64,000 nucleotides of DNA from Roseibacillus sp. (GCA_965242925.1 CBDEUM010000014.1:384001-448000); one strand, 5' to 3'. Shown: positions 1 through 64,000, counted from the first letter of the stretch. A program made the numbers and translations. Notes: a model not told the origin generated them from the sequence alone.

Positions 1-2786
1 GGGGCTGCCAGTTCCTCGTCGCCAAAAAGTGCTTCCTGCCCGCTCTCCCTGTCGCGCTGCGCTGCCCCGGCTGCGGCGCAGACTTCCTCCAGTCGGTCAC
101 ACATCCCGGCCCGTGTTTCGCGCGTCCAATCCATCGCCCCCGCCAGGACCAGGTTTTCCAGGATGCGCTTGTTGACCACCTTGGAGTCCTGCCGGTTGGC
201 AAAATCATCCATCGCCCGGAAGGCTCCATTCCCCTCACGCTCCGCGATCGCCTGCGCCATGGCCCCCTCCCCCACATTCTTGATGGCAGCCAGTCCATAG
301 CGGATGGCCATCTTGCCGCTGCGGATCTCCTCCGGAGCGAAGCGAAGCTGAGAACGGTTCACGTCGGGCGGCAGGATCTCGATATCCATGCGGTGACACT
401 CGGAAACGAAGACGCCAATCTTGTCCGTGTTGCTGAACTCGTTCGAGAGGAGCCCCGCCATGAACTCGACCGGAAAATTCGCCTTCAGGTAGGCCGTCCA
501 GTAGGAAATGTGTGCGTAGCAGGCCGAGTGCGACTTGTTGAACCCGTAGCCCGCAAAGCTCGCAATCTTGTCGAAGATCCGGTTGGCCAGGCTTTTGTCG
601 ATGTTGTTCTCAGACTTGCATCCCTCCACAAAGACCACGCGCTGTTTATCCATCTCGGACTGCTTCTTCTTCCCCATCGCGCGGCGCAGAATGTCGGCTC
701 CTCCCAGCGTGTAGCCGGCCAGAAGCTTGGCCGCATTCTGCACCTGCTCCTGGTAGATCATCACCCCGTAGGTGTCTCCGCACACCTGTTCAAGAAGCGG
801 ATGTTCATACTTCACCTCCTTGCGACCTTCCTTCACCTCGATCATCTCGTTGATGAACTGCATGGCGCCGGGACGGTAAAGCGCAAGAAGGTCGATGATG
901 TCGTCGATTCGCCGGATGCCGTAGCGTCGGCAGGTCTCTGTCATCCCGCCTGACTCAAGCTGGAAAACCCCCATCGTCTCTCCGCGATTGAGCAGGTCGA
1001 ACGTGGGTTGGTCATCGAGGGGAACCTTGTGAATCTCGAAGTCGGGATCCTGCCCCCGGATGAAATCCGTGGCCTCCTGGATCACCGTCAGGTTCTTGAG
1101 TCCGAGAAAGTCCATCTTGAGGAGTCCCACTTCCGTGATGGCCCCCATGTCATACTGGGTTACCACCTCCCCTTCGTTGCCCCGGCTGAGAGGAACGTGC
1201 TGATCCAGTGGACGGTCTCCGATCACCACTCCGGCGGCATGCACCCCGGTGTTGCGGGTCAGGCCTTCCAGCTTGATCGCGTAGTCCCATAGCTCACGAT
1301 AGGTACTACTGCTCTCGATGGTCTCCCGCAGTTCGGGCTTGTCCTCGAATTCCTCCTTCAGCTTCACCCCGGGACGGGCCTCGATCATCTTGGCAATCCG
1401 ATCGGCCTCCCCGTAGCTCACGCCCATCACCCTGGCCACGTCGCGAATCACACTCTTGGCCCCCATGCTGCCGTAGGTGATGATGTGCGAGACGCAGCGC
1501 TCTCCGTATTTTTGCCGCACATAGTCGATCACCTCCGGACGGCGGGTCTGACAGAAGTCGATATCGACATCGGGCGGGCTCACCCGCTCGGGATTGAGGA
1601 AGCGCTCGAACAGAAGTCCAAAGCGCTTCGGACAGATGTCCGTAATCCCGAGGGTATAGGCCACCAGCGAACCGGCCGCCGACCCCCGGCCCGGGCCCAC
1701 CGGGATGCCGTGCTCCTTGGCCCAGTTAATGAAGTCCGCCGTGATCAGAAAGTAGCTGTTGAAGCCCAGGTCGTTGATGGTCTTGATCTCGTATTCCAGG
1801 CGCTCCCGCAGTTCCTGGTCACTTTCCGCCCTCTCCTTCCCATAACGCTCCTCGAGACCCTCAAAGCACTGCTGGCGGATGTAGGCCTCCCGGCACATCC
1901 CTCCCGGCGCTTCAAAGTTGGGATACTTCTCCGAGCTGGTCGCATCCAGACTGAGCGTCACATTGCAGCGCTCTGCGATCTCAAGGGTGTTGTCGCAGGC
2001 TTCCGGGATATCCTGAAAAACCTCCCGCATCTCCTCCGCACTCTTGAAGTAGACCTCCGCCGGGTAGCGCATCCGTTTCTCATCAAAGACGAGCTTGCCC
2101 GTCCCGATGCAGATCATCACGTCGTGAGCCTCATGATCGTCCCGTGACAAAAAATGCACATCGTTGGCTGCCACCAGCCTGAGATCGAGCTCCCGGGCGA
2201 GTTTGATCAACTGGGGTTTGACCTCGTGCTGCGCTTCCAGGCCGTGGTCGTGAATCTCCACGTAGAGATTGTCGCGCCCGAAGATCTCGCGCAGCTCCTC
2301 CAGCATCTCACGCGCCTTGTCGGACTGCCGCTGCAGGAGCCATTCGTTGACCGGTCCGGCGATGCAGCCGCTCAGGCAGATAATCCCCTCGGCATGCGCT
2401 CGCAGCTCCTGCCGATCCACCCGCGGTTTTCCGTAATAGCTCCCCTCCAGGTGGCCCTTGGTGACGAGCTGGACGAGGTTTTCCCAGCCCGTATTGTTCT
2501 CGGCGAGGAGAGTGAGATGGGTGGCGCGCCGACGGCCGGGAATCTCCTGCCTGTGCTCCATGGACTCCGGGGCAAGATAGATTTCGCACCCCAGGATCGG
2601 TTTTACCCCCTTCTCGCGTACCGCCTCGTAGAATTCGATCGCACCATAGAGATTCCCATGGTCCGTCATTGCCACCGCCGGCATTCCCAACTCCGCCGCC
2701 CTTGCCGCGACCTCCTTGCAGCGCACCGCGCCATCCAGCGTCGAATACTCGGTGTGCAGGTGAAGGTGGACAAACGACCCGGTCAT
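1..2786 (-). CDS. dnaE: DNA polymerase III alpha subunit (3' end runs off the left edge; missing from the ORF track)
   Basis: Minus strand from the ATG at 2786 reads MTGSFVHLHLHTEYSTLDGAVR (PHP domain); later FERFLNPERVSPPDVDIDF, HAAGVVI, KMDFLGL and YGFNKSHS motifs. Confidence 0.97.
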   Translation of the reverse strand, partial: MTGSFVHLHLHTEYSTLDGAVRCKEVAARAAELGMPAVAMTDHGNLYGAIEFYEAVREKGVKPILGCEIYLAPESMEHRQEIPGRRRATHLTLLAENNTGWENLVQLVTKGHLEGSYYGKPRVDRQELRAHAEGIICLSGCIAGPVNEWLLQRQSDKAREMLEELREIFGRDNLYVEIHDHGLEAQHEVKPQLIKLARELDLRLVAANDVHFLSRDDHEAHDVMICIGTGKLVFDEKRMRYPAEVYFKSAEEMREVFQDIPEACDNTLEIAERCNVTLSLDATSSEKYPNFEAPGGMCREAYIRQQCFEGLEERYGKERAESDQELRERLEYEIKTINDLGFNSYFLITADFINWAKEHGIPVGPGRGSAAGSLVAYTLGITDICPKRFGLLFERFLNPERVSPPDVDIDFCQTRRPEVIDYVRQKYGERCVSHIITYGSMGAKSVIRDVARVMGVSYGEADRIAKMIEARPGVKLKEEFEDKPELRETIESSSTYRELWDYAIKLEGLTRNTGVHAAGVVIGDRPLDQHVPLSRGNEGEVVTQYDMGAITEVGLLKMDFLGLKNLTVIQEATDFIRGQDPDFEIHKVPLDDQPTFDLLNRGETMGVFQLESGGMTETCRRYGIRRIDDIIDLLALYRPGAMQFINEMIEVKEGRKEVKYEHPLLEQVCGDTYGVMIYQEQVQNAAKLLAGYTLGGADILRRAMGKKKQSEMDKQRVVFVEGCKSENNIDKSLANRIFDKIASFAGYGFNKSHSACYAHISYWTAYLKANFPVEFMAGLLSNEFSNTDKIGVFVSECHRMDIEILPPDVNRSQLRFAPEEIRSGKMAIRYGLAAIKNVGEGAMAQAIAEREGNGAFRAMDDFANRQDSKVVNKRILENLVLAGAMDWTRETRAGMCDRLEEVCAAAGAAQRDRESGQEALFGDEELAA

Positions 2787-3036
2787 ATCATGCGCTCTTT
2801 CTCCAGCATAGCTCCACCCCCGACCCTCGCAATTCCGAAGCGTCCCGCCGGCGAAGATTTCATTTTAGAATTTCGCAGGAGGGTTTGCTTGGAATCCTTG
2901 AAAGTCATGGCATCGGATCCCCCCGATTGCGTTTATCATTCTGAAGAGCCTGTGCTACCAATGCTCAGTAGATCGGAGTCGTTTCCTCCGTATTATTAGC
3001 TGGCCCTCGCGCCGGGCAACCTCACCATCAGCGATC

Positions 3037-3801
3037 ATGCAGACCTCCTTCTTCCGCTTCCTGGCCGTCCTCCTGCTCCTTGCCTGGATGGCCCCGCCCG
3101 CCCCTGCCGACGACAAGGAGGAGGACGCCACAGAGGAGAAAAAAGGGGAGGCCACGGAAGAGAAGAGCGATCCCGCGGAGTTCCGCACCTTCACCTCCGC
3201 CCGGGGCGACAAGACTCTCAAGCTGAAGGTCGTCGCCCGCATCGACGACGAGACCTACAAGGTCGAGAACCCCGAGGGAAAGGTCTTCAACATCAAGACC
3301 GCCAACCTCAGTCGCTCCGACCAGCGATTCCTCGATTTCTGGGAGCCCGATGCCATCTTGAACCTCAAGACCGCCAAGCTGCCCAACGTTCTCGACCAGA
3401 TGGGATACAGCACCCTCGATCTCACAGTGGTGGAAAGCACCTTCTTCGTCAATGTGACTGTTGATGGGAAAAGCGGCAAATTCCTGCTCGATCCCAGCCG
3501 CGGCTGGTCCACTTTCGACCCTGCCGCTGCCAAGGATATCGGCATGACCCTCGGCGAGGGCCGCATCAACTTCACCGACAACACGGGGAAAACCAGCCGC
3601 TCCAAGCGTGGCGCAGTGAAAGAGTTCAAAGCTGGTCAGGTTACCGTCACGGCCCACGAGTTCGAGGTCATCGAAGTGGCCAAGATGTTCCGCGCTGTTC
3701 CGGCTAACACCATCGGCGCGATCGGAGGAGACCTCCTCAAGCGCCTCAACGCCCTGGTCGACTTCGGGGGCAAGCGTCTCTTCGTGAGGAAGGATCAGTA
3801 G
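3037..3801 (+). CDS. Secreted protein: SHD1-like domain plus retropepsin-like (aspartyl protease fold) domain with a degenerate active site
   Basis: Signal peptide; FRTFTSARG...NLSRSDQRFL (SHD1-like); VTVDGKSGKFLLDPS...GAIGGDLLKRLNALVDF resembles retropepsins but has DPS instead of DTG/DSG. Confidence 0.65.
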   Translation: MQTSFFRFLAVLLLLAWMAPPAPADDKEEDATEEKKGEATEEKSDPAEFRTFTSARGDKTLKLKVVARIDDETYKVENPEGKVFNIKTANLSRSDQRFLDFWEPDAILNLKTAKLPNVLDQMGYSTLDLTVVESTFFVNVTVDGKSGKFLLDPSRGWSTFDPAAAKDIGMTLGEGRINFTDNTGKTSRSKRGAVKEFKAGQVTVTAHEFEVIEVAKMFRAVPANTIGAIGGDLLKRLNALVDFGGKRLFVRKDQ

Positions 3802-3985
3802 CTCGGGGGACCGCCTGCACCTGCCCCCCGGGTCACCATTCCCACGAGGCGGCCGCGCTGCGGTGTAACCGGCGGGCATGAAGGCACGTCGAACAAAGCA
3901 GCGGCCTTCCCAGTCCCACCCTGCGAGACGTTGCTCGCCTGAAGCGCCCTCCAAACCGCCTCCTGCACTCTTTTCCCGGTCCCCG

Positions 3986-7466
<3,481 letters not shown>

Positions 7467-7506
7467 CCACGGCTCCCCCCACTTCTGAACCGGTATTCTT
7501 CTGAGG

Positions 7507-7537
7507 GCCGGGCCTGCGTTCTGCGGGCCCGGCTTTT
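7507..7537 (+). terminator. Intrinsic terminator after glnB
   Basis: GCCGGGCCTGC/GCGGGCCCGGC stem followed by TTTT. Confidence 0.7.
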
Positions 7538-8040
7538 GCTTCGCTCCAGTCCAGGTTTCCCTCTCCTTCCCGCCGGGGGGAGCGGCGAACCCGATCGAGG
7601 CCCCCTTGGGCCTGAATCACCGAGTGGAGATTAATTCGCCCCTCGTGTTCAGGGTCGGAGGCTTTTTCCCCGTTTGCCTCGATCGTGATACCGGCTGGCT
7701 GCCCGGGCGCTGGCGATCAGGCCGGCAAAGGCGGCCGTGGCCAGAACGGGCCGCAGGACCCGGCTCAAGGAAGACCGGTCGTAGCGTTCATTTTCGTTTC
7801 AGGGTCAGTGGTTGTAATTCACGTCCGCGCCTCAGGCGGTCTTCTCTCTTTCAATCGGAGCGCCTGCTCCCGGTTTCCAGAATAGCGAAAGAAAGTCCCC
7901 ATTTGAGTTCCCTTGGAAAAGGGAACTCTTCCTGTTGGTCCTCGCCATGATAGAAGAATCCCTTTCGCTCCCTGGAATTCTTTTAGCCCTCTTTGACAAT
8001 CAGATTACAAAGAAATCATCAGCTCCCGGTTCACACAGGC

Positions 8041-9282
8041 ATGAAAATCATGAATATATCAATCCCCCTCAGCATCGTTCTGCTCACCACGCCCCTCCTG
8101 GGACAGCAAGTTCCCTTCGCGGCCAGGGCCAACAACGGATTTGGCCTCGATCTCTACCGTGAGATGGCGGCCAGGGAAGGCAATCTCTGTCTCTCCCCGT
8201 TCTCCATCGTGACTGCTCTTGGCATGACAGGCAACGGGGCCGCGGGTGACACGCTCACCGAGATGGAAAAGGCCCTCCATTGCCCGGGAAAATTGTCTCA
8301 ACTCAGCGCTTCCCTGTCCATTCTCCTCGAGGACTTCGGGAAACGGAAGGAACAGGCCGCGGCCTTGGCCGGAAAAACCCCGGCCAGAAAGAATGGAGAA
8401 CCTTCCTTTGACCTCACGGTCACAAACTCCCTCTTTGGACAGAAGGGCTATCCGTTCCGGAAGGAATTCCTCACCACCTTGGAAAAGCTCTACCGGGCTC
8501 CCCTCCAGTTCGCTGACTTCAGGAACGATGCTGCAAGGGAGAGAGCAAGGATCAACCAATGGGTCTCCGACCGGACAAACGATAAGATCCAGGAGCTCCT
8601 GCCGGAAGGATCGCTGGACAGTTCGACCGGTCTCGTCCTGGTCAACGCCCTCTACTTCAGGGCCGGATGGCGTTATGCCTTCCCGAAATCCGCCACCACC
8701 CCCGCTCTCTTCCACCTCGCCCCGGGCAGGGCCATCGAAACGCCAACCATGCACACCACCAAAAGGTTCGGATATTCCAAGGAAGACGGTTACACCGCAG
8801 TCAGCCTGCCCTACTCGCAGAACTTTGCCATGCTCGCCCTCCTTCCCGACGAGATTGACGGCTTGCCTGCTCTTGAGAAGACCCTAAGCGCCGAGAAGCT
8901 AACCGCTCTCAGCCGCCTGCCCTCGCGCATGGTCGCCCTTCATCTTCCGAAATTCCGGATCGAGGGTGCCCCCGTTGCGCTCAAGAATCCGCTCCGCAAA
9001 CTCGGCATGAACCTGGCCTTCACACGAGGCGCCAACTTCAGCCTGATGACTTCTGATCCCCGCGGACTCTCCATTGACGATATCTATCATAAGACCTTCA
9101 TCGCAGTAGACGAAAAGGGAACCGAGGCGGCCGCCGCTACCGCGGTCGTCATGACATTCCGCTCCCTGCCCCGTCCCGAAAAGCCCGTCGAGGTCCGTCT
9201 CGACCGACCCTTCCTCTACGCCATCGTGGACACCCGCACCCAGACCGCCCTGTTCCTCGGGCGGATTGTGGACCCTCGTTGA
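8041..9282 (+). CDS. Serpin (serine protease inhibitor), secreted
   Basis: NLCLSPFSI, LVLVNALYF, hinge EKGTEAAAAT, LDRPFLYAI...LFLGRI; N-terminal signal. Confidence 0.95.
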   Translation: MKIMNISIPLSIVLLTTPLLGQQVPFAARANNGFGLDLYREMAAREGNLCLSPFSIVTALGMTGNGAAGDTLTEMEKALHCPGKLSQLSASLSILLEDFGKRKEQAAALAGKTPARKNGEPSFDLTVTNSLFGQKGYPFRKEFLTTLEKLYRAPLQFADFRNDAARERARINQWVSDRTNDKIQELLPEGSLDSSTGLVLVNALYFRAGWRYAFPKSATTPALFHLAPGRAIETPTMHTTKRFGYSKEDGYTAVSLPYSQNFAMLALLPDEIDGLPALEKTLSAEKLTALSRLPSRMVALHLPKFRIEGAPVALKNPLRKLGMNLAFTRGANFSLMTSDPRGLSIDDIYHKTFIAVDEKGTEAAAATAVVMTFRSLPRPEKPVEVRLDRPFLYAIVDTRTQTALFLGRIVDPR

Positions 9283-9300
9283 ATCAAAAGCGGAGGCCCC

Positions 9301-10875
9301 TCACGGCACAATCACCACCCGGTCCCCGGGTTTGGTGATCTTCCAGAGCTCGGAGGCATTGCCACGAGGCACCCGGAGACAGCCGTGGGACGCCGGATAG
9401 TCCGGGCAGTAGCCTTCGTGAAATCCGATCGCACCGCAACTGAGTCGCTGGAAATAGGGCATCCGGATGCCCTTGTAGATGTTGGAGACATGATGACGGT
9501 TCTTGTTGGTGATAACAAACTCTCCCACCTCGGTGCGGTAGCCCTTCCTGCCGGTGGACACTCTCGTGGAAAACAATTCCTTGTTGTCCTTGTCGTAAAC
9601 CCAGGCCTTCTGCTCGGAAAGATCCACCTTGAGCCAGCGTTCCTCGTTCCCTGGGTCCACTCCCAGCAGCAGTTGCATCATCTTCACGTCATTACGGCGG
9701 GAAGCGAACCCAATCGGGTAGTAGGACTTGCCACTGGTCCAGATAAAGCGCTTGGCCCCATGCTCCATGAGAAGCTTGGCCAGTTCCAGGTTGCCGCAGT
9801 CCGCGGCCGCCATCAGGGGCGTCACCCGCGAATCGTATTTCAGGTGAGTCTTGAGATACCCCACCGGACGTACCCGCGCGAGGAAGTCGCCGGTTGCCGG
9901 ACGGGAGAAGGATGCATTTGGATCCGCCCCCGCTTCGAGGAGAAGCCTGCACAGATCCAACCGATTCATGGCCACCGCAAGATGCAGCGCACTCTGCCCC
10001 TCCCGTCCGCGCCTGCCCAGCCCTGCCGCCTGCATGGATCTTGATTGAAGAAGGTGCTCCACGAGTTCGACCTGCCCCTCACGCACCGCCGCCACCAGGA
10101 CAGGATCCTTCGACCCGGGCTCAGACCGAACTCCCTCTCCCACAAGAAAGCGGAAGACCTCGCGATCTCCTTCCACCACCGCATTGTAGAGCGCCGCCCC
10201 GGCCTTGCCTCCATGCCGCAGGAGAACCCCGGTTCGCTCAAAGTCGCGGGCCGCCAGCAGAACCTGAACCGCCGTCCGACCGTCGGGCCCTCTCTGGTTG
10301 GGATCGGCCCCGCCCTTGATGAGGAGTTCGAGCTCAGCGGGGGATGATTCCAGGGCCAGGGCGAGATCGAGGGACGTCCGTTCGCCCGCCCCCTTCACCC
10401 GGGGGTCCGCCCCGTGCGCCAACAAGATCTTCATCGCCCCCAGGTCGCCACGCTGCAGGGCCAGTTGCAGGGGATTCCAGCCACTGCCATGCCTCTCGGT
10501 GGGTGAGCCTCCTGCCGCCAGAAGTTTGGAAAGGATCTCGCTCCGGCCCTCCAAAATGGCTACGTGCAGGGCCGACTCACTTCGTCTCACGCGGGCAGGC
10601 CGATACAGCCATCCGCCGTGCAGGGACAACATCAGGGAGCGTGGCTCATTTTCCTCGTTGCTCCTGAGATTCGTTCCGGTCTGCAGGAGCAGGGAGCGGA
10701 TTTCCTCCGCTCCACCCCGCACCGCCTCCAGGAGGGTGGGAGACGCGACCGGAATGGCCTTCCGCGAGGAGCCGGATCCCGTGGACGTTCCCTCATCACG
10801 CCCAATACCGGGCAGGAAGGCCGTCGTGGAGACGGCCAGGACACATAAGACCAGATTGAGGGCCGCTTGACGCAT
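9301..10875 (-). CDS. Ankyrin-repeat protein with a C-terminal L,D-transpeptidase (YkuD) domain
   Basis: Repeated GxT/SxLHxA ankyrin motifs; C-terminal VDLSEQ...STGR...HEG...ASHGCLR. Confidence 0.9.
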   Translation of the reverse strand: MRQAALNLVLCVLAVSTTAFLPGIGRDEGTSTGSGSSRKAIPVASPTLLEAVRGGAEEIRSLLLQTGTNLRSNEENEPRSLMLSLHGGWLYRPARVRRSESALHVAILEGRSEILSKLLAAGGSPTERHGSGWNPLQLALQRGDLGAMKILLAHGADPRVKGAGERTSLDLALALESSPAELELLIKGGADPNQRGPDGRTAVQVLLAARDFERTGVLLRHGGKAGAALYNAVVEGDREVFRFLVGEGVRSEPGSKDPVLVAAVREGQVELVEHLLQSRSMQAAGLGRRGREGQSALHLAVAMNRLDLCRLLLEAGADPNASFSRPATGDFLARVRPVGYLKTHLKYDSRVTPLMAAADCGNLELAKLLMEHGAKRFIWTSGKSYYPIGFASRRNDVKMMQLLLGVDPGNEERWLKVDLSEQKAWVYDKDNKELFSTRVSTGRKGYRTEVGEFVITNKNRHHVSNIYKGIRMPYFQRLSCGAIGFHEGYCPDYPASHGCLRVPRGNASELWKITKPGDRVVIVP

Positions 10876-11040
10876 TTAATTTACCCGGACGGGAGAAAGC
10901 CGTGCCTATCCTAAACCCTCGTTCCGCTCCCTGGCAACATCCCGCCTTTTCATTAACTTACCCTGGAAGGCAGGGCAGGTTTCATAAGACCCATAGACCA
11001 TGCCCAGGTCGCCCTCCAGTAACTCCCGGCGACACAACCG

Positions 11041-12273
11041 CTACCCAAGCACCTTCGCGACACGGGCGCAGACCTCCTCCACATTCTCCCGCGAGTTAAA
11101 GGCGGAAATTCGGAAGTAGCCCTCGCCCGCAGCCCCGAAACCAGCCCCCGGAGTCACCACCACCTGGGCGTCCTGTAGCATCCTGTCAAACATCCCCCAG
11201 CTGTCCATGCCCTCCGGACACCGCACCCAGACGTAAGGTGAGTGCTCTCCTCCGTACACTGCCAGGCCGCACTTCTCGCAGGCCTCCTTCAGTAACGCGG
11301 CGTTTCCCATGTAATGCTCCACCAGCTTCCTGATCTGGGTTTTGCCCTCCACTGAGAAAAGAGCCTCCGCTGCCCGCTGGATTGGGTAGCTCACCCCGTT
11401 GAACTTGGTCGAGTGCCGACGTGCCCACAATCCGTGCAACGTCACCCGCTCTCCATCTGCAGTCGAACCGGTGAGCTCCTTCGGGATCACGATGAAGGCG
11501 CAACGGGTCCCGGTAAACCCACCATTTTTGGAGAAGGAACGGAATTCGATCGCGCACTCGCGCGCTCCCTCGATCTCGTAAATCGAGCGCGGCAACCCGG
11601 CGTCCTGGATGTAGGCCTCGTAAGCCGCGTCATAAAGAATGACGGCATCGTTCGCGCGCGCATAGTCGACCCACTTCTGCAGCTGCTCCCCGGTCGCCAC
11701 CGTCCCCGTCGGGTTATTAGGATAGCACAGGTAGATGAGATCCACCTTTTCCTCCGGAAGGGCAGGGGTAAAATCATTCTCAGCCGTGCAGGGCAGGTAG
11801 ACCAGCCCTGCAAACTGTCCCCTTTCGTCGCCCTCCCCAGTGTTGCCTGCCATCACATTGGTATCCACGTAAACCGGGTAGACCGGATCGGTAATCGCAA
11901 TCTTCTGCCCACCTCCGAAGATATCGAGGATGTTGCCCGTGTCACATTTTGAGCCGTCCGAGACGAAAATCTCATCCGCATCAACTCCCAATCCTGCATA
12001 CGCATTCTCTGCCACGGCCTTCCGCAGGAACTCGTAGCCCTGCTCCGGCCCATATCCACGGAAGCTCTCCCGTTGACCCAGCTCATCCACCGCCTGCTTC
12101 ATGGCAGTGCGCGCCGCCAGAGGCAGCGGTTCGGTCACATCCCCGATTCCACAACGAATCAGACGCGTGGCCTTCTCCGGCTCCGCGTCCGAAAAGGCGT
12201 TCACCCGCCGGGCGATCTCCGGGAAGAGATAACCCGCCTTAAGTTTCAGAAAGTTTTCGTTGATTCGAGCCAT
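11041..12273 (-). CDS. dapL: LL-diaminopimelate aminotransferase
   Basis: [49 protein letters not shown]. Confidence 0.96.
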
Positions 12274-12352
12274 GGCGGGCACCCTGTAGCGGGCTTCCCG
12301 CCAACTCGCAAGCGTTGGAGTTCCATCTCCACGTTTAACAGGGGAAAGCCAG

Positions 12353-12376
12353 CAGCCGGACCCGCAGGTCCGGCTG
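12353..12376 (-). terminator. Hairpin downstream of sod, probable terminator
   Basis: CAGCCGGACC-CGCA-GGTCCGGCTG perfect 10-bp inverted repeat; weak U-tract. Confidence 0.45.
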
Positions 12377-12405
12377 AGTCAAAACGGCTACCCCGGGAGC
12401 GGAGG

Positions 12406-13035
12406 CTATTCCGCAACCTTCTGCAAACTGGCCGCCACCGTGTCCCAGTTGATGATGTTGAAGAAGGCTGCCACGTAGTCGGGCCTGCGATTCTGGTAGT
12501 TCAGGTAGTAGGCGTGCTCCCAGACATCGAGCCCCAGAATGGGCGCACCGCAGCCGCAGCCGGAGATTTCGCCCATCATCGGGTTGTCCTGGTTGGCGGT
12601 CGAACACACACTGAGCTTCCCGCCTTTATCCGCGCAAAGCCAGGCCCACCCCGATCCGAACCGGGTCATGGCCGCCTTGGTAAAGGCCTCCTTGAACCCG
12701 TCCAGGGATCCGAAAGCGGCGTTGATCCCGTCCGCCACTTCACTCCCCGGCTCACTGGCGCCACCCGGCTTGATGCAGTTCCAGAAGTAGCTGTGATTGA
12801 AATGACCTCCCCCGTTGTTGCGCACCGCACCCCGGATGCCCTCCGGAACATCTCCCACCTGCATCACCAGCTCACAGATGGACTTGTCGGCAAAATCCGT
12901 TCCTTCAATTGCGGCGTTCAGATTAGTGACGTAGGCGTTGTGGTGTTTGCTGTGATGGATCTCCATCGTCCGCGCATCGATATGCGGTTCGAGTGCATCG
13001 TAAGCGTATCCAAGATCAGGAAGTTCGTAAGCCAT
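12406..13035 (-). CDS. sodA: Fe/Mn superoxide dismutase (Mn-type signatures)
   Basis: [46 protein letters not shown]. Confidence 0.93.
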
Positions 13036-13166
13036 AGGAATAGTGTGTGGATAGATGTTAATATGTTTGCTTTGCGTGTTTGCGAGAGTTGCGGCTATAA
13101 GCAAGGGTTGGCAACTGCTTCCGTAGGAAACCAGCTTCAACCCAATCTGCAAGGGTAACCTTCACT

Positions 13167-14585
13167 ATGGACCTCGATCCTTGGCTCCCTCATCTCGTCG
13201 CTACCGCGGGCACTGCGATCGGTGCGGCCCTCGCCTGGTTCCTGTGCCGTAGCAAAGCGCACACCGTATGCGCGCGCTACGAGGAACGGGACAGGGCTGC
13301 CCGGAAATCCGTGGCCGACCTGGAAGCCGGTTGTGCCAACCTTGAGGCGGAATTACGCCAACTCCGTCACAGCGAGGCGGTGGCCCTCAAGCGTCAGTCT
13401 GAACTCGAGCTCCTGGCCCAGACACAGCAACGCGGTCTGGTTGAAAAACAACAGCTTCTCAAGGACGCCGAAACCCGGATGGCGCAGAACTTCAAGGCCA
13501 TGTCACTCGAGACCCTTCGCGACACCCAGCGCGAGTTCATCAAGTATGCTCACGACGCTCTCGATTCTCGACAGAAGGAAGCCACCAGTGAACTGGAGCA
13601 CCGCCGCATGGCGGTGGAAACCCTCGTCAAGCCGGTAGCCACCACCCTGAACAAGGTGGAGAGCCGCATCGAAGATCTCGAGCGGGCCCGGCGTGAAACA
13701 GAAACAGCTCTCGGCGAACACGTGCGCAAGATGACCAGCGCCCAGCTCAGTCTCCAGAAGGAAACCGCCCAGCTGGTCAAGGCCCTGCGCCAGCCTTCCG
13801 GACGCGGACGCTGGGGCGAACTCCAACTCCAGCGCGTAGTGGAACTCTCCGGCATGCAGAACTACTGCGACTTCTATACGCCCACCGAAGCGGAGCAGTC
13901 CGGTGCCGACGGCCTGCAACGTCCCAACCTCGTGGTAAATCTGCCGGGCAACCGGATCATTGCGGTGGACGCCCACGCCTCCCTTGAAGCCTATCTTGCC
14001 GCGGTGGAATCCACGGACGAGGAAACGCATCAGCGGGAAATGCGGCGGCATGCCGCCCTGGTCTCCCGACACCTCGACGCCCTCACCACGCCGCGCTACG
14101 CCGCCCAATTTAACGCGAAACCGGAATTCACCGTCCTCTTCCTGCCCGGCGAGGGCTTCCTCACCGCCGCCCTTGGCGAAGAACCGGATCTCCTCGAACG
14201 TGGAATCGAGCGGGGTATCATTCTGGCTACTCCCAGCACCCTCATTGCGCTCCTGCGTTCCGCCGCGGTGGGGTGGCGTCAGGAAGGTATCGCCGAAAAG
14301 GCGCGCACTGTCTCCGCGGCCGGACGTGAACTCTACGGCCACGTCAACCATCTGGCCAAGCACATCGTCAAGATCGGCCGGTCACTGGACGGCACCGTAC
14401 GGGACTACAACGCCGCCCTCGGCACGCTCGAGCAGGGGGTTCTTTCCAGCACGCGCAAGCTCAGCAACCTCGGCATTCCGGCCCACCCCTCCAAACTGCC
14501 TGCCGTCTCCCGCGCCAGGGTAACGGAGGAGGTGCTGACCCCGTCGACGGACGAGGAAAGCGAAAGCGTCAACGCCCCGGTGTGA
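13167..14585 (+). CDS. rmuC: DNA recombination protein RmuC family
   Basis: N-terminal TM plus coiled coil, RGRWGELQLQRVVELSGM, FLPGE, ATPSTLIALLR. Confidence 0.9.
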   Translation: MDLDPWLPHLVATAGTAIGAALAWFLCRSKAHTVCARYEERDRAARKSVADLEAGCANLEAELRQLRHSEAVALKRQSELELLAQTQQRGLVEKQQLLKDAETRMAQNFKAMSLETLRDTQREFIKYAHDALDSRQKEATSELEHRRMAVETLVKPVATTLNKVESRIEDLERARRETETALGEHVRKMTSAQLSLQKETAQLVKALRQPSGRGRWGELQLQRVVELSGMQNYCDFYTPTEAEQSGADGLQRPNLVVNLPGNRIIAVDAHASLEAYLAAVESTDEETHQREMRRHAALVSRHLDALTTPRYAAQFNAKPEFTVLFLPGEGFLTAALGEEPDLLERGIERGIILATPSTLIALLRSAAVGWRQEGIAEKARTVSAAGRELYGHVNHLAKHIVKIGRSLDGTVRDYNAALGTLEQGVLSSTRKLSNLGIPAHPSKLPAVSRARVTEEVLTPSTDEESESVNAPV

Positions 14586-14598
14586 CCGCGCCACGGGG

Positions 14599-15897
14599 CT
14601 ACAGCTCCTTGACGAAGATATTCGCGAACTCAAGCGGATTGCCGTGGTGCTGGAATCCAAGCTTCCCGGTGGGTTTCACCCCGGGGAGCTGCGCTTCGTG
14701 CAGCACCACCTTCCCGTTGAGGACCACGGTGAGGCGGTCACCCTTCACCGTGATGACGTAACGGTTCCACTCCCCCACCTTGTTGTCGGCAGGGACCCGC
14801 GGGGTAAGCGCGGCCCGGATGGGAAGGGGCTGCCTGCTGTCGTTGCGGATCCCGTAAACCTCGCCGGAACCGACCGTCCAATTCCAGAGATTGACTTGGG
14901 TGTGAACTGCCCCGCGTAAAAGTACGCCACTGTCATACTCATCGATTTCGGAGGTCACCCCCTTCTTGTCAGGTCCGGTTTTCTGGAGGCCATTGAGAAG
15001 CAGGACCGGCTGGTTGCGTTTGCCCGAGTGCTCCCCGGTCCAGCGCCAGTCGGTCACCACCGTGAAGTCCTTGTAGTCCTTACTGGTCCAGAGATTGGTC
15101 CCCTTGCCATCGTAGTGCAGGATCCAGCCGTCCTTCACGGTCCAGTGTCCCTTGTTTTGCGGGTCCTCGGCAAAGTTCTTGAGAGATCCCCCCGCCATGA
15201 CCGGCGTGAATCCCTCGCCTGCCAGACGGTCATCAGCCTTCCCGGCCGGCTGGTACCAAGCCTCCGTCTTGTCCTCTTCAAAGGAAATTTCCGCGATCCG
15301 CATCTTGCGCACCCCGATGATTTCCCCGTGACCAGCAAAACAAACGTGTCCCTTGCGCCGCTTCACGCCCTGGTGCTTGGGGTTCTTCCTGCTCAGTTCG
15401 TCAAGATTGGCATCGGTGATGCAGACTCCGTTCAGTTCGACCGTGACACGTGGGCCACGCACCGTCACCCGCTGCCTGTTCCACTCTCCCACCGGGGCGA
15501 GGTGCCCCCGCAACGAGGCCTGCAGTGAGTAGACCGACCCGTGGAACTGCCATTCCTTCAGGTCCTTGTACTTGTCCGCGGTATTGTCAATGATCTGCAG
15601 TTCCATTCCGGTGTAGGCCGGGTTTCCGCTGCCCGGATAGTGGATCCCCAGGCCGTTGTTGGCACCGGGAGTAAGCTGGAATTCCAATTCGAGAATGTAG
15701 TCCGAATACTGCTTCTCGGTGCTCAGGTTCCCGCTCTGCCTGGACGACTCGATGATGCCATCCTTGACGAAGTAGCCGTTCTGTTCGGTCTTTCCAGACG
15801 CTCCGAAGTTAGTGAAGTCCTTTCCGTTGAAAAGCTCCACCCAGTCGGCGGAAGCAGGCAGGGAAAGGGCAAGGAAACAGGTGGCTAGGGCTTTCAT
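14599..15897 (-). CDS. Secreted double DUF1080 (3-keto-disaccharide hydrolase family) protein
   Basis: Signal peptide; two repeats of LFNGKD/...Y.D...EF.../GEWN...V.LNG.../G...F.GH. Confidence 0.9.
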   Translation of the reverse strand: MKALATCFLALSLPASADWVELFNGKDFTNFGASGKTEQNGYFVKDGIIESSRQSGNLSTEKQYSDYILELEFQLTPGANNGLGIHYPGSGNPAYTGMELQIIDNTADKYKDLKEWQFHGSVYSLQASLRGHLAPVGEWNRQRVTVRGPRVTVELNGVCITDANLDELSRKNPKHQGVKRRKGHVCFAGHGEIIGVRKMRIAEISFEEDKTEAWYQPAGKADDRLAGEGFTPVMAGGSLKNFAEDPQNKGHWTVKDGWILHYDGKGTNLWTSKDYKDFTVVTDWRWTGEHSGKRNQPVLLLNGLQKTGPDKKGVTSEIDEYDSGVLLRGAVHTQVNLWNWTVGSGEVYGIRNDSRQPLPIRAALTPRVPADNKVGEWNRYVITVKGDRLTVVLNGKVVLHEAQLPGVKPTGKLGFQHHGNPLEFANIFVKEL

Positions 15898-15954
15898 GAT
15901 AGTCGTGTGGTTGGGTGTGAATCTTGTAACTTTGAACCTGGAGATTAAAAGCAG

Positions 15955-17031
15955 CTAAAGTTCGACCGTTTTCCCGGTCCGGTAGGATTCGTCGGCGCCC
16001 GCCACGATACGCATGGAATTCAGGGCGTCTTCCATATGCTCGCTGAGATCAAGGTCTTCCCTGATGGCCTTCAGGAAGTATTCCTGCTCGCGGAAACAGA
16101 GCTCGTCGTGATCCGGCTCGTCGGTCATGTCGATCCACTCGTCCTCTTTCGTGAACTCCCTGTTTCCGTCCACTTCACTGTGGTGAATGCGCAGCGACTC
16201 GGTCTTACTGTGGGCGTCCACATCCGCGGAAGACCCCTTGCCGCCGGCTTCCTTCGCTTCAATGGTAACGCACCCATTCGGGCCCACCACGTCCTTCACG
16301 AAGAAAGCCATCTCACTCATCATGGGGCCCCATCCCGCCTCGTACCACCCCACGCTTCCGTCCTCAAAGGCAACCTGCAGGTGTCCGTAGTTGATCTTGT
16401 CCTCGGGAATATCGTTGGTCAGGCGCGCGCCCAGTCCGGAAACTCGCACCGGCTTCGAACGCGTCATCTGGCACATCACGTCCACGTAGTGCACCCCACA
16501 GTCGACGATCGGGGAGATCGAGGAAATCAGATTGCGGTGCGTCTCCCAGGCCGACCCCGAACTCTGCTGGTTCAGATTCATGCGCATGACCAACGGCTTT
16601 CCCAGGGTCCGGGCGATCTCGATGAACCGGATCCAGCTCGGATGGACCCGGAGGATGTAGCCGATCACCAGCTTCTTCCCGCTTTCCTTCGCTCTCGCCA
16701 CGATGCTTTCCGCATCTGCCACCGTCTCCGCCAGCGGCTTCTCAATGAAGACATGCGCGCCGGCCTCGAAAGCGGCCTCGGCATAGGGCCCGTGGGTATC
16801 AGGATAAGTCGAGATGCTCACCGCGTCCGGCCTGGTCTCCGCCAGAGCCTCGTGGAAGTCGCCAAATTCCGCATAGCCGCCACCCAGTTCCTCGTTGAGC
16901 TTCCCACGCGATTCAGGCGAGCGGGTCACAATTCCCACGATCTCGAACGCGTCGAGCTTGTGGTAGGCCCGGGCATGCGAGCTTCCCATGTTACCGGCGC
17001 CGACACAGAGAATACGGATCTTGTCACTCAT
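15955..17031 (-). CDS. Gfo/Idh/MocA family oxidoreductase (cytoplasmic)
   Basis: VGAGNMG Rossmann motif, HVFIEKP, DCGVHYVD. Confidence 0.93.
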   Translation of the reverse strand: MSDKIRILCVGAGNMGSSHARAYHKLDAFEIVGIVTRSPESRGKLNEELGGGYAEFGDFHEALAETRPDAVSISTYPDTHGPYAEAAFEAGAHVFIEKPLAETVADAESIVARAKESGKKLVIGYILRVHPSWIRFIEIARTLGKPLVMRMNLNQQSSGSAWETHRNLISSISPIVDCGVHYVDVMCQMTRSKPVRVSGLGARLTNDIPEDKINYGHLQVAFEDGSVGWYEAGWGPMMSEMAFFVKDVVGPNGCVTIEAKEAGGKGSSADVDAHSKTESLRIHHSEVDGNREFTKEDEWIDMTDEPDHDELCFREQEYFLKAIREDLDLSEHMEDALNSMRIVAGADESYRTGKTVEL

Positions 17032-17114
17032 TGGGTTGCAGGGACGGTGGCATGACCATCCCGGTCATGTCCAGATGCGACCGGGAGGCCGCACCAATTC
17101 TGCCAGCAGCTTCC

Positions 17115-18401
17115 TTACACCTTCCAGGGACCGCGCATCCCCTGGTGCACGTACTTGTCGGCCTCCGGTTCATCGATCTTGAAGGTCTTGGGATCGTAGC
17201 GAAAACTCTTGTTGGAACGGTGGGCGATCGTTCCCAGGTTCACGATGGAGGCGGAACGGAAGGCCTTGGTTTCGTTCAGCGCGAAGGTCTTGCGCTCCCG
17301 CACCGCCTGGTGGAAATCGGTGATCTGCGGCTCGGGGTCCTTGAGCGACTTGAGCTTCTCGTTGAACCCTTTGACGTCGGACTTGAATCCGCGCGAGATG
17401 CTGCCGGCCGATCCCTGGATGTAGGGCGTGTCCTTCTCGCGGTTGTCGCCGTCGAGGATGAGCTTGGTCCCGTCGGCATACTTGTACTCGATGCGCCGCC
17501 AGCGGCCCACCGCATCGTGGTGCTGCTTGTCGGCATCGATAAAGACTTCCACCGGACTCTCCTCGTCCTTGCCCAGGATATACTGAACCGGATCGAGATA
17601 GTGCTGGCCCATGTCACCCAGGCCGCCGCCATCGTAGTCCCAGTAGCCGCGGAAGGATCCGTGGGTGCGATGCCGGGTGTACGGTTTTACCGGAGCCGGT
17701 CCGAGCCAGAAATTGTAGTCGAAGTGCGCCGGGATCTTTTCCTCGGGCTGGTCGATCCTGCCCGACCATCCGAACTTCCAGTTGAAGCCCTGGTTGCCGC
17801 CCACCGTCACAGTGAGCGGTCCGTCGCCCAGTAACCCGTGCATGACCGCCTTGCGAATGGGCGCGACCGGAATGCCCATTCCGTAGAAGCCGTCCTTGAA
17901 GCGGAACCAGGTGTTGATGCGGAAGATGGTCTTGTGCTCGCGCATGGCCTTCACCATCGCGATGCCCTCACCGATGGTCCGGCTCATGGGCTTTTCACAC
18001 CAGACGTCCTTGCCCTGCTTGGCAGCCTCGATGGCTTGCAGGGCGTGCCAGTGGGGCGGCGTGCAGATGTGGACCACATCAATGTCATCGCGCGCGCATA
18101 ATTCGCGGAAATCGTGATAACCCTTGGGATCGTGCCCGCGCTTCTTGGCGTCCGCGGTGCGCCCGGCGAGACGCTGCTTGTCGACATCGCAGAGCGCCAG
18201 GAGCGGTCCCTTCTGTCCAACGTGGGCGCCCGATCCCGAGATCCCTCCGCAACCGATGATTCCACGCGTGATCTGCTCGCTGGGAGGACGCTTTCCCCTG
18301 GCCCCGATGACGTGGCTGGGAACGATCTGGATCGTGGCGAGGGCCGCCAGTCCCTTGAGAGTCTTGCGGCGGGTAAACACTGGTTGCGATTGTTTGTTCA
18401 T
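17115..18401 (-). CDS. Gfo/Idh/MocA family oxidoreductase with Tat signal
   Basis: TRRKTLK twin-arginine signal; IIGCGG, TPPHWH, CEKP, WLGPAP, DMGQHYLD. Confidence 0.93.
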   Translation of the reverse strand: MNKQSQPVFTRRKTLKGLAALATIQIVPSHVIGARGKRPPSEQITRGIIGCGGISGSGAHVGQKGPLLALCDVDKQRLAGRTADAKKRGHDPKGYHDFRELCARDDIDVVHICTPPHWHALQAIEAAKQGKDVWCEKPMSRTIGEGIAMVKAMREHKTIFRINTWFRFKDGFYGMGIPVAPIRKAVMHGLLGDGPLTVTVGGNQGFNWKFGWSGRIDQPEEKIPAHFDYNFWLGPAPVKPYTRHRTHGSFRGYWDYDGGGLGDMGQHYLDPVQYILGKDEESPVEVFIDADKQHHDAVGRWRRIEYKYADGTKLILDGDNREKDTPYIQGSAGSISRGFKSDVKGFNEKLKSLKDPEPQITDFHQAVRERKTFALNETKAFRSASIVNLGTIAHRSNKSFRYDPKTFKIDEPEADKYVHQGMRGPWKV

Positions 18402-18452
18402 CTTGAGTGATTTCTACGTTTTATGATTGAATGCTCTTCCATGGGATCCGGT

Positions 18453-19856
18453 CTACTCCCCAGCCTCGTCGTCCTCAGTCACCTTGACCTTGTCCCAGAA
18501 AGCGAGAAAGAAAATCACCGCAACGACGGCTGCCATGATGGCCGGGAACATCCAGAACGACTTCCACTGCGCCATGGTGCCGGAAAGCAGAGTTGCATCG
18601 ACGCCCTCCGGCATCTTCACTGAGAACATCTGCCCCAGTTGCTCAAGGAAACCCGGATCAGCATTTCCCCGCGCTGTCGAGATGGCTCCGTCGAGTTCCC
18701 CAAATTTCGTCACTCCATCCCCAAGTCCGCTAAAGTCCGTGTCGACCCAGAATAGTTTCGCCGGTCCTCCCTGGTAGAAGATTCCGAAGGTGATTGCGTA
18801 GCCGATATACATCCCGATTCCCTGCGTGAAGAAGACCAGCATGCTTTGCGCCTGGCTCCGGATCTTCTTGGGCGCCACCCGGTCCGTATACATGAATCCA
18901 GTTACGAAGAAGAAGTCGTAGCAGATTCCGTGAATCGCCACTCCCAGGAAGATCATCCACACCACTTGCTCGGGCGCCCCGAACGCAAAGAGAAGATAGC
19001 GCGCCACCCACGCCAGCATCCCGACCAGGATCATCCATTTTACGCCCAGTTTCCGGAAGAAGAAGGGGATGAGGAGCATGAAGAAGATCTCCAGCATCTG
19101 GCCGATCGTCATGGTGGAGGCAGGCTGGACAAAACCCGTATTGCCAAGGTAGTTGCTCATCGTCCCAAAATAGTAGGCCGCCGGAATGCAGATCAGCATC
19201 GAGCAAATCATGAAAACTGCGAAGGCGGGACGCTTGAAGAGCCCGAAGGCATCGACCATCAGGAGGGCGCGGAGATTGACCGGTTCGCCCTTGGCAGGAG
19301 CGGGAGTATGCGGGAGAAAGAAGGAATAAACCCCCAGCACCAGGGAGGCGGCACCAGCCAGATAGAACATGTCAAATTTCGCCGACCACCCGAAGATTCC
19401 CACCGCAAGTCCTGCCGCGATCCATCCGATCGTTCCCCAGACCCGCACCTTCGGAAAGGCCATCCGATCGAGATTGGCGAAGGCGATCGAGTTTCCAAGA
19501 CCAAGGGTCGGCATGTAGCAAACCATGTTCCCGATCATGATCCACACCATCAGTTTGCCCTTCTCCTCCCCTCCTTCAGCAACGCCGGGAATGAGCAGGA
19601 GAAGAACGCCTCCTATTAAGAAGAGGACGCCCATCACCTTTTGGGATGGGAAGAATCGGTCCGCAATCAGGCCCAGGAAGAGAGGCGCGATCATGGCGCC
19701 CAAGGGGGCCGACCCATAGGCTCCGCCAGCAAATCCAAGCAGGCCATTACTGCCCAAGCACAGCCCCAAGGTCGCGAACCAAGCCCCCCAGGTGAAGAAC
19801 TGGAGGAACATCATGATCGAGATCTTGTACGTGTTGGTGGAGCGGAGATCGGACAT
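18453..19856 (-). CDS. MFS transporter, nucleoside:H+ symporter (NupG/YegT-like) family
   Basis: MMFLQFFTWGAW, RVWGTIGWI, TIGQMLE, HGICYDFFF. Confidence 0.9.
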   Translation of the reverse strand: MSDLRSTNTYKISIMMFLQFFTWGAWFATLGLCLGSNGLLGFAGGAYGSAPLGAMIAPLFLGLIADRFFPSQKVMGVLFLIGGVLLLLIPGVAEGGEEKGKLMVWIMIGNMVCYMPTLGLGNSIAFANLDRMAFPKVRVWGTIGWIAAGLAVGIFGWSAKFDMFYLAGAASLVLGVYSFFLPHTPAPAKGEPVNLRALLMVDAFGLFKRPAFAVFMICSMLICIPAAYYFGTMSNYLGNTGFVQPASTMTIGQMLEIFFMLLIPFFFRKLGVKWMILVGMLAWVARYLLFAFGAPEQVVWMIFLGVAIHGICYDFFFVTGFMYTDRVAPKKIRSQAQSMLVFFTQGIGMYIGYAITFGIFYQGGPAKLFWVDTDFSGLGDGVTKFGELDGAISTARGNADPGFLEQLGQMFSVKMPEGVDATLLSGTMAQWKSFWMFPAIMAAVVAVIFFLAFWDKVKVTEDDEAGE

Positions 19857-20180
19857 TATAGGTTCGGTCGTGTTGTGAGCATCGCATTTGAGGGATTCGC
19901 TCTCCCCCCGGCAAGGCCGGAATCAGCGCGCCGTGGGCCCGTAGCACGTAGACGGAACTCCTCTCTTAACCCGTCTGGACTGAATAATGAACGCCCCTTC
20001 CCAACCTTCGCTCGGCAGGATTACCCGGAAATGCGCCCAAATTAGAGCCCCTCCACCCATCCTGCCCTTGAAAATCTGAAGTCCCCGCTTCGGATCGCTC
20101 CTCTTCCGGAGGTGGTCTAATATCTTGAAAGGAAAGACCGAAACCTTACCGTAACCGCCCATACGAACCGTGACCACCCC

Positions 20181-21497
20181 ATGAGCGACTCCACCAACTC
20201 CACCCGCCGCAACTTCGTAAAGACCACCACCGCCGCCACGACTGCCTCCGCCGTCGTTGGCTTCCCGCACATCGGCCGCGCCGAGATCGGCAGCAGCAAC
20301 ACCATCAAGGTGGGCCTGATCGGATGCGGCGGACGCGGAACGGGGGCCGCCACCCAGGCCCTGAAATCCGACGACAAGGTGAAACTCTGGGCCATGGCCG
20401 ACGCCTTCCCCGAGAAACTCGAGGGCCCGCTCAAGACCCTGGGAGCCGCCTTCGGCAAGGAGCGCGTGGAGGTCGCCAAGAACCGCCAGTTCACCGGTGT
20501 CAATGCCTTTGAGGAACTCGCCGCCTCCGACGTGGACGTGGTCCTCATGGCCACCCCCCCGGGATATCGTCCCATGATGCTGCGCAAGTGCATCGAGGCC
20601 GGCAAGCACGTCTTCGCCGAGAAGCCCATGGCCATCGACATGGCAGGGATTCATCACCTGATGGAGACCGCCAAGATCGCGGACGAGAAGAAGCTGGCCA
20701 TCCAGCACGGCTACTGCTGGCGCTACAGCCCGGCCAACCGGGTTGGCTTCGCCAAGGCCCACGGCGGTGAGATGGGCCGCATCACCAGCTTCGTGGGCAC
20801 CTACCTGGGCGGCACGGTACGCGCCCTCGCCCCCGACGCCACGAAGCCCGAGGGTATCAGCGATGTCGAGTGGCAACTGCGCCACTGGATCAACTTCGAG
20901 TGGCTCTCCGGCGGCCCGCTGATGGAGCAGTGCATCCACGCCGTCGACAAGATGGCCTGGGCCATGGGCGATGCCGCCCCGGTGGCCGCCTTCGGCAATG
21001 GCGGTCGGGGACAGCGCCGCGATGCCGGTAACGTCTACGACAACTACTCGATCACCTACGAGTATCCCGGCAACACTTTCTGCCAGATCCAGCAGCGACA
21101 GTACAACAACTCCTTCAACGAGAACGTGAGCCGCATCATCTGCGAAGACGGCACGGTGATTGGTCCCTGGAGAGTTTCCACCAAGGACTCCAAGGGGAAG
21201 ACCAACTGGAAATACCGGGCCGAGAAGGGCGTGGAGCAGAACATGTATCAGACCTGCCACAACGAATTCTTCGCCAACCTGCGGGCCGGCAAGATTATCA
21301 ATTCCTGCGAATTCATGGCCAGGTCCACCGCCCTCGGCATCCTCGGCCGCGAGGCCGCCCACACCGGCCAGCGAATCACCTGGGACGAGCTCTGGGCCAC
21401 CAGCGAGGACCAGGCTCCGGACAACCCGCCCCTGGACGGCAAGATGCCCATCCCGGCTCCCCCGGTCCCCGGGATTGACAAACTGGTGAAAGCCTAG
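20181..21497 (+). CDS. Gfo/Idh/MocA family oxidoreductase with Tat signal
   Basis: TRRNFVK; VGLIGCGGRGTGA, ATPPGYRP, EKP, EQCIHAVD. Confidence 0.93.
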   Translation: MSDSTNSTRRNFVKTTTAATTASAVVGFPHIGRAEIGSSNTIKVGLIGCGGRGTGAATQALKSDDKVKLWAMADAFPEKLEGPLKTLGAAFGKERVEVAKNRQFTGVNAFEELAASDVDVVLMATPPGYRPMMLRKCIEAGKHVFAEKPMAIDMAGIHHLMETAKIADEKKLAIQHGYCWRYSPANRVGFAKAHGGEMGRITSFVGTYLGGTVRALAPDATKPEGISDVEWQLRHWINFEWLSGGPLMEQCIHAVDKMAWAMGDAAPVAAFGNGGRGQRRDAGNVYDNYSITYEYPGNTFCQIQQRQYNNSFNENVSRIICEDGTVIGPWRVSTKDSKGKTNWKYRAEKGVEQNMYQTCHNEFFANLRAGKIINSCEFMARSTALGILGREAAHTGQRITWDELWATSEDQAPDNPPLDGKMPIPAPPVPGIDKLVKA

Positions 21498-21597
21498 CGG
21501 CTTTCCGGGAAAGACGGTATAGTGGGTAATGGAGTGGGGCGACAATCGCCCCACCCCCCTTGCCAAGAGATCCCTGCTTCCCCCTTCACAGATCCCC

Positions 21598-22857
21598 ATG
21601 AAACGACTCCACCAGATCCTCATGAGCGGCGTGGCCCCTTTTCTGGGAGCCCTCCCGTCCCTTGCCGAAGAACCCGCCGCTGAACAGCACCCGGTGGTCA
21701 AGGCCCCGGCCGAGTTCACCAGCTCCACCCCCACGCCCTCCCAGTGGAACCTGCCCTCCATGGACCGGATGTTCGTGAGCAAGAAGGTCCACGAGGTGGT
21801 CACCAAGAAGGGCGGACCCTCGGCGCTGGAAGCCATGAAGGACTATGAGGAGGTCGCTCCCCGGGCTGACAAGGCCAAGTACAAGATGATCGCCCTCAAA
21901 GGAGGGGAGTTCGTGATGGGCTCACCCGAGGGCGAGCACAAACTGCGCACCGAGGACGAAGGCCCGCAGAAGAAGATCAGGATCGAACCCTTCTGGATTG
22001 GACAGACGGAGATCCCCTGGGCCCTTTACAAACCGTTCTACGAAAACGGGGTCGCCCGCAACAAGGACGGCAGCCTCCTCGCAGAAGGCGCGAAGCAAAA
22101 TATCACGGTGAAAGGCAAACAACGCAAGAAGGCCATCCAGGACGCCCTCTTACGCGGGAACCGCAACAATGTCGTGGACGTGGTCTCCCAGCCCACTCCG
22201 CAGTATCACGACATGTTCGGCAGCGGCGAACACGCCTCGGACCTGAACTACCCCGCGATGTGCACCACCCAGCATGCGGCCTCCAAGTTCTGCCAGTGGC
22301 TCACCGCCCAGACCGGTCACTTTTACCGCCTCCCTACCGAAGCTGAGTGGGAGTATGCCTGCCGCGCCGGTTCCTCCACCGCCTTCTGTTTCGGCAACGA
22401 CATCGAGAAGCTCGATGACTACGCCTGGCACGGTTACAACTCCGAATACACCTACCACCCGGTGGCCACCAAGAAGCCCAACCCGTGGGGCCTCCACGAC
22501 ATGCACGGCAATGTCGCGGAGTGGGTCCTCGATGGCTTCAATGCCAGTTACCGGAAGAGCATCGTGGACGGCACGGTCAACCCTTGGAACATCGCCATCA
22601 CCCGCTACCCGCGTATCGTAAAGGGTGGCTCCTGGGACCAGGACCAGGACGAGTGCCGCAGCGGCGCCCGCCTGCATTCCGTCAACGACTGGAAGGATAC
22701 CGATCCGCAGGTGCCGAAGAGCATCTGGTACCATACCGATGGCCAGCACATCGGGTTCCGCATCGTGCGGCCGCTCAAGACCCCCGCCGCAGAGGAGATG
22801 CACCTCTACTGGAACACCGACTGGTTTGAACCCACCAGGAACGCAGAGGATCTCTAG
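21598..22857 (+). CDS. Secreted FGE-sulfatase-domain (SUMF1-like) protein lacking the FGE catalytic cysteines
   Basis: Signal peptide; GGEFVMGS, RLPTEAEWEYACRAG, NPWGLHDMHGNVAEW, KGGSW, GFR. Confidence 0.9.
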   Translation: MKRLHQILMSGVAPFLGALPSLAEEPAAEQHPVVKAPAEFTSSTPTPSQWNLPSMDRMFVSKKVHEVVTKKGGPSALEAMKDYEEVAPRADKAKYKMIALKGGEFVMGSPEGEHKLRTEDEGPQKKIRIEPFWIGQTEIPWALYKPFYENGVARNKDGSLLAEGAKQNITVKGKQRKKAIQDALLRGNRNNVVDVVSQPTPQYHDMFGSGEHASDLNYPAMCTTQHAASKFCQWLTAQTGHFYRLPTEAEWEYACRAGSSTAFCFGNDIEKLDDYAWHGYNSEYTYHPVATKKPNPWGLHDMHGNVAEWVLDGFNASYRKSIVDGTVNPWNIAITRYPRIVKGGSWDQDQDECRSGARLHSVNDWKDTDPQVPKSIWYHTDGQHIGFRIVRPLKTPAAEEMHLYWNTDWFEPTRNAEDL

Positions 22858-22889
22858 GGCTTTCCCTGTCGCAGGGAGAACAGATCAAC

Positions 22890-22914
22890 GGCGCAGCCCG
22901 GGCGGCGCCTTTTT
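22890..22914 (+). terminator. Probable intrinsic terminator
   Basis: GGCGC...GCGCC stem followed by TTTTT between convergent genes. Confidence 0.5.
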
Positions 22915-22946
22915 CGTGCCCCTCGTTTGGGACGTGAAACCGGAAC

Positions 22947-23465
22947 CTACTTCAAGCCGTCCAGGGCCTTCAACAGGTCCTCGCCCTGCCCGCCGGTAGA
23001 CGCTTTCTCGTCCTTCCAGACCAGCTTGCCATCCTTGAAGAGGTAAGCCTGGCGGGAGGCAAATTTCCCCCGGTGAGGCACTCCAAAGGCCTTAACCACC
23101 GTGCCGTCAACGTCAGCCAGGAGATCAAAGGGCAGCTTCTGACTCTCCGCGAAAGTCTTCTGGGCAGCCACCTTGTCGAAGGACACCCCATAGATCTTCA
23201 CTCCCTTTTTCTGCAGTTTCTCGTTTGCGTCCCGCAAACTACACACCTGCTTCGTTCATCCCCCGGTAGAGGCCTTGGGATAGAAGAAGAAAAAGGCCAG
23301 TCCCTCGGCGGCCACCTCGTGAATCCTGATCACCTCCCCCTTGTGATTCGTGACCTCCGCCCGGGGAAGGGCTTTGCCAAGTTCAAGGGTTTCCCCCATC
23401 GTAGAGTCCGCGAGGGCGAAAATCGAACCAACCCCCGCCAGCAGTGCCGTAATCTTGCGCTTCAT
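22947..23465 (-). CDS. bcp: Peroxiredoxin (BCP/PrxQ) with signal peptide; probable selenoprotein (UGA at 23256-23258 read as Sec)
   Basis: One continuous frame FFFYPKASTGG-UGA-TKQVCSLRD...GVSFD...F...LPFDLLAD; the UGA sits exactly at the peroxidatic Cys of the PKxxTxGC motif. Confidence 0.9.
23212..23255 (-). promoter_or_regulatory. Candidate bacterial SECIS element
   Basis: mRNA 3' of the UGA: GUUUGCG-GGA-CGCAAAC 7-bp stem, G-starting loop 23 nt from the UGA, possible lower stem UGUA/UGCA. Confidence 0.75.
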
Positions 23466-24537
23466 GACCCGACCCATATCCCGTCCCCGCAGGAATGCCA
23501 AAAGGTTTTTCCTGCTGCTGACAGTGCTTGCTCTCGGGAGCGGACTGCTGTGGGTCGTCCCCTGGTTCAAGAATCGCGTTGGGAGAGGGCAACGGAACAA
23601 CCCGCCCGAACTGACTGAGGTTGACTCCGGCGATCGCCCCCTCATGGGCACTACTGCACGCATCGTGGTCCATGTTGGGGACGTGGAAAAAGGACAGGCC
23701 GCCATCGAGGCCGCCTTCCAGCGGGCCGAGGAGATCAACGCCATCTGCAGTGACTATAACCCGGAGAGCGAGATCATGAGACTCTGCCGTGAGCCCATCA
23801 ACCGCCCCATTCCAGTCTCCGGGACCCTGGCTGCCGTCCTCGCCCACGCCCGGACCATCGCGGAGCTCACCGAGGGCTCCTTTGACCCCACCCTGGGGGG
23901 CTTCACCAAGCTCTGGCGCAGATCGAAGCGGAAGCAGGAACTTCCCGATCCCGTTCTCCTGAAGAGAGCGCGCCAGGCTGCGGGATGGGAAAAATTCGAG
24001 GTCGAGATTGAGAATCGCGTGGTCATCGTGAAGGACGAAAACCTCCTCTTTGATCTGGGCGGGATCGCCAAGGGATACGCCGCCGATGAAATGCTCAGCG
24101 TGATCACCGCCCGGGGGATTCCCTCCGCGATGGTGGCGGTGGCGGGCGATGTCCGACTGGGAGCCCCACCCCCCGGCCGGATCGGATGGGCGGTCGGCAT
24201 CAGGACCCTCGGGGCGGACATCGAGCAGATTATCCAAGTCTCCAATTGTGCTGTCTCCACCTCCGGAGATCTCGAGCGTTACGTGGAAATAGAGGGAACG
24301 CGCTACTCGCATATCATTGATCCCGGCACGGGCCTCGGCCTCACCCGCCGCATCGCCGCCACGGTGGTCGCACCCACCGCCGTGCAGAGTGACCCGCTGG
24401 CCACCTTCTGCTGCATCAGGCCCGAACTCGCCCGGAAAGTCTTCGCCGCCGGGGAAATCTCCTGCCGCATCGTCGGTCTGGGAGGCGGGCCCTACGATCA
24501 CAGGACCCAGCAGTTTCCCGCCTTCACCCTCCCCTAG
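23464..24537 (+). CDS. apbE: FAD:protein FMN transferase
   Basis: N-terminal TM anchor; MGTT, FDPT, DLGGIAKGYAAD, STSGD, YSHIIDP. Confidence 0.93.
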   Translation: MTRPISRPRRNAKRFFLLLTVLALGSGLLWVVPWFKNRVGRGQRNNPPELTEVDSGDRPLMGTTARIVVHVGDVEKGQAAIEAAFQRAEEINAICSDYNPESEIMRLCREPINRPIPVSGTLAAVLAHARTIAELTEGSFDPTLGGFTKLWRRSKRKQELPDPVLLKRARQAAGWEKFEVEIENRVVIVKDENLLFDLGGIAKGYAADEMLSVITARGIPSAMVAVAGDVRLGAPPPGRIGWAVGIRTLGADIEQIIQVSNCAVSTSGDLERYVEIEGTRYSHIIDPGTGLGLTRRIAATVVAPTAVQSDPLATFCCIRPELARKVFAAGEISCRIVGLGGGPYDHRTQQFPAFTLP

Positions 24538-24643
24538 TATTGCTGCCCCAACTGGTGGTAGTTCCTGCCGTGCCGCTGCCGACACCGGGCCGGACCCAGA
24601 AAATTCTCGCAAACTCCTCCCCACCACCTTTCATCTCCGCGCT

Positions 24644-25809
<1,166 letters not shown>

Positions 25810-25813
<4 letters not shown>

Positions 25814-26643
25814 AGAAAACCACATTCAACCAGATCGTTTTCAGCCTGGCCACCATCGCATGGGGGATCGTGCCGGTCTATTTCTACGCCTGGGGCCTCA
25901 TCGATAAATACCTCAACGAGTCCTTTCACCTGATCGCTCTCATCGGCGGACTGGCCATGATGGTCCTCGGCCTCTTCAACCTCATTCATGCCAGTCGCCA
26001 CCTGAGCTGTGGACACGATCACAGCCATGAGCACGGGAAGAAAGACGATCACGGACCGGCCCACGACCACCACGAGCAGAACCCCGTAGCCGCCCTTTGC
26101 CTCATGATTTTCCCGGTCATCCTCTGCACCGGCTTTACCAAGCACGAATATTCCAAGGAGGCCCTCCGCTGGAAAGGGCTCTATAAGCAGCGGACCCTGC
26201 GTTCGCTCTACTCCAACTACAATGCCGAGTTCACCCGAGAGCTTCTTGAGAAGCGAACCCCCAGGACCGGGGAGGGCAATTTCCTGCTTCAGTTCACCGA
26301 GCTCTACTGGTCGGCGGGCGATGAGAAGATCATGAAGATCTACGAGGGTTTGCCGGCCCAGCTTGAGGGACGACTCATCGAGGAGGACCCCGATCTCGAC
26401 CACGACGCCAACCGCAAGCGCCTCTACCGCGTGGTGATGACTTGCTGTGCCGCCGATGCCCAGGTGCTCGGGGTGCCCCTGCAATTTGGAGGTTCCCTTC
26501 CAACGCTGCCTGAGAAGAGCTGGGTGACGGCCAGGGGCAAGGTCGCTTTCGAGTTGATTGACGGGCAGTACTTCGCCTACCTCAAGGACTGTGAGGTGGA
26601 GGCCACTGAAGCTCCCGATCCCCGCGCACAGAGTCGCCGCTGA
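25810..26643 (+). CDS. YcgQ/DUF1980-like membrane protein
   Basis: N-terminal TMs, His-rich loop, MTCCAADA motif; overlaps the permease stop (GTGA). Confidence 0.85.
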
Positions 26644-26692
26644 CCACCTGCGGAGCGGGGGCCTTACAGGGCTGCCAGCTCATCTGATTCGC

Positions 26693-27682
26693 CTAGGGAG
26701 CATTCCCCGATTCCTCCCCGGACCCTGGCCCCTCCTCCGGAGCCTCCGACTCCCCAGCCGGCGGGGGCAGGGCAATCTGCCCCTTCACCGCCGCTTGGAA
26801 TTCTACAATCCAAGTCCCAATATCACGATGGGAGGGATAGGTTTCAAGGTGCTTCAGCATGCGCAGCGAGGCTCCCTTCTGGTCTCCCACCTGAAAGAGA
26901 TCCAATTCCTTCTGCCACTGAAGCTGCGGCCGGCGGACTTCGAGGAACTTCTCCATGGGGGCCGAGTGCTCTGGACGCCCCAGCCCCTTCCTCGGCTTGT
27001 TCCAGATCTCGATCATGGTCCCTTCGTGAAGAATGCGTCGTTCCCACGCCTGCTCAAGCTGACCCAGGGTCTTCACCTGGCGCAGGGAGGGCAGGACCAG
27101 TCCCTCGTAGACCGCATCCAGCTGCAACGGGGAGGTTGGCCAGTCGGTTATGTCAATGTTGTCGACCGAGTAGGCCTCGGCGAAAACGGTATCGAGCACG
27201 TTCTGGCGGAGCAGGTTCTGCGAGCCCTCAAGGTCCCTGGCATCCTTCAAGATAGTGTCGATATGATCGAGGGCCTTGGACCAGATCTGATCCCGTCCCT
27301 TTGGCTCCGAGGCGGTCTGGAGCGTAAGCAGCAGCCAGTTCAACTGGTGGCGCAGGGCGCGGCGGAAGGCCGGGGTGTCGGTCCGCTCCTTGTGGCGCCG
27401 CTTCCAGTCCCGGAAGTCACTGCCGCTCTTCTGCTTGTCCTCAAACTGCACCTTCTCTGTACAATTCAGGAAAAGAGCGTGCGCAGCAGCGTCACTTTGA
27501 ATGGCCGCCCGAAAGGCGGAGTGAGCAGTCGTATAACGGGCTCCGATGCGCTTCTGCGATCCCTCCCGCAGCTCCTTGATCTTGTCGAGCAGGAGTTGCA
27601 CATCGAGGGCACTCAGTTTCTCAGGTTCGCTCGATACGGGGAGCGTCAGCAGGGCCAGAAGGCAAAGGAACGTCGGCTTCAT
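26693..27682 (-). CDS. Secreted hypothetical helical protein
   Basis: Signal peptide, typical codon usage, upstream TTGGCA-16-TAATGT. Confidence 0.75.
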   Translation of the reverse strand: MKPTFLCLLALLTLPVSSEPEKLSALDVQLLLDKIKELREGSQKRIGARYTTAHSAFRAAIQSDAAAHALFLNCTEKVQFEDKQKSGSDFRDWKRRHKERTDTPAFRRALRHQLNWLLLTLQTASEPKGRDQIWSKALDHIDTILKDARDLEGSQNLLRQNVLDTVFAEAYSVDNIDITDWPTSPLQLDAVYEGLVLPSLRQVKTLGQLEQAWERRILHEGTMIEIWNKPRKGLGRPEHSAPMEKFLEVRRPQLQWQKELDLFQVGDQKGASLRMLKHLETYPSHRDIGTWIVEFQAAVKGQIALPPPAGESEAPEEGPGSGEESGNAP

Positions 27683-27961
27683 CGTGAGGTAAACATTAGA
27701 GAACTCCCATTCTTTGCCAATTACTGCGGCGGATCAAAGGGATTTTTCAGTCCTTCGTTCACAACAGAAACTCACCGCCACTGGAAAAGTTGCAGGAAAA
27801 GAGGGATTACTCCCTCCGGCAGGGCTTACGATCCTCCGTCCTCAACTCTTGAAAGGAGGAAGCTCATGGTCTCGGTTGTCGGTTCCCCTACGAGGCGTGG
27901 CAGATTGCGGCATCCCCGCAGCTGCCGGAGAATCTCATCCCTCGGTGGAATGCGGGTAGCG

Positions 27962-28864
27962 TCAGAGCAGAGATTTCGCGGGCTTCCGGGTGCTCTGAAA
28001 TGAGTCCATGCGCTTTCCTCCAAGTCTCTCCAGGTGGCGCAGCACCCCTTCCACGCTCTCCTTGAGAGTGGACGTTCCCGCGGTGACCCCCACTACTCTG
28101 GCTCCGGAAAGCCATTGTTCCTGGATCTCTGTGGACCGGGTCACCCCTTCGGCCCGGCAACCCCGCCGGCGGGCCTTCTCAACGAGTTGTAAGGAATTGT
28201 TGGAATTGTGCCCGCCTACTACCAGGACAACCTCAGCCACGTCACAGAGTTGCTCGAGGGCCTTCTGGCGCTCCTTGGTGGGTTGGCAGACGGTGTCCTT
28301 GAATACCACCTCGGCAGCGGGATGACGCTGCCGGATCTTCTCGATCAGATCCTCCACCCGTTCGATCGGCTGCGTGGTCTGGGCCACTACCCCGAAGCGT
28401 TCGGAAAAAGGCAGGGCTTCTACTTCCGGATCGCTCAAAACCACGTGAGCTCCTGGGAAATCCCCCGTCAACCCCTCTACTTCCACGTGACCCTTCTTCC
28501 CTATCACGATCGGCGTATATCCCTCCAAAACCAGACGTGAAAGGGCCACATGCGCCTTGCGGACCAACGGACAGGTCGTGTCGGTCACTCGGTAGCCCGC
28601 ATCCTTCCAGCGCTTGCGATCCCGGTCCGCTGCTCCGTGGGCGGTCACGATGACATCCGTGGTGGCGGCCCCAGCCGCCTCAAGTTTTCCCTCCCGAGCC
28701 CCTAATGCGTTTAACCGCTGCCGTACCACTTCGTTATGCACCAGCTCCCCCAGGATCGTAGCCGGGCGCCGGGAGGACACCTTCTCAGTCGCCGCCAGGG
28801 CATCACGTACGCCAAAGCACATGCCGTAGTGCTGCGCCACCAAGATTCGAAATTGTGGTTTCAT
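27962..28864 (-). CDS. ispH: 4-hydroxy-3-methylbut-2-enyl diphosphate reductase
   Basis: GMCFGV, LVHN, AHG, DTTCPLV, QTT, TVC, SNNS, TAGTST. Confidence 0.95.
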   Translation of the reverse strand: MKPQFRILVAQHYGMCFGVRDALAATEKVSSRRPATILGELVHNEVVRQRLNALGAREGKLEAAGAATTDVIVTAHGAADRDRKRWKDAGYRVTDTTCPLVRKAHVALSRLVLEGYTPIVIGKKGHVEVEGLTGDFPGAHVVLSDPEVEALPFSERFGVVAQTTQPIERVEDLIEKIRQRHPAAEVVFKDTVCQPTKERQKALEQLCDVAEVVLVVGGHNSNNSLQLVEKARRRGCRAEGVTRSTEIQEQWLSGARVVGVTAGTSTLKESVEGVLRHLERLGGKRMDSFQSTRKPAKSLL

Positions 28865-28885
28865 CCTTAAGCCGAAGTCACTCCT

Positions 28886-29440
28886 TTAAGGTTTTTTGTC
28901 TTGGTGCCGCTGTAAATCGGCGTGGTGGACATGGCCTTTCCCCGGGTGAACATGGCCAGTTTCTGGGCGTTCTTTTTCGAGTGCGTCAGGCTCTTCCTTT
29001 TTCTCTTTCGGGAACGAAATGGTCCCATCGTAGTGAATGACAACAAATTTCATTTCCATTGCCTTCAGCAACTTTTTCCTTTCTTCGATGGATTTTGCAG
29101 TTCTCAAGCCAGTTGGGAATTTAGTGACCATGACTCCCCAATCATCCGCAGCCCCTCCGCCTTTGACCATGGCAGCTAGAAAAAATTCGTCGTTTTGCTT
29201 CCACCCAAACCTCTTTTCGACCGCATCAAATGCTTTCTTCGGAATCCCCACTTGCCGGGCGATGGCGGAATAGAACTGGTCAGGATCCGGATACTCCTCG
29301 AGAGGCTTAACTCCTTCGATCCTGGTCTTATAAAGCTTCTCAAAGAACTCGACTTTCCTACGGTCCAGGGCCGCTTCGTCAGCGTAAGAAAACTGGGCCA
29401 GCAAAAGGCTCGTCCATATTGAGATAATACGTTTCTTCAT
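28886..29440 (-). CDS. Secreted hypothetical protein with His-rich tail
   Basis: Signal peptide; visibly more AT-rich than the flanks. Confidence 0.7.
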   Translation of the reverse strand: MKKRIISIWTSLLLAQFSYADEAALDRRKVEFFEKLYKTRIEGVKPLEEYPDPDQFYSAIARQVGIPKKAFDAVEKRFGWKQNDEFFLAAMVKGGGAADDWGVMVTKFPTGLRTAKSIEERKKLLKAMEMKFVVIHYDGTISFPKEKKEEPDALEKERPETGHVHPGKGHVHHADLQRHQDKKP

Positions 29441-29442
29441 TT

Positions 29443-29880
29443 TCAGGGGTCCCCTTTTTTGACTTTGTAATGAATCCTGATGCCGTACCGGGATTCCACC
29501 TTGACTGCGTTGTTCTCTCTGTATTCGGGTGAATCATTCTCTTTGCAGGAGACCTCGAGGTTGTTGTCGTCGATCCAGCGCACCTCAATGTCCGTGAAGG
29601 CCTTCCAATCCTTGTGCTTGCCCATCAGGCCATCCAGTTGATCCAATTCCTCACCCGCTTTGCGCAGGTTGGCATTGAAATAGAAGTACCCTGCGGCCCC
29701 TCCTCCGGAGCAGGAGAAACTCGTGGCGACGTATTTTCCGTTGGGTGATTTCTTTTCACTGAGAATCTCCACCTCGTCATTCTCCCGGTCTCCGCCAACA
29801 TCTATACAACCAATCAGGAGCACGGGCAGGCAAAGCACCAACCCCAACAGGCACATCCTCTTTCTATGATACATTTTCAT
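29443..29880 (-). CDS. Hypothetical lipoprotein (DUF5412-like)
   Basis: LLIGC lipobox; SPNGKY...GGGAA...V.W.D...LEV pattern. Confidence 0.65.
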   Translation of the reverse strand: MKMYHRKRMCLLGLVLCLPVLLIGCIDVGGDRENDEVEILSEKKSPNGKYVATSFSCSGGGAAGYFYFNANLRKAGEELDQLDGLMGKHKDWKAFTDIEVRWIDDNNLEVSCKENDSPEYRENNAVKVESRYGIRIHYKVKKGDP

Positions 29881-29957
29881 CGGATCTTGAAATTGCCCGG
29901 AGCAAACAAGGCCCGGTCCGAGAACGCGGCGTCCAGTTGATCAGGGGCAATCACTCG

Positions 29958-30173
29958 CTAATTCTCAGGATGCGCTCTATCCTCGTGATCAATCCTGCGG
30001 CATGGCGCCCCATTCCGACAGGTTATGGCAAGGGCGATGAGCCCTGCTCCCTCCACTGTGACGAGGGGCCATAAAGCCTTGTTGAGCACCTCAGGTCCAA
30101 AGTCCTCGAGGGTTATGGCAGCCAGGCAGGCAAAGGCTCCCAAGGTTACAGCGGCAATAACGATTCGGTCCAT
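29958..30173 (-). CDS. Small two-TM hypothetical protein
   Basis: MDRIVIAAVTLGAF...; two hydrophobic segments. Confidence 0.45.
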   Translation of the reverse strand: MDRIVIAAVTLGAFACLAAITLEDFGPEVLNKALWPLVTVEGAGLIALAITCRNGAPCRRIDHEDRAHPEN

Positions 30174-30300
30174 TTTGATTCTCTGTTTTACTTTGCGCCA
30201 CAAAGTGAGACCGCCGGCGGCGAAAATCGTTCGACAAATGTGAGAATAAACGACCTCAGCCCGAAGATGCCGTGAAAGCCCCGCCCCTGCCCTGCGAAAA

Positions 30301-30600
30301 CTACTTCCCCAGGTCAACGATCTCCTCCAGGACCGAGAGGTAGGATTCAAAGGTCTTCCGTCCAGCGCTGGTCAGTTGATAGTGGGTCTGGGGACGTCCC
30401 CGCCCTCCCACTTTCCTGGAATCCACGTATCCGGCCTTCTCGAGGGTTCGGAGATGAGTGCTGAGATTCCCGTCACTCATCTGCAGTCCGGCCTTGAGGT
30501 CCTGGAAGGTCCAGGACTCTCCCCTCGAGGCCAGCAGGGTGACAATCCCGAGCCGGCCCTTCTCGTGGATGACCCGGTCGAGCTTGGAAAAATCAATCAT
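30301..30600 (-). CDS. Winged-helix transcriptional regulator (HTH_34/ArsR-MarR-like)
   Basis: LDRVIHEKGRLGI...SDGNLSTHLRTLEKAGYV...LTSAGR. Confidence 0.9.
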   Translation of the reverse strand: MIDFSKLDRVIHEKGRLGIVTLLASRGESWTFQDLKAGLQMSDGNLSTHLRTLEKAGYVDSRKVGGRGRPQTHYQLTSAGRKTFESYLSVLEEIVDLGK

Positions 30601-30631
30601 GGCATTGCCAATTCGCCCCTGAGCGACCCTC

Positions 30632-31342
30632 TCAGGATTCCCCGCCTCCCGACTCTCCGTCTTCCTCCTTGCTGGCCTTCATCACAATCACCCCGTAAAC
30701 GAGGTGGAAGAATCCGAAGCAGAATCCCATGATCAGGCTGGCTTCCAGTATCAAACTCTCCATTCGATCCGGGGTTCCCAGGCCAGGCAGTCGATTTGCG
30801 CCATCACTCCACGAATAGAGGAAGGCGGCGAGGCCCGCGATAAGAAAGGCCAGCCCCAGACGTGGAATGGAAGCCGGGGCCAGTCCCCGCGTGGCAAGCA
30901 GGGCCAACCCATAACAGGTCACCCAGATCGAAGCACCGGACGCGGAATCCCCGTCCGCCTTCAACGTCAGCGCGATTCCAAGGACTCCGCCGACCAGCAT
31001 GGGCGGGATAAACGCCCGCAGCGCCATCTTGAGGCCCGGCGAGAAGAACGGTCGCCCTTCCCGTTTGGACTTTCGGGAGACCAGCATGACATTGAAAAGC
31101 GTGGTCAGAACAAGGGCAACCAACCAGCAGATGACCCACGAGCCTTCCGAGATCCCCTTTTCTCCCACCGTTCCCTCCAGGATGGCCGCCTGCTCCCTGA
31201 GAAAGAGGAGGGCCGCCAAGAGAACCGCCAGCGAGCCTCCAAACAAGGCTGTAGGCCATGAGATTGTGCGGTAGACCGTTGTCCGCTCCATCAATGACCG
31301 AATCACCTTGAGATGATTCGCGGCCTGCTCCCGCTCCGTCAT
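30632..31342 (-). CDS. Integral membrane protein paired with the wHTH regulator
   Basis: IRSLMER N-terminal motif, about 6 TMs, FG.FH.VYG. Confidence 0.8.
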   Translation of the reverse strand: MTEREQAANHLKVIRSLMERTTVYRTISWPTALFGGSLAVLLAALLFLREQAAILEGTVGEKGISEGSWVICWLVALVLTTLFNVMLVSRKSKREGRPFFSPGLKMALRAFIPPMLVGGVLGIALTLKADGDSASGASIWVTCYGLALLATRGLAPASIPRLGLAFLIAGLAAFLYSWSDGANRLPGLGTPDRMESLILEASLIMGFCFGFFHLVYGVIVMKASKEEDGESGGGES

Positions 31343-31466
31343 GCCTTCAGTTTACAGGGTCTGGCAACTTGAATACAGACTGGAATCGGACCTCTTCAGC
31401 TCTTCCGCCCTCCCCCGGGACGATGCTGTCCGTCCCTCCCAAGGACTGTAAATTAAGGGAATATCC

Positions 31467-31495
31467 TTGCCAACTGTAACGCAATTGCCTAATTC
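31467..31495 (+). promoter_or_regulatory. Sigma-70-type promoter of rpsB-tsf
   Basis: TTGCCA-17-TAATTC followed by a GC-rich stretch. Confidence 0.6.
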
Positions 31496-31499
31496 CCCC

Positions 31500-31604
31500 G
31501 CCCCTTCCCCGCGCCGCCGAAAAACAACGGAGAGCCGAAGGAATCAATCCTGCGGCGGGCCCTCCACACAACAGAGCCTCTGTGAATCAACGGAGGACAT
31601 CAGA
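31500..31604 (+). promoter_or_regulatory. Structured rpsB 5' leader (candidate S2 autoregulatory RNA)
   Basis: CGCCGC/GCGGCG multi-branch domain; CCTCC pairs with the GGAGG SD. Confidence 0.55.
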
Positions 31605-32288
31605 ATGATCAACGAACTCGTTAAGGAAATGGTGGAGGCGGGCGTCCATTACGGACACCAGACCCGCAAGTGGAATCCCGGGATGCGCCCCTACCTCATG
31701 AAGGACAAGGGAGGCATCCACATCATCAACCTCGAAGAGACCGTCCGCTGTCTCGACAAGGCCTCCGGCTTCATCGCCGAACTGGACGGTAAGAACCGCA
31801 AGATCCTCTTTGTCGGCTGCAAACAGCAGGCCCAGGAAGCGGTGCGCGAAGCGGCCGAAGCCTCCGGGCAATACTACGTCAACCACCGCTGGCTCGGGGG
31901 CACTCTCACCAATCTGGCCACCATCCGGCAATCCGTGGAACGCCTCAAGTACCTTGAGGGCATCGAAAAGGCTCCCGAGTACAAGGCCATGTCGAAAAAG
32001 GAACTGGCCGCCCTCAACCGCGAAAAGAACAAGCTCCTGCGCAACCTCCAGGGTGTGCGCGAGATGGACAAGCCGCCCCAGGCCCTCGTCATCGTAGACA
32101 CCGCCAAGGAATCCATTGCGGTGGCAGAAGCCCGCCGGCTCAAGATCCCCATCATCGGAATCGTGGATACCAATGGCGATCCCAGCGTGATCGACTATCC
32201 CATCCCTGCCAACGACGACTCCATCCGTTCCGTCCGCATCGTCCTGCAGAACCTGGTCGACTCCATCGTGGTGGCCACCAAGGGCTAA
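31605..32288 (+). CDS. rpsB: 30S ribosomal protein S2
   Basis: [28 protein letters not shown]. Confidence 0.98.
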
Positions 32289-32376
32289 CCGGCTCCGCCC
32301 TGTCGGTTAACCGTGATCAGGTGCGCTGCCGGTGCACCCCAACGGCCGAGCACAAATTACCAATCCCATTTTCCCC

Positions 32377-33246
32377 ATGTCTATCACCGCATCCCAGGTA
32401 AAGGAACTCCGCGACCGCACCAACGCGGGCATGATGGAGTGCAAGAGGGCCCTTCAGGAAACCGATGGCGACATCGAAGGGGCTATCAAGAAACTCCGTG
32501 AAGCAGGAGCCATCAAGGCGGCCAAGAAGGCCGACCGCGCCGCCAAGGAAGGCGTGGTCATTTCCCATATTGATTCCGACTCCAAGCACGGCATCCTTGC
32601 CGAGGTGAACTGCGAAACCGACTTCGTGGCCAAGAACGAAAACTTCCAGGGCTTCGTGGGAGAGCTGGTCGAAACCGTCGCGGCCTCCGGCGCGACCGAT
32701 CTCGAAGCAGCCAACGCCGTCTCTCACGGCGAGGACACAATTGAGGGCTTCGTGAAGGCCAAGGTCATCGAGTTGGGCGAAAACCTGCAATTTCGGCGCC
32801 TGACCCGCTACGACATGGAGGGCTCGGGCCTGGTAGCCTCCTATATTCACCTTGGCGGCAAGGTCGGTGTGCTGGTGGAGGTGGGTTGTGAAAATGAAGG
32901 CACCTCCGCCAACGACGAATTCCACACCCTGGTCAAGGATCTCACCCTCCACATCGCGGCCCTTTCCCCCGCCGGGATCACCCGCGACGACATCCCCTCC
33001 GACCTCATCGAGTCCGAGAAGGACCTTTTCCGCAAGCAAATGGCAGACAGTGGCAAGCCGCCTGAAATTCTCGAGAAGATCATCGAGGGCAAGCTCGGCA
33101 AGTTCTACTCCGAGCGCTGTCTTCTGGAGCAGGCCTTCGTAAAGGATCCCGATATCACCGTGGGCAAGCTTCTCGAAGCGAAAGGTGGGGATATTGGCGA
33201 CACCCTCTCCGTCCGCCGCTTTGTGCGCTACGCCCTTGGTGAATAG
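32377..33246 (+). CDS. tsf: Elongation factor Ts
   Basis: VKELRDRTNAGMMECKRAL, EVNCETDFVAKN. Confidence 0.98.
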   Translation: MSITASQVKELRDRTNAGMMECKRALQETDGDIEGAIKKLREAGAIKAAKKADRAAKEGVVISHIDSDSKHGILAEVNCETDFVAKNENFQGFVGELVETVAASGATDLEAANAVSHGEDTIEGFVKAKVIELGENLQFRRLTRYDMEGSGLVASYIHLGGKVGVLVEVGCENEGTSANDEFHTLVKDLTLHIAALSPAGITRDDIPSDLIESEKDLFRKQMADSGKPPEILEKIIEGKLGKFYSERCLLEQAFVKDPDITVGKLLEAKGGDIGDTLSVRRFVRYALGE

Positions 33247-33276
33247 AAACCGGGGATCGCAACCAACGCCCCTGCA

Positions 33277-33302
33277 AGCCCCGCCCCCCCGCGGGGCTTT
33301 TT
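33277..33302 (+). terminator. Intrinsic terminator of rpsB-tsf
   Basis: AAGCCCCGC/GCGGGGCTT stem followed by a T-run. Confidence 0.75.
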
Positions 33303-33390
33303 CATTCCCCGCAACAAGCCCCCCGGTTGCCGCTGCATCCTCTCCTGATTATGCTGGCCTTCCCTTCCCGGCACCCGTAGAGGCTTGGAA

Positions 33391-33930
33391 ATGATTATTC
33401 CCTCCCTGCGCCAGCTGGTCCTGGTCCTGCTGACCCTCTCCCCGGGTGCTGTCCTCCAGGCCGGAAAGGTCCCCTTCGCCAGGGAACGCTTCTCGGTCGC
33501 TATCCCTGCCGACTGGGAAAAGGGCAAGGGACCCGATGACGGAGCCATCCTCTACCGTGATGCGCCAGGCGGGGAGGGGTCCTTCTCCATCTATCAGTTG
33601 CCGGTGGCCAAGGATCATCGAGCCAATCTGGAAGGCACCCTCGCAGAACGGGTCAAGGCCATCCGAAAGGCGGGGTTCAAGGTGAGTGCGGAAGTAAAAT
33701 CCCAGAAGCAGGACAATTTCGACGGCAAGCCCGCGGTTTTCGCCGTGGTCCCGATCGAGGCCAGTTACCGGGACCAGATCGTCAAGTTCACCTACTACCT
33801 CGTCCTCATCGACGCCAGGAACTCGGTCATCATCATGCAGGCGGCCCTGCCCCGACCCCTCACCCCGAAGCTGCAGCAGGAAGCCCTTGGGATCATCCAG
33901 TCCTTCCGCGAAAAGAAGCAGGTCCCCTGA
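33391..33930 (+). CDS. Secreted hypothetical protein (PsbP/DcrB-like fold possible)
   Basis: Signal peptide; FSVAIPADW motif. Confidence 0.65.
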   Translation: MIIPSLRQLVLVLLTLSPGAVLQAGKVPFARERFSVAIPADWEKGKGPDDGAILYRDAPGGEGSFSIYQLPVAKDHRANLEGTLAERVKAIRKAGFKVSAEVKSQKQDNFDGKPAVFAVVPIEASYRDQIVKFTYYLVLIDARNSVIIMQAALPRPLTPKLQQEALGIIQSFREKKQVP

Positions 33931-33932
33931 TG

Positions 33933-34742
33933 CTACGCTGACGCCCCCGACCTCTTCGAGTGCACCCAACCCTCCTCCATCTCCTCCAGGCTCGCCTCCT
34001 CCAGTGAGCTCCCCTGCTCCCCCAGCTCCTGCTCCATGGAAGCGAAGCGCTCCTCGAATTTCACATTAGTCCCCTCCAGAGCCACTTCCGGATCGATTCC
34101 CATCTTGCGGGCCAGGTTCACCACCGCAAAGAGGAGATCTCCCACCTCGGACTCCAAGGCAGGGGTCACTTCCCCACCCGTTGGCGGCAGCTCGGCCTTC
34201 ACCTCCGCCAGCTCTTCTTCAATCTTCCCGAGAACCCCGATTACATCCGGCCAGTCAAAGCCCACCTTGCCGGCCTTCTTCTGCAACTTGGCCGCACGCA
34301 GAAGGGCCGGCAGCCCCTTGCCCACTCCGTGCAGGTAGGGCTCGGCATCCGCGCCCTTCTCCTCGCGCTTGATTTCCTCCCAGCGACTCAGCACCGCGCT
34401 GGTATCCCGGGCCTCCCCGTCCCCATACACGTGGGGGTGCCTCCGCACCAGCTTGTCACATACTCCCCTGGCGACATCATCGAAATTGCAGCGTCCCTCC
34501 TCCTCCGCCAGCTCGCTGTGGAAAACAACCTGCAGGAGCAGGTCCCCCAGTTCCTCCTCCAGGTGCACCCAGTCCTCACGCCGGATGGCATCGACCGTCT
34601 CATAGGCCTCCTCAATCAGATTGGACACCAGGCTGGCGTGCGTTTGCTCCGCATCCCAGGGACATCCCCCCGGCGCCCGTAGCCGGTGCATGATGGCCCG
34701 CAACCTCTCCATCTGACGCTCCGGCTCGGCACAGTTGCTCAT
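33933..34742 (-). CDS. mazG: Nucleoside triphosphate pyrophosphohydrolase
   Basis: LRAPGGCPWD, EELGDLLLQVVFH, KLVRRHPHV, GFDW. Confidence 0.96.
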   Translation of the reverse strand: MSNCAEPERQMERLRAIMHRLRAPGGCPWDAEQTHASLVSNLIEEAYETVDAIRREDWVHLEEELGDLLLQVVFHSELAEEEGRCNFDDVARGVCDKLVRRHPHVYGDGEARDTSAVLSRWEEIKREEKGADAEPYLHGVGKGLPALLRAAKLQKKAGKVGFDWPDVIGVLGKIEEELAEVKAELPPTGGEVTPALESEVGDLLFAVVNLARKMGIDPEVALEGTNVKFEERFASMEQELGEQGSSLEEASLEEMEEGWVHSKRSGASA

Positions 34743-34848
34743 CTCCTCGTCGGTCACGGGAAGAGTGAAAGTCAAAGTGAGGGGGAAGGGGAGTCCTAAA
34801 ACAGGCGATCCCTCCGCAGACAGACCGGCATGTCCTGTTCCCTGGCCC

Positions 34849-35727
34849 TCACTTCTTCCCGGCCCGGGCGAGAAGCTCACGCTCCTCCCCGGTAAGCGAC
34901 TGCAGACCGTGCTCGTTGATCTTGTCGAGGATGCGGTCCACCTCATTGGATTCCAGCTCCGTGATCGTCGACTGTGGCCGCAATTTCTTCTGGTAACCCT
35001 TTTCTCTCTTCGCAATCCGGATCTGGAAGGCAGGGCGCTTCTTCGAGCCCCCCTGGCCTGAACGCCCGAGATGTCCCAGCAGCCCACGCAACACGGGAAT
35101 TTTCCACAAGAGAAACCCGGCCAGCGCTCCGCCGAGGTGACCCGCTTCGCCCCCCGCATTGGGTCCTCCCGCCAGCACGACGAACACGCCGTATGCAAGC
35201 ACGAGAATTGCCATGCGCCGCATGGTGAGAGTCACCGGGGGAAAGAGCAGTTGAACCCGCATATCCGGAGCAATCATCGCGGCAACTGCCAGGATTCCGA
35301 AGATCCCAGCCGAAGCACCCACTACCCCCACGTCCAGATAAGTATTGGAGACGGACACCAAGGTGGCGTAACCCAGGGCCCCGGACACGCCGCAGAGAAG
35401 GTAGAAGAGAAGAAAGGCCCGACTGCGCAGTTGCTGCTCCACGAAGGCCCCAAAAAAGTAGATCGCAATCGAATTGAAGAGGAGGTGCCCGAGGTCTGCG
35501 TGCAGGAACTGGAAGGTAATCAGCCTCCATACCTGGAACCCAAACAGGCCTTCCTGGATGGTGAACGCTCCTAATTTTCCAAAAGTGACCCCCAAATCAA
35601 GGAAGACCTCCACCAGAAACACCCCGATATTCAGGAAAAGGAGCCACTTGACCACCGGCGCGCCCGCCAGTCGCCCAGGGGGCCGGGTGGCACCCTCTCG
35701 AAAGTAATCGCGGTCGGCATATCCCAT
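34849..35727 (-). CDS. Rhomboid intramembrane serine protease with a C-terminal DUF6576-like domain
   Basis: WRLITFQFLH, HLLFN, GASAG, HLGG; VDRILDKINEHGLQSLT. Confidence 0.92.
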   Translation of the reverse strand: MGYADRDYFREGATRPPGRLAGAPVVKWLLFLNIGVFLVEVFLDLGVTFGKLGAFTIQEGLFGFQVWRLITFQFLHADLGHLLFNSIAIYFFGAFVEQQLRSRAFLLFYLLCGVSGALGYATLVSVSNTYLDVGVVGASAGIFGILAVAAMIAPDMRVQLLFPPVTLTMRRMAILVLAYGVFVVLAGGPNAGGEAGHLGGALAGFLLWKIPVLRGLLGHLGRSGQGGSKKRPAFQIRIAKREKGYQKKLRPQSTITELESNEVDRILDKINEHGLQSLTGEERELLARAGKK

Positions 35728-35914
35728 CTGCGTTCCGCACATCTAGCACCCCATTCCGGTCCCCTCAAGCCAAGCAAAACCTCCAATTGGTCTGCTCCAG
35801 CCCCGGCCAAACCCCTTCCTGCTGCTCCTGCCCCGCAAGGTCCTCACACGAATCTGTGACGAAAAGAGCACACCTGCCCTTGCAAAAAAGGCATTTTGCT
35901 GTAATTCGCGCGCC

Positions 35915-37750
35915 ATGTCCGACGCACCAACAAGCCATCAGGGACTCCTCGACTGGGTGAACGAAATGATCGCCCTCTGCCAGCCCGCCAACGTCCGCTG
36001 GTCGGACGGATCACAGGCCGAGTGGGACGACCTGACCCAGCTCCTCGTCGATGCCGGCACCTTCACCCGGCTTAATCCCGAGAAACGCCCCAACAGCTTC
36101 CTGGCCCGCTCCAGTCCGAGTGACGTGGCGCGTGTGGAAGACCGCACCTTCATCTGCTCCGAGAAGGAGGACGATGCGGGGCCGACCAACAACTGGGCTG
36201 ATCCCGCCGAGATGCGCGAGAAGCTCAAGGGCTTCTTCGCCGGATGCATGAAGGGCCGGACCATGTATGTTATTCCGTTCTGCATGGGCCCCCTTGACTC
36301 GCCCTTTGCCAAGATTGGAGTTGAGATTTCCGATAGCGCCTACGTGGTCGTCAACATGCGCATCATGGCCAAGATCGGAAGCGAGGTCCTGAAGCGTCTT
36401 GAGGACGAGGCCTCCGGCGCCATCAATCTCGGTCGCGATGGACACGGCACCTTCGTTCCCTGCCTCCACTCGGTGGGCGCCCCCCTCGAGGATGGTCAGG
36501 AGGACGTCACCTGGCCGTGCAACGACGAGAAATACATCGTGCACTTCCCTGAGACCCAGGAGATCCAGTCCTACGGTTCCGGATACGGCGGCAACGCCCT
36601 CCTCGGCAAGAAGTGTCTCGCCCTGCGCATCGCCTCCACCATCGCCAAGAAGAACGGCTGGATGGCCGAGCACATGCTGATCCTGGGCCTTGAATCCCCC
36701 GAGGGCGAGAAGCGCTACGTCACCGCCGCTTTCCCCAGCGCCTGCGGCAAGACCAACCTCGCCATGCTGGTCCCGCCCGCAGGCTACGACGGCTGGAAGG
36801 TGACCTGCGTAGGCGACGACATCGCCTGGCTCTGGCCTCACGAGGACGGCAAGCTCCACGCCATCAATCCCGAGGCCGGTTATTTCGGCGTGGCTCCCAT
36901 GACCTCCTACGAGACCAATCCCAACGCCATGGACTCGCTCAAGGAGAACAGCATCTTTACCAACGTCGCCCTCACCGATGACGGTGACGTCTGGTGGGAA
37001 GACATGACCCCGGAGCCTCCCGCCCACCTCATCGACTGGAAGGGCAACGACTGGACCCCCGAAAGCGAAGGCCCCTCTTCTCATCCGAATGCCCGCTTCA
37101 CGGCTCCTGCCAGCCAGTGCCCGGTCATCGATCCCGAGTGGCAGAACCCGGACGGGGTCCCCATCGACGCCTTTGTCTTCGGCGGACGTCGCGCCACCAC
37201 CATGCCCCTCGTTTTCCAGGCCCACAACTGGAACCACGGCACCTTCATCGGCTCGGTAATGGGATCCGAAATGACCGCCGCAGCAGCAGGCGGGGCCGGC
37301 CAGGTTCGCCGTGACCCGATGGCCATGCTTCCCTTCTGTGGCCACCATGTGGGGGACTACCTGCAGCTCTGGATCGATATTGCCAGCAAGGTCGAAAAAC
37401 TCCCCGAGGTCTTCCACGTGAACTGGTTCCGTAAGGATCCCGAGGGCAACTGGCTCTGGCCCGGATTCGGCCAGAACATGCGCGTCCTTGAGTGGATCCT
37501 CAAGCGGGCCGATGGCACGGTCGAGGGCAAGGAGGAATTCGTGGGCACCGTCCCCGCCTTCGGTGAACTCAACCTCGACGGGCTCGATTTCTCCGAGGAA
37601 AACTGGAACGCCCTTATGAACCTCGATGCCGAGGAGTGGCAGCGCGAGCTGGAAACCCAGGAGGAATTCCTCGACAAGATCGGCGACAAGCTGCCCGCCG
37701 AGGTGAGAGCCGAGCGCGCCAAGCTCCTTGAACGCATTGGCGGTGCCTGA
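35915..37750 (+). CDS. pckG: Phosphoenolpyruvate carboxykinase (GTP)
   Basis: [38 protein letters not shown]. Confidence 0.98.
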
Positions 37751-37801
37751 GGCTAATGCACCTGCCCCGCGGTCGCGGGGAGAACCCAGGCAATTTTCAG
37801 G

Positions 37802-37830
37802 AAGCGCGGTCTCCGGACCGCGCTTTTTTT
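37802..37830 (+). terminator. Intrinsic terminator after pckG
   Basis: AAGCGCGGTC-TCCG-GACCGCGCTT followed by a T-run. Confidence 0.85.
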
Positions 37831-37869
37831 GGTCGCCAGTCACCAACTGCCCGACAGACTGAAATTCTT

Positions 37870-39984
37870 ATGATGAGAGTTTCTGGCATCGTCCTCATTG
37901 CCGCCCTTCTGGCACTCTTCCCTGCCAGGGGGGCCGCTTTGACCGAATCTGAGCGCCAACTTGCCGCCGGCCACCCCCGCCCCGGCTATGAGGAGGTCGC
38001 GGACATCAAGGCCATGGCCGCCGCCCTGCGCAAGGACCTCTCCCAACGGGAACGCTACTCCTTTTCACGCGGCTGGTGGACATGGGACCGCCTGCGCGCC
38101 CGCTATGTGGACGGCGGACGGAAGAACCAGAACGAACTCCTCATCCTCCAGGCGGTCTTCCGCGCTCTCATCCTTGACTGGCATTCCAAGCTGGAGGCAA
38201 AGGGCGAGGGCGATCTCATGTTCATCTACTTCGTCACCACCGCCCCGGGCAGCAAGACGGAACGCAAGCTCCCGAACGGGGCAACCCTGGTCCGCGACTA
38301 TCACGGCGGCGGATACCACGGCGGCTGGGGCGGGGCCGCGCGCATGCGCATCTACGAAGAACTTGCGAACCGAGGATTGCTCACTGCCGGGGAGAGGGCG
38401 CGGTTCAAGCGGATCGTCCATCAGAGCCTCAGCAACCGTTTTCTCAACTTCAAGAAAGGATCGCAGCGCGCCGACAATCACTCTTATGGAAACGCAGGCG
38501 GCATCGCAATGGCCCTCAAGCTCTTTCCCGACGCCCCGCAGGCGAAGGAAGCGCGCGCCTGGATCGAGCGCATCTGGAAAGACCTCGCCGACTACGGTGA
38601 CTGGACCGAGTGGAACTATTTCCCCTACGGCCCGATTTTCCTGCACGGAATGATCGATATCGCGGAAGCGATGGGCTGGCTCCAGAAGGAGTCCAAGCTC
38701 ATCAACGCCGTCGGGGGGCGAGTCCTTGGCTTCGTGCACGGCGGCGGGGTGCGCGGCGGACCGAATTGCGGCTCGCCCGTCTTCACCGATCGCGCCGCCC
38801 TCTACGCCGACCCCTGGAACGTCGGCAACTACCGGGTGGAGACCCCGGGACGAGACGGACACTTTTGGTACCGCATGGCGCAGTACTACAAAAATCGGGA
38901 GTACCTCTGGGCCGCGGAACAGTCCGCCTTGGGCGGCCACCCGCCGGGTAAAGAAAAGGTCATCCTCGCCTACCAGCAGGCCTACGCGCGCCGCTTTGCG
39001 TGGTTCAAAGAGCGCGACCTCTCCGCAAAAGTCCCGGAGGGCAAGGCTCGCATCGGTCTTCTCAGCTCCCTGGTGCACAAGATTCCGGAGCGCCTCTATC
39101 TCGAAGCGAGCCGCGAGGCGGGCAGACCCTTCGCCTCCTACTTCCTCTACCCCCACAAGGACGACCACCTGGATAGCCTTTCAGGCCAGCTCTACGAGTA
39201 CGCCGCGCACGGCGCCAAGTTCCTCCACAGCTCCGGCAAGTACAGCATGCTGCCCAAAGGCGGCGGCACGGGCGAAGAGAGCCTGGACGTCCTCCTCGTC
39301 CTCAACAAAAAGCATCCCTTTCCGCTACATCCCGACCGCGCCGGTGACGGCGACTTTATCCGCAAGGGTGCCATCAAGTTGCTGCCCGGTCTCCTCAAGG
39401 CAGAGAACAACGAGGCCGGCGACTCGTTCGGCCAGTTCGGATGGACTGACTACTACGGACCTGGCAGCAAGTGGATCCGCCGGACCGTCCTCACGCGCGA
39501 AGGAAATCTGATCGTCGCGGACGAATACACCGCCGGTAGTGCCCTTGGCAGGAACTACCACGCCGGACCAGTTTGGCACCTGGCCCCGCAGAAGGAACAG
39601 CGGGATGGCGAACAGAAGGAGAACTGGTTCGATGCCCGCGCCTTTGAGCACGCCTGGTGGCAGGAGAAGCGCTATCGCCTCCTGCTTACGATCCACCAGG
39701 ACGGAGCCATGCGTTTCGGCAGGCTCAAGCAAAGGAGCTCGCAGGACCTCGCGCCGAACGTGACGGTCTACGGACACCGGCCCGTCGAGACCGGGCAGAC
39801 GGTGCAATTCCTCAGCGTGTTTTCTCCTTGGGAGGACAATGGATTCCCGGTCACCGGCAGCGGTGCGATCACTCGTATCGCCGAGGGGACCACTACCGCA
39901 AGGTTGACGAGCGGCAGAGGGGGGTTCGTCACCGTTGAAATCCGGGCCGACGGCACCTGGAGCGTTACCCGGGCACAGCCCTGA
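37870..39984 (+). CDS. Secreted protein, possibly heparinase II/III-like polysaccharide lyase
   Basis: Signal peptide; helical N-half with DNH and a Tyr-rich segment; beta-rich C-half with H..DHLD.L...G.Y. Confidence 0.55.
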   Translation: MMRVSGIVLIAALLALFPARGAALTESERQLAAGHPRPGYEEVADIKAMAAALRKDLSQRERYSFSRGWWTWDRLRARYVDGGRKNQNELLILQAVFRALILDWHSKLEAKGEGDLMFIYFVTTAPGSKTERKLPNGATLVRDYHGGGYHGGWGGAARMRIYEELANRGLLTAGERARFKRIVHQSLSNRFLNFKKGSQRADNHSYGNAGGIAMALKLFPDAPQAKEARAWIERIWKDLADYGDWTEWNYFPYGPIFLHGMIDIAEAMGWLQKESKLINAVGGRVLGFVHGGGVRGGPNCGSPVFTDRAALYADPWNVGNYRVETPGRDGHFWYRMAQYYKNREYLWAAEQSALGGHPPGKEKVILAYQQAYARRFAWFKERDLSAKVPEGKARIGLLSSLVHKIPERLYLEASREAGRPFASYFLYPHKDDHLDSLSGQLYEYAAHGAKFLHSSGKYSMLPKGGGTGEESLDVLLVLNKKHPFPLHPDRAGDGDFIRKGAIKLLPGLLKAENNEAGDSFGQFGWTDYYGPGSKWIRRTVLTREGNLIVADEYTAGSALGRNYHAGPVWHLAPQKEQRDGEQKENWFDARAFEHAWWQEKRYRLLLTIHQDGAMRFGRLKQRSSQDLAPNVTVYGHRPVETGQTVQFLSVFSPWEDNGFPVTGSGAITRIAEGTTTARLTSGRGGFVTVEIRADGTWSVTRAQP

Positions 39985-39999
39985 TCTAGCCCGAAACGC

Positions 40000-41001
40000 T
40001 CACTCCCCAACTGTCGGCCTGAGAAGCTGCCACAGTTCCTTTTCCTTCATCTTGGCAAGGAGGAGGTAGGTCTGGTTCTTCCCCTGCCAGGAGGCCACTG
40101 ACACCCCGGTGTTGGAGCACTGCCGGCAACGGGTCCCGCCGGACTTCCTGAGCTTCTCGAGATCCTCCGGATCAAGGTTCTCACTACCAAGGACGGCAAG
40201 GTGAATTCTGCTTCCGCCCTTGTCGAAACACAGATGGGAGACCCTGGTGGCACCCATCATGAAAATGCGGCACCCGACCGGCTTGCCTTCCGAGATCCCC
40301 CCCGGAAGCTCATCAAGATCAAAGCCGGGAGCATTGTTGTCCCGTATCCAGGCCTGGTATTCCTGCAGCCTGCCACTCTGCAGGGGAAAGAACCCCTGGC
40401 GCACGACCTCCGCGATGGCCCCGTTTTCAAGAACCCTGAGGACGATGGTCTCCCCTTGTCCCTCCCGGGGACCGAAACTGCTGGAGGTCACCTCGAAGGC
40501 CACAAAGGCGCCCAGCACGAGTAAAACTGCCGCCACCGCTGCCTTCAGCCAGCCCTGCTCCATCGACACCTCCTCGGCTGGCTGCCCCCCGGCAGCAGCT
40601 ACTGCCATCGGCTTGCCGGCAATCTCAACCTTGAGAACCTTCAGTGTCTGCTCCTTCAATTCCTCCGGTGGAGCCTCGGAAACCAGGGAGCTCACGAAGG
40701 AGGATTCCGGGGCCGTGAGATTCTCCGTGGTATCCTCCACTGGAACCCCGGACCCGCCTTTGTTCCCGGCGGCATCGGCCTTGAGAGCGTCCAGGATACT
40801 GCTCCGCAGATTGGAGGGAATGGTGAGATTCTTCAAGCTGGCGGCAACAGAGGCGTCCTGCTCCCGCTCAACCACCAGCCACTCTCCCAGTCCGCGGTCA
40901 TCAGCTGCCACCGCGAGGGCCTCCTCGAAATCAGGATTCCCGGAGTCCGCCCCTCCGGGGCGAAAACTCCGGAGAACAAACCGTGCCTGTTCCCTATCCA
41001 T
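40000..41001 (-). CDS. Probable anti-sigma factor (single TM, DUF3379-like)
   Basis: Overlaps the ECF sigma stop; MDREQARFVL..FRP.GAD..., central TM. Confidence 0.7.
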   Translation of the reverse strand: MDREQARFVLRSFRPGGADSGNPDFEEALAVAADDRGLGEWLVVEREQDASVAASLKNLTIPSNLRSSILDALKADAAGNKGGSGVPVEDTTENLTAPESSFVSSLVSEAPPEELKEQTLKVLKVEIAGKPMAVAAAGGQPAEEVSMEQGWLKAAVAAVLLVLGAFVAFEVTSSSFGPREGQGETIVLRVLENGAIAEVVRQGFFPLQSGRLQEYQAWIRDNNAPGFDLDELPGGISEGKPVGCRIFMMGATRVSHLCFDKGGSRIHLAVLGSENLDPEDLEKLRKSGGTRCRQCSNTGVSVASWQGKNQTYLLLAKMKEKELWQLLRPTVGE

Positions 41002-41536
41002 TGGGTTGCTTCATGACATCGGGCCGGAAGTCGACAAAGTTCTCCAGGCCCGCGCTGGCGGGCTCTTCCATCATCCTACTCCGGAGCTGTTCCTTGCCGC
41101 GCGAGATACGGGACATGACGGTTCCAATCGGAACATCGAGGATATCGGCGATCTCCTTGTAGCTGTGCTGCTCAAGACAGAACAACGTGAGAGGTGCCCG
41201 GAACGTCGTCGAGAGTCCGCCCAGCAATTCTGCCGTGCGGGGGATCTCCCTCCCGGGGTCCGGTTCGTGGGTGGCTGATCGGTCCTCATCATCACCAGTC
41301 GCGCGCTCAGGGGGCCAGGTCTTCCAGCTGCCCTGACCCAGGTGTTGCCGGTAGAGCGTCGAAAAGAGTCCCGTCCTGGCCTTGCCCGGGGCCCTGGGTT
41401 CTCTCTCCTTCCGCTCCCAGATGACATAAGTCTGGTGAACGAGGCCCGCCGCGCGGTCCGCATCCCGGACCAGCGAGATGGCAAAACAATACAGTGGCTG
41501 GCAGTAAGCGTCGACGAGGTCTTCGGTATCCGTCAT
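40994..41536 (-). CDS. ECF sigma factor
   Basis: LYCFAISL (region 2), SYKEIADILDVPIGTVMSRISRG (region 4). Confidence 0.88.
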   Translation of the reverse strand: MTDTEDLVDAYCQPLYCFAISLVRDADRAAGLVHQTYVIWERKEREPRAPGKARTGLFSTLYRQHLGQGSWKTWPPERATGDDEDRSATHEPDPGREIPRTAELLGGLSTTFRAPLTLFCLEQHSYKEIADILDVPIGTVMSRISRGKEQLRSRMMEEPASAGLENFVDFRPDVMKQPNG

Positions 41537-41745
41537 GGGGCGCAGGGACCTGGGTCTCCAGTTGCCGGGAAGCCGCCGCGTTCCCCTTCTTCCCGGGAAC
41601 GTCGCGATCCTTCGCCGTACCGAGATTTTCCGGGGCTCCAAAGCGCCTCTCCGGGCATCAAGTTGGCCCGGAAAGGACCTGGAAGCAATCTGCATTCCTT
41701 CTTCCCCCGGCCCGAGCGCCCTGCTTCACTCTCGTCCCCAAGGCC

Positions 41746-42690
41746 ATGCGCACTCCCAGACTTACTCTCGCCCTTTCCCTTCTCTCGACCATCTCGCTTT
41801 CTGCCGGCATCAATCTCAAGCAGGAAGGCAAGAACCTGCAGGTGATCGTCGATGGGAAACTCTTCACTGAGTATCATGGGGAGACCCGTGTCCCATGCCT
41901 CTATCCTCTCATGAGTCCCTCCGGGACCCACCTGACCCGGCAGTATCCCTTCGTCAAGGACGTGGCCGGGGAGAAATCCGATCACCCTCACCACACCGGG
42001 TTCTGGTTTACCCACGGCAATGTCAATGGGCACGACTTCTGGCACACGGACGACTGCAAGATCGTAACCCGCAGGATCACCGGAACGAAAGTCAGCCAGA
42101 AAGGAGATCAAGCTGCAGTCACTTTCTCGGCGGAGCTTGCCTGGGAGGCAAAGGGCAAGCCGATCGTCCTGGAGCAACGGCGATATGATATCACCCTCGC
42201 AGGGAAGACCCGGATCGTTGATGTGACCTCTGCAATGAAGCCCGCCGGGGACAACGTGACCTTCGGGGACACCAAGGAAGGCAGCTTTGCCATTCGCACT
42301 GCTCCGTCCCTGCGTCTTGTCGGTGAGGTCGCCAAGGGGAAGATCACCAACAGCGAGGGGGTGAAGGACAACGATGCATGGGGCAAGCGGGCCCGCTGGG
42401 TGGCCTATCATGGCCCCGACTCCGCAGGCACTCCACAGATCATCGCCATTTTCGATCACAACCGGAACCTGCGCCATCCCACCTGGTGGCACGCGCGCAA
42501 CTACGGCCTCCTCACCGCCAACCCCTTCGGAATCCGCGCCTTCAGGGACAAGTCGGTCAAGGAAAGCGGAAACTTTGAACTCAAGAAGGGTGAGTCCCTC
42601 ACCCAGCGCTACCGCCTCCTCCTTCATGAGGGCAGCCTCGACAGCGCAAAGGTTGAAGAGGCCTGGAAGTCCTTCGTAGCCGGGAAATAG
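41746..42690 (+). CDS. Secreted DUF6807 ('PmoA family') protein, not a methane monooxygenase
   Basis: Signal peptide; DHPHHTGFW, DTKEG.F.IR, WG..A.W, W.AR.YGL..ANPF. Confidence 0.85.
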   Translation: MRTPRLTLALSLLSTISLSAGINLKQEGKNLQVIVDGKLFTEYHGETRVPCLYPLMSPSGTHLTRQYPFVKDVAGEKSDHPHHTGFWFTHGNVNGHDFWHTDDCKIVTRRITGTKVSQKGDQAAVTFSAELAWEAKGKPIVLEQRRYDITLAGKTRIVDVTSAMKPAGDNVTFGDTKEGSFAIRTAPSLRLVGEVAKGKITNSEGVKDNDAWGKRARWVAYHGPDSAGTPQIIAIFDHNRNLRHPTWWHARNYGLLTANPFGIRAFRDKSVKESGNFELKKGESLTQRYRLLLHEGSLDSAKVEEAWKSFVAGK

Positions 42691-42707
42691 AAGAAGAGGA
42701 GAGCCTG

Positions 42708-43427
42708 CTATCTTCGGCGCCACTTCGTGAGGAGTGCCACCGTCCACTGGAACTTGCGCGCCGTCTCCCGGATCAGGAACGGCTCATCGTGCTCCTCAAG
42801 GAGCTCAAAGTGCTCACGCAGTTCGCCCTCCAGCCAATCGCGGGTCGATCCCCGCGGCCAACGGGCCTCGGGAGTAAACTCCTCCAACCAGGTGCAGGGG
42901 GTCGTGAGAATCAGCTCCCCACCGGATCGCACCAATTCCGGCAGGCGCCCCAGCAAGCGTCCGGGCTCTGACAGGCGGCAAAGGAGATTGGCGGCCAGAA
43001 CCTGACCGAAACTCCCTAATCCGGGCCTGAGATTCATGGCGTCTCCCTGTTCAAAGGTAATGCGACCGGGCTGGGTCCCCGCGGGCGGTTCCACCACGAC
43101 GGACTTCCTGCAGTGCCCCTCTTCCAACCGGGACAACTCACAGTGTCCCGCCGACTGCATTTCCTTCGCAGTATCAACAAACCCCTGCGAATAGTCTATC
43201 GCCACGACTTCATTCGCACACCGCGACATCTCAAACGCAGAGCGCCCCACGGCACAGCCAAGATCGAGGGCGCGCTCCACTTCCCCAGTCGAAAACCGCT
43301 CCACGATCCGGCTCGGAAACCCGAGTGCTTCCCGGGGGCCTCCCGGCCAGGAATAGATCTGCTCCGGGGACCCGTAGTGAAAAAGCAGGTACTCATCGCG
43401 AAGCCTGGTGGTCTCGTAAATATTCAT
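42708..43427 (-). CDS. SAM-dependent methyltransferase, OvoA C-terminal (mercaptohistidine N-methyltransferase)-like
   Basis: NIYET...EYLLFHYG, ALDLGCAVGRSAFE, QGDA.NL, ANLLCRL, P.TWLEEFT, IRET.RKFQ; the start may lie up to 43469. Confidence 0.85.
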   Translation of the reverse strand: MNIYETTRLRDEYLLFHYGSPEQIYSWPGGPREALGFPSRIVERFSTGEVERALDLGCAVGRSAFEMSRCANEVVAIDYSQGFVDTAKEMQSAGHCELSRLEEGHCRKSVVVEPPAGTQPGRITFEQGDAMNLRPGLGSFGQVLAANLLCRLSEPGRLLGRLPELVRSGGELILTTPCTWLEEFTPEARWPRGSTRDWLEGELREHFELLEEHDEPFLIRETARKFQWTVALLTKWRRR

Positions 43428-43465
43428 CGTCCTCATCCCTGGCGCAGTCAGGCCCCTGACGAAAA

Positions 43466-43849
43466 TCAATGCACTGGCGCGTCTCCGTCGGTCACCATCA
43501 CGCCCCCTTCATCATAAAAGAAGTCATCCGGATCAAACCTGGGTATCGAAATATTGTAGAGCTTCATCGTCCCCACTCCACGGTGGCGGCAGCCGGGCTT
43601 GATCATGACGGCGGACATGGGCTTGACCGCTACGCGCTCGCCATCGAGTTCAAGATAGCCCTCTCCTTCCAGAATGACGTAAATCTCCGTCGTCTTCTCA
43701 TGATAGTGGCAGGTCGGCTCATCGGCCAATTCAAGGAGATGTAGCGATGCGGGGCTTTCATCATCCGCGGCGAAGGCACGCCTCACGGTTCCGCAACAGC
43801 ACTCCTGTTCCTGGAGGTCCGGAAACTGAATCGCCTCGTATCGCTTCAT
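43466..43849 (-). CDS. Cupin domain protein
   Basis: HYH...TEIYVILEGEG...IKPGCRH. Confidence 0.88.
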   Translation of the reverse strand: MKRYEAIQFPDLQEQECCCGTVRRAFAADDESPASLHLLELADEPTCHYHEKTTEIYVILEGEGYLELDGERVAVKPMSAVMIKPGCRHRGVGTMKLYNISIPRFDPDDFFYDEGGVMVTDGDAPVH

Positions 43850-45063
43850 TGCTTCAATCTGCCTGCCAGGGCATCCATGATATAGCGGCTCGGCTTGAAA
43901 TCCTCAATGAGGATCTCCTGCTGACTTCCGCGCTGCATTCGCACCTTCCTCAAATTGAAGTTGGGCGTCTTGTGAGGGGCAAAAAGAATGTCATCATGGG
44001 TGCTGTTTTCATGCTGCTTGAACATATCGGGCACAATATCCCCTCCGAGGTGATCATCCCTGCCCGTTGCAAGGTGGCAGGTCCCCAGCACCTTCTCATC
44101 CTGGATATCCTGATAGGATACAGGCAGGACCTGTGTTCCAAAACCAAGTTCCCCGAGGGTCCCTGTCATCGGGTCATCCGCCAGACGCCGGTTATGGTCC
44201 GCAATCGTCTCCTCACTGCCCTCGATCAGGGTGGCCTTCACCACATCGCGGCACACTACATCAAGAATCCCGAGGGTCCCATCCTCATACTTCATTGGGA
44301 ACTGACCGCGGGCATCCCTCGGCACGAAATACACCTCGCCCGCAGGCAGGTTCGCTACGTCCGGCTTCCTCCCCTTGCACAAGCCATGCGATTTCTGGGC
44401 CTCCTGTCCTCCCAGGTCCAGGGAGGCCTCAAGGATTCTTCCATCTTCGAGGCCAAATTCGATTTCAACCTTGTCAGCACCCGTCATCGCAAGCCGCATC
44501 CTCTCCGCATCTGCTGATACCTCGTCGTAATCCACGGCGAGGCCAGACTGCAAAATAACCTCATTCATCCCGTGCATGGTTGCTCCCCTGAATCCAAACT
44601 CCTTACACTTCGCTGTCAGTGGCGCAGTTGCCGAGAAGGTCGAGACGCACAGGATAATGTCATAGGCCGGGTAGATATGCTGATCGAGGGACAACTGTTC
44701 GCCTTCCGTGCTCCAGACCTCATCCTCGAGGTCGAGGTTTGAGCCTCTGGTGCAGCGATAGGCAAACATTTCACCTCCGCTCATCCCGAGCTTTCTCATC
44801 ACCCCGGCATGAAGCTCCTGATGGAAATATCGATGGGCGTTTTTCTGGACCTCGAACCCCTCTTTTTCAAGGAATGCGAAATTCCTGATAAGCGCAGGGG
44901 GTTCCTCGAAATCCACCAGGATACAGACACGGCACCCCTCGGTTGGATCGAAAACCGTGGAGAGCAGGCGGGCCGCATCAAAGGGAGGGAACTCCCGCTG
45001 CCCTGGGTTCTGCAGGAGGCTCTCCTCCAGGTGGGGTGGCAGTGAACTCGTTAAAGGCTGCAT
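43846..45063 (-). CDS. M29/aminopeptidase-T-like metalloprotein
   Basis: NLPAGEVY, LGELGFG, DEKVLGTCHLATG, THDD. Confidence 0.7.
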   Translation of the reverse strand: MQPLTSSLPPHLEESLLQNPGQREFPPFDAARLLSTVFDPTEGCRVCILVDFEEPPALIRNFAFLEKEGFEVQKNAHRYFHQELHAGVMRKLGMSGGEMFAYRCTRGSNLDLEDEVWSTEGEQLSLDQHIYPAYDIILCVSTFSATAPLTAKCKEFGFRGATMHGMNEVILQSGLAVDYDEVSADAERMRLAMTGADKVEIEFGLEDGRILEASLDLGGQEAQKSHGLCKGRKPDVANLPAGEVYFVPRDARGQFPMKYEDGTLGILDVVCRDVVKATLIEGSEETIADHNRRLADDPMTGTLGELGFGTQVLPVSYQDIQDEKVLGTCHLATGRDDHLGGDIVPDMFKQHENSTHDDILFAPHKTPNFNLRKVRMQRGSQQEILIEDFKPSRYIMDALAGRLKQ

Positions 45064-45126
45064 CAGGGGCGGACCCTAAGCCCTTTCTTTCTACGGGCAA
45101 GCGGAAGATAGGGGGCCTCATCCGGC

Positions 45127-45588
45127 CTACTCCCCCCCTTCCAGCTCCATCCCCTTGTCTCGAAGTTCCTCAAGGACGCTGGTCATATCCTTGAGACCGT
45201 CCCACACATCCTGAACGACATAGAGGGGTGCCTGCTGGCGAACGGCCAGAGCGATGGAGTCACTGGGACGCGCATCGAGTTCCACGATGAGTTTCTCGTT
45301 GATCTCGTTCTGCGCTTCAATGAAGAGGCGGGCATAAAAGACGTCGTCCTCCACCCTCACGATCACGACCCGCTGCACCACTGCTCCAAAGGCCTTGAGC
45401 GCATCGTTAAAAAGGTCGTGGGTCAGAGGCCGCGGCGGCTGCCGGTCGGAGAGGGCATCGTTGATGGAAACCCCGATGGCGGGTTCGATGTAGAACACGA
45501 TCGATTTCTCGCCATTGCCCAGGAAGACCGCACATCCCGCCTGGGTGGGCAGAAGGGCAACAGGGTCCACTTGAACAAGATCCGGCAT
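45127..45588 (-). CDS. Bifunctional nuclease (DUF151) family
   Basis: PRPLTHDL, FYARL, DARPSDSIALA. Confidence 0.92.
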   Translation of the reverse strand: MPDLVQVDPVALLPTQAGCAVFLGNGEKSIVFYIEPAIGVSINDALSDRQPPRPLTHDLFNDALKAFGAVVQRVVIVRVEDDVFYARLFIEAQNEINEKLIVELDARPSDSIALAVRQQAPLYVVQDVWDGLKDMTSVLEELRDKGMELEGGE

Positions 45589-45598
45589 CACGAAAACG

Positions 45599-46120
45599 TT
45601 ACTGTCGATCCAGTTCCCGAGCGAGGAACTTCCTGCTGTTTTCCACATATTTCTGGGCGCGGACCGCGACCCCCGCCTGCTCCTCCTCACTGAGCAGGCG
45701 CACCACCTTGCCAGGCGAACCGAGAACAAGGGACCCAGGTGGGATTTCCGTGTTCATGGTGACCAGGGTATTGGCTCCGATAATACTGCGCTCTCCAATT
45801 ACCGCACCATCCAGCACGGTGGCTCCCATTCCCACCAGAACCTCATCCTTGATCGTGCAGGCGTGCACAATCGCACCGTGACCAACCGTGACAAGCTCAC
45901 CAAGATAACATCCACGGTCGCTCTCAACATGAAGAACCGCGTTGTCCTGAACGTTGGAACGCGGGCCGATCACCACCTCATGGATATCGCCACGCAGGGT
46001 CGAGTTGTACCACACGCTGGCTTCTGCTCCGATCCGGACTCTCCCGATCAGATCCGCACTGGCTGCCACGAAGGCACTCTCATCGATCTCCGGCCAGTGG
46101 TCCTCAAAAGGCTCAATCAT
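45599..46120 (-). CDS. Gamma carbonic anhydrase family protein
   Basis: Hexapeptide repeats; LRGD, NVQDNAVLH, GHGAIVHAC. Confidence 0.93.
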   Translation of the reverse strand: MIEPFEDHWPEIDESAFVAASADLIGRVRIGAEASVWYNSTLRGDIHEVVIGPRSNVQDNAVLHVESDRGCYLGELVTVGHGAIVHACTIKDEVLVGMGATVLDGAVIGERSIIGANTLVTMNTEIPPGSLVLGSPGKVVRLLSEEEQAGVAVRAQKYVENSRKFLARELDRQ

Positions 46121-46303
46121 GAAAACAGCTTAGGAGATGCATTAAAAATCAAGGAATGAAAATCTGCGGACAGTTCCGGTTTCTGGACATTCATCATCCA
46201 AAAAGCAGAAACATCACTGGCAAACCCGCCAGGACTGGGCGACACTCATTCCCGTTCCTACGCGCCTCCCGGATTCCAACCATCAACTCCACGCGCGCCC
46301 CTG

Positions 46304-47125
46304 ATGTCCCAGTTTGCCCTCGTCGCCGGATTGGCCGTCCTTGCGATGGCTCTGCGATGTTGCCGCCACTTCGCGGCACGCAAGCTCGGCGCGCTCATTT
46401 TTCTGGTCGCCAGTTTTTTCGCCCTCTACTTCATTTTCAACCGATCGGTGGTAGCGGGCCTCTGCGGGGTGGGGGCCTGGTTCCTCCTTCCCTGGATCGA
46501 ACTCCTTACCCGTATCCGCCGTCTCCGCCTGCCCCTCGAGAACCGGCTTCGCTTCCGTGTTCCTCCGGCGGACTCCTTCTTTCCCCATGCCGCCGAGGCA
46601 GTCGACGCCATGGACGAGGAGGGCTTCGAGCACGCCACTGACAGCGGATGGGAGTGGGCCGGAATGAAACAGTTCTTCCGCATCTTCTGGAACCCTGAAA
46701 AGCGGGCCATCGCCACCGTCTGCCTCTGTGAACAGGAAGAGGTTGCCTTCGCATTCATCAGCATCACCTCCAGGGATGGTAACGGACGCATCTTCCGCAC
46801 CACTAATTTTCCTTTCTCTCCCACTCTTAAATGTGGCTCCGAGATCACCTGGAACCATGTCCCCTGCGAATGCAGTTGCTTCCATCAGATCCTGCACAAC
46901 CATCATCAGTTTCTTGGCCGCCTCCACGTGCCTGAGGACGACCTGCGGGTTCCCGATCCTGATGAGGTCATAAATGAGATCGAGGGCGAGATGCGCCGGC
47001 AGATCGATCACAATCTTTCCAAGGGTATCATCCAGCTCACGGGCGACGGGCATTTTCGCTACTCGTTCCGCGGGCTCTTCTTCCTCTGGCGCCAGTTCAT
47101 CAGGGACATGCTGCGGCTCTGTTGA
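46304..47125 (+). CDS. Hypothetical membrane protein
   Basis: Three N-terminal TMs plus a soluble domain; consistent codon usage. Confidence 0.75.
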   Translation: MSQFALVAGLAVLAMALRCCRHFAARKLGALIFLVASFFALYFIFNRSVVAGLCGVGAWFLLPWIELLTRIRRLRLPLENRLRFRVPPADSFFPHAAEAVDAMDEEGFEHATDSGWEWAGMKQFFRIFWNPEKRAIATVCLCEQEEVAFAFISITSRDGNGRIFRTTNFPFSPTLKCGSEITWNHVPCECSCFHQILHNHHQFLGRLHVPEDDLRVPDPDEVINEIEGEMRRQIDHNLSKGIIQLTGDGHFRYSFRGLFFLWRQFIRDMLRLC

Positions 47126-47181
47126 TAAGAAAGACGAAGGTCGGGCTGGCCAGCTGGCGCCACCACCTGCTAACTGAATCC

Positions 47182-48216
47182 GTGGATTCGCTGACCATCG
47201 CGAAACTGAAGCAGGGCGCTAATGAGACCCCGCAAGAGGCCTTCTTCCAGGCCCAGGTCCAGGATCGTTCCGAGAGGACGACCAAATCCGGCTCACCCTA
47301 TCTTGAACTCACCCTCACCGACGCGACCAGTAACTTCACCCTGAAGGTCTGGAGCAATCATCCACAATTCTCCGAGATCAGCGATCTGCCCACTGCCGCC
47401 TTTGTCCGGTTGGAAGGTCTCTGGACCCAGAACCAGTATGGCATCGACGGAAAACGCTGGCAACTTCGCGTCCTCGACGATGGCGAAATCGAAGAGTTTC
47501 TCCGTGGCAACCCCGAGACTGCCCGCAAGCAGGAGGCCGACTGGGATCATGTCGTCGCCACCTGTGCGGCCCTCAGGGATCCTCGCCTGCGGGCCCTCAC
47601 CAGCAAATTCCTTGAAGAGTCCGGGGAACGCTTCCGCCGCGCCGCCGCCGCCCGCCGGAATCACCACGCCCGGCGCGGCGGACTGGTGGAACACGTGGCC
47701 CAGATGATGCGAACAGCCTCCGCGATCTGCACCGCCTACCCGGATCTCAACGAAGACCTTCTTCTCGCAGGCGTCCTCTTCCACGACTGTGGCAAACTCT
47801 GGGAAAACAACTACCCGGAAGCGGGCTTCGCCCAAAGCGTGAGCCTGCACGGCGAAATGATGGGACATATCCCCCTCGGGATCGAGCTGGTCAACAGGCT
47901 CTGGCGCGACCTGCTCGACTCCAGCGTGGCCCAGACCTGGAAGAGCCTGGAGCCATCCAACGACCTCGTGCGCCTGCACCTCCTTCACCTCATCGCCAGC
48001 CACCATGGCACCAGGGAATTTGGCTCTCCCACCCTCCCGTGCACTCCGGAGGCCTTTGCCCTGCATCACATCGACAACTTCGATGCAAAGCACGAGATGC
48101 TGAGCATGGCCTACGAGGGTGCCAACGAACTGGCCCCCGGGATCTTCAGCAAGCAGTTCCCACTTCCCGCCAGTCCGGTCGCACCCCTTCCTCTATTTGA
48201 GGAGTCCCCGTCCTAG
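47182..48216 (+). CDS. YhaM/CBF1-like 3'-5' exoribonuclease (OB fold plus HD domain)
   Basis: N-terminal OB-like region; AA..NHHA..GGL.EH, FHDCGK, SHHG, HHID; GTG start inferred (frame open from 47122). Confidence 0.85.
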   Translation: MDSLTIAKLKQGANETPQEAFFQAQVQDRSERTTKSGSPYLELTLTDATSNFTLKVWSNHPQFSEISDLPTAAFVRLEGLWTQNQYGIDGKRWQLRVLDDGEIEEFLRGNPETARKQEADWDHVVATCAALRDPRLRALTSKFLEESGERFRRAAAARRNHHARRGGLVEHVAQMMRTASAICTAYPDLNEDLLLAGVLFHDCGKLWENNYPEAGFAQSVSLHGEMMGHIPLGIELVNRLWRDLLDSSVAQTWKSLEPSNDLVRLHLLHLIASHHGTREFGSPTLPCTPEAFALHHIDNFDAKHEMLSMAYEGANELAPGIFSKQFPLPASPVAPLPLFEESPS

Positions 48217-48307
48217 ATGCGCAAACAGACGGAACGCTCCAGGACCGGAGATTTTCCTTCAGGCAACGGGAACGACCGCACGCCGCCTGCTCTCCCTCCG
48301 GGACCCA

Positions 48308-48694
48308 CTACTTCAAGGCCCCCGTTCGCCCGAGCCACCCGAGGTAGATGAGCGCAATGCCGGCCAGAAGGAAACTGGCGCCCGCCAGCAGTTCCCCGAC
48401 CGCGTGCAACGACGCCCAAGTCTCTGCACTGGGGCCCACGCCGGGGGTCTCGTGGGCCTCTTCCAGGCTGCGCAGACCAGTCCGACCTCCCCGCCCGAGC
48501 AACAGCGCCCCCTGAAGGACAAACCCGACCAGTGAGCTTCCGGAGAATATCAGCACCCACGGCGTGTCCTGCCTGCGACAACGGCACAACCCGTAGAAGA
48601 CCATGGCCCCCAGGAGCACGAGAAAAAGCATTTCGAGAAAGCGATCAAGGTTCGCCAGTCCACTCAAATCGATCGCCGAGTCCTGTTCGCTCAT
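48308..48694 (-). CDS. Small membrane protein
   Basis: Three hydrophobic segments; ATGA coupling to the upstream gene. Confidence 0.6.
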   Translation of the reverse strand: MSEQDSAIDLSGLANLDRFLEMLFLVLLGAMVFYGLCRCRRQDTPWVLIFSGSSLVGFVLQGALLLGRGGRTGLRSLEEAHETPGVGPSAETWASLHAVGELLAGASFLLAGIALIYLGWLGRTGALK

Positions 48695-49155
48695 CTCTCC
48701 CTCTTTCCTCCAGGTTTGCTGCTGCGCGGGCCCGACTTTTCTGCCAGCGCCTCCCGGCCCATCAACAGAAACCCGCCCGTCGCTGCCAGGGAACCAAGGA
48801 AGAGGCCCAACCGCTGGCCCCACCAGTAGGGTCCCTCCCATTCCCGCGGGCCCACCGGTCCGATCGCAAGATCATCCTCAGAGTATTCGAACTCGGCGTG
48901 ATCCTCCCCCAGGATCTGATCCATGTCCGCCTTCCACCCTGGGTAATAATTCAACTCCACTGCATGGAGGCGCACAAGACTCTGCGCGGTAAGCCCGAGG
49001 GCGAAAGCGACCAAGCTGATCATCAGGAAGAGGCGCAGGCCCGTTCGCCGGGCGCTCCACATGCGGAGGGCACCAAACACCAGAGCCCACCCGCCCAGCA
49101 GGGTGAGTTGTGCCCCTGTCTCCGCCAGCTTGGCCGTCGCCAGCACCTCCATCAT
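48691..49155 (-). CDS. Small membrane protein
   Basis: Three hydrophobic segments. Confidence 0.6.
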   Translation of the reverse strand: MMEVLATAKLAETGAQLTLLGGWALVFGALRMWSARRTGLRLFLMISLVAFALGLTAQSLVRLHAVELNYYPGWKADMDQILGEDHAEFEYSEDDLAIGPVGPREWEGPYWWGQRLGLFLGSLAATGGFLLMGREALAEKSGPRSSKPGGKRER

Positions 49156-49210
49156 CCTGCCGGGATGGTGCCGCAGCTCTCTCCCTCAGGCCAGACCAAT
49201 CACGATCCTG

Positions 49211-49567
49211 CTACCCGCCGAACGACATTCGCTGCTGTAATTGCACCAGCAGGGTCTCCAGCTCACGGGCACGTCTTGCCGCGGCCCCATACTTTGCACA
49301 CACGCCCAGGAACCCGGCGCAGAAGGCCAAGACCCCCACCCCTGCCAGTCCCAATGCTGCAAAGAGGTAGGGGAGAGCATCGAAGGAACGAAAGCCGAGA
49401 GCCAGCGCTCCGATCAGCGGGGAAAGAGTCAGGAAACACGTCCCTATCAGAATCGTGATCGTCGACCTATTCTTGGCAGCCCGCACCAGTAGGATCGCAC
49501 CCACCAGAAGCGGGACCACGATTACGAGCCACACAAGAAGGACCAGCAGAAATTCTTGAGCTGTCAT
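49211..49567 (-). CDS. Small membrane protein
   Basis: Three hydrophobic segments. Confidence 0.6.
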   Translation of the reverse strand: MTAQEFLLVLLVWLVIVVPLLVGAILLVRAAKNRSTITILIGTCFLTLSPLIGALALGFRSFDALPYLFAALGLAGVGVLAFCAGFLGVCAKYGAAARRARELETLLVQLQQRMSFGG

Positions 49568-49659
49568 AGTGAACCCATCCTGCCGCGGAGGTGCCAACAG
49601 AGCGATCTAATTACGGCGGACCGCTACGACCTCCTGGAAGGCTCGATCGGGGCAGAATT

Positions 49660-50529
49660 TTATCCTCCTGTCTCTACGGCCGCGAGAACCTTCACCGCCT
49701 GCCACGCAGCATCCACGTTGTGGACCCGAAAAATCTGAGCTCCCCGTGCCATCCCCGTGGCCAGAAGCCCGATCGTCCCGGCATCGCGGGCGACCGGATC
49801 CTCGATCTCCAACACCTCGCCAATAACCGTTTTGCGAGAGATCGGAAGGAGCACCGGGCGTTCGAATTTCTGCAACCGATCCAGCTCCCGCATGAGACGC
49901 AGGTTGTCTTCCCGCTGCTTGGCAAAGTCGATCCCGGGATCAATCACCAGCTGATCCGGAGAGAGCCCCTCCAACTGGGCAACGGCCAGTTTGTCCTCGA
50001 AGAATCGCTCCAGTTCCACCATAACGTCATCCCAGTAATGGCCGGTCTGCTGCACCTTGGGAGGACCTGCGGTGTGCATCAGCACCAGGGCGGCCCCATG
50101 TTCCGCAACCAGACGTGCATTGCTCCCATCCGGCAATCCGCCCATGTCATTGATCAGTTCCGCTCCCAGTCCGAGGACCGCAGCGACCACTTCGCTGCGC
50201 CAGGTGTTCACCGAGAGCACCGGGGGCCAGACCTGCTCGCCATCCCGTGGTCCCGTCGAGGCCGTCACTTCGCCCCACCGCTCGAGAACTCCCCGCAGGC
50301 GCGCGCATTCTTCCTCTACCGGGATCGCCGCCCGGTTGGTGCGGGCACTCTCCGCCCCCAGGTCCACGATATCCGCCCCCGCCGCCGCCTGGGCCACCGC
50401 CTGCCGGAGGGCCTCGTCCACATCCAGCGTTCCGTCACCTGAAAAGGAATCGTCGTTCACGTTCACGATTCCCATCACCAGCGGACGCCGCGGAAAGGAA
50501 AGAACACGACTGGGAAGGCGCAGGATCAT
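49660..50529 (-). CDS. folP: Dihydropteroate synthase
   Basis: MGIVNVNDDSFSGDG, GAESAR, IDPGIDFAK, ISRK, FRVHNV. Confidence 0.95.
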   Translation of the reverse strand: MILRLPSRVLSFPRRPLVMGIVNVNDDSFSGDGTLDVDEALRQAVAQAAAGADIVDLGAESARTNRAAIPVEEECARLRGVLERWGEVTASTGPRDGEQVWPPVLSVNTWRSEVVAAVLGLGAELINDMGGLPDGSNARLVAEHGAALVLMHTAGPPKVQQTGHYWDDVMVELERFFEDKLAVAQLEGLSPDQLVIDPGIDFAKQREDNLRLMRELDRLQKFERPVLLPISRKTVIGEVLEIEDPVARDAGTIGLLATGMARGAQIFRVHNVDAAWQAVKVLAAVETGG

Positions 50530-50586
50530 TCTCCTTCTTCCCCGGCTTTCCGGCCCAGTGGACCAACTGTCTGCTTGCTGTTCACT

Positions 50587-51270
50587 TCAGATCGACAGCG
50601 ATCCTCCATTGTCCCGGGCGCCCAGATTCTCCAGGAACGGCACCGCCCTCTCGGCCCACTCCTCGGGGTCGGGATAGGCGGCCGCTCCTTCGCCCCATGC
50701 CGAGCGCAGCATGTCGGTATCGATGACCCCGGGATTCAGGGCAATTGCTGCCACGCCGTCGGGCAACTCGCAGGAGAGCGCCTGGGTCAGTCCCTCGATG
50801 GCCCACTTGGTGGCACAGTAGGGAGCCACCTCCGGTGAGGTGGAGCGGCCCCAACCCGAACTGAAATTCACAACCACACCTTTGCCTCGCTCAATCATGA
50901 CCGGCACCGCATGACGCAGCACGTTGGCCACACCCTTAATATTAACGTCCACCACCCGCCCGAATTCCTCGCTGGCCACCTCCCAGAGCGGAGCCGGCTC
51001 GTTGATCAGGGCCGCGTTGTTCAGGAGAAGGTCCGGCGGTCCCGCCTCGCGCCGTGCGGCCGAACAGAAGGCCTCCACCTCGTCTTCCTCCACTACGTCC
51101 ACGGAGGCAAAGAAGTGGCCCGCCCCCAGTTCTCCGGCCAACGCCTTGACCGCTCCCGCGCTGCGGGCAAAACCTGCCACCGTCCAACCACGCGCAGCGA
51201 AACCCCGCACCATGGCTCGTCCCAGTCCCCGGGAACAACCGGTAATCCACGCTACTTTCTCACTGGCCAT
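50587..51270 (-). CDS. SDR family oxidoreductase
   Basis: TGCSRGLG, NNA, YCATK. Confidence 0.93.
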   Translation of the reverse strand: MASEKVAWITGCSRGLGRAMVRGFAARGWTVAGFARSAGAVKALAGELGAGHFFASVDVVEEDEVEAFCSAARREAGPPDLLLNNAALINEPAPLWEVASEEFGRVVDVNIKGVANVLRHAVPVMIERGKGVVVNFSSGWGRSTSPEVAPYCATKWAIEGLTQALSCELPDGVAAIALNPGVIDTDMLRSAWGEGAAAYPDPEEWAERAVPFLENLGARDNGGSLSI

Positions 51271-51755
51271 GGCGCACGCTTAGGGCCTGCCCCTGCAGGT
51301 CACGAGAAAATTCGTAGGAACATCCAACGGCCCCTGGAGGCGGAGCCCCCTGCCTCCCATGGTCGCGCATTAACCCCTGACAGTCCTCCTGGTTGTCCTC
51401 GTCACCGGATGTGACCTTGCCTACCGTCTCAAGCTTGGCGGAATGCCCCTGATCTACCACCGGGGCCTCGATGGGGTGGATGACGGCGGCCTCCCCGGCA
51501 AGGACCTCGCCTGGCGATACCCGCCTGTCACTCCCTAGCAGAATGCGGGGAACGCACCACGATCTACCCGCCCGAGGTTGCCCCGGAAGCTGTAACAGAA
51601 GGCCCTGGGCCATCATTCAGACCACTGTATCCGTGGACCTCCGCCCCCGAACCCCTGATTTCGCAGCATCTTCCGCCTCCACTCCCTCGAAATTCCTTGA
51701 CCGGGTGCAGGATCACCGCTTTTCTCCCCGCCCCGCAATCCAGCTCCTTCCAGCG

Positions 51756-52022
51756 ATGTCACGAGTCTGCAGCATTAGAGGTTCCCGCCCCCGCATGGGC
51801 CGCAAGATCCACCGTTCCGGATTGGCCAAGAAAAAGGGCGGGATCGGCCGTCACGTGACCAAGACGGTCAAGCGTTCGGTCTCCCCCAACCTCAAGAAGA
51901 AGAGAGTCTGGGTCCCCGAGCTGGGGCGCTACGTCAAGGTCAAGGCCAGTTGCAAGGCCTTCAAGACCATTAACAAGAACGGCGCCTACACCACCCTCCG
52001 GAAGGCAGGGTTGGTCAAGTAG
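51756..52022 (+). CDS. rpmB: 50S ribosomal protein L28
   Basis: MSRVCSIRG...SGLAKKKGGIG...KR..SPNL...KTINKNG. Confidence 0.96.
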   Translation: MSRVCSIRGSRPRMGRKIHRSGLAKKKGGIGRHVTKTVKRSVSPNLKKKRVWVPELGRYVKVKASCKAFKTINKNGAYTTLRKAGLVK

Positions 52023-52168
52023 GTCCATCCGGACGACGCCCCCCCAGGCGAGCCTTCCCGGCTTTCGTACCCCGGCCCGGGACTCCCGCCGCATTCTTGG
52101 ATCTTCACCACCGATCAACCTGGCATTCCCTTATCGCCTCTTCCGGGAATCCACTCTAGGCTCCTCCC

Positions 52169-52486
52169 ATGTTATTGTTGAGCACGACTGAAACGATACC
52201 CGGCCGGGAAATCATCGCACATGCCGGAGTAGTCTGCGGCAACACCGTCCGGGCCAAGCACCTCGGCCGCGACATCGCTGCCGGTCTCAAGACCCTGATC
52301 GGAGGCGAGGTCGGAGGATACACCGAGATGCTTGCCGAATCCCGCAACCAGGCGATTGAACGAATGATACAGTCCGCCCAGGAGTTGGGTGCCGACGCCG
52401 TTGTCAGCGTGCGGTTCACCACCTCCGCGGTGGCACAGGGCATGTCGGAAATGCTCGCCTTCGGAACTGCGGTGAAGCTCGCGTAG
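52169..52486 (+). CDS. YbjQ (UPF0145) family protein
   Basis: RDIAAGLKTLIGGEVGGY, GADAVVSVRF, GTAV. Confidence 0.93.
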   Translation: MLLLSTTETIPGREIIAHAGVVCGNTVRAKHLGRDIAAGLKTLIGGEVGGYTEMLAESRNQAIERMIQSAQELGADAVVSVRFTTSAVAQGMSEMLAFGTAVKLA

Positions 52487-52498
52487 CCGATTTGACGG

Positions 52499-53788
52499 TC
52501 AGCCGTCCGCCACGCAAACCGTGAGAATGGCATCCCTCATCCCGTGGATCTTCTTCTTGTCCGCGGGGGCTACCGCGGCCAGACACCCCCCAAGGCAGGA
52601 CCTGCCCTCCTGATCAACGAAGTAATACGGACAGAGCCGAACCCGCCCCCGCATCGTTTCGATCGCTCCGGTCCGGGGATCATAGTAGGGATGCTCCACC
52701 ATCCGCGCTTCCCTGAACTCCTGCAGGATCCAGGGTTGAGAATCGAATTCCTCACAGGCCCGCTCCAGCGCCGCCGTCCACTCCTCCCCGGAAATATCGT
52801 GCCCGATGACTACTCCGCGGCTGCCCCAGGCCAGCTCACTGAAGCCGCTGACCTTGAGTACGAGGTGGCGCTTCTTCTGGCTGAAAGTCGCCAGCTGGTC
52901 CCACGAATTTACTTCCAGACGTGGTAAGGCCGCGTGGGGCGGCAGCGGAGTGGGATCCACGACCCAGCCGTAGGGGACCAGCTCCCGTAGCCGCCGCAGA
53001 TGACTTCCCCTCACCTCGGTCTCCCACACCTCCCGCAGGGAGGGGGACCACATCAGGGCGAGCCAGAGTTTCTCCTCGAAGTGCGGCTTGAAGGGCGGGG
53101 TGAGATCCGGGCGCCGGGCCAGAGAGCGCGCCGCAGGGATTGACTCCCAATCGAACAGTTCGAAAAAGCGGTAAAGCGCGGAAGCCGGGTTTGCGTCGCT
53201 GAACTCCTCCGCCGAGCCCATCCCCCACGGGCCTCCACCCCGGTCGTTGAGAGCCTCCACCAGCCACTCCATCTCCGGCCGATAATCTCCCGCCTCCTCT
53301 GAAATAAGCACCTCTCCGCCATCCGGCATGAGAGTGCGAAAGCCCTCCAGCATTCCTGAGCCCTCCCCCAGAACCTCGAAACCTGCCTCGCTGTAACGCT
53401 TCGAGAGCCACCCCGTGATTCCCATCCCTCCCGGCACCCCGTCCAGTTCGGTGAGTGCAAACCCATCCTCGGTGAGGAGGAGATCCGGCCGGATGACCCG
53501 GGGGGCCACCTCCCGGAGGTCATCCGAACGCTGTGCTTCAACCAACCAACCAGGCTTACCCGCATCCAGCAGGTCGGCAATCCATCCCGGCAGAGTCCCC
53601 TTGACGCTGCGGCGATAGATGCGGTCGCAGCCCAGCTGGAACATCCGCAGGGGATGCCCCAGCCGCTCAAGCTGCGCGACATCCGCCCCCGAGAGCCGCA
53701 CGGGCTCCGGGGAAAATAGCCATTCGCGATCCTCCCGAAAGCCCACCGCCGCGGCGTCGCTCATGAAGTCATCCAGCGCCAGTGCCAT
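52499..53788 (-). CDS. ATP-grasp protein (glutathionylspermidine-synthase-like), function unknown
   Basis: RPDLLL...TELD..PGG, LVLK....WGSRGV, WILQEF. Confidence 0.7.
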   Translation of the reverse strand: MALALDDFMSDAAAVGFREDREWLFSPEPVRLSGADVAQLERLGHPLRMFQLGCDRIYRRSVKGTLPGWIADLLDAGKPGWLVEAQRSDDLREVAPRVIRPDLLLTEDGFALTELDGVPGGMGITGWLSKRYSEAGFEVLGEGSGMLEGFRTLMPDGGEVLISEEAGDYRPEMEWLVEALNDRGGGPWGMGSAEEFSDANPASALYRFFELFDWESIPAARSLARRPDLTPPFKPHFEEKLWLALMWSPSLREVWETEVRGSHLRRLRELVPYGWVVDPTPLPPHAALPRLEVNSWDQLATFSQKKRHLVLKVSGFSELAWGSRGVVIGHDISGEEWTAALERACEEFDSQPWILQEFREARMVEHPYYDPRTGAIETMRGRVRLCPYYFVDQEGRSCLGGCLAAVAPADKKKIHGMRDAILTVCVADG

Positions 53789-53881
53789 TCACAGGCCATC
53801 TGACCGTGGACCGAGCGGGACTGCAAACAGGAAACCCATATCCCGGCCCATCTCCCGCGTTCATGAAAGGACCCTTGAAAC

Positions 53882-54478
53882 TTAACTCAGCCCCCGCAAC
53901 GCCTCCCGGATGAGATCTTCTGCCGCCATCTCCGGCTCACGTTCCAGAACCGCCTTAATCGCCTTCCGGGCATCCACCTGCTTGAACCCCAGAGCCAGGA
54001 GAGCCAGCTCGGCATCCCGTGCCGGGGCTCCGGCTTCGGCTCCAGCCCCCCCCACCTGCCACGTCTCCGTCACTCCCACCTTGTCCTTCAGCTCCAGCAC
54101 AATCCGTTCGGCGGTCTTCTTTCCCAGACCCTTTATTGCCGAGAGCCCCTTCACATCCCCCTCCACCACCGCCTGCTTGAAGCGCTCCACGGGGAGGCCG
54201 CTCAATACCGCCATGGCGATGGCCGGGCCAATCCCGCTCACCCGGTCCACCAGCAGCAGAAAGATGTCACGTTCCTCCGAAGTGGCAAAGCCGTAAAGGA
54301 TGTGGGCATTCTCCCGGACATGCAGATGGGTGAGGAGAGTGATCTCCCCGCCCTCCCGCGGATTCAACCGATCGAAGGACGAAATCGGCACGAAAACTTG
54401 ATATCCAACTCCGCCCGCATCCACGACCAAACGGCTGGGAAGAGCCTCTACCACCTCGCCTCGCAAACGTGCGATCAC
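53882..54478 (-). CDS. ruvA: Holliday junction branch migration protein RuvA
   Basis: GTG start IARLRG; GVGYQV, LYGF, VSGIGP, GLGKKTAERIVLEL. Confidence 0.96.
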   Translation of the reverse strand: MIARLRGEVVEALPSRLVVDAGGVGYQVFVPISSFDRLNPREGGEITLLTHLHVRENAHILYGFATSEERDIFLLLVDRVSGIGPAIAMAVLSGLPVERFKQAVVEGDVKGLSAIKGLGKKTAERIVLELKDKVGVTETWQVGGAGAEAGAPARDAELALLALGFKQVDARKAIKAVLEREPEMAAEDLIREALRGLS

Positions 54479-54658
54479 TTTAGCACTCTTAATCAAATAA
54501 TAAGCGTAATCCAAGTCCAAAACCCCTTAGAATAGGGAATAGTTGGATTATTTCCTAAGTTTATTGAATATTTTACTTGCATGGAATATGAAAAAAAAGT
54601 GAACTGATTTCTTTTTGGTGTCGCACTTGTTCCAACTTGCTGCTACGCTATCTTCGCT

Positions 54659-54967
54659 ATGGCTACCACGAAAAGAACGCGCTTCTCACGTCGACTCCCC
54701 GATCATGTTACCGATGAACTGGTGAACGTGCTCGGTGCGGACGACAAGTTCTTCGGTTTCAACGACCTGTTTGAACTCGTCTATGACCGGCTGAAAAAGC
54801 GCAACGCAGTGAGTGGTGGAGAAGAGATGCTCCGCCTCCGCGCCTATGAAAAGCTGCAAAACCTTGTCACTCGCGGCCTCGTCGAGAAGAGTGGGAAGGA
54901 ATACAAGGGCCTTGATCGTATCGAAGAGGCTCACAGCGAGAATATCGCGGCTCAGCAACAGGCGTGA
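54659..54967 (+). CDS. Small protein, probable winged-helix DNA-binding protein
   Basis: Arg-rich N-terminus, helices ending LQNLVTRGLVEKSGKEY; own promoter (TACGCT) and terminator. Confidence 0.75.
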   Translation: MATTKRTRFSRRLPDHVTDELVNVLGADDKFFGFNDLFELVYDRLKKRNAVSGGEEMLRLRAYEKLQNLVTRGLVEKSGKEYKGLDRIEEAHSENIAAQQQA

Positions 54968-55017
54968 GTTCGTAAAATCCGCAAATTCGTGCTGGTGAAG
55001 CCAGCACCCTGTCTTTT

Positions 55018-55056
55018 ACAAACCTGCGCCGCGCTTCGGTGCAGGTTTGTTTTTTT
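55018..55056 (+). terminator. Intrinsic terminator directly upstream of nuoA
   Basis: 14-bp stem ACAAACCTGCGCCG/CGGTGCAGGTTTGT followed by a T-run. Confidence 0.8.
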
Positions 55057-55064
55057 CGTCAGCC

Positions 55065-55436
55065 ATGCTCTCCGATTATCTTCCCGTCCTGATGCAGATC
55101 CTGGTCGCGATCGGCTTCTGTGCCTCCATGCTGACCGCCAGCGTCATTTTCGGGAAGCTCGGGCGCCCCTCCGGGGTGAAAAACGTTCCCTATGAGTGCG
55201 GCATGTTGCCCGTGGGCGAAGGAGCTCCCCGTTTCAGTGTGAAGTTCTACCTCGTGGCCATGCTTTTCGTGATCTTTGATATCGAAGTTGTCTTTATGTA
55301 CCCTTGGGCAGTCCAGTTCAAGGAACTGATCGCCACCAGTGCAATGGCCCTCCTCTCCATGGCCTGCTTTGTAGCGGTCCTGGGCGTGGCCTACCTCTAT
55401 GTCCTCAAGAAAGGCGCCCTGAACTGGAAGGCCTGA
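55065..55436 (+). CDS. nuoA: NADH-quinone oxidoreductase subunit A
   Basis: PYECG, RFSVKFYLVAMLFVIFDIEVVFMYPWA, KKGALNW. Confidence 0.96.
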   Translation: MLSDYLPVLMQILVAIGFCASMLTASVIFGKLGRPSGVKNVPYECGMLPVGEGAPRFSVKFYLVAMLFVIFDIEVVFMYPWAVQFKELIATSAMALLSMACFVAVLGVAYLYVLKKGALNWKA

Positions 55437-55437
55437 G

Positions 55438-55755
55438 ATGATCGCCCATCTTCTCCTCTACAAGCTCCGGCGCGATGTGGATGAGACCCGTCTCGAGGAA
55501 ATGGTGCGCTCGACGCGAAGCATTCTCCTCAAGATCCCCGAAGTCCTCCGTGTGCACTCGGGCCGCAATGTGGAGCAGGAATCAGAATGGGCCTTCTTCG
55601 TCTCCTTCGAGGTGGAAAGCCTCGACAAGCTTGGCATGGTTGAGGAGGACGCACGCTACCTGCGCTTCCTGCGGGATGTCATTGACCCGAACACCGACGC
55701 CCGACAGACCTTCAGCTTCGAGACCGATCCCTCCAAGGATCTGCGCTACTCGTAA
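55438..55755 (+). CDS. Dabb (stress-responsive alpha/beta barrel) family protein
   Basis: MIAHLLLYKL...IPEV...G.N pattern. Confidence 0.75.
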   Translation: MIAHLLLYKLRRDVDETRLEEMVRSTRSILLKIPEVLRVHSGRNVEQESEWAFFVSFEVESLDKLGMVEEDARYLRFLRDVIDPNTDARQTFSFETDPSKDLRYS

Positions 55756-55787
55756 TCGATCTCCCGGTGTTCGCTGGAAGAAGGCCC

Positions 55788-56972
55788 TCAGGACGCCAGC
55801 ATGAGTGCAACCGCCACCAGGGCGGCAGCTGACAAAACGACCAGAGATCCTCCCCCAAAGAGGAGGTCCAGCCAGTTGGCGCGGGGACGACGGGCAGAGC
55901 GGGACCTGGGAAAGACGATCGCGGCGTAAAGCATCCCGGCCACCAGGCCACCCCCGTGAGCGTAGTTGTCGATGAAGTTGTACCCGACGAAACCAACGAG
56001 GAAGGTGAGGACAAGAGCCGCGAAGAGGCGGCGGCGAGTCGGACGGGGGACGAGAAGAGGGTGGAGGGTCTCAAACACAAGGAGAAACCCAAGCAGCCCC
56101 AGCAATCCCCCGGAAGCACCCACCGAGTCTTGATCGGGGAGGAGCTGCGCGGTGGTCACTCCCCCGGCCACCATGGCGACAAGAAAAACAAGGGCAAGAT
56201 GCGGCCAGCCCGCCAGAGCCTCCACCCGCCGACCGATGTAGCACAGTCCCGCCGCATTAAGGGCCCAGTGCAGAGGATGTCCGTGAAGGAAGGGCGCCGT
56301 GAACAGGCGGTAGAACTCCCCGGACTTGTAGCGCGCCTTGTCCAATCCCGCCGCCTTCACCGAGTCATCCATTTCCACCCAGATCTGGACCGCACCCACC
56401 ACCACCAGAAGAACGATAATAATCCAGGTGCAGAGGCCGCGCTCCCTCCTCAGCCATCGCTCAAAACGGGCTTCCTGTTCCTCTTCCCCAAGGCGTTGCT
56501 CATTCAACTCCCAGGCGGACTTGCGGGCCTGCCTGGCATCGTACCAGGGAACGAGCCCTAAAATGATGAGAAGGATTCCAGCCAGGCCCACCTCGATGGA
56601 CTCGGTAGGCACGATGCGATTGGCCAAGTTCGCATAGAGAGCCCAGAGAAGAATTAGAGAGAATATGAGAGTGTTCCGCCTGGCATCAGACGCATCCACC
56701 TCCGCCACATCGACAAACCGCTGCCGAAGCGGTTCCAGCAAGTCCTTCACCGCTTCAGGGGGAACCATCCCCTCTCTCTGCGGAGTCCACACCGCTACAA
56801 CACTTTCCCGGCTGCCGCGCACATGAGCCCCCAACGCTTCGAGGCTCTCGAATTCGCACCGACGTCCCTTCCGCGAGAGTGCACCATAGGCGACATTCTC
56901 CGGCTTTTCCGGATAAATGTCCGGCGACGCCCAAGCCGGTTGTTCGGAAGTCTCGGTCACGCTACTGATCAT
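55788..56972 (-). CDS. Rhomboid intramembrane serine protease
   Basis: YRLFTAPFLH...HWALN, GASGG, DNYAHGGG. Confidence 0.9.
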   Translation of the reverse strand: MISSVTETSEQPAWASPDIYPEKPENVAYGALSRKGRRCEFESLEALGAHVRGSRESVVAVWTPQREGMVPPEAVKDLLEPLRQRFVDVAEVDASDARRNTLIFSLILLWALYANLANRIVPTESIEVGLAGILLIILGLVPWYDARQARKSAWELNEQRLGEEEQEARFERWLRRERGLCTWIIIVLLVVVGAVQIWVEMDDSVKAAGLDKARYKSGEFYRLFTAPFLHGHPLHWALNAAGLCYIGRRVEALAGWPHLALVFLVAMVAGGVTTAQLLPDQDSVGASGGLLGLLGFLLVFETLHPLLVPRPTRRRLFAALVLTFLVGFVGYNFIDNYAHGGGLVAGMLYAAIVFPRSRSARRPRANWLDLLFGGGSLVVLSAAALVAVALMLAS

Positions 56973-57022
56973 GCGGTCTTTTACCGCACACGCAATGAGA
57001 ACGCTGGATGACTGGCAACAGC

Positions 57023-57529
57023 CTACGGCTGTTCCGGTGCAGGTACCGGCGCGGGCTCTGGTACAGGTACCGGCGCGGGCTCTGGTGCAGGTGCAGGCTC
57101 GGGGATGGTTCCCGGAACCGGTTTCTCCGGCTTCACGCCCTCGAGGGCTCTCTTCAAAGCCTCGCTACGGGCATCGTCGCCATTCTGGTTGCCGGTCTCG
57201 GTTCCGCCTTCAGGATCGGCTTGCGGAACCTCGGGCGCCATGGCGGAATCCGTCGCAGGCGGTGGCGGGTCGACAATCCCCTTCTCGTAGTTTCGATTGG
57301 CAATAAGAATGGAGAGCACCAGGGCGAGAAGGAGGAAGGCGGTTCCAAAGTAGGCCGTTCCCTTCTGCAGCACGTTGGTGGTCTGCGCGCCGAACATCTG
57401 ATCGGTCATCCCGGATCCAAAAGCCGCCCCCAGACCCTCCTGCTTGGGACGCTGCATGAGCACCACGAGAATGAGCAGCGCACTCACCGTCACAAAAGCG
57501 ATGAGCATAAGGTTGATCAGGATATTCAT
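57023..57529 (-). CDS. secG: Preprotein translocase subunit SecG with a long Pro/Glu-rich tail
   Basis: VVLMQRPKQEGLGAAFG...LQKGT. Confidence 0.93.
   Translation of the reverse strand: MNILINLMLIAFVTVSALLILVVLMQRPKQEGLGAAFGSGMTDQMFGAQTTNVLQKGTAYFGTAFLLLALVLSILIANRNYEKGIVDPPPPATDSAMAPEVPQADPEGGTETGNQNGDDARSEALKRALEGVKPEKPVPGTIPEPAPAPEPAPVPVPEPAPVPAPEQP
57040..57087. repeat. 24-bp tandem duplication in the secG tail (PEPAPVP units)
   Basis: CAGGTACCGGCGCGGGCTCTGGT(A/G) twice. Confidence 0.85.
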
Positions 57530-57980
57530 GCAGACCAGAAAACGAGGGGGGCGGGACTATGGTAGCGCTTCTGCAGCTTGTAAAGCAAGTTCCAATAACT
57601 GCCTTTGTCTACTCCTAAGTCATTGATATTAAATTGGATAGGGATGACTAGAGCGAAGCCATCCGAACGCAAGGCCTCGCCGTGAAGCACTCTCCCTCCT
57701 TCCGCCCGGGATTCCTGAAACAACCAGTCGGAGGCGGGAAGAAGCGAGACGCCCTTTCCGGCACTCACCAGAAGAGATCACCCCGCGCCACCTGACCAAA
57801 AACACCGCTCCACACAATTCCGGAATCCACACCTCAAGGAGGATCCCGTTCAAACTAGATTATTTGTCTTTCGTAAATATCAGTTTTAACTGTAGAAATT
57901 CCTTCTTGAGCGAGGTGGCCGACATCAACACCAGAACACGTCTACGTAGCAATCCGGCCCGGGGCTTTCCCGGCAGAGGA

Positions 57981-58706
57981 ATGTTCTGCCCTCATTGCCG
58001 CGGGGAACTGGAGAAGGTGGTGGAGACCTGCCGGCGATGCGGGTTCAGCCTCAACGAGTGCCAGAAGTCATTTCCCTTCGTGGCTCCACCACTCACATTG
58101 ATCATCGATCCCTCACAATTTCTGCCTACCGGAATCGAGAAGGATCTGCACAAACCCTACCGGAAATTCCGCAAATGCACCCCCCAGGTGGACATTTGCT
58201 TCTGTTTTGTTCACCTGCAGGTGGAGAGCCCGCTCGAGGAGTTCGCCTTCTGGCTGCACAATACAGCCCCCGGAGCGGACCATGCCCGTGCCTGGCAGCT
58301 CCTCGTGGTCGGTGATCTCACCTCGGGCCGCCTGACCCTCACGGGTGGTTATGCCTTGGAACCCTTCCTCAAACAGGAACTCTGGGAGGCCGCGCTCCAG
58401 GAACTGGCCGCCTGCTTCAGCGACGAACAGTGGAAGGAGGGACTCCATGGATTCCTCACCGAAGCACGCAATCTCCTCACCGCCGCCTGGCAGGCGATCG
58501 AGGGGTGCCGCCAACCCAATCACCGCCCAAATCCTGCAAAATCCCAAGGCCTGCCGGAGGACCAGGAACCGGAACACCCGCAACGCGCGGGAAAACCCGA
58601 AGCCCCGCGATCGGAAGCCTTCCCTTCTGACACACGACCGGGATCCCTCCCGGCCTCCCTCCAAATGGAACGGGAAAGCCACCGGAAAGAATCCGCCACT
58701 CCCTGA
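57981..58706 (+). CDS. Zinc-ribbon plus TPM-like domain protein
   Basis: MFCPHC-x10-CRRC; LTLTGGYALEPFL resembles TPM GYGLE. Confidence 0.7.
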   Translation: MFCPHCRGELEKVVETCRRCGFSLNECQKSFPFVAPPLTLIIDPSQFLPTGIEKDLHKPYRKFRKCTPQVDICFCFVHLQVESPLEEFAFWLHNTAPGADHARAWQLLVVGDLTSGRLTLTGGYALEPFLKQELWEAALQELAACFSDEQWKEGLHGFLTEARNLLTAAWQAIEGCRQPNHRPNPAKSQGLPEDQEPEHPQRAGKPEAPRSEAFPSDTRPGSLPASLQMERESHRKESATP

Positions 58707-58716
58707 TCCTGATCCG

Positions 58717-59466
58717 ATGAACCTGCGGCTTCTCTGTTGCCTGTCCCTGCTCCTGCCAGGAGTGGCGACGGGCCAAGCCATTGACTTCCCGCACCCTCCA
58801 GCCGGTCAAGTGCTCGATGCCGGCGGCTGGCTGGGCGAGGAGCGCAGGTCCCGCCTTGAGGAAGAGCTGGGCCGCTATCGGGCAAGCCATGCTCTCGACG
58901 TTCTGGTGGTTCTGTGGGACCGTGGCCTTCCACCCGAAACCACCCTTGAGGGCCTGGCCAGACGGGTTGGGGAAACCTGGGCCCGCCATGACCTGTGGGC
59001 GGTCGTCCTGCACGTGCCCGATTCACTTCTGCGACCTGTCGTGGTCTTCGGGGGCCGCGCCAGCACGCACTACGAGGATGAAGACGCCGGCCTCGCACTA
59101 CACAATGCAGTTTCCCGCGGGATGAAGGAGCGTAACACGAGGGCTCAGGTGGAGGCCCTTGGCCTTGAGCTCGGAGAGGAATTCGTCTTCCTGAAAAACC
59201 GTGCTGCCCATAAACGCAGGCAGGTCATGCTGATCCACGACCAACAGCACCTCGTCAAGAACGAGCGCTCCCAGTCCATTATTTCCCGGATCTTCGTTGC
59301 CGCCATGCTCACTCTCCTTCCCGTCGGGGTGGTCGCCGTCATCCACGTTGTCAAACGGCGCCCATCTGACCTCCGCTTCCCCGAGACCCAATGGCGACGC
59401 CGGCTTGGGGCGACTTGGAGTGGCGGGAGCCGGATCGTTGTCTCTCTTCCTCCCCGCGTTTCATGA
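58717..59466 (+). CDS. Secreted/membrane TPM-domain protein
   Basis: Signal peptide; P...VLDAGGWL...LE..L; C-terminal TM. Confidence 0.7.
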   Translation: MNLRLLCCLSLLLPGVATGQAIDFPHPPAGQVLDAGGWLGEERRSRLEEELGRYRASHALDVLVVLWDRGLPPETTLEGLARRVGETWARHDLWAVVLHVPDSLLRPVVVFGGRASTHYEDEDAGLALHNAVSRGMKERNTRAQVEALGLELGEEFVFLKNRAAHKRRQVMLIHDQQHLVKNERSQSIISRIFVAAMLTLLPVGVVAVIHVVKRRPSDLRFPETQWRRRLGATWSGGSRIVVSLPPRVS

Positions 59467-60323
59467 AAGGGCCCTCTTGTCAGCTTTCTGCAGTGCTTTT
59501 CGCCGGGGTCTATCTGCTGGCACTGGGCGGCTGCGGAAAGACTGCCGGCCCGGACACCACCGATAAACAGGACGGCCCCGAGGTGGCTTACTTCTCTCCC
59601 CTCTCCGGAGAATCCTGGAAATACAAGGTCCAGAAGGAAATCCCCGTCGAACTCCGCCTCTCCGAGGCTGATGCCGTACTCCGACCACAACGCACTGATA
59701 CCGCTCACCTCATCACCTTTGAGCAGATCCGCACCTGCACAGGCGAGCGTGAAATCGAAGCCCTCGGGAAGACGCTGACCACCATCGCCATCTCCGAGAA
59801 CGGAAAGGTCATGGGCGAGGAGCTCTATCAGATCGGGCCGGAGGGAATCCTGAGCTGGGGCTGGATTCCGGCAAACGTGAAGGACGGGGAAGGGCACCTT
59901 CTAAAGGAAGGCGTGGCTATCGCCATCCCGGACATGCAGCCGGGGCAGAGCTGGGAGTGGCTGGGGAAGGATCCCGGCAACCCATTTCTCTTCCGGGTGA
60001 TCGAGCGAGGAATGGTCACCGTTCCGGCAGGAACCTTCCAGGCCACCCGCATTCAGATCACCAGCGAGAAAATATCCCCTCACCCCGTTACCGGTGACGA
60101 TCACGTCACCTACCTCAAACGCAGCCTTTGGTTTGCAAAAGAGGTTGGCGTGATCAAGGAGGACATCGTCTATTACGGCGAGCAACACGTGCGGGTGAGG
60201 CAGCGTTCCGAACTGGTCCACTGGGTCGTGCCTCCCGGGGAACCGCCCCCGAAGAGAGTCATGGTGAACACGGATGGCACAGCCCCTGACGCTCCCGAAG
60301 CAGAGGAACCCTCCACTCCGTAA
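59463..60323 (+). CDS. Hypothetical lipoprotein
   Basis: LGGC lipobox; VTVPAGTF...WFAKEVGVIK. Confidence 0.75.
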   Translation: MKGPSCQLSAVLFAGVYLLALGGCGKTAGPDTTDKQDGPEVAYFSPLSGESWKYKVQKEIPVELRLSEADAVLRPQRTDTAHLITFEQIRTCTGEREIEALGKTLTTIAISENGKVMGEELYQIGPEGILSWGWIPANVKDGEGHLLKEGVAIAIPDMQPGQSWEWLGKDPGNPFLFRVIERGMVTVPAGTFQATRIQITSEKISPHPVTGDDHVTYLKRSLWFAKEVGVIKEDIVYYGEQHVRVRQRSELVHWVVPPGEPPPKRVMVNTDGTAPDAPEAEEPSTP

Positions 60324-60373
60324 GCTGCCCGGGAGAAACACCCCCGCCCCGGCGAGCTGGAGGAAGGAAGCAG

Positions 60374-60721
60374 TTAACCACTGGCCTGAATCACGTTGTT
60401 CGCTTTATCAAGAACGAGCTTGCGTGCTTCCTCCGGTTCCTCACTCAGCCCAAAGGCCATGATGGTTACCAGTTCCCCTTTTCCGATCAGGTGGGCAGCT
60501 CCCCCATTGATGATGATCTTTCGGGTTCCAGCCGGGCCCACCTGGACATATGTCTCCAGCCGGGCTCCAGTGGTGATGGAGGCTACCAGGACCTTCTCGC
60601 CCGACCAGAGGCGGGCCTCCTCCACGAGGTCGGCCGGGATTTCGATACTCCCCTCGTAGTCCACGGAGGCCTCGCTGATCATGGCCCGATGAAGTTTGGA
60701 TTTGAGCACCTGCCGAAGCAT
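60374..60721 (-). CDS. panD: Aspartate 1-decarboxylase
   Basis: KSKLHRA...YEG/SI self-cleavage site, RLETYV, NGGAA. Confidence 0.96.
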   Translation of the reverse strand: MLRQVLKSKLHRAMISEASVDYEGSIEIPADLVEEARLWSGEKVLVASITTGARLETYVQVGPAGTRKIIINGGAAHLIGKGELVTIMAFGLSEEPEEARKLVLDKANNVIQASG

Positions 60722-60819
60722 GGCGGGAAGGAAACTGGCGTAGCCGCTCACGTCAAGACGCGAAAATCCGCGTGCATCCAGCCGGTTCTTGCCGCACCAT
60801 TCCTCTTCCCCGGCAAAAC

Positions 60820-61902
60820 ATGAGCCTTCGAATTCTCCTGATCCTGGTGATCCTGCTCCCCGTCTCCCTCCGTGCGGAGGAACCTGCGGAGCCTGCTCCT
60901 CCTTCCAGGCAAGTCGTTCTCAAGGCGCTGCAGTGGATGCAGTCGAGCACTCCACAGCGCCGTCAGGCGGCCTATCGCAGCGTTCACCTGCTGGGAAAAG
61001 AAGCGATCCCCTCCTTCCGCAAGGCCCTCCAGAAGGCCCGGCAATATCATGAGCGACGGCTCGCCGACGTCCTCAGCGGACGGAATCGCGGAGGCAATCC
61101 CTACGGCGAACTGGTGAGCGTTGTGGACGAACTGCGTCAGGAGCGTGCCCGCATCTACCCGCTCATGATGCGCGACTGGCAAAAGGACAAGCAGGAGATC
61201 GACAAGCTGCGCGCGGAGTGGGCCCGGCTCGACGGCCTCTACCAGAAAGCCTCCAGACTGGGGCAGGCGGATACCGCCTCCATCGACAAGCAGATTGATG
61301 AGATTACAGATGCCCTGGTGGAGATTCACGATCAACTCGCCCGGTTCGAGGGCCAGACCAAGGAAGAGGCGGAGGAAATCAGCGCCGAGGAGCGCCGGAA
61401 GGTGGCTCTTGAGGAAAGTTTTGACGGCAGCAGTTACATGAAAGCTGCCCAGGTCCTCGGAGCCATGCGCGCGGAAGTGGCCACCCTCACCTCTGCCAAC
61501 CAGCACAACAACACATCGAACTGGGCCAGCGCACCGCAGAAGAACTTCGCCAGGCTTATCAGTTACGAACGGGCGGTCCTCGGACTGCGCCCGCTCAAGC
61601 TGGAAGAAAAACTGAGCGCCGCCGCCAGCGGTCACTCCGCGGACATGGCGCAGATGGGATTTTTCTCCCACACTTCGCCCGTTTCCGGCAAAAAAAGTTT
61701 CACCGACCGGGCCCGCAGGGCAGGTTTCCGAGGTGGTCCATCCGGCGAGTGTATCGCGGCGGGCCAAGGCAGCTTTTCCTCCGCCTACGGATCCTGGTTC
61801 TACTCAGACGGACACCGCCACATCATGCTCGCCAAAGGGCCGAATGTGCTGGGCTTCGGTGCAGCCTCAAAGCACTGGACTCTCGTGACAGGGCGCCTGT
61901 AG
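60820..61902 (+). CDS. Secreted CAP (SCP) domain protein with N-terminal coiled coil
   Basis: ER...GL.PL..., HSADMAQMGFFSHTSP, GECIAAG, SDGHR..ML. Confidence 0.88.
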   Translation: MSLRILLILVILLPVSLRAEEPAEPAPPSRQVVLKALQWMQSSTPQRRQAAYRSVHLLGKEAIPSFRKALQKARQYHERRLADVLSGRNRGGNPYGELVSVVDELRQERARIYPLMMRDWQKDKQEIDKLRAEWARLDGLYQKASRLGQADTASIDKQIDEITDALVEIHDQLARFEGQTKEEAEEISAEERRKVALEESFDGSSYMKAAQVLGAMRAEVATLTSANQHNNTSNWASAPQKNFARLISYERAVLGLRPLKLEEKLSAAASGHSADMAQMGFFSHTSPVSGKKSFTDRARRAGFRGGPSGECIAAGQGSFSSAYGSWFYSDGHRHIMLAKGPNVLGFGAASKHWTLVTGRL

Positions 61903-61944
61903 CTACCGCAGCCCATTGCCGTGGAGGGACAAGGCCCCGGGGAA

Positions 61945-63549
61945 CTAGGAGATCTCCACCGCCAGCAGGCAGACGTCGTCGTCAAAGCGCTGGCTTTCCG
62001 CAAAGGAGAGAACGCGGTCAAGCACACGGTCAAGGAGGGCGTCCACTCCGATGCTCTCTCCTTCCGAAACAGCCTGTACCAGTCTGTTCTGAAGAAAGGC
62101 TTCCCCCTCACGGTTCTCCACTTCAATAATCCCGTCAGTGAAAAGCATGAGCTGCTTGATCTGGCTCAGCTTGAAGGTCCGGGTTTCATACTCGGCCTCC
62201 GGAAAGAGCCCCAACGCCGCGCCCTTGCCGCGCCCCCCCATGGGCAACACGCTTGTCCCCTCCTCGCCGCGCATGATTGGGGCGGGATGTCCTGCGCTGG
62301 CATAGCGTAGTTCCCCGTTTTCGAGATCAATCACCGCCAGAAAGGCGGTCGCGAACATGGTCATCTCCGCCTTGAGCAGAATGGCCGCCAGTCCGCTGTT
62401 GAGCTGCCCGAGAAACTCCCCGGGATCCTCTGCCACCTGGTGAATCCGTTCCGCCAGCCCCCGCAGCATGGACACGATGATGGCCGACCTTACCCCGTGA
62501 CCCATCACATCGCAGATAAAGAGGCCGGCTGCATGATCCCCGATGGGAAACACCTCGAAGAAATCGCCCGCCAATCCGGAGATCGGGATGTAGCGGTGCC
62601 CGAACTGCAGGCGTCCTCCGCTTTTACCCCCACTGGAAACCACGGGATACTCGTGCGGCAGGAGAGCCTGCTGGACCTCCCGCGCTAGGGCCAGTTCCTC
62701 TTCGATCTCGTCGTTGCGCTGCTGCAGGGCCGCCGCGGCCTCAGCCAGGGACTGCTGGGTCCGCACCAGTTCAGATACGTCACTGGAAACTCCGAAGGTT
62801 CCTATGATTTCCCCTATCCGGTCGACCAGGGGCATCTTGGTGGTCAGAACCCAGGCTTCAGTCCCCCGGGCCGTCGTCTCCTTCTCGACATAACCAAGAA
62901 TCGGCTGCCCGGTGTCGATGATTTGCTGCTCATCGCGCAAGGCTTCGTCCGCATGATCCTCCCGAAAGAGGTCGTGGTCGCTCTTGCCGATGACGTCCTC
63001 GGGGCTCCCAAAGCCGTTCCACTTCGCCATCGACTTGTTGACCAGGGTGAACTTCGAGTCGCGATCCTTGAAATAGATGTTAAGAGGAACGTTTTCAATG
63101 AGCAACCGCATGAGGTGGCGCTCTTCCAGGAGCTCCTGCTCCACCAGCTTCCGCGGCGTAATATTGATCATTGACCCCGCCATCCGCACTGCCTGGCCCT
63201 CCCTGTCACGAACCACCACCCCGCGGATGCGAAACCAATGCCAGGCACCCTCGCCCTTTGTCACCTGGATACGGGGTTCCACGGCCAGGAGATTATCGGC
63301 GCCCGGCTGCAGAATCTCCCGGAGCCGCTCTATGAAACTGTCCCGGTCATCCTCGTGAATCAGGTCAACCTCATGAAAAAGGTGGGGCATCTCTTCTCGC
63401 CTGCGCCCGAGGAACCGCAGAATCCGCCCCGAGTAGTGGATCTCGTCCGTCGTAATATTCCAGTCCCAGATGCCCTCGTTTGACGCACGCAGCGCCAGCT
63501 CCAGACGATCATCCATCCGATAGGGCATCCCATCGATATTAAAGCGCAA
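61945..63549 (-). CDS. PAS-PAS-SpoIIE (RsbU-like) PP2C phosphatase
   Basis: Two PAS/PAC domains; GDFF, DVMGHG, AGHP, FTDG, DDVC; alternative ATG at 63528. Confidence 0.93.
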   Translation of the reverse strand: MRFNIDGMPYRMDDRLELALRASNEGIWDWNITTDEIHYSGRILRFLGRRREEMPHLFHEVDLIHEDDRDSFIERLREILQPGADNLLAVEPRIQVTKGEGAWHWFRIRGVVVRDREGQAVRMAGSMINITPRKLVEQELLEERHLMRLLIENVPLNIYFKDRDSKFTLVNKSMAKWNGFGSPEDVIGKSDHDLFREDHADEALRDEQQIIDTGQPILGYVEKETTARGTEAWVLTTKMPLVDRIGEIIGTFGVSSDVSELVRTQQSLAEAAAALQQRNDEIEEELALAREVQQALLPHEYPVVSSGGKSGGRLQFGHRYIPISGLAGDFFEVFPIGDHAAGLFICDVMGHGVRSAIIVSMLRGLAERIHQVAEDPGEFLGQLNSGLAAILLKAEMTMFATAFLAVIDLENGELRYASAGHPAPIMRGEEGTSVLPMGGRGKGAALGLFPEAEYETRTFKLSQIKQLMLFTDGIIEVENREGEAFLQNRLVQAVSEGESIGVDALLDRVLDRVLSFAESQRFDDDVCLLAVEIS

Positions 63550-63641
63550 TCTGCCGTCAAGCTCAACCCCTTGTTCGCATCCTCCCCGAGAATTTACGCT
63601 GTCTCCCCAGCATGATCCAAGCTATATAGGGCGCCAACGCC

Positions 63642-63749
63642 ATGACACGTAAATCCATTGAGGCTACCGCGAAGTACTTCATCTGGGGACTCTTTGTCTT
63701 CTTCCTCCTCGTCATATTCAAGGTTCTGGAAATGATGGGGCTTGGCTAG
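63642..63749 (+). CDS. 35-aa single-TM small protein (below the ORF-track cutoff)
   Basis: MTRKSIEATAKYFIWGLFVFFLLVIFKVLEMMGLG*; -10-like GCTATATA upstream. Confidence 0.55.
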   Translation: MTRKSIEATAKYFIWGLFVFFLLVIFKVLEMMGLG

Positions 63750-64000
63750 GAAGTGACCGGCGTTCCCCTGAAAAGGGAAAGGGTAGCCTCCTTCAAAGAG
63801 CCTCCCCCCGGGTATCCCCTCTGCATGGCGACCAATCTATTGAGCCGCCGGAATGATTCCCAGGCTCCCGGCCAGTTCCAGATCTTCACAATTGACGCTC
63901 CCCACGGGGATACGGGGGCATTCCAGCTACCTAAGAACTAATTCCGCTTTCTTCTCATATGCACAAACTTCCATCACGCCGCTCCACGCGGGCAATGAAG

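Follow-up and report, generated by a model that had tools for sequence, protein, structure and literature searches.

In the Sargasso Sea catalogue, an entry named 'Peroxiredoxin (Prx)' (COG1225, TxxU motif) comprises 43 genes and ranks second in abundance among its selenoprotein families (Zhang, Fomenko & Gladyshev 2005, PMC1088965), and a 2026 review places Prx (PF00578, TxxU) among the established selenoprotein families (PMC13188914). The first-pass annotation of the DNA analyzed here had pointed to selenocysteine (Sec)-containing peroxiredoxins from marine metagenomes, and the TxxU family as presented in PMC1088965 bears this out. The bSECIS model, as given in the legend to Fig. 2 of the review, comprises a loop of 3 to 9 nt, a stem of 4 to 16 bp, a G in the first two loop positions, a spacing of 16 to 37 nt, and an MFE of ≤ −7.5 (PMC13188914).

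We analyzed a 64,000-nt stretch of DNA (the window) from Roseibacillus sp. (GCA_965242925.1 CBDEUM010000014.1:384001-448000). With a probability of about 0.92, we read its minus-strand positions 22947..23465 as a single intact gene encoding a presumably exported peroxiredoxin of the BCP/PrxQ type (atypical 2-Cys) with a peroxidatic Sec, that is, as a genuine selenoprotein gene.

A peroxiredoxin frame with one in-frame UGA

The complete gene spans 172 codons on the minus strand (22947..23465), from an ATG at 23465-23463 to a TAG stop at 22949-22947, and encodes a putative precursor protein. A single in-frame TGA at 23258-23256 (codon 70) is the sole break in this frame. It had been proposed that the ORFs 23256..23744 and 22947..23246 constitute one minus-strand frame, and indeed nothing except this TGA separates them; when TGA is translated as U, the active-site stretch FYPKASTGG-U-TKQVCSLRD is recovered as predicted. 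Likewise, the N-terminus reads as previously described, the sequence from the ATG at 23465 being MKRKITALLAGVGSIFALA.

The expectation that standard gene callers would split the gene proved correct. The exact 69-residue N-terminal and 99-residue C-terminal pieces are both on public record as separate proteins, the former in a 35-member cluster and the latter in a 36-member cluster. The clusters go by the name 'hypothetical protein [Roseibacillus sp.]' (N-terminal pieces, 'hypothetical protein') and in one instance by 'peroxiredoxin Q/BCP'. With C in place of U, the full-length sequence is absent from the public record as seen by a look-up that is blind to U-bearing records. Annotation of the locus would thus change from two fragments to one enzyme. 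The stretch or part of it occurs in 20 public runs from 13 studies, which are marine, seawater or unspecified metagenomes where a source is named. In two studies, contigs from RNA libraries span the UGA (X15, 23047-23363; X16, 23130-23446); since RNA libraries can hold DNA, these contigs are a hint of possible expression. A further contig, X18, falls short of spanning the TGA with 31 nt on each side, and the RNA-library contigs leave parts of the stretch uncovered.

The product is a BCP/PrxQ-like (atypical 2-Cys) peroxiredoxin. Residues 30 to 149, which span the UGA, match Pfam AhpC-TSA (PF00578) with 96.3 bits against a cut-off of 26, and BCP/PrxQ enzymes make up the best sequence matches among solved proteins, namely Dot5 (2a4v), BcpB of M. 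tuberculosis (5epf), and BCP of A. pernix (2cx3). An AlphaFold2 model built with 26 homologs has a mean pLDDT of 87.6, falling below 50 at residues 1 to 18 only. In a Foldseek search of the PDB, ranks 1 to 16 were all of the BCP/PrxQ type (TM to target, 0.81 to 0.88) and included Dot5, BcpB, Bcp1, Bcp4, the PrxQ proteins of Xanthomonas and Xylella, and one Burkholderia homolog. NCBIfam equivalog cut-offs were missed by the nearest model, Bcp NF006960 (90.9 versus 140 bits), and by PrxQ NF053650 (62.4 versus 260 bits), and the score with the PrxU model NF040737 was far below the cut-off (27.6 versus 270 bits). Hence, the protein is best described as a BCP/PrxQ-like peroxiredoxin that is the equivalog of no named enzyme.

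The active site is complete on both sides of the UGA. The PxxxTxxC(U) motif and the active-site Arg are invariant in 26/26 aligned sequences; these residues comprise P63 (23277-23279), T67 (23265-23267), and R138 (23052..23054, minus strand, as are the others), which form the peroxiredoxin catalytic set, together with U/C70 and C75. In alignments to 5epf and 2cx3, U70 (23256..23258) falls on the peroxidatic Cys (CP) and C75, a TGT codon at 23241..23243 that lies 5 residues past Sec, on the resolving Cys (CR) of the motifs CTKEAC and CTKELC, respectively. The U-x4-C arrangement with U at the peroxidatic position, as assigned in the first-pass annotation, therefore agrees with CP and CR of solved BCP/PrxQ enzymes. 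From this alignment and from the TGA/TGC comparison described below, UGA codon 70 would be read as Sec.

The recoding signature among related genomes

The locus and its relatives carry a recoding signature. To survey the gene, a six-frame search was run on 61 genomes (the source genome and 60 relatives) at E ≤ 1e-10, and it returned a match in 57 of them; within the source genome, only one gene matched at this threshold. Exactly one TGA was present in all 20 places with 64 to 99% identity, which belong to 18 of the 20 same-genus genomes; one of the remaining two (G007) has a Cys form, and the other (G015) gave no match. For the locus analysis, one locus per genome was used, comprising 18 Sec loci (L019 to L036) and the next 12 loci (L037 to L048), with the second copies in G012 and G010 left out. 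The CP column holds TGA in 18/18 same-genus Sec loci versus TGC in all 12 more distant loci. A wider scan of species genomes covered 80 loci, with TGC in 64, TGT in 14, TGA in 1, and no motif in 1, and is biased against Sec forms because one of its two search patterns required Cys. Its lone TGA, at 73% identity, belongs to a MAG that bears the title Roseibacillus sp., and is accompanied by the same hairpin as described below. Thus, the interchange of TGA, TGC, and TGT among homologs at codon 70, which had been suggested as a check, was found, together with a conserved frame 3' of the TGA.

A sequencing or assembly error that turned a true TGC or TGT into TGA deserves next to no credence. We found no support for it; the TGA stands in 18 independently assembled genomes, and public contigs (4 runs, 4 studies) that cover 23256-23258 list no difference there, nor any in the hairpin.

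Selection on the two halves of the gene was compared by pooling 153 pairs of Sec forms. The dN/dS was 0.11 in codons 71 to 172, 3' of the TGA, versus 0.17 in the mature codons 25 to 69, with a dS of about 1.4. Decay of the downstream half in close relatives, which had been named as an outcome that would speak against a selenoprotein, was not seen; instead, the value of 0.11 indicates purifying selection. Among the variants 3' of the UGA in public contigs, 8/9 are synonymous. Judging from these substitution patterns, the part of the gene 3' of the TGA is translated. The entry of its halves as separate proteins, together with the lack of selA in the assembly (see below), would fit a pseudogene, in which a Cys-type peroxiredoxin was inactivated by a nonsense mutation, the two ORFs being what is left of it as it decays. 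This is highly improbable, however, given that 18 of 20 genomes of the genus retain this TGA across 64 to 99% identity, that the low downstream dN/dS is found with synonymous sites near saturation, that the catalytic Arg138 encoded 3' of the TGA is invariant, and that nearly all downstream population variants are silent. An intact selenoprotein gene remains our preferred reading.

The second part of the signature is a bSECIS-like hairpin, GUUUGCG-GGA-CGCAAAC, on the minus strand at 23223..23239, within codons 76 to 81; it is defined by an RNAalifold consensus, by pairing, and by frozen codons. Its perfect 7-bp stem consists of a 5' arm at 23239-23233 and a 3' arm at 23229-23223, which enclose the loop at 23232-23230. 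The hairpin had been reported as lying just 3' of the UGA with a GGA loop, and the distance from the UGA to the loop is exactly 23 nt, as stated at that time. Loop (GGA), stem (7 bp), the G in the loop, and spacing (23 nt) all fall within the bSECIS model, and the hairpin alone folds at −6.5 kcal/mol, above the −7.5 threshold of the model. A 60-nt fold reaches −14.2 kcal/mol (z = −2.67; 2/200 shuffles were as good), a value that depends on a nonconserved lower stem. This lower stem, GCAG/CUGC in the single-sequence fold, was rejected as a conserved feature, as it is missing from the alignment fold. Furthermore, a hairpin of at least 7 bp under the same loop and spacing rules follows 3,269 of 40,000 random TGA triplets of the genome (8.2%), so the hairpin by itself is weak evidence and takes its significance from comparison.

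In that comparison, the hairpin is confined to Sec forms (18 Sec versus 12 Cys loci), and Cys-form homologs show no such fold (z = +0.5). Across the hairpin codons 75 to 82, synonymous diversity amounts to 0.245, versus 0.649 in the remaining downstream half; codons 75 to 79 (TGT AGT TTR CGG GAC) are fixed in every one of the 18 Sec forms, with as many as 7 different codons occurring at the corresponding sites of Cys forms. The stem pairs in 119/119 cells, compared with 28.6 to 42.9% when the partner is slid. One stem pair covaries (G-C, 9; A-U, 7; G-U, 1), a count of covarying pairs that 417/500 shuffles equal; the covariation is probably a single event, since the rows with A-U and G-U group into one clade of 9 rows. 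The residues around the UGA and in the 3' arm also differ between the two forms. The codon preceding the UGA (codons 68 and 69 lie at 23259-23264) is GGA in 18/18 Sec forms versus 1/12 Cys forms; among Sec forms with a legible codon, residue 68 is Gly in 15/17, as against Pro in 12/12 Cys forms; and residue 81 (23223-23225) is Asn (AAC/AAT) in every Sec form versus Tyr or Phe in 10/12 Cys forms.

Separately, about a dozen distant peroxiredoxin-like matches (30 to 37% identity) in related genomes also have one in-frame TGA, examples being G017:C102:50-523, G051:C128:631-1077, G010:C27:10557-11045, and G033:C66:41908-42318. This suggests that the order may hold further Sec-containing peroxiredoxin paralog families.

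Sec decoding genes of the source genome

The first-pass annotation had implied a Sec decoding system in this organism. Its assembly comprises 4.58 Mb in 42 contigs and is 89.87% complete, and three components are present in it. The tRNA-Sec (selC) scores 59 bits with Rfam and is called SeC, with anticodon tca, by ARAGORN. SelB, a protein of 653 residues, scores 303.7 bits (cut-off, 242) and contains the GTPase, the beta-barrel, and both winged-helix domains. SelD scores 372.8 bits and has a Sec codon of its own (U in SSCAGUASKL); selD lies outside the window, at G000:C14:573853-574776 (L017, 1480-2500). An 8-bp hairpin with a GUC loop stands 33 nt past the selD UGA; shuffled sequences fold just as well (z = −0.22), and the hairpin was dropped as an in-genome comparator on that ground. 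A global reassignment of TGA was rejected, as TGA ends 1,858 of 3,461 long frames, being the commonest stop, and RF2 is encoded (476.5 bits versus a cut-off of 370).

The fourth component, selA, gave no match in the assembly with either TIGR00474 or PF03841, so the claim of a Sec decoding system was borne out for selB, selC, and selD; selA is missing from the assembly, an absence best explained as an assembly gap. Of the 19 other genomes of the genus, 18 have selA above the cut-off, and the exception is 70% complete. Four relatives share a colinear block, gcvP-gcvT-selA-pheS-pheT, which found no match in the source genome; pheT gave no match there and pheS just a 20.8-bit match (cut-off, 237), while searches for both were positive in 14/14 control genomes. 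The surroundings are missing as well. Only 2 short pieces (0.6 to 5.8 kb) of the 110-kb selA contig of the closest relative match the source genome, and 14 to 20 kb around selA of three more relatives yielded zero blastn matches to it. In these comparisons with the closest relative and three more, a break point of the selA region at a contig edge of the source genome was not located. Phenylalanyl-tRNA synthetase, encoded by pheS and pheT, is essential in bacteria. Because these indispensable genes are missing too, the selA block is taken to be unassembled rather than lost, and other absences in this assembly are to be read with caution for the same reason. In 4 of the 19 selA matches (G002, G015, G013, and G019), selA lies about 0 to 1.2 kb from a contig end, which suggests that something near selA breaks short-read assemblies in the genus.

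These data bear on whether the UGA might be decoded here other than as Sec, by near-cognate read-through with Trp or Cys, or whether the gene might be silent through a true loss of selA. The failure of two models to find selA, and the lack of any counterpart in the assembly for tens of kilobases flanking selA of four relatives, are what such a reading would predict. We nevertheless consider it very unlikely, because the missing block includes pheS and pheT and is thus unassembled, because selB, selC, and a Sec-containing selD are intact, because a conserved SECIS-like hairpin accompanies the TGA forms only, and because RF2 is encoded in a genome in which TGA is the commonest stop. Decoding of the UGA as Sec is therefore the reading that we retain. 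Under it, SelB loaded with GTP and Sec-tRNA(Sec) would bind the 7-bp GGA-loop hairpin, which begins 16 nt past the UGA, and, competing with RF2, would bring Sec to codon 70.

Predicted export, possible origin, and known counterparts

The peroxiredoxin gene is monocistronic, being convergent with a gene for an FGE-sulfatase protein and divergent from a gene of the ApbE flavin transferase family (23464..24537, plus strand; Pfam ApbE, 2.7e-63; N-terminus beginning with MTRPISRPRRNAKRFFLLL). The likely ATG of ApbE (23464-23466) overlaps that of the peroxiredoxin back to back in the sequence CATG (23463-23466), such that the promoter and leader of each gene would lie inside the coding region of the other. 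The 16 nt upstream of the peroxiredoxin ATG are near-identical across the genus. ApbE adjoins 18/18 Sec loci and 2/12 Cys loci, including the same-genus Cys form, and this shared neighbor marks the Sec forms and the Cys forms as orthologs. An ArsP_1-type permease and a DUF1980 protein are encoded downstream of ApbE (24317-26643), and the permease is syntenic in 16/18 Sec loci.

Codons 1 to 24 (23394..23465, minus strand) encode a predicted Sec-type signal peptide, as judged by inspection and homolog alignment. Its parts are MKRK, then ITALLAGVGSIFALA, and then an end in TMG, with ETLELGK following the predicted cut. In 30/30 homologs, Sec and Cys forms alike, a basic N-terminus is followed by a hydrophobic core of 12 to 15 residues and by a small residue in position −1, ahead of a conserved E/D-P/T-L-E-x-G. 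Solved cytosolic BCPs align from residue 26 on and lack the N-terminal extension. The dN/dS in codons 1 to 24 is 0.40, a relaxed yet real constraint. These features make it quite probable that the peroxiredoxin is exported by means of its N-terminal signal peptide. With a cleavage site placed by alignment alone, the hydrophobic stretch could instead serve as a membrane anchor that stays uncleaved, or the protein could be cytoplasmic, so that a genuine selenoprotein would not be released to the periplasm. We hold this to be unlikely, since the n-region, the hydrophobic core, and the small residue at −1 recur throughout the homologs, since the extension is absent from the solved cytosolic enzymes and disordered in the structural model, and since the codons concerned are under constraint.

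For the exported enzyme, a catalytic cycle can be drawn from the family. The precursor would be cut after about residue 24 following export by its signal peptide. The U70 selenolate would attack the peroxide, giving a selenenic acid, which C75 would resolve through an intramolecular Se-S bond. Regeneration would call for a thioredoxin-fold reductant that receives electrons across the membrane via a DsbD/CcdA-type protein. DsbD-family proteins are the usual electron route to envelope thiol reductases, and a DsbD_TM protein is encoded elsewhere in the source genome.

As for the origin of the Sec form, a maximum-likelihood tree of 64 sequences requires one change for the 19 Sec rows (support, 80/85; 84% of bootstrap trees). 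The Sec rows are nested among Cys forms, and their sister is the same-genus Cys form L037 (99/94). A single Cys-to-Sec gain is the simplest, if unproven, reading of this tree, whose root is a midpoint only. The 5' arm GTTTGCG is already present in two Cys forms, L037 and L042. We therefore entertain, at somewhat less than even odds, a single recent Cys-to-Sec conversion in one verrucomicrobial genus, with the SECIS built from a half-hairpin that already existed in the coding sequence. In that scenario, completion of the 3' arm may have fixed residue 81 as Asn, and the conversion may have come with the change of Pro68 to Gly and with the invariant GGA before the UGA. If this is true, the enzyme would make a Se-S bond in the periplasm. 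Whatever its history, the genus offers a clean Sec/Cys ortholog pair that is useful for studying SECIS origin inside coding sequence.

Compared with Cys-type BCP/PrxQ enzymes (BcpB, 5epf; A. pernix BCP, 2cx3; Xanthomonas campestris PrxQ; yeast Dot5, 2a4v), the present protein shares the fold, the CP-x4-CR spacing, and the Pro/Thr/Arg set, and differs in the predicted replacement of CP by Sec and in its 24-residue predicted N-terminal export signal. PrxU of Eubacterium acidaminophilum is reportedly a Sec-containing peroxiredoxin, said to have been described by Sohling and colleagues in 2001. It has the peroxidatic Sec in common with our candidate and belongs to another subfamily, as the NF040737 score indicates. 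With regard to recoding, the E. coli fdhF SECIS has a bulged U. The element found here resembles the fdhF type and the consensus bSECIS (Zhang & Gladyshev, as rendered in PMC13188914) in being an intragenic 3' hairpin with a small loop that starts with GG, and its 23-nt spacing and 7-bp stem lie within the consensus ranges. The hairpin here differs in that it is a triloop, has no bulged U, and has a low isolated stability.

The closest match in kind is the marine-metagenome Prx family, with which the locus shares PF00578, TxxU (T67-G-G-U70), a marine habitat, a peroxidatic Sec, and widespread Cys homologs, so far as the family is portrayed in PMC1088965 and PMC13188914. For this family, those portrayals mention neither a signal peptide nor Verrucomicrobia, and the terms 'signal peptide', 'periplasm', and 'Verrucomicrobi' have zero occurrences in PMC13188914. 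Our literature search returned nothing linking 'selenoprotein' with 'Roseibacillus', no Sec peroxiredoxin of Verrucomicrobia by title or abstract, and no exported Sec peroxiredoxin. General knowledge of selenoproteins is unchanged by the locus, the family having been catalogued since 2005; what it would add is a presumably exported U-x4-C peroxiredoxin among the selenium-dependent envelope defenses of a marine verrucomicrobial genus. For such a location there is a parallel in Caulobacter, whose PprX is a Cys-using envelope peroxiredoxin reduced via a DsbD-like transporter. By analogy, PprX would serve as the precedent for an extracytoplasmic peroxiredoxin running on DsbD-imported electrons, with a DsbD_TM protein available in the Roseibacillus genome and Sec in the place of Cys.
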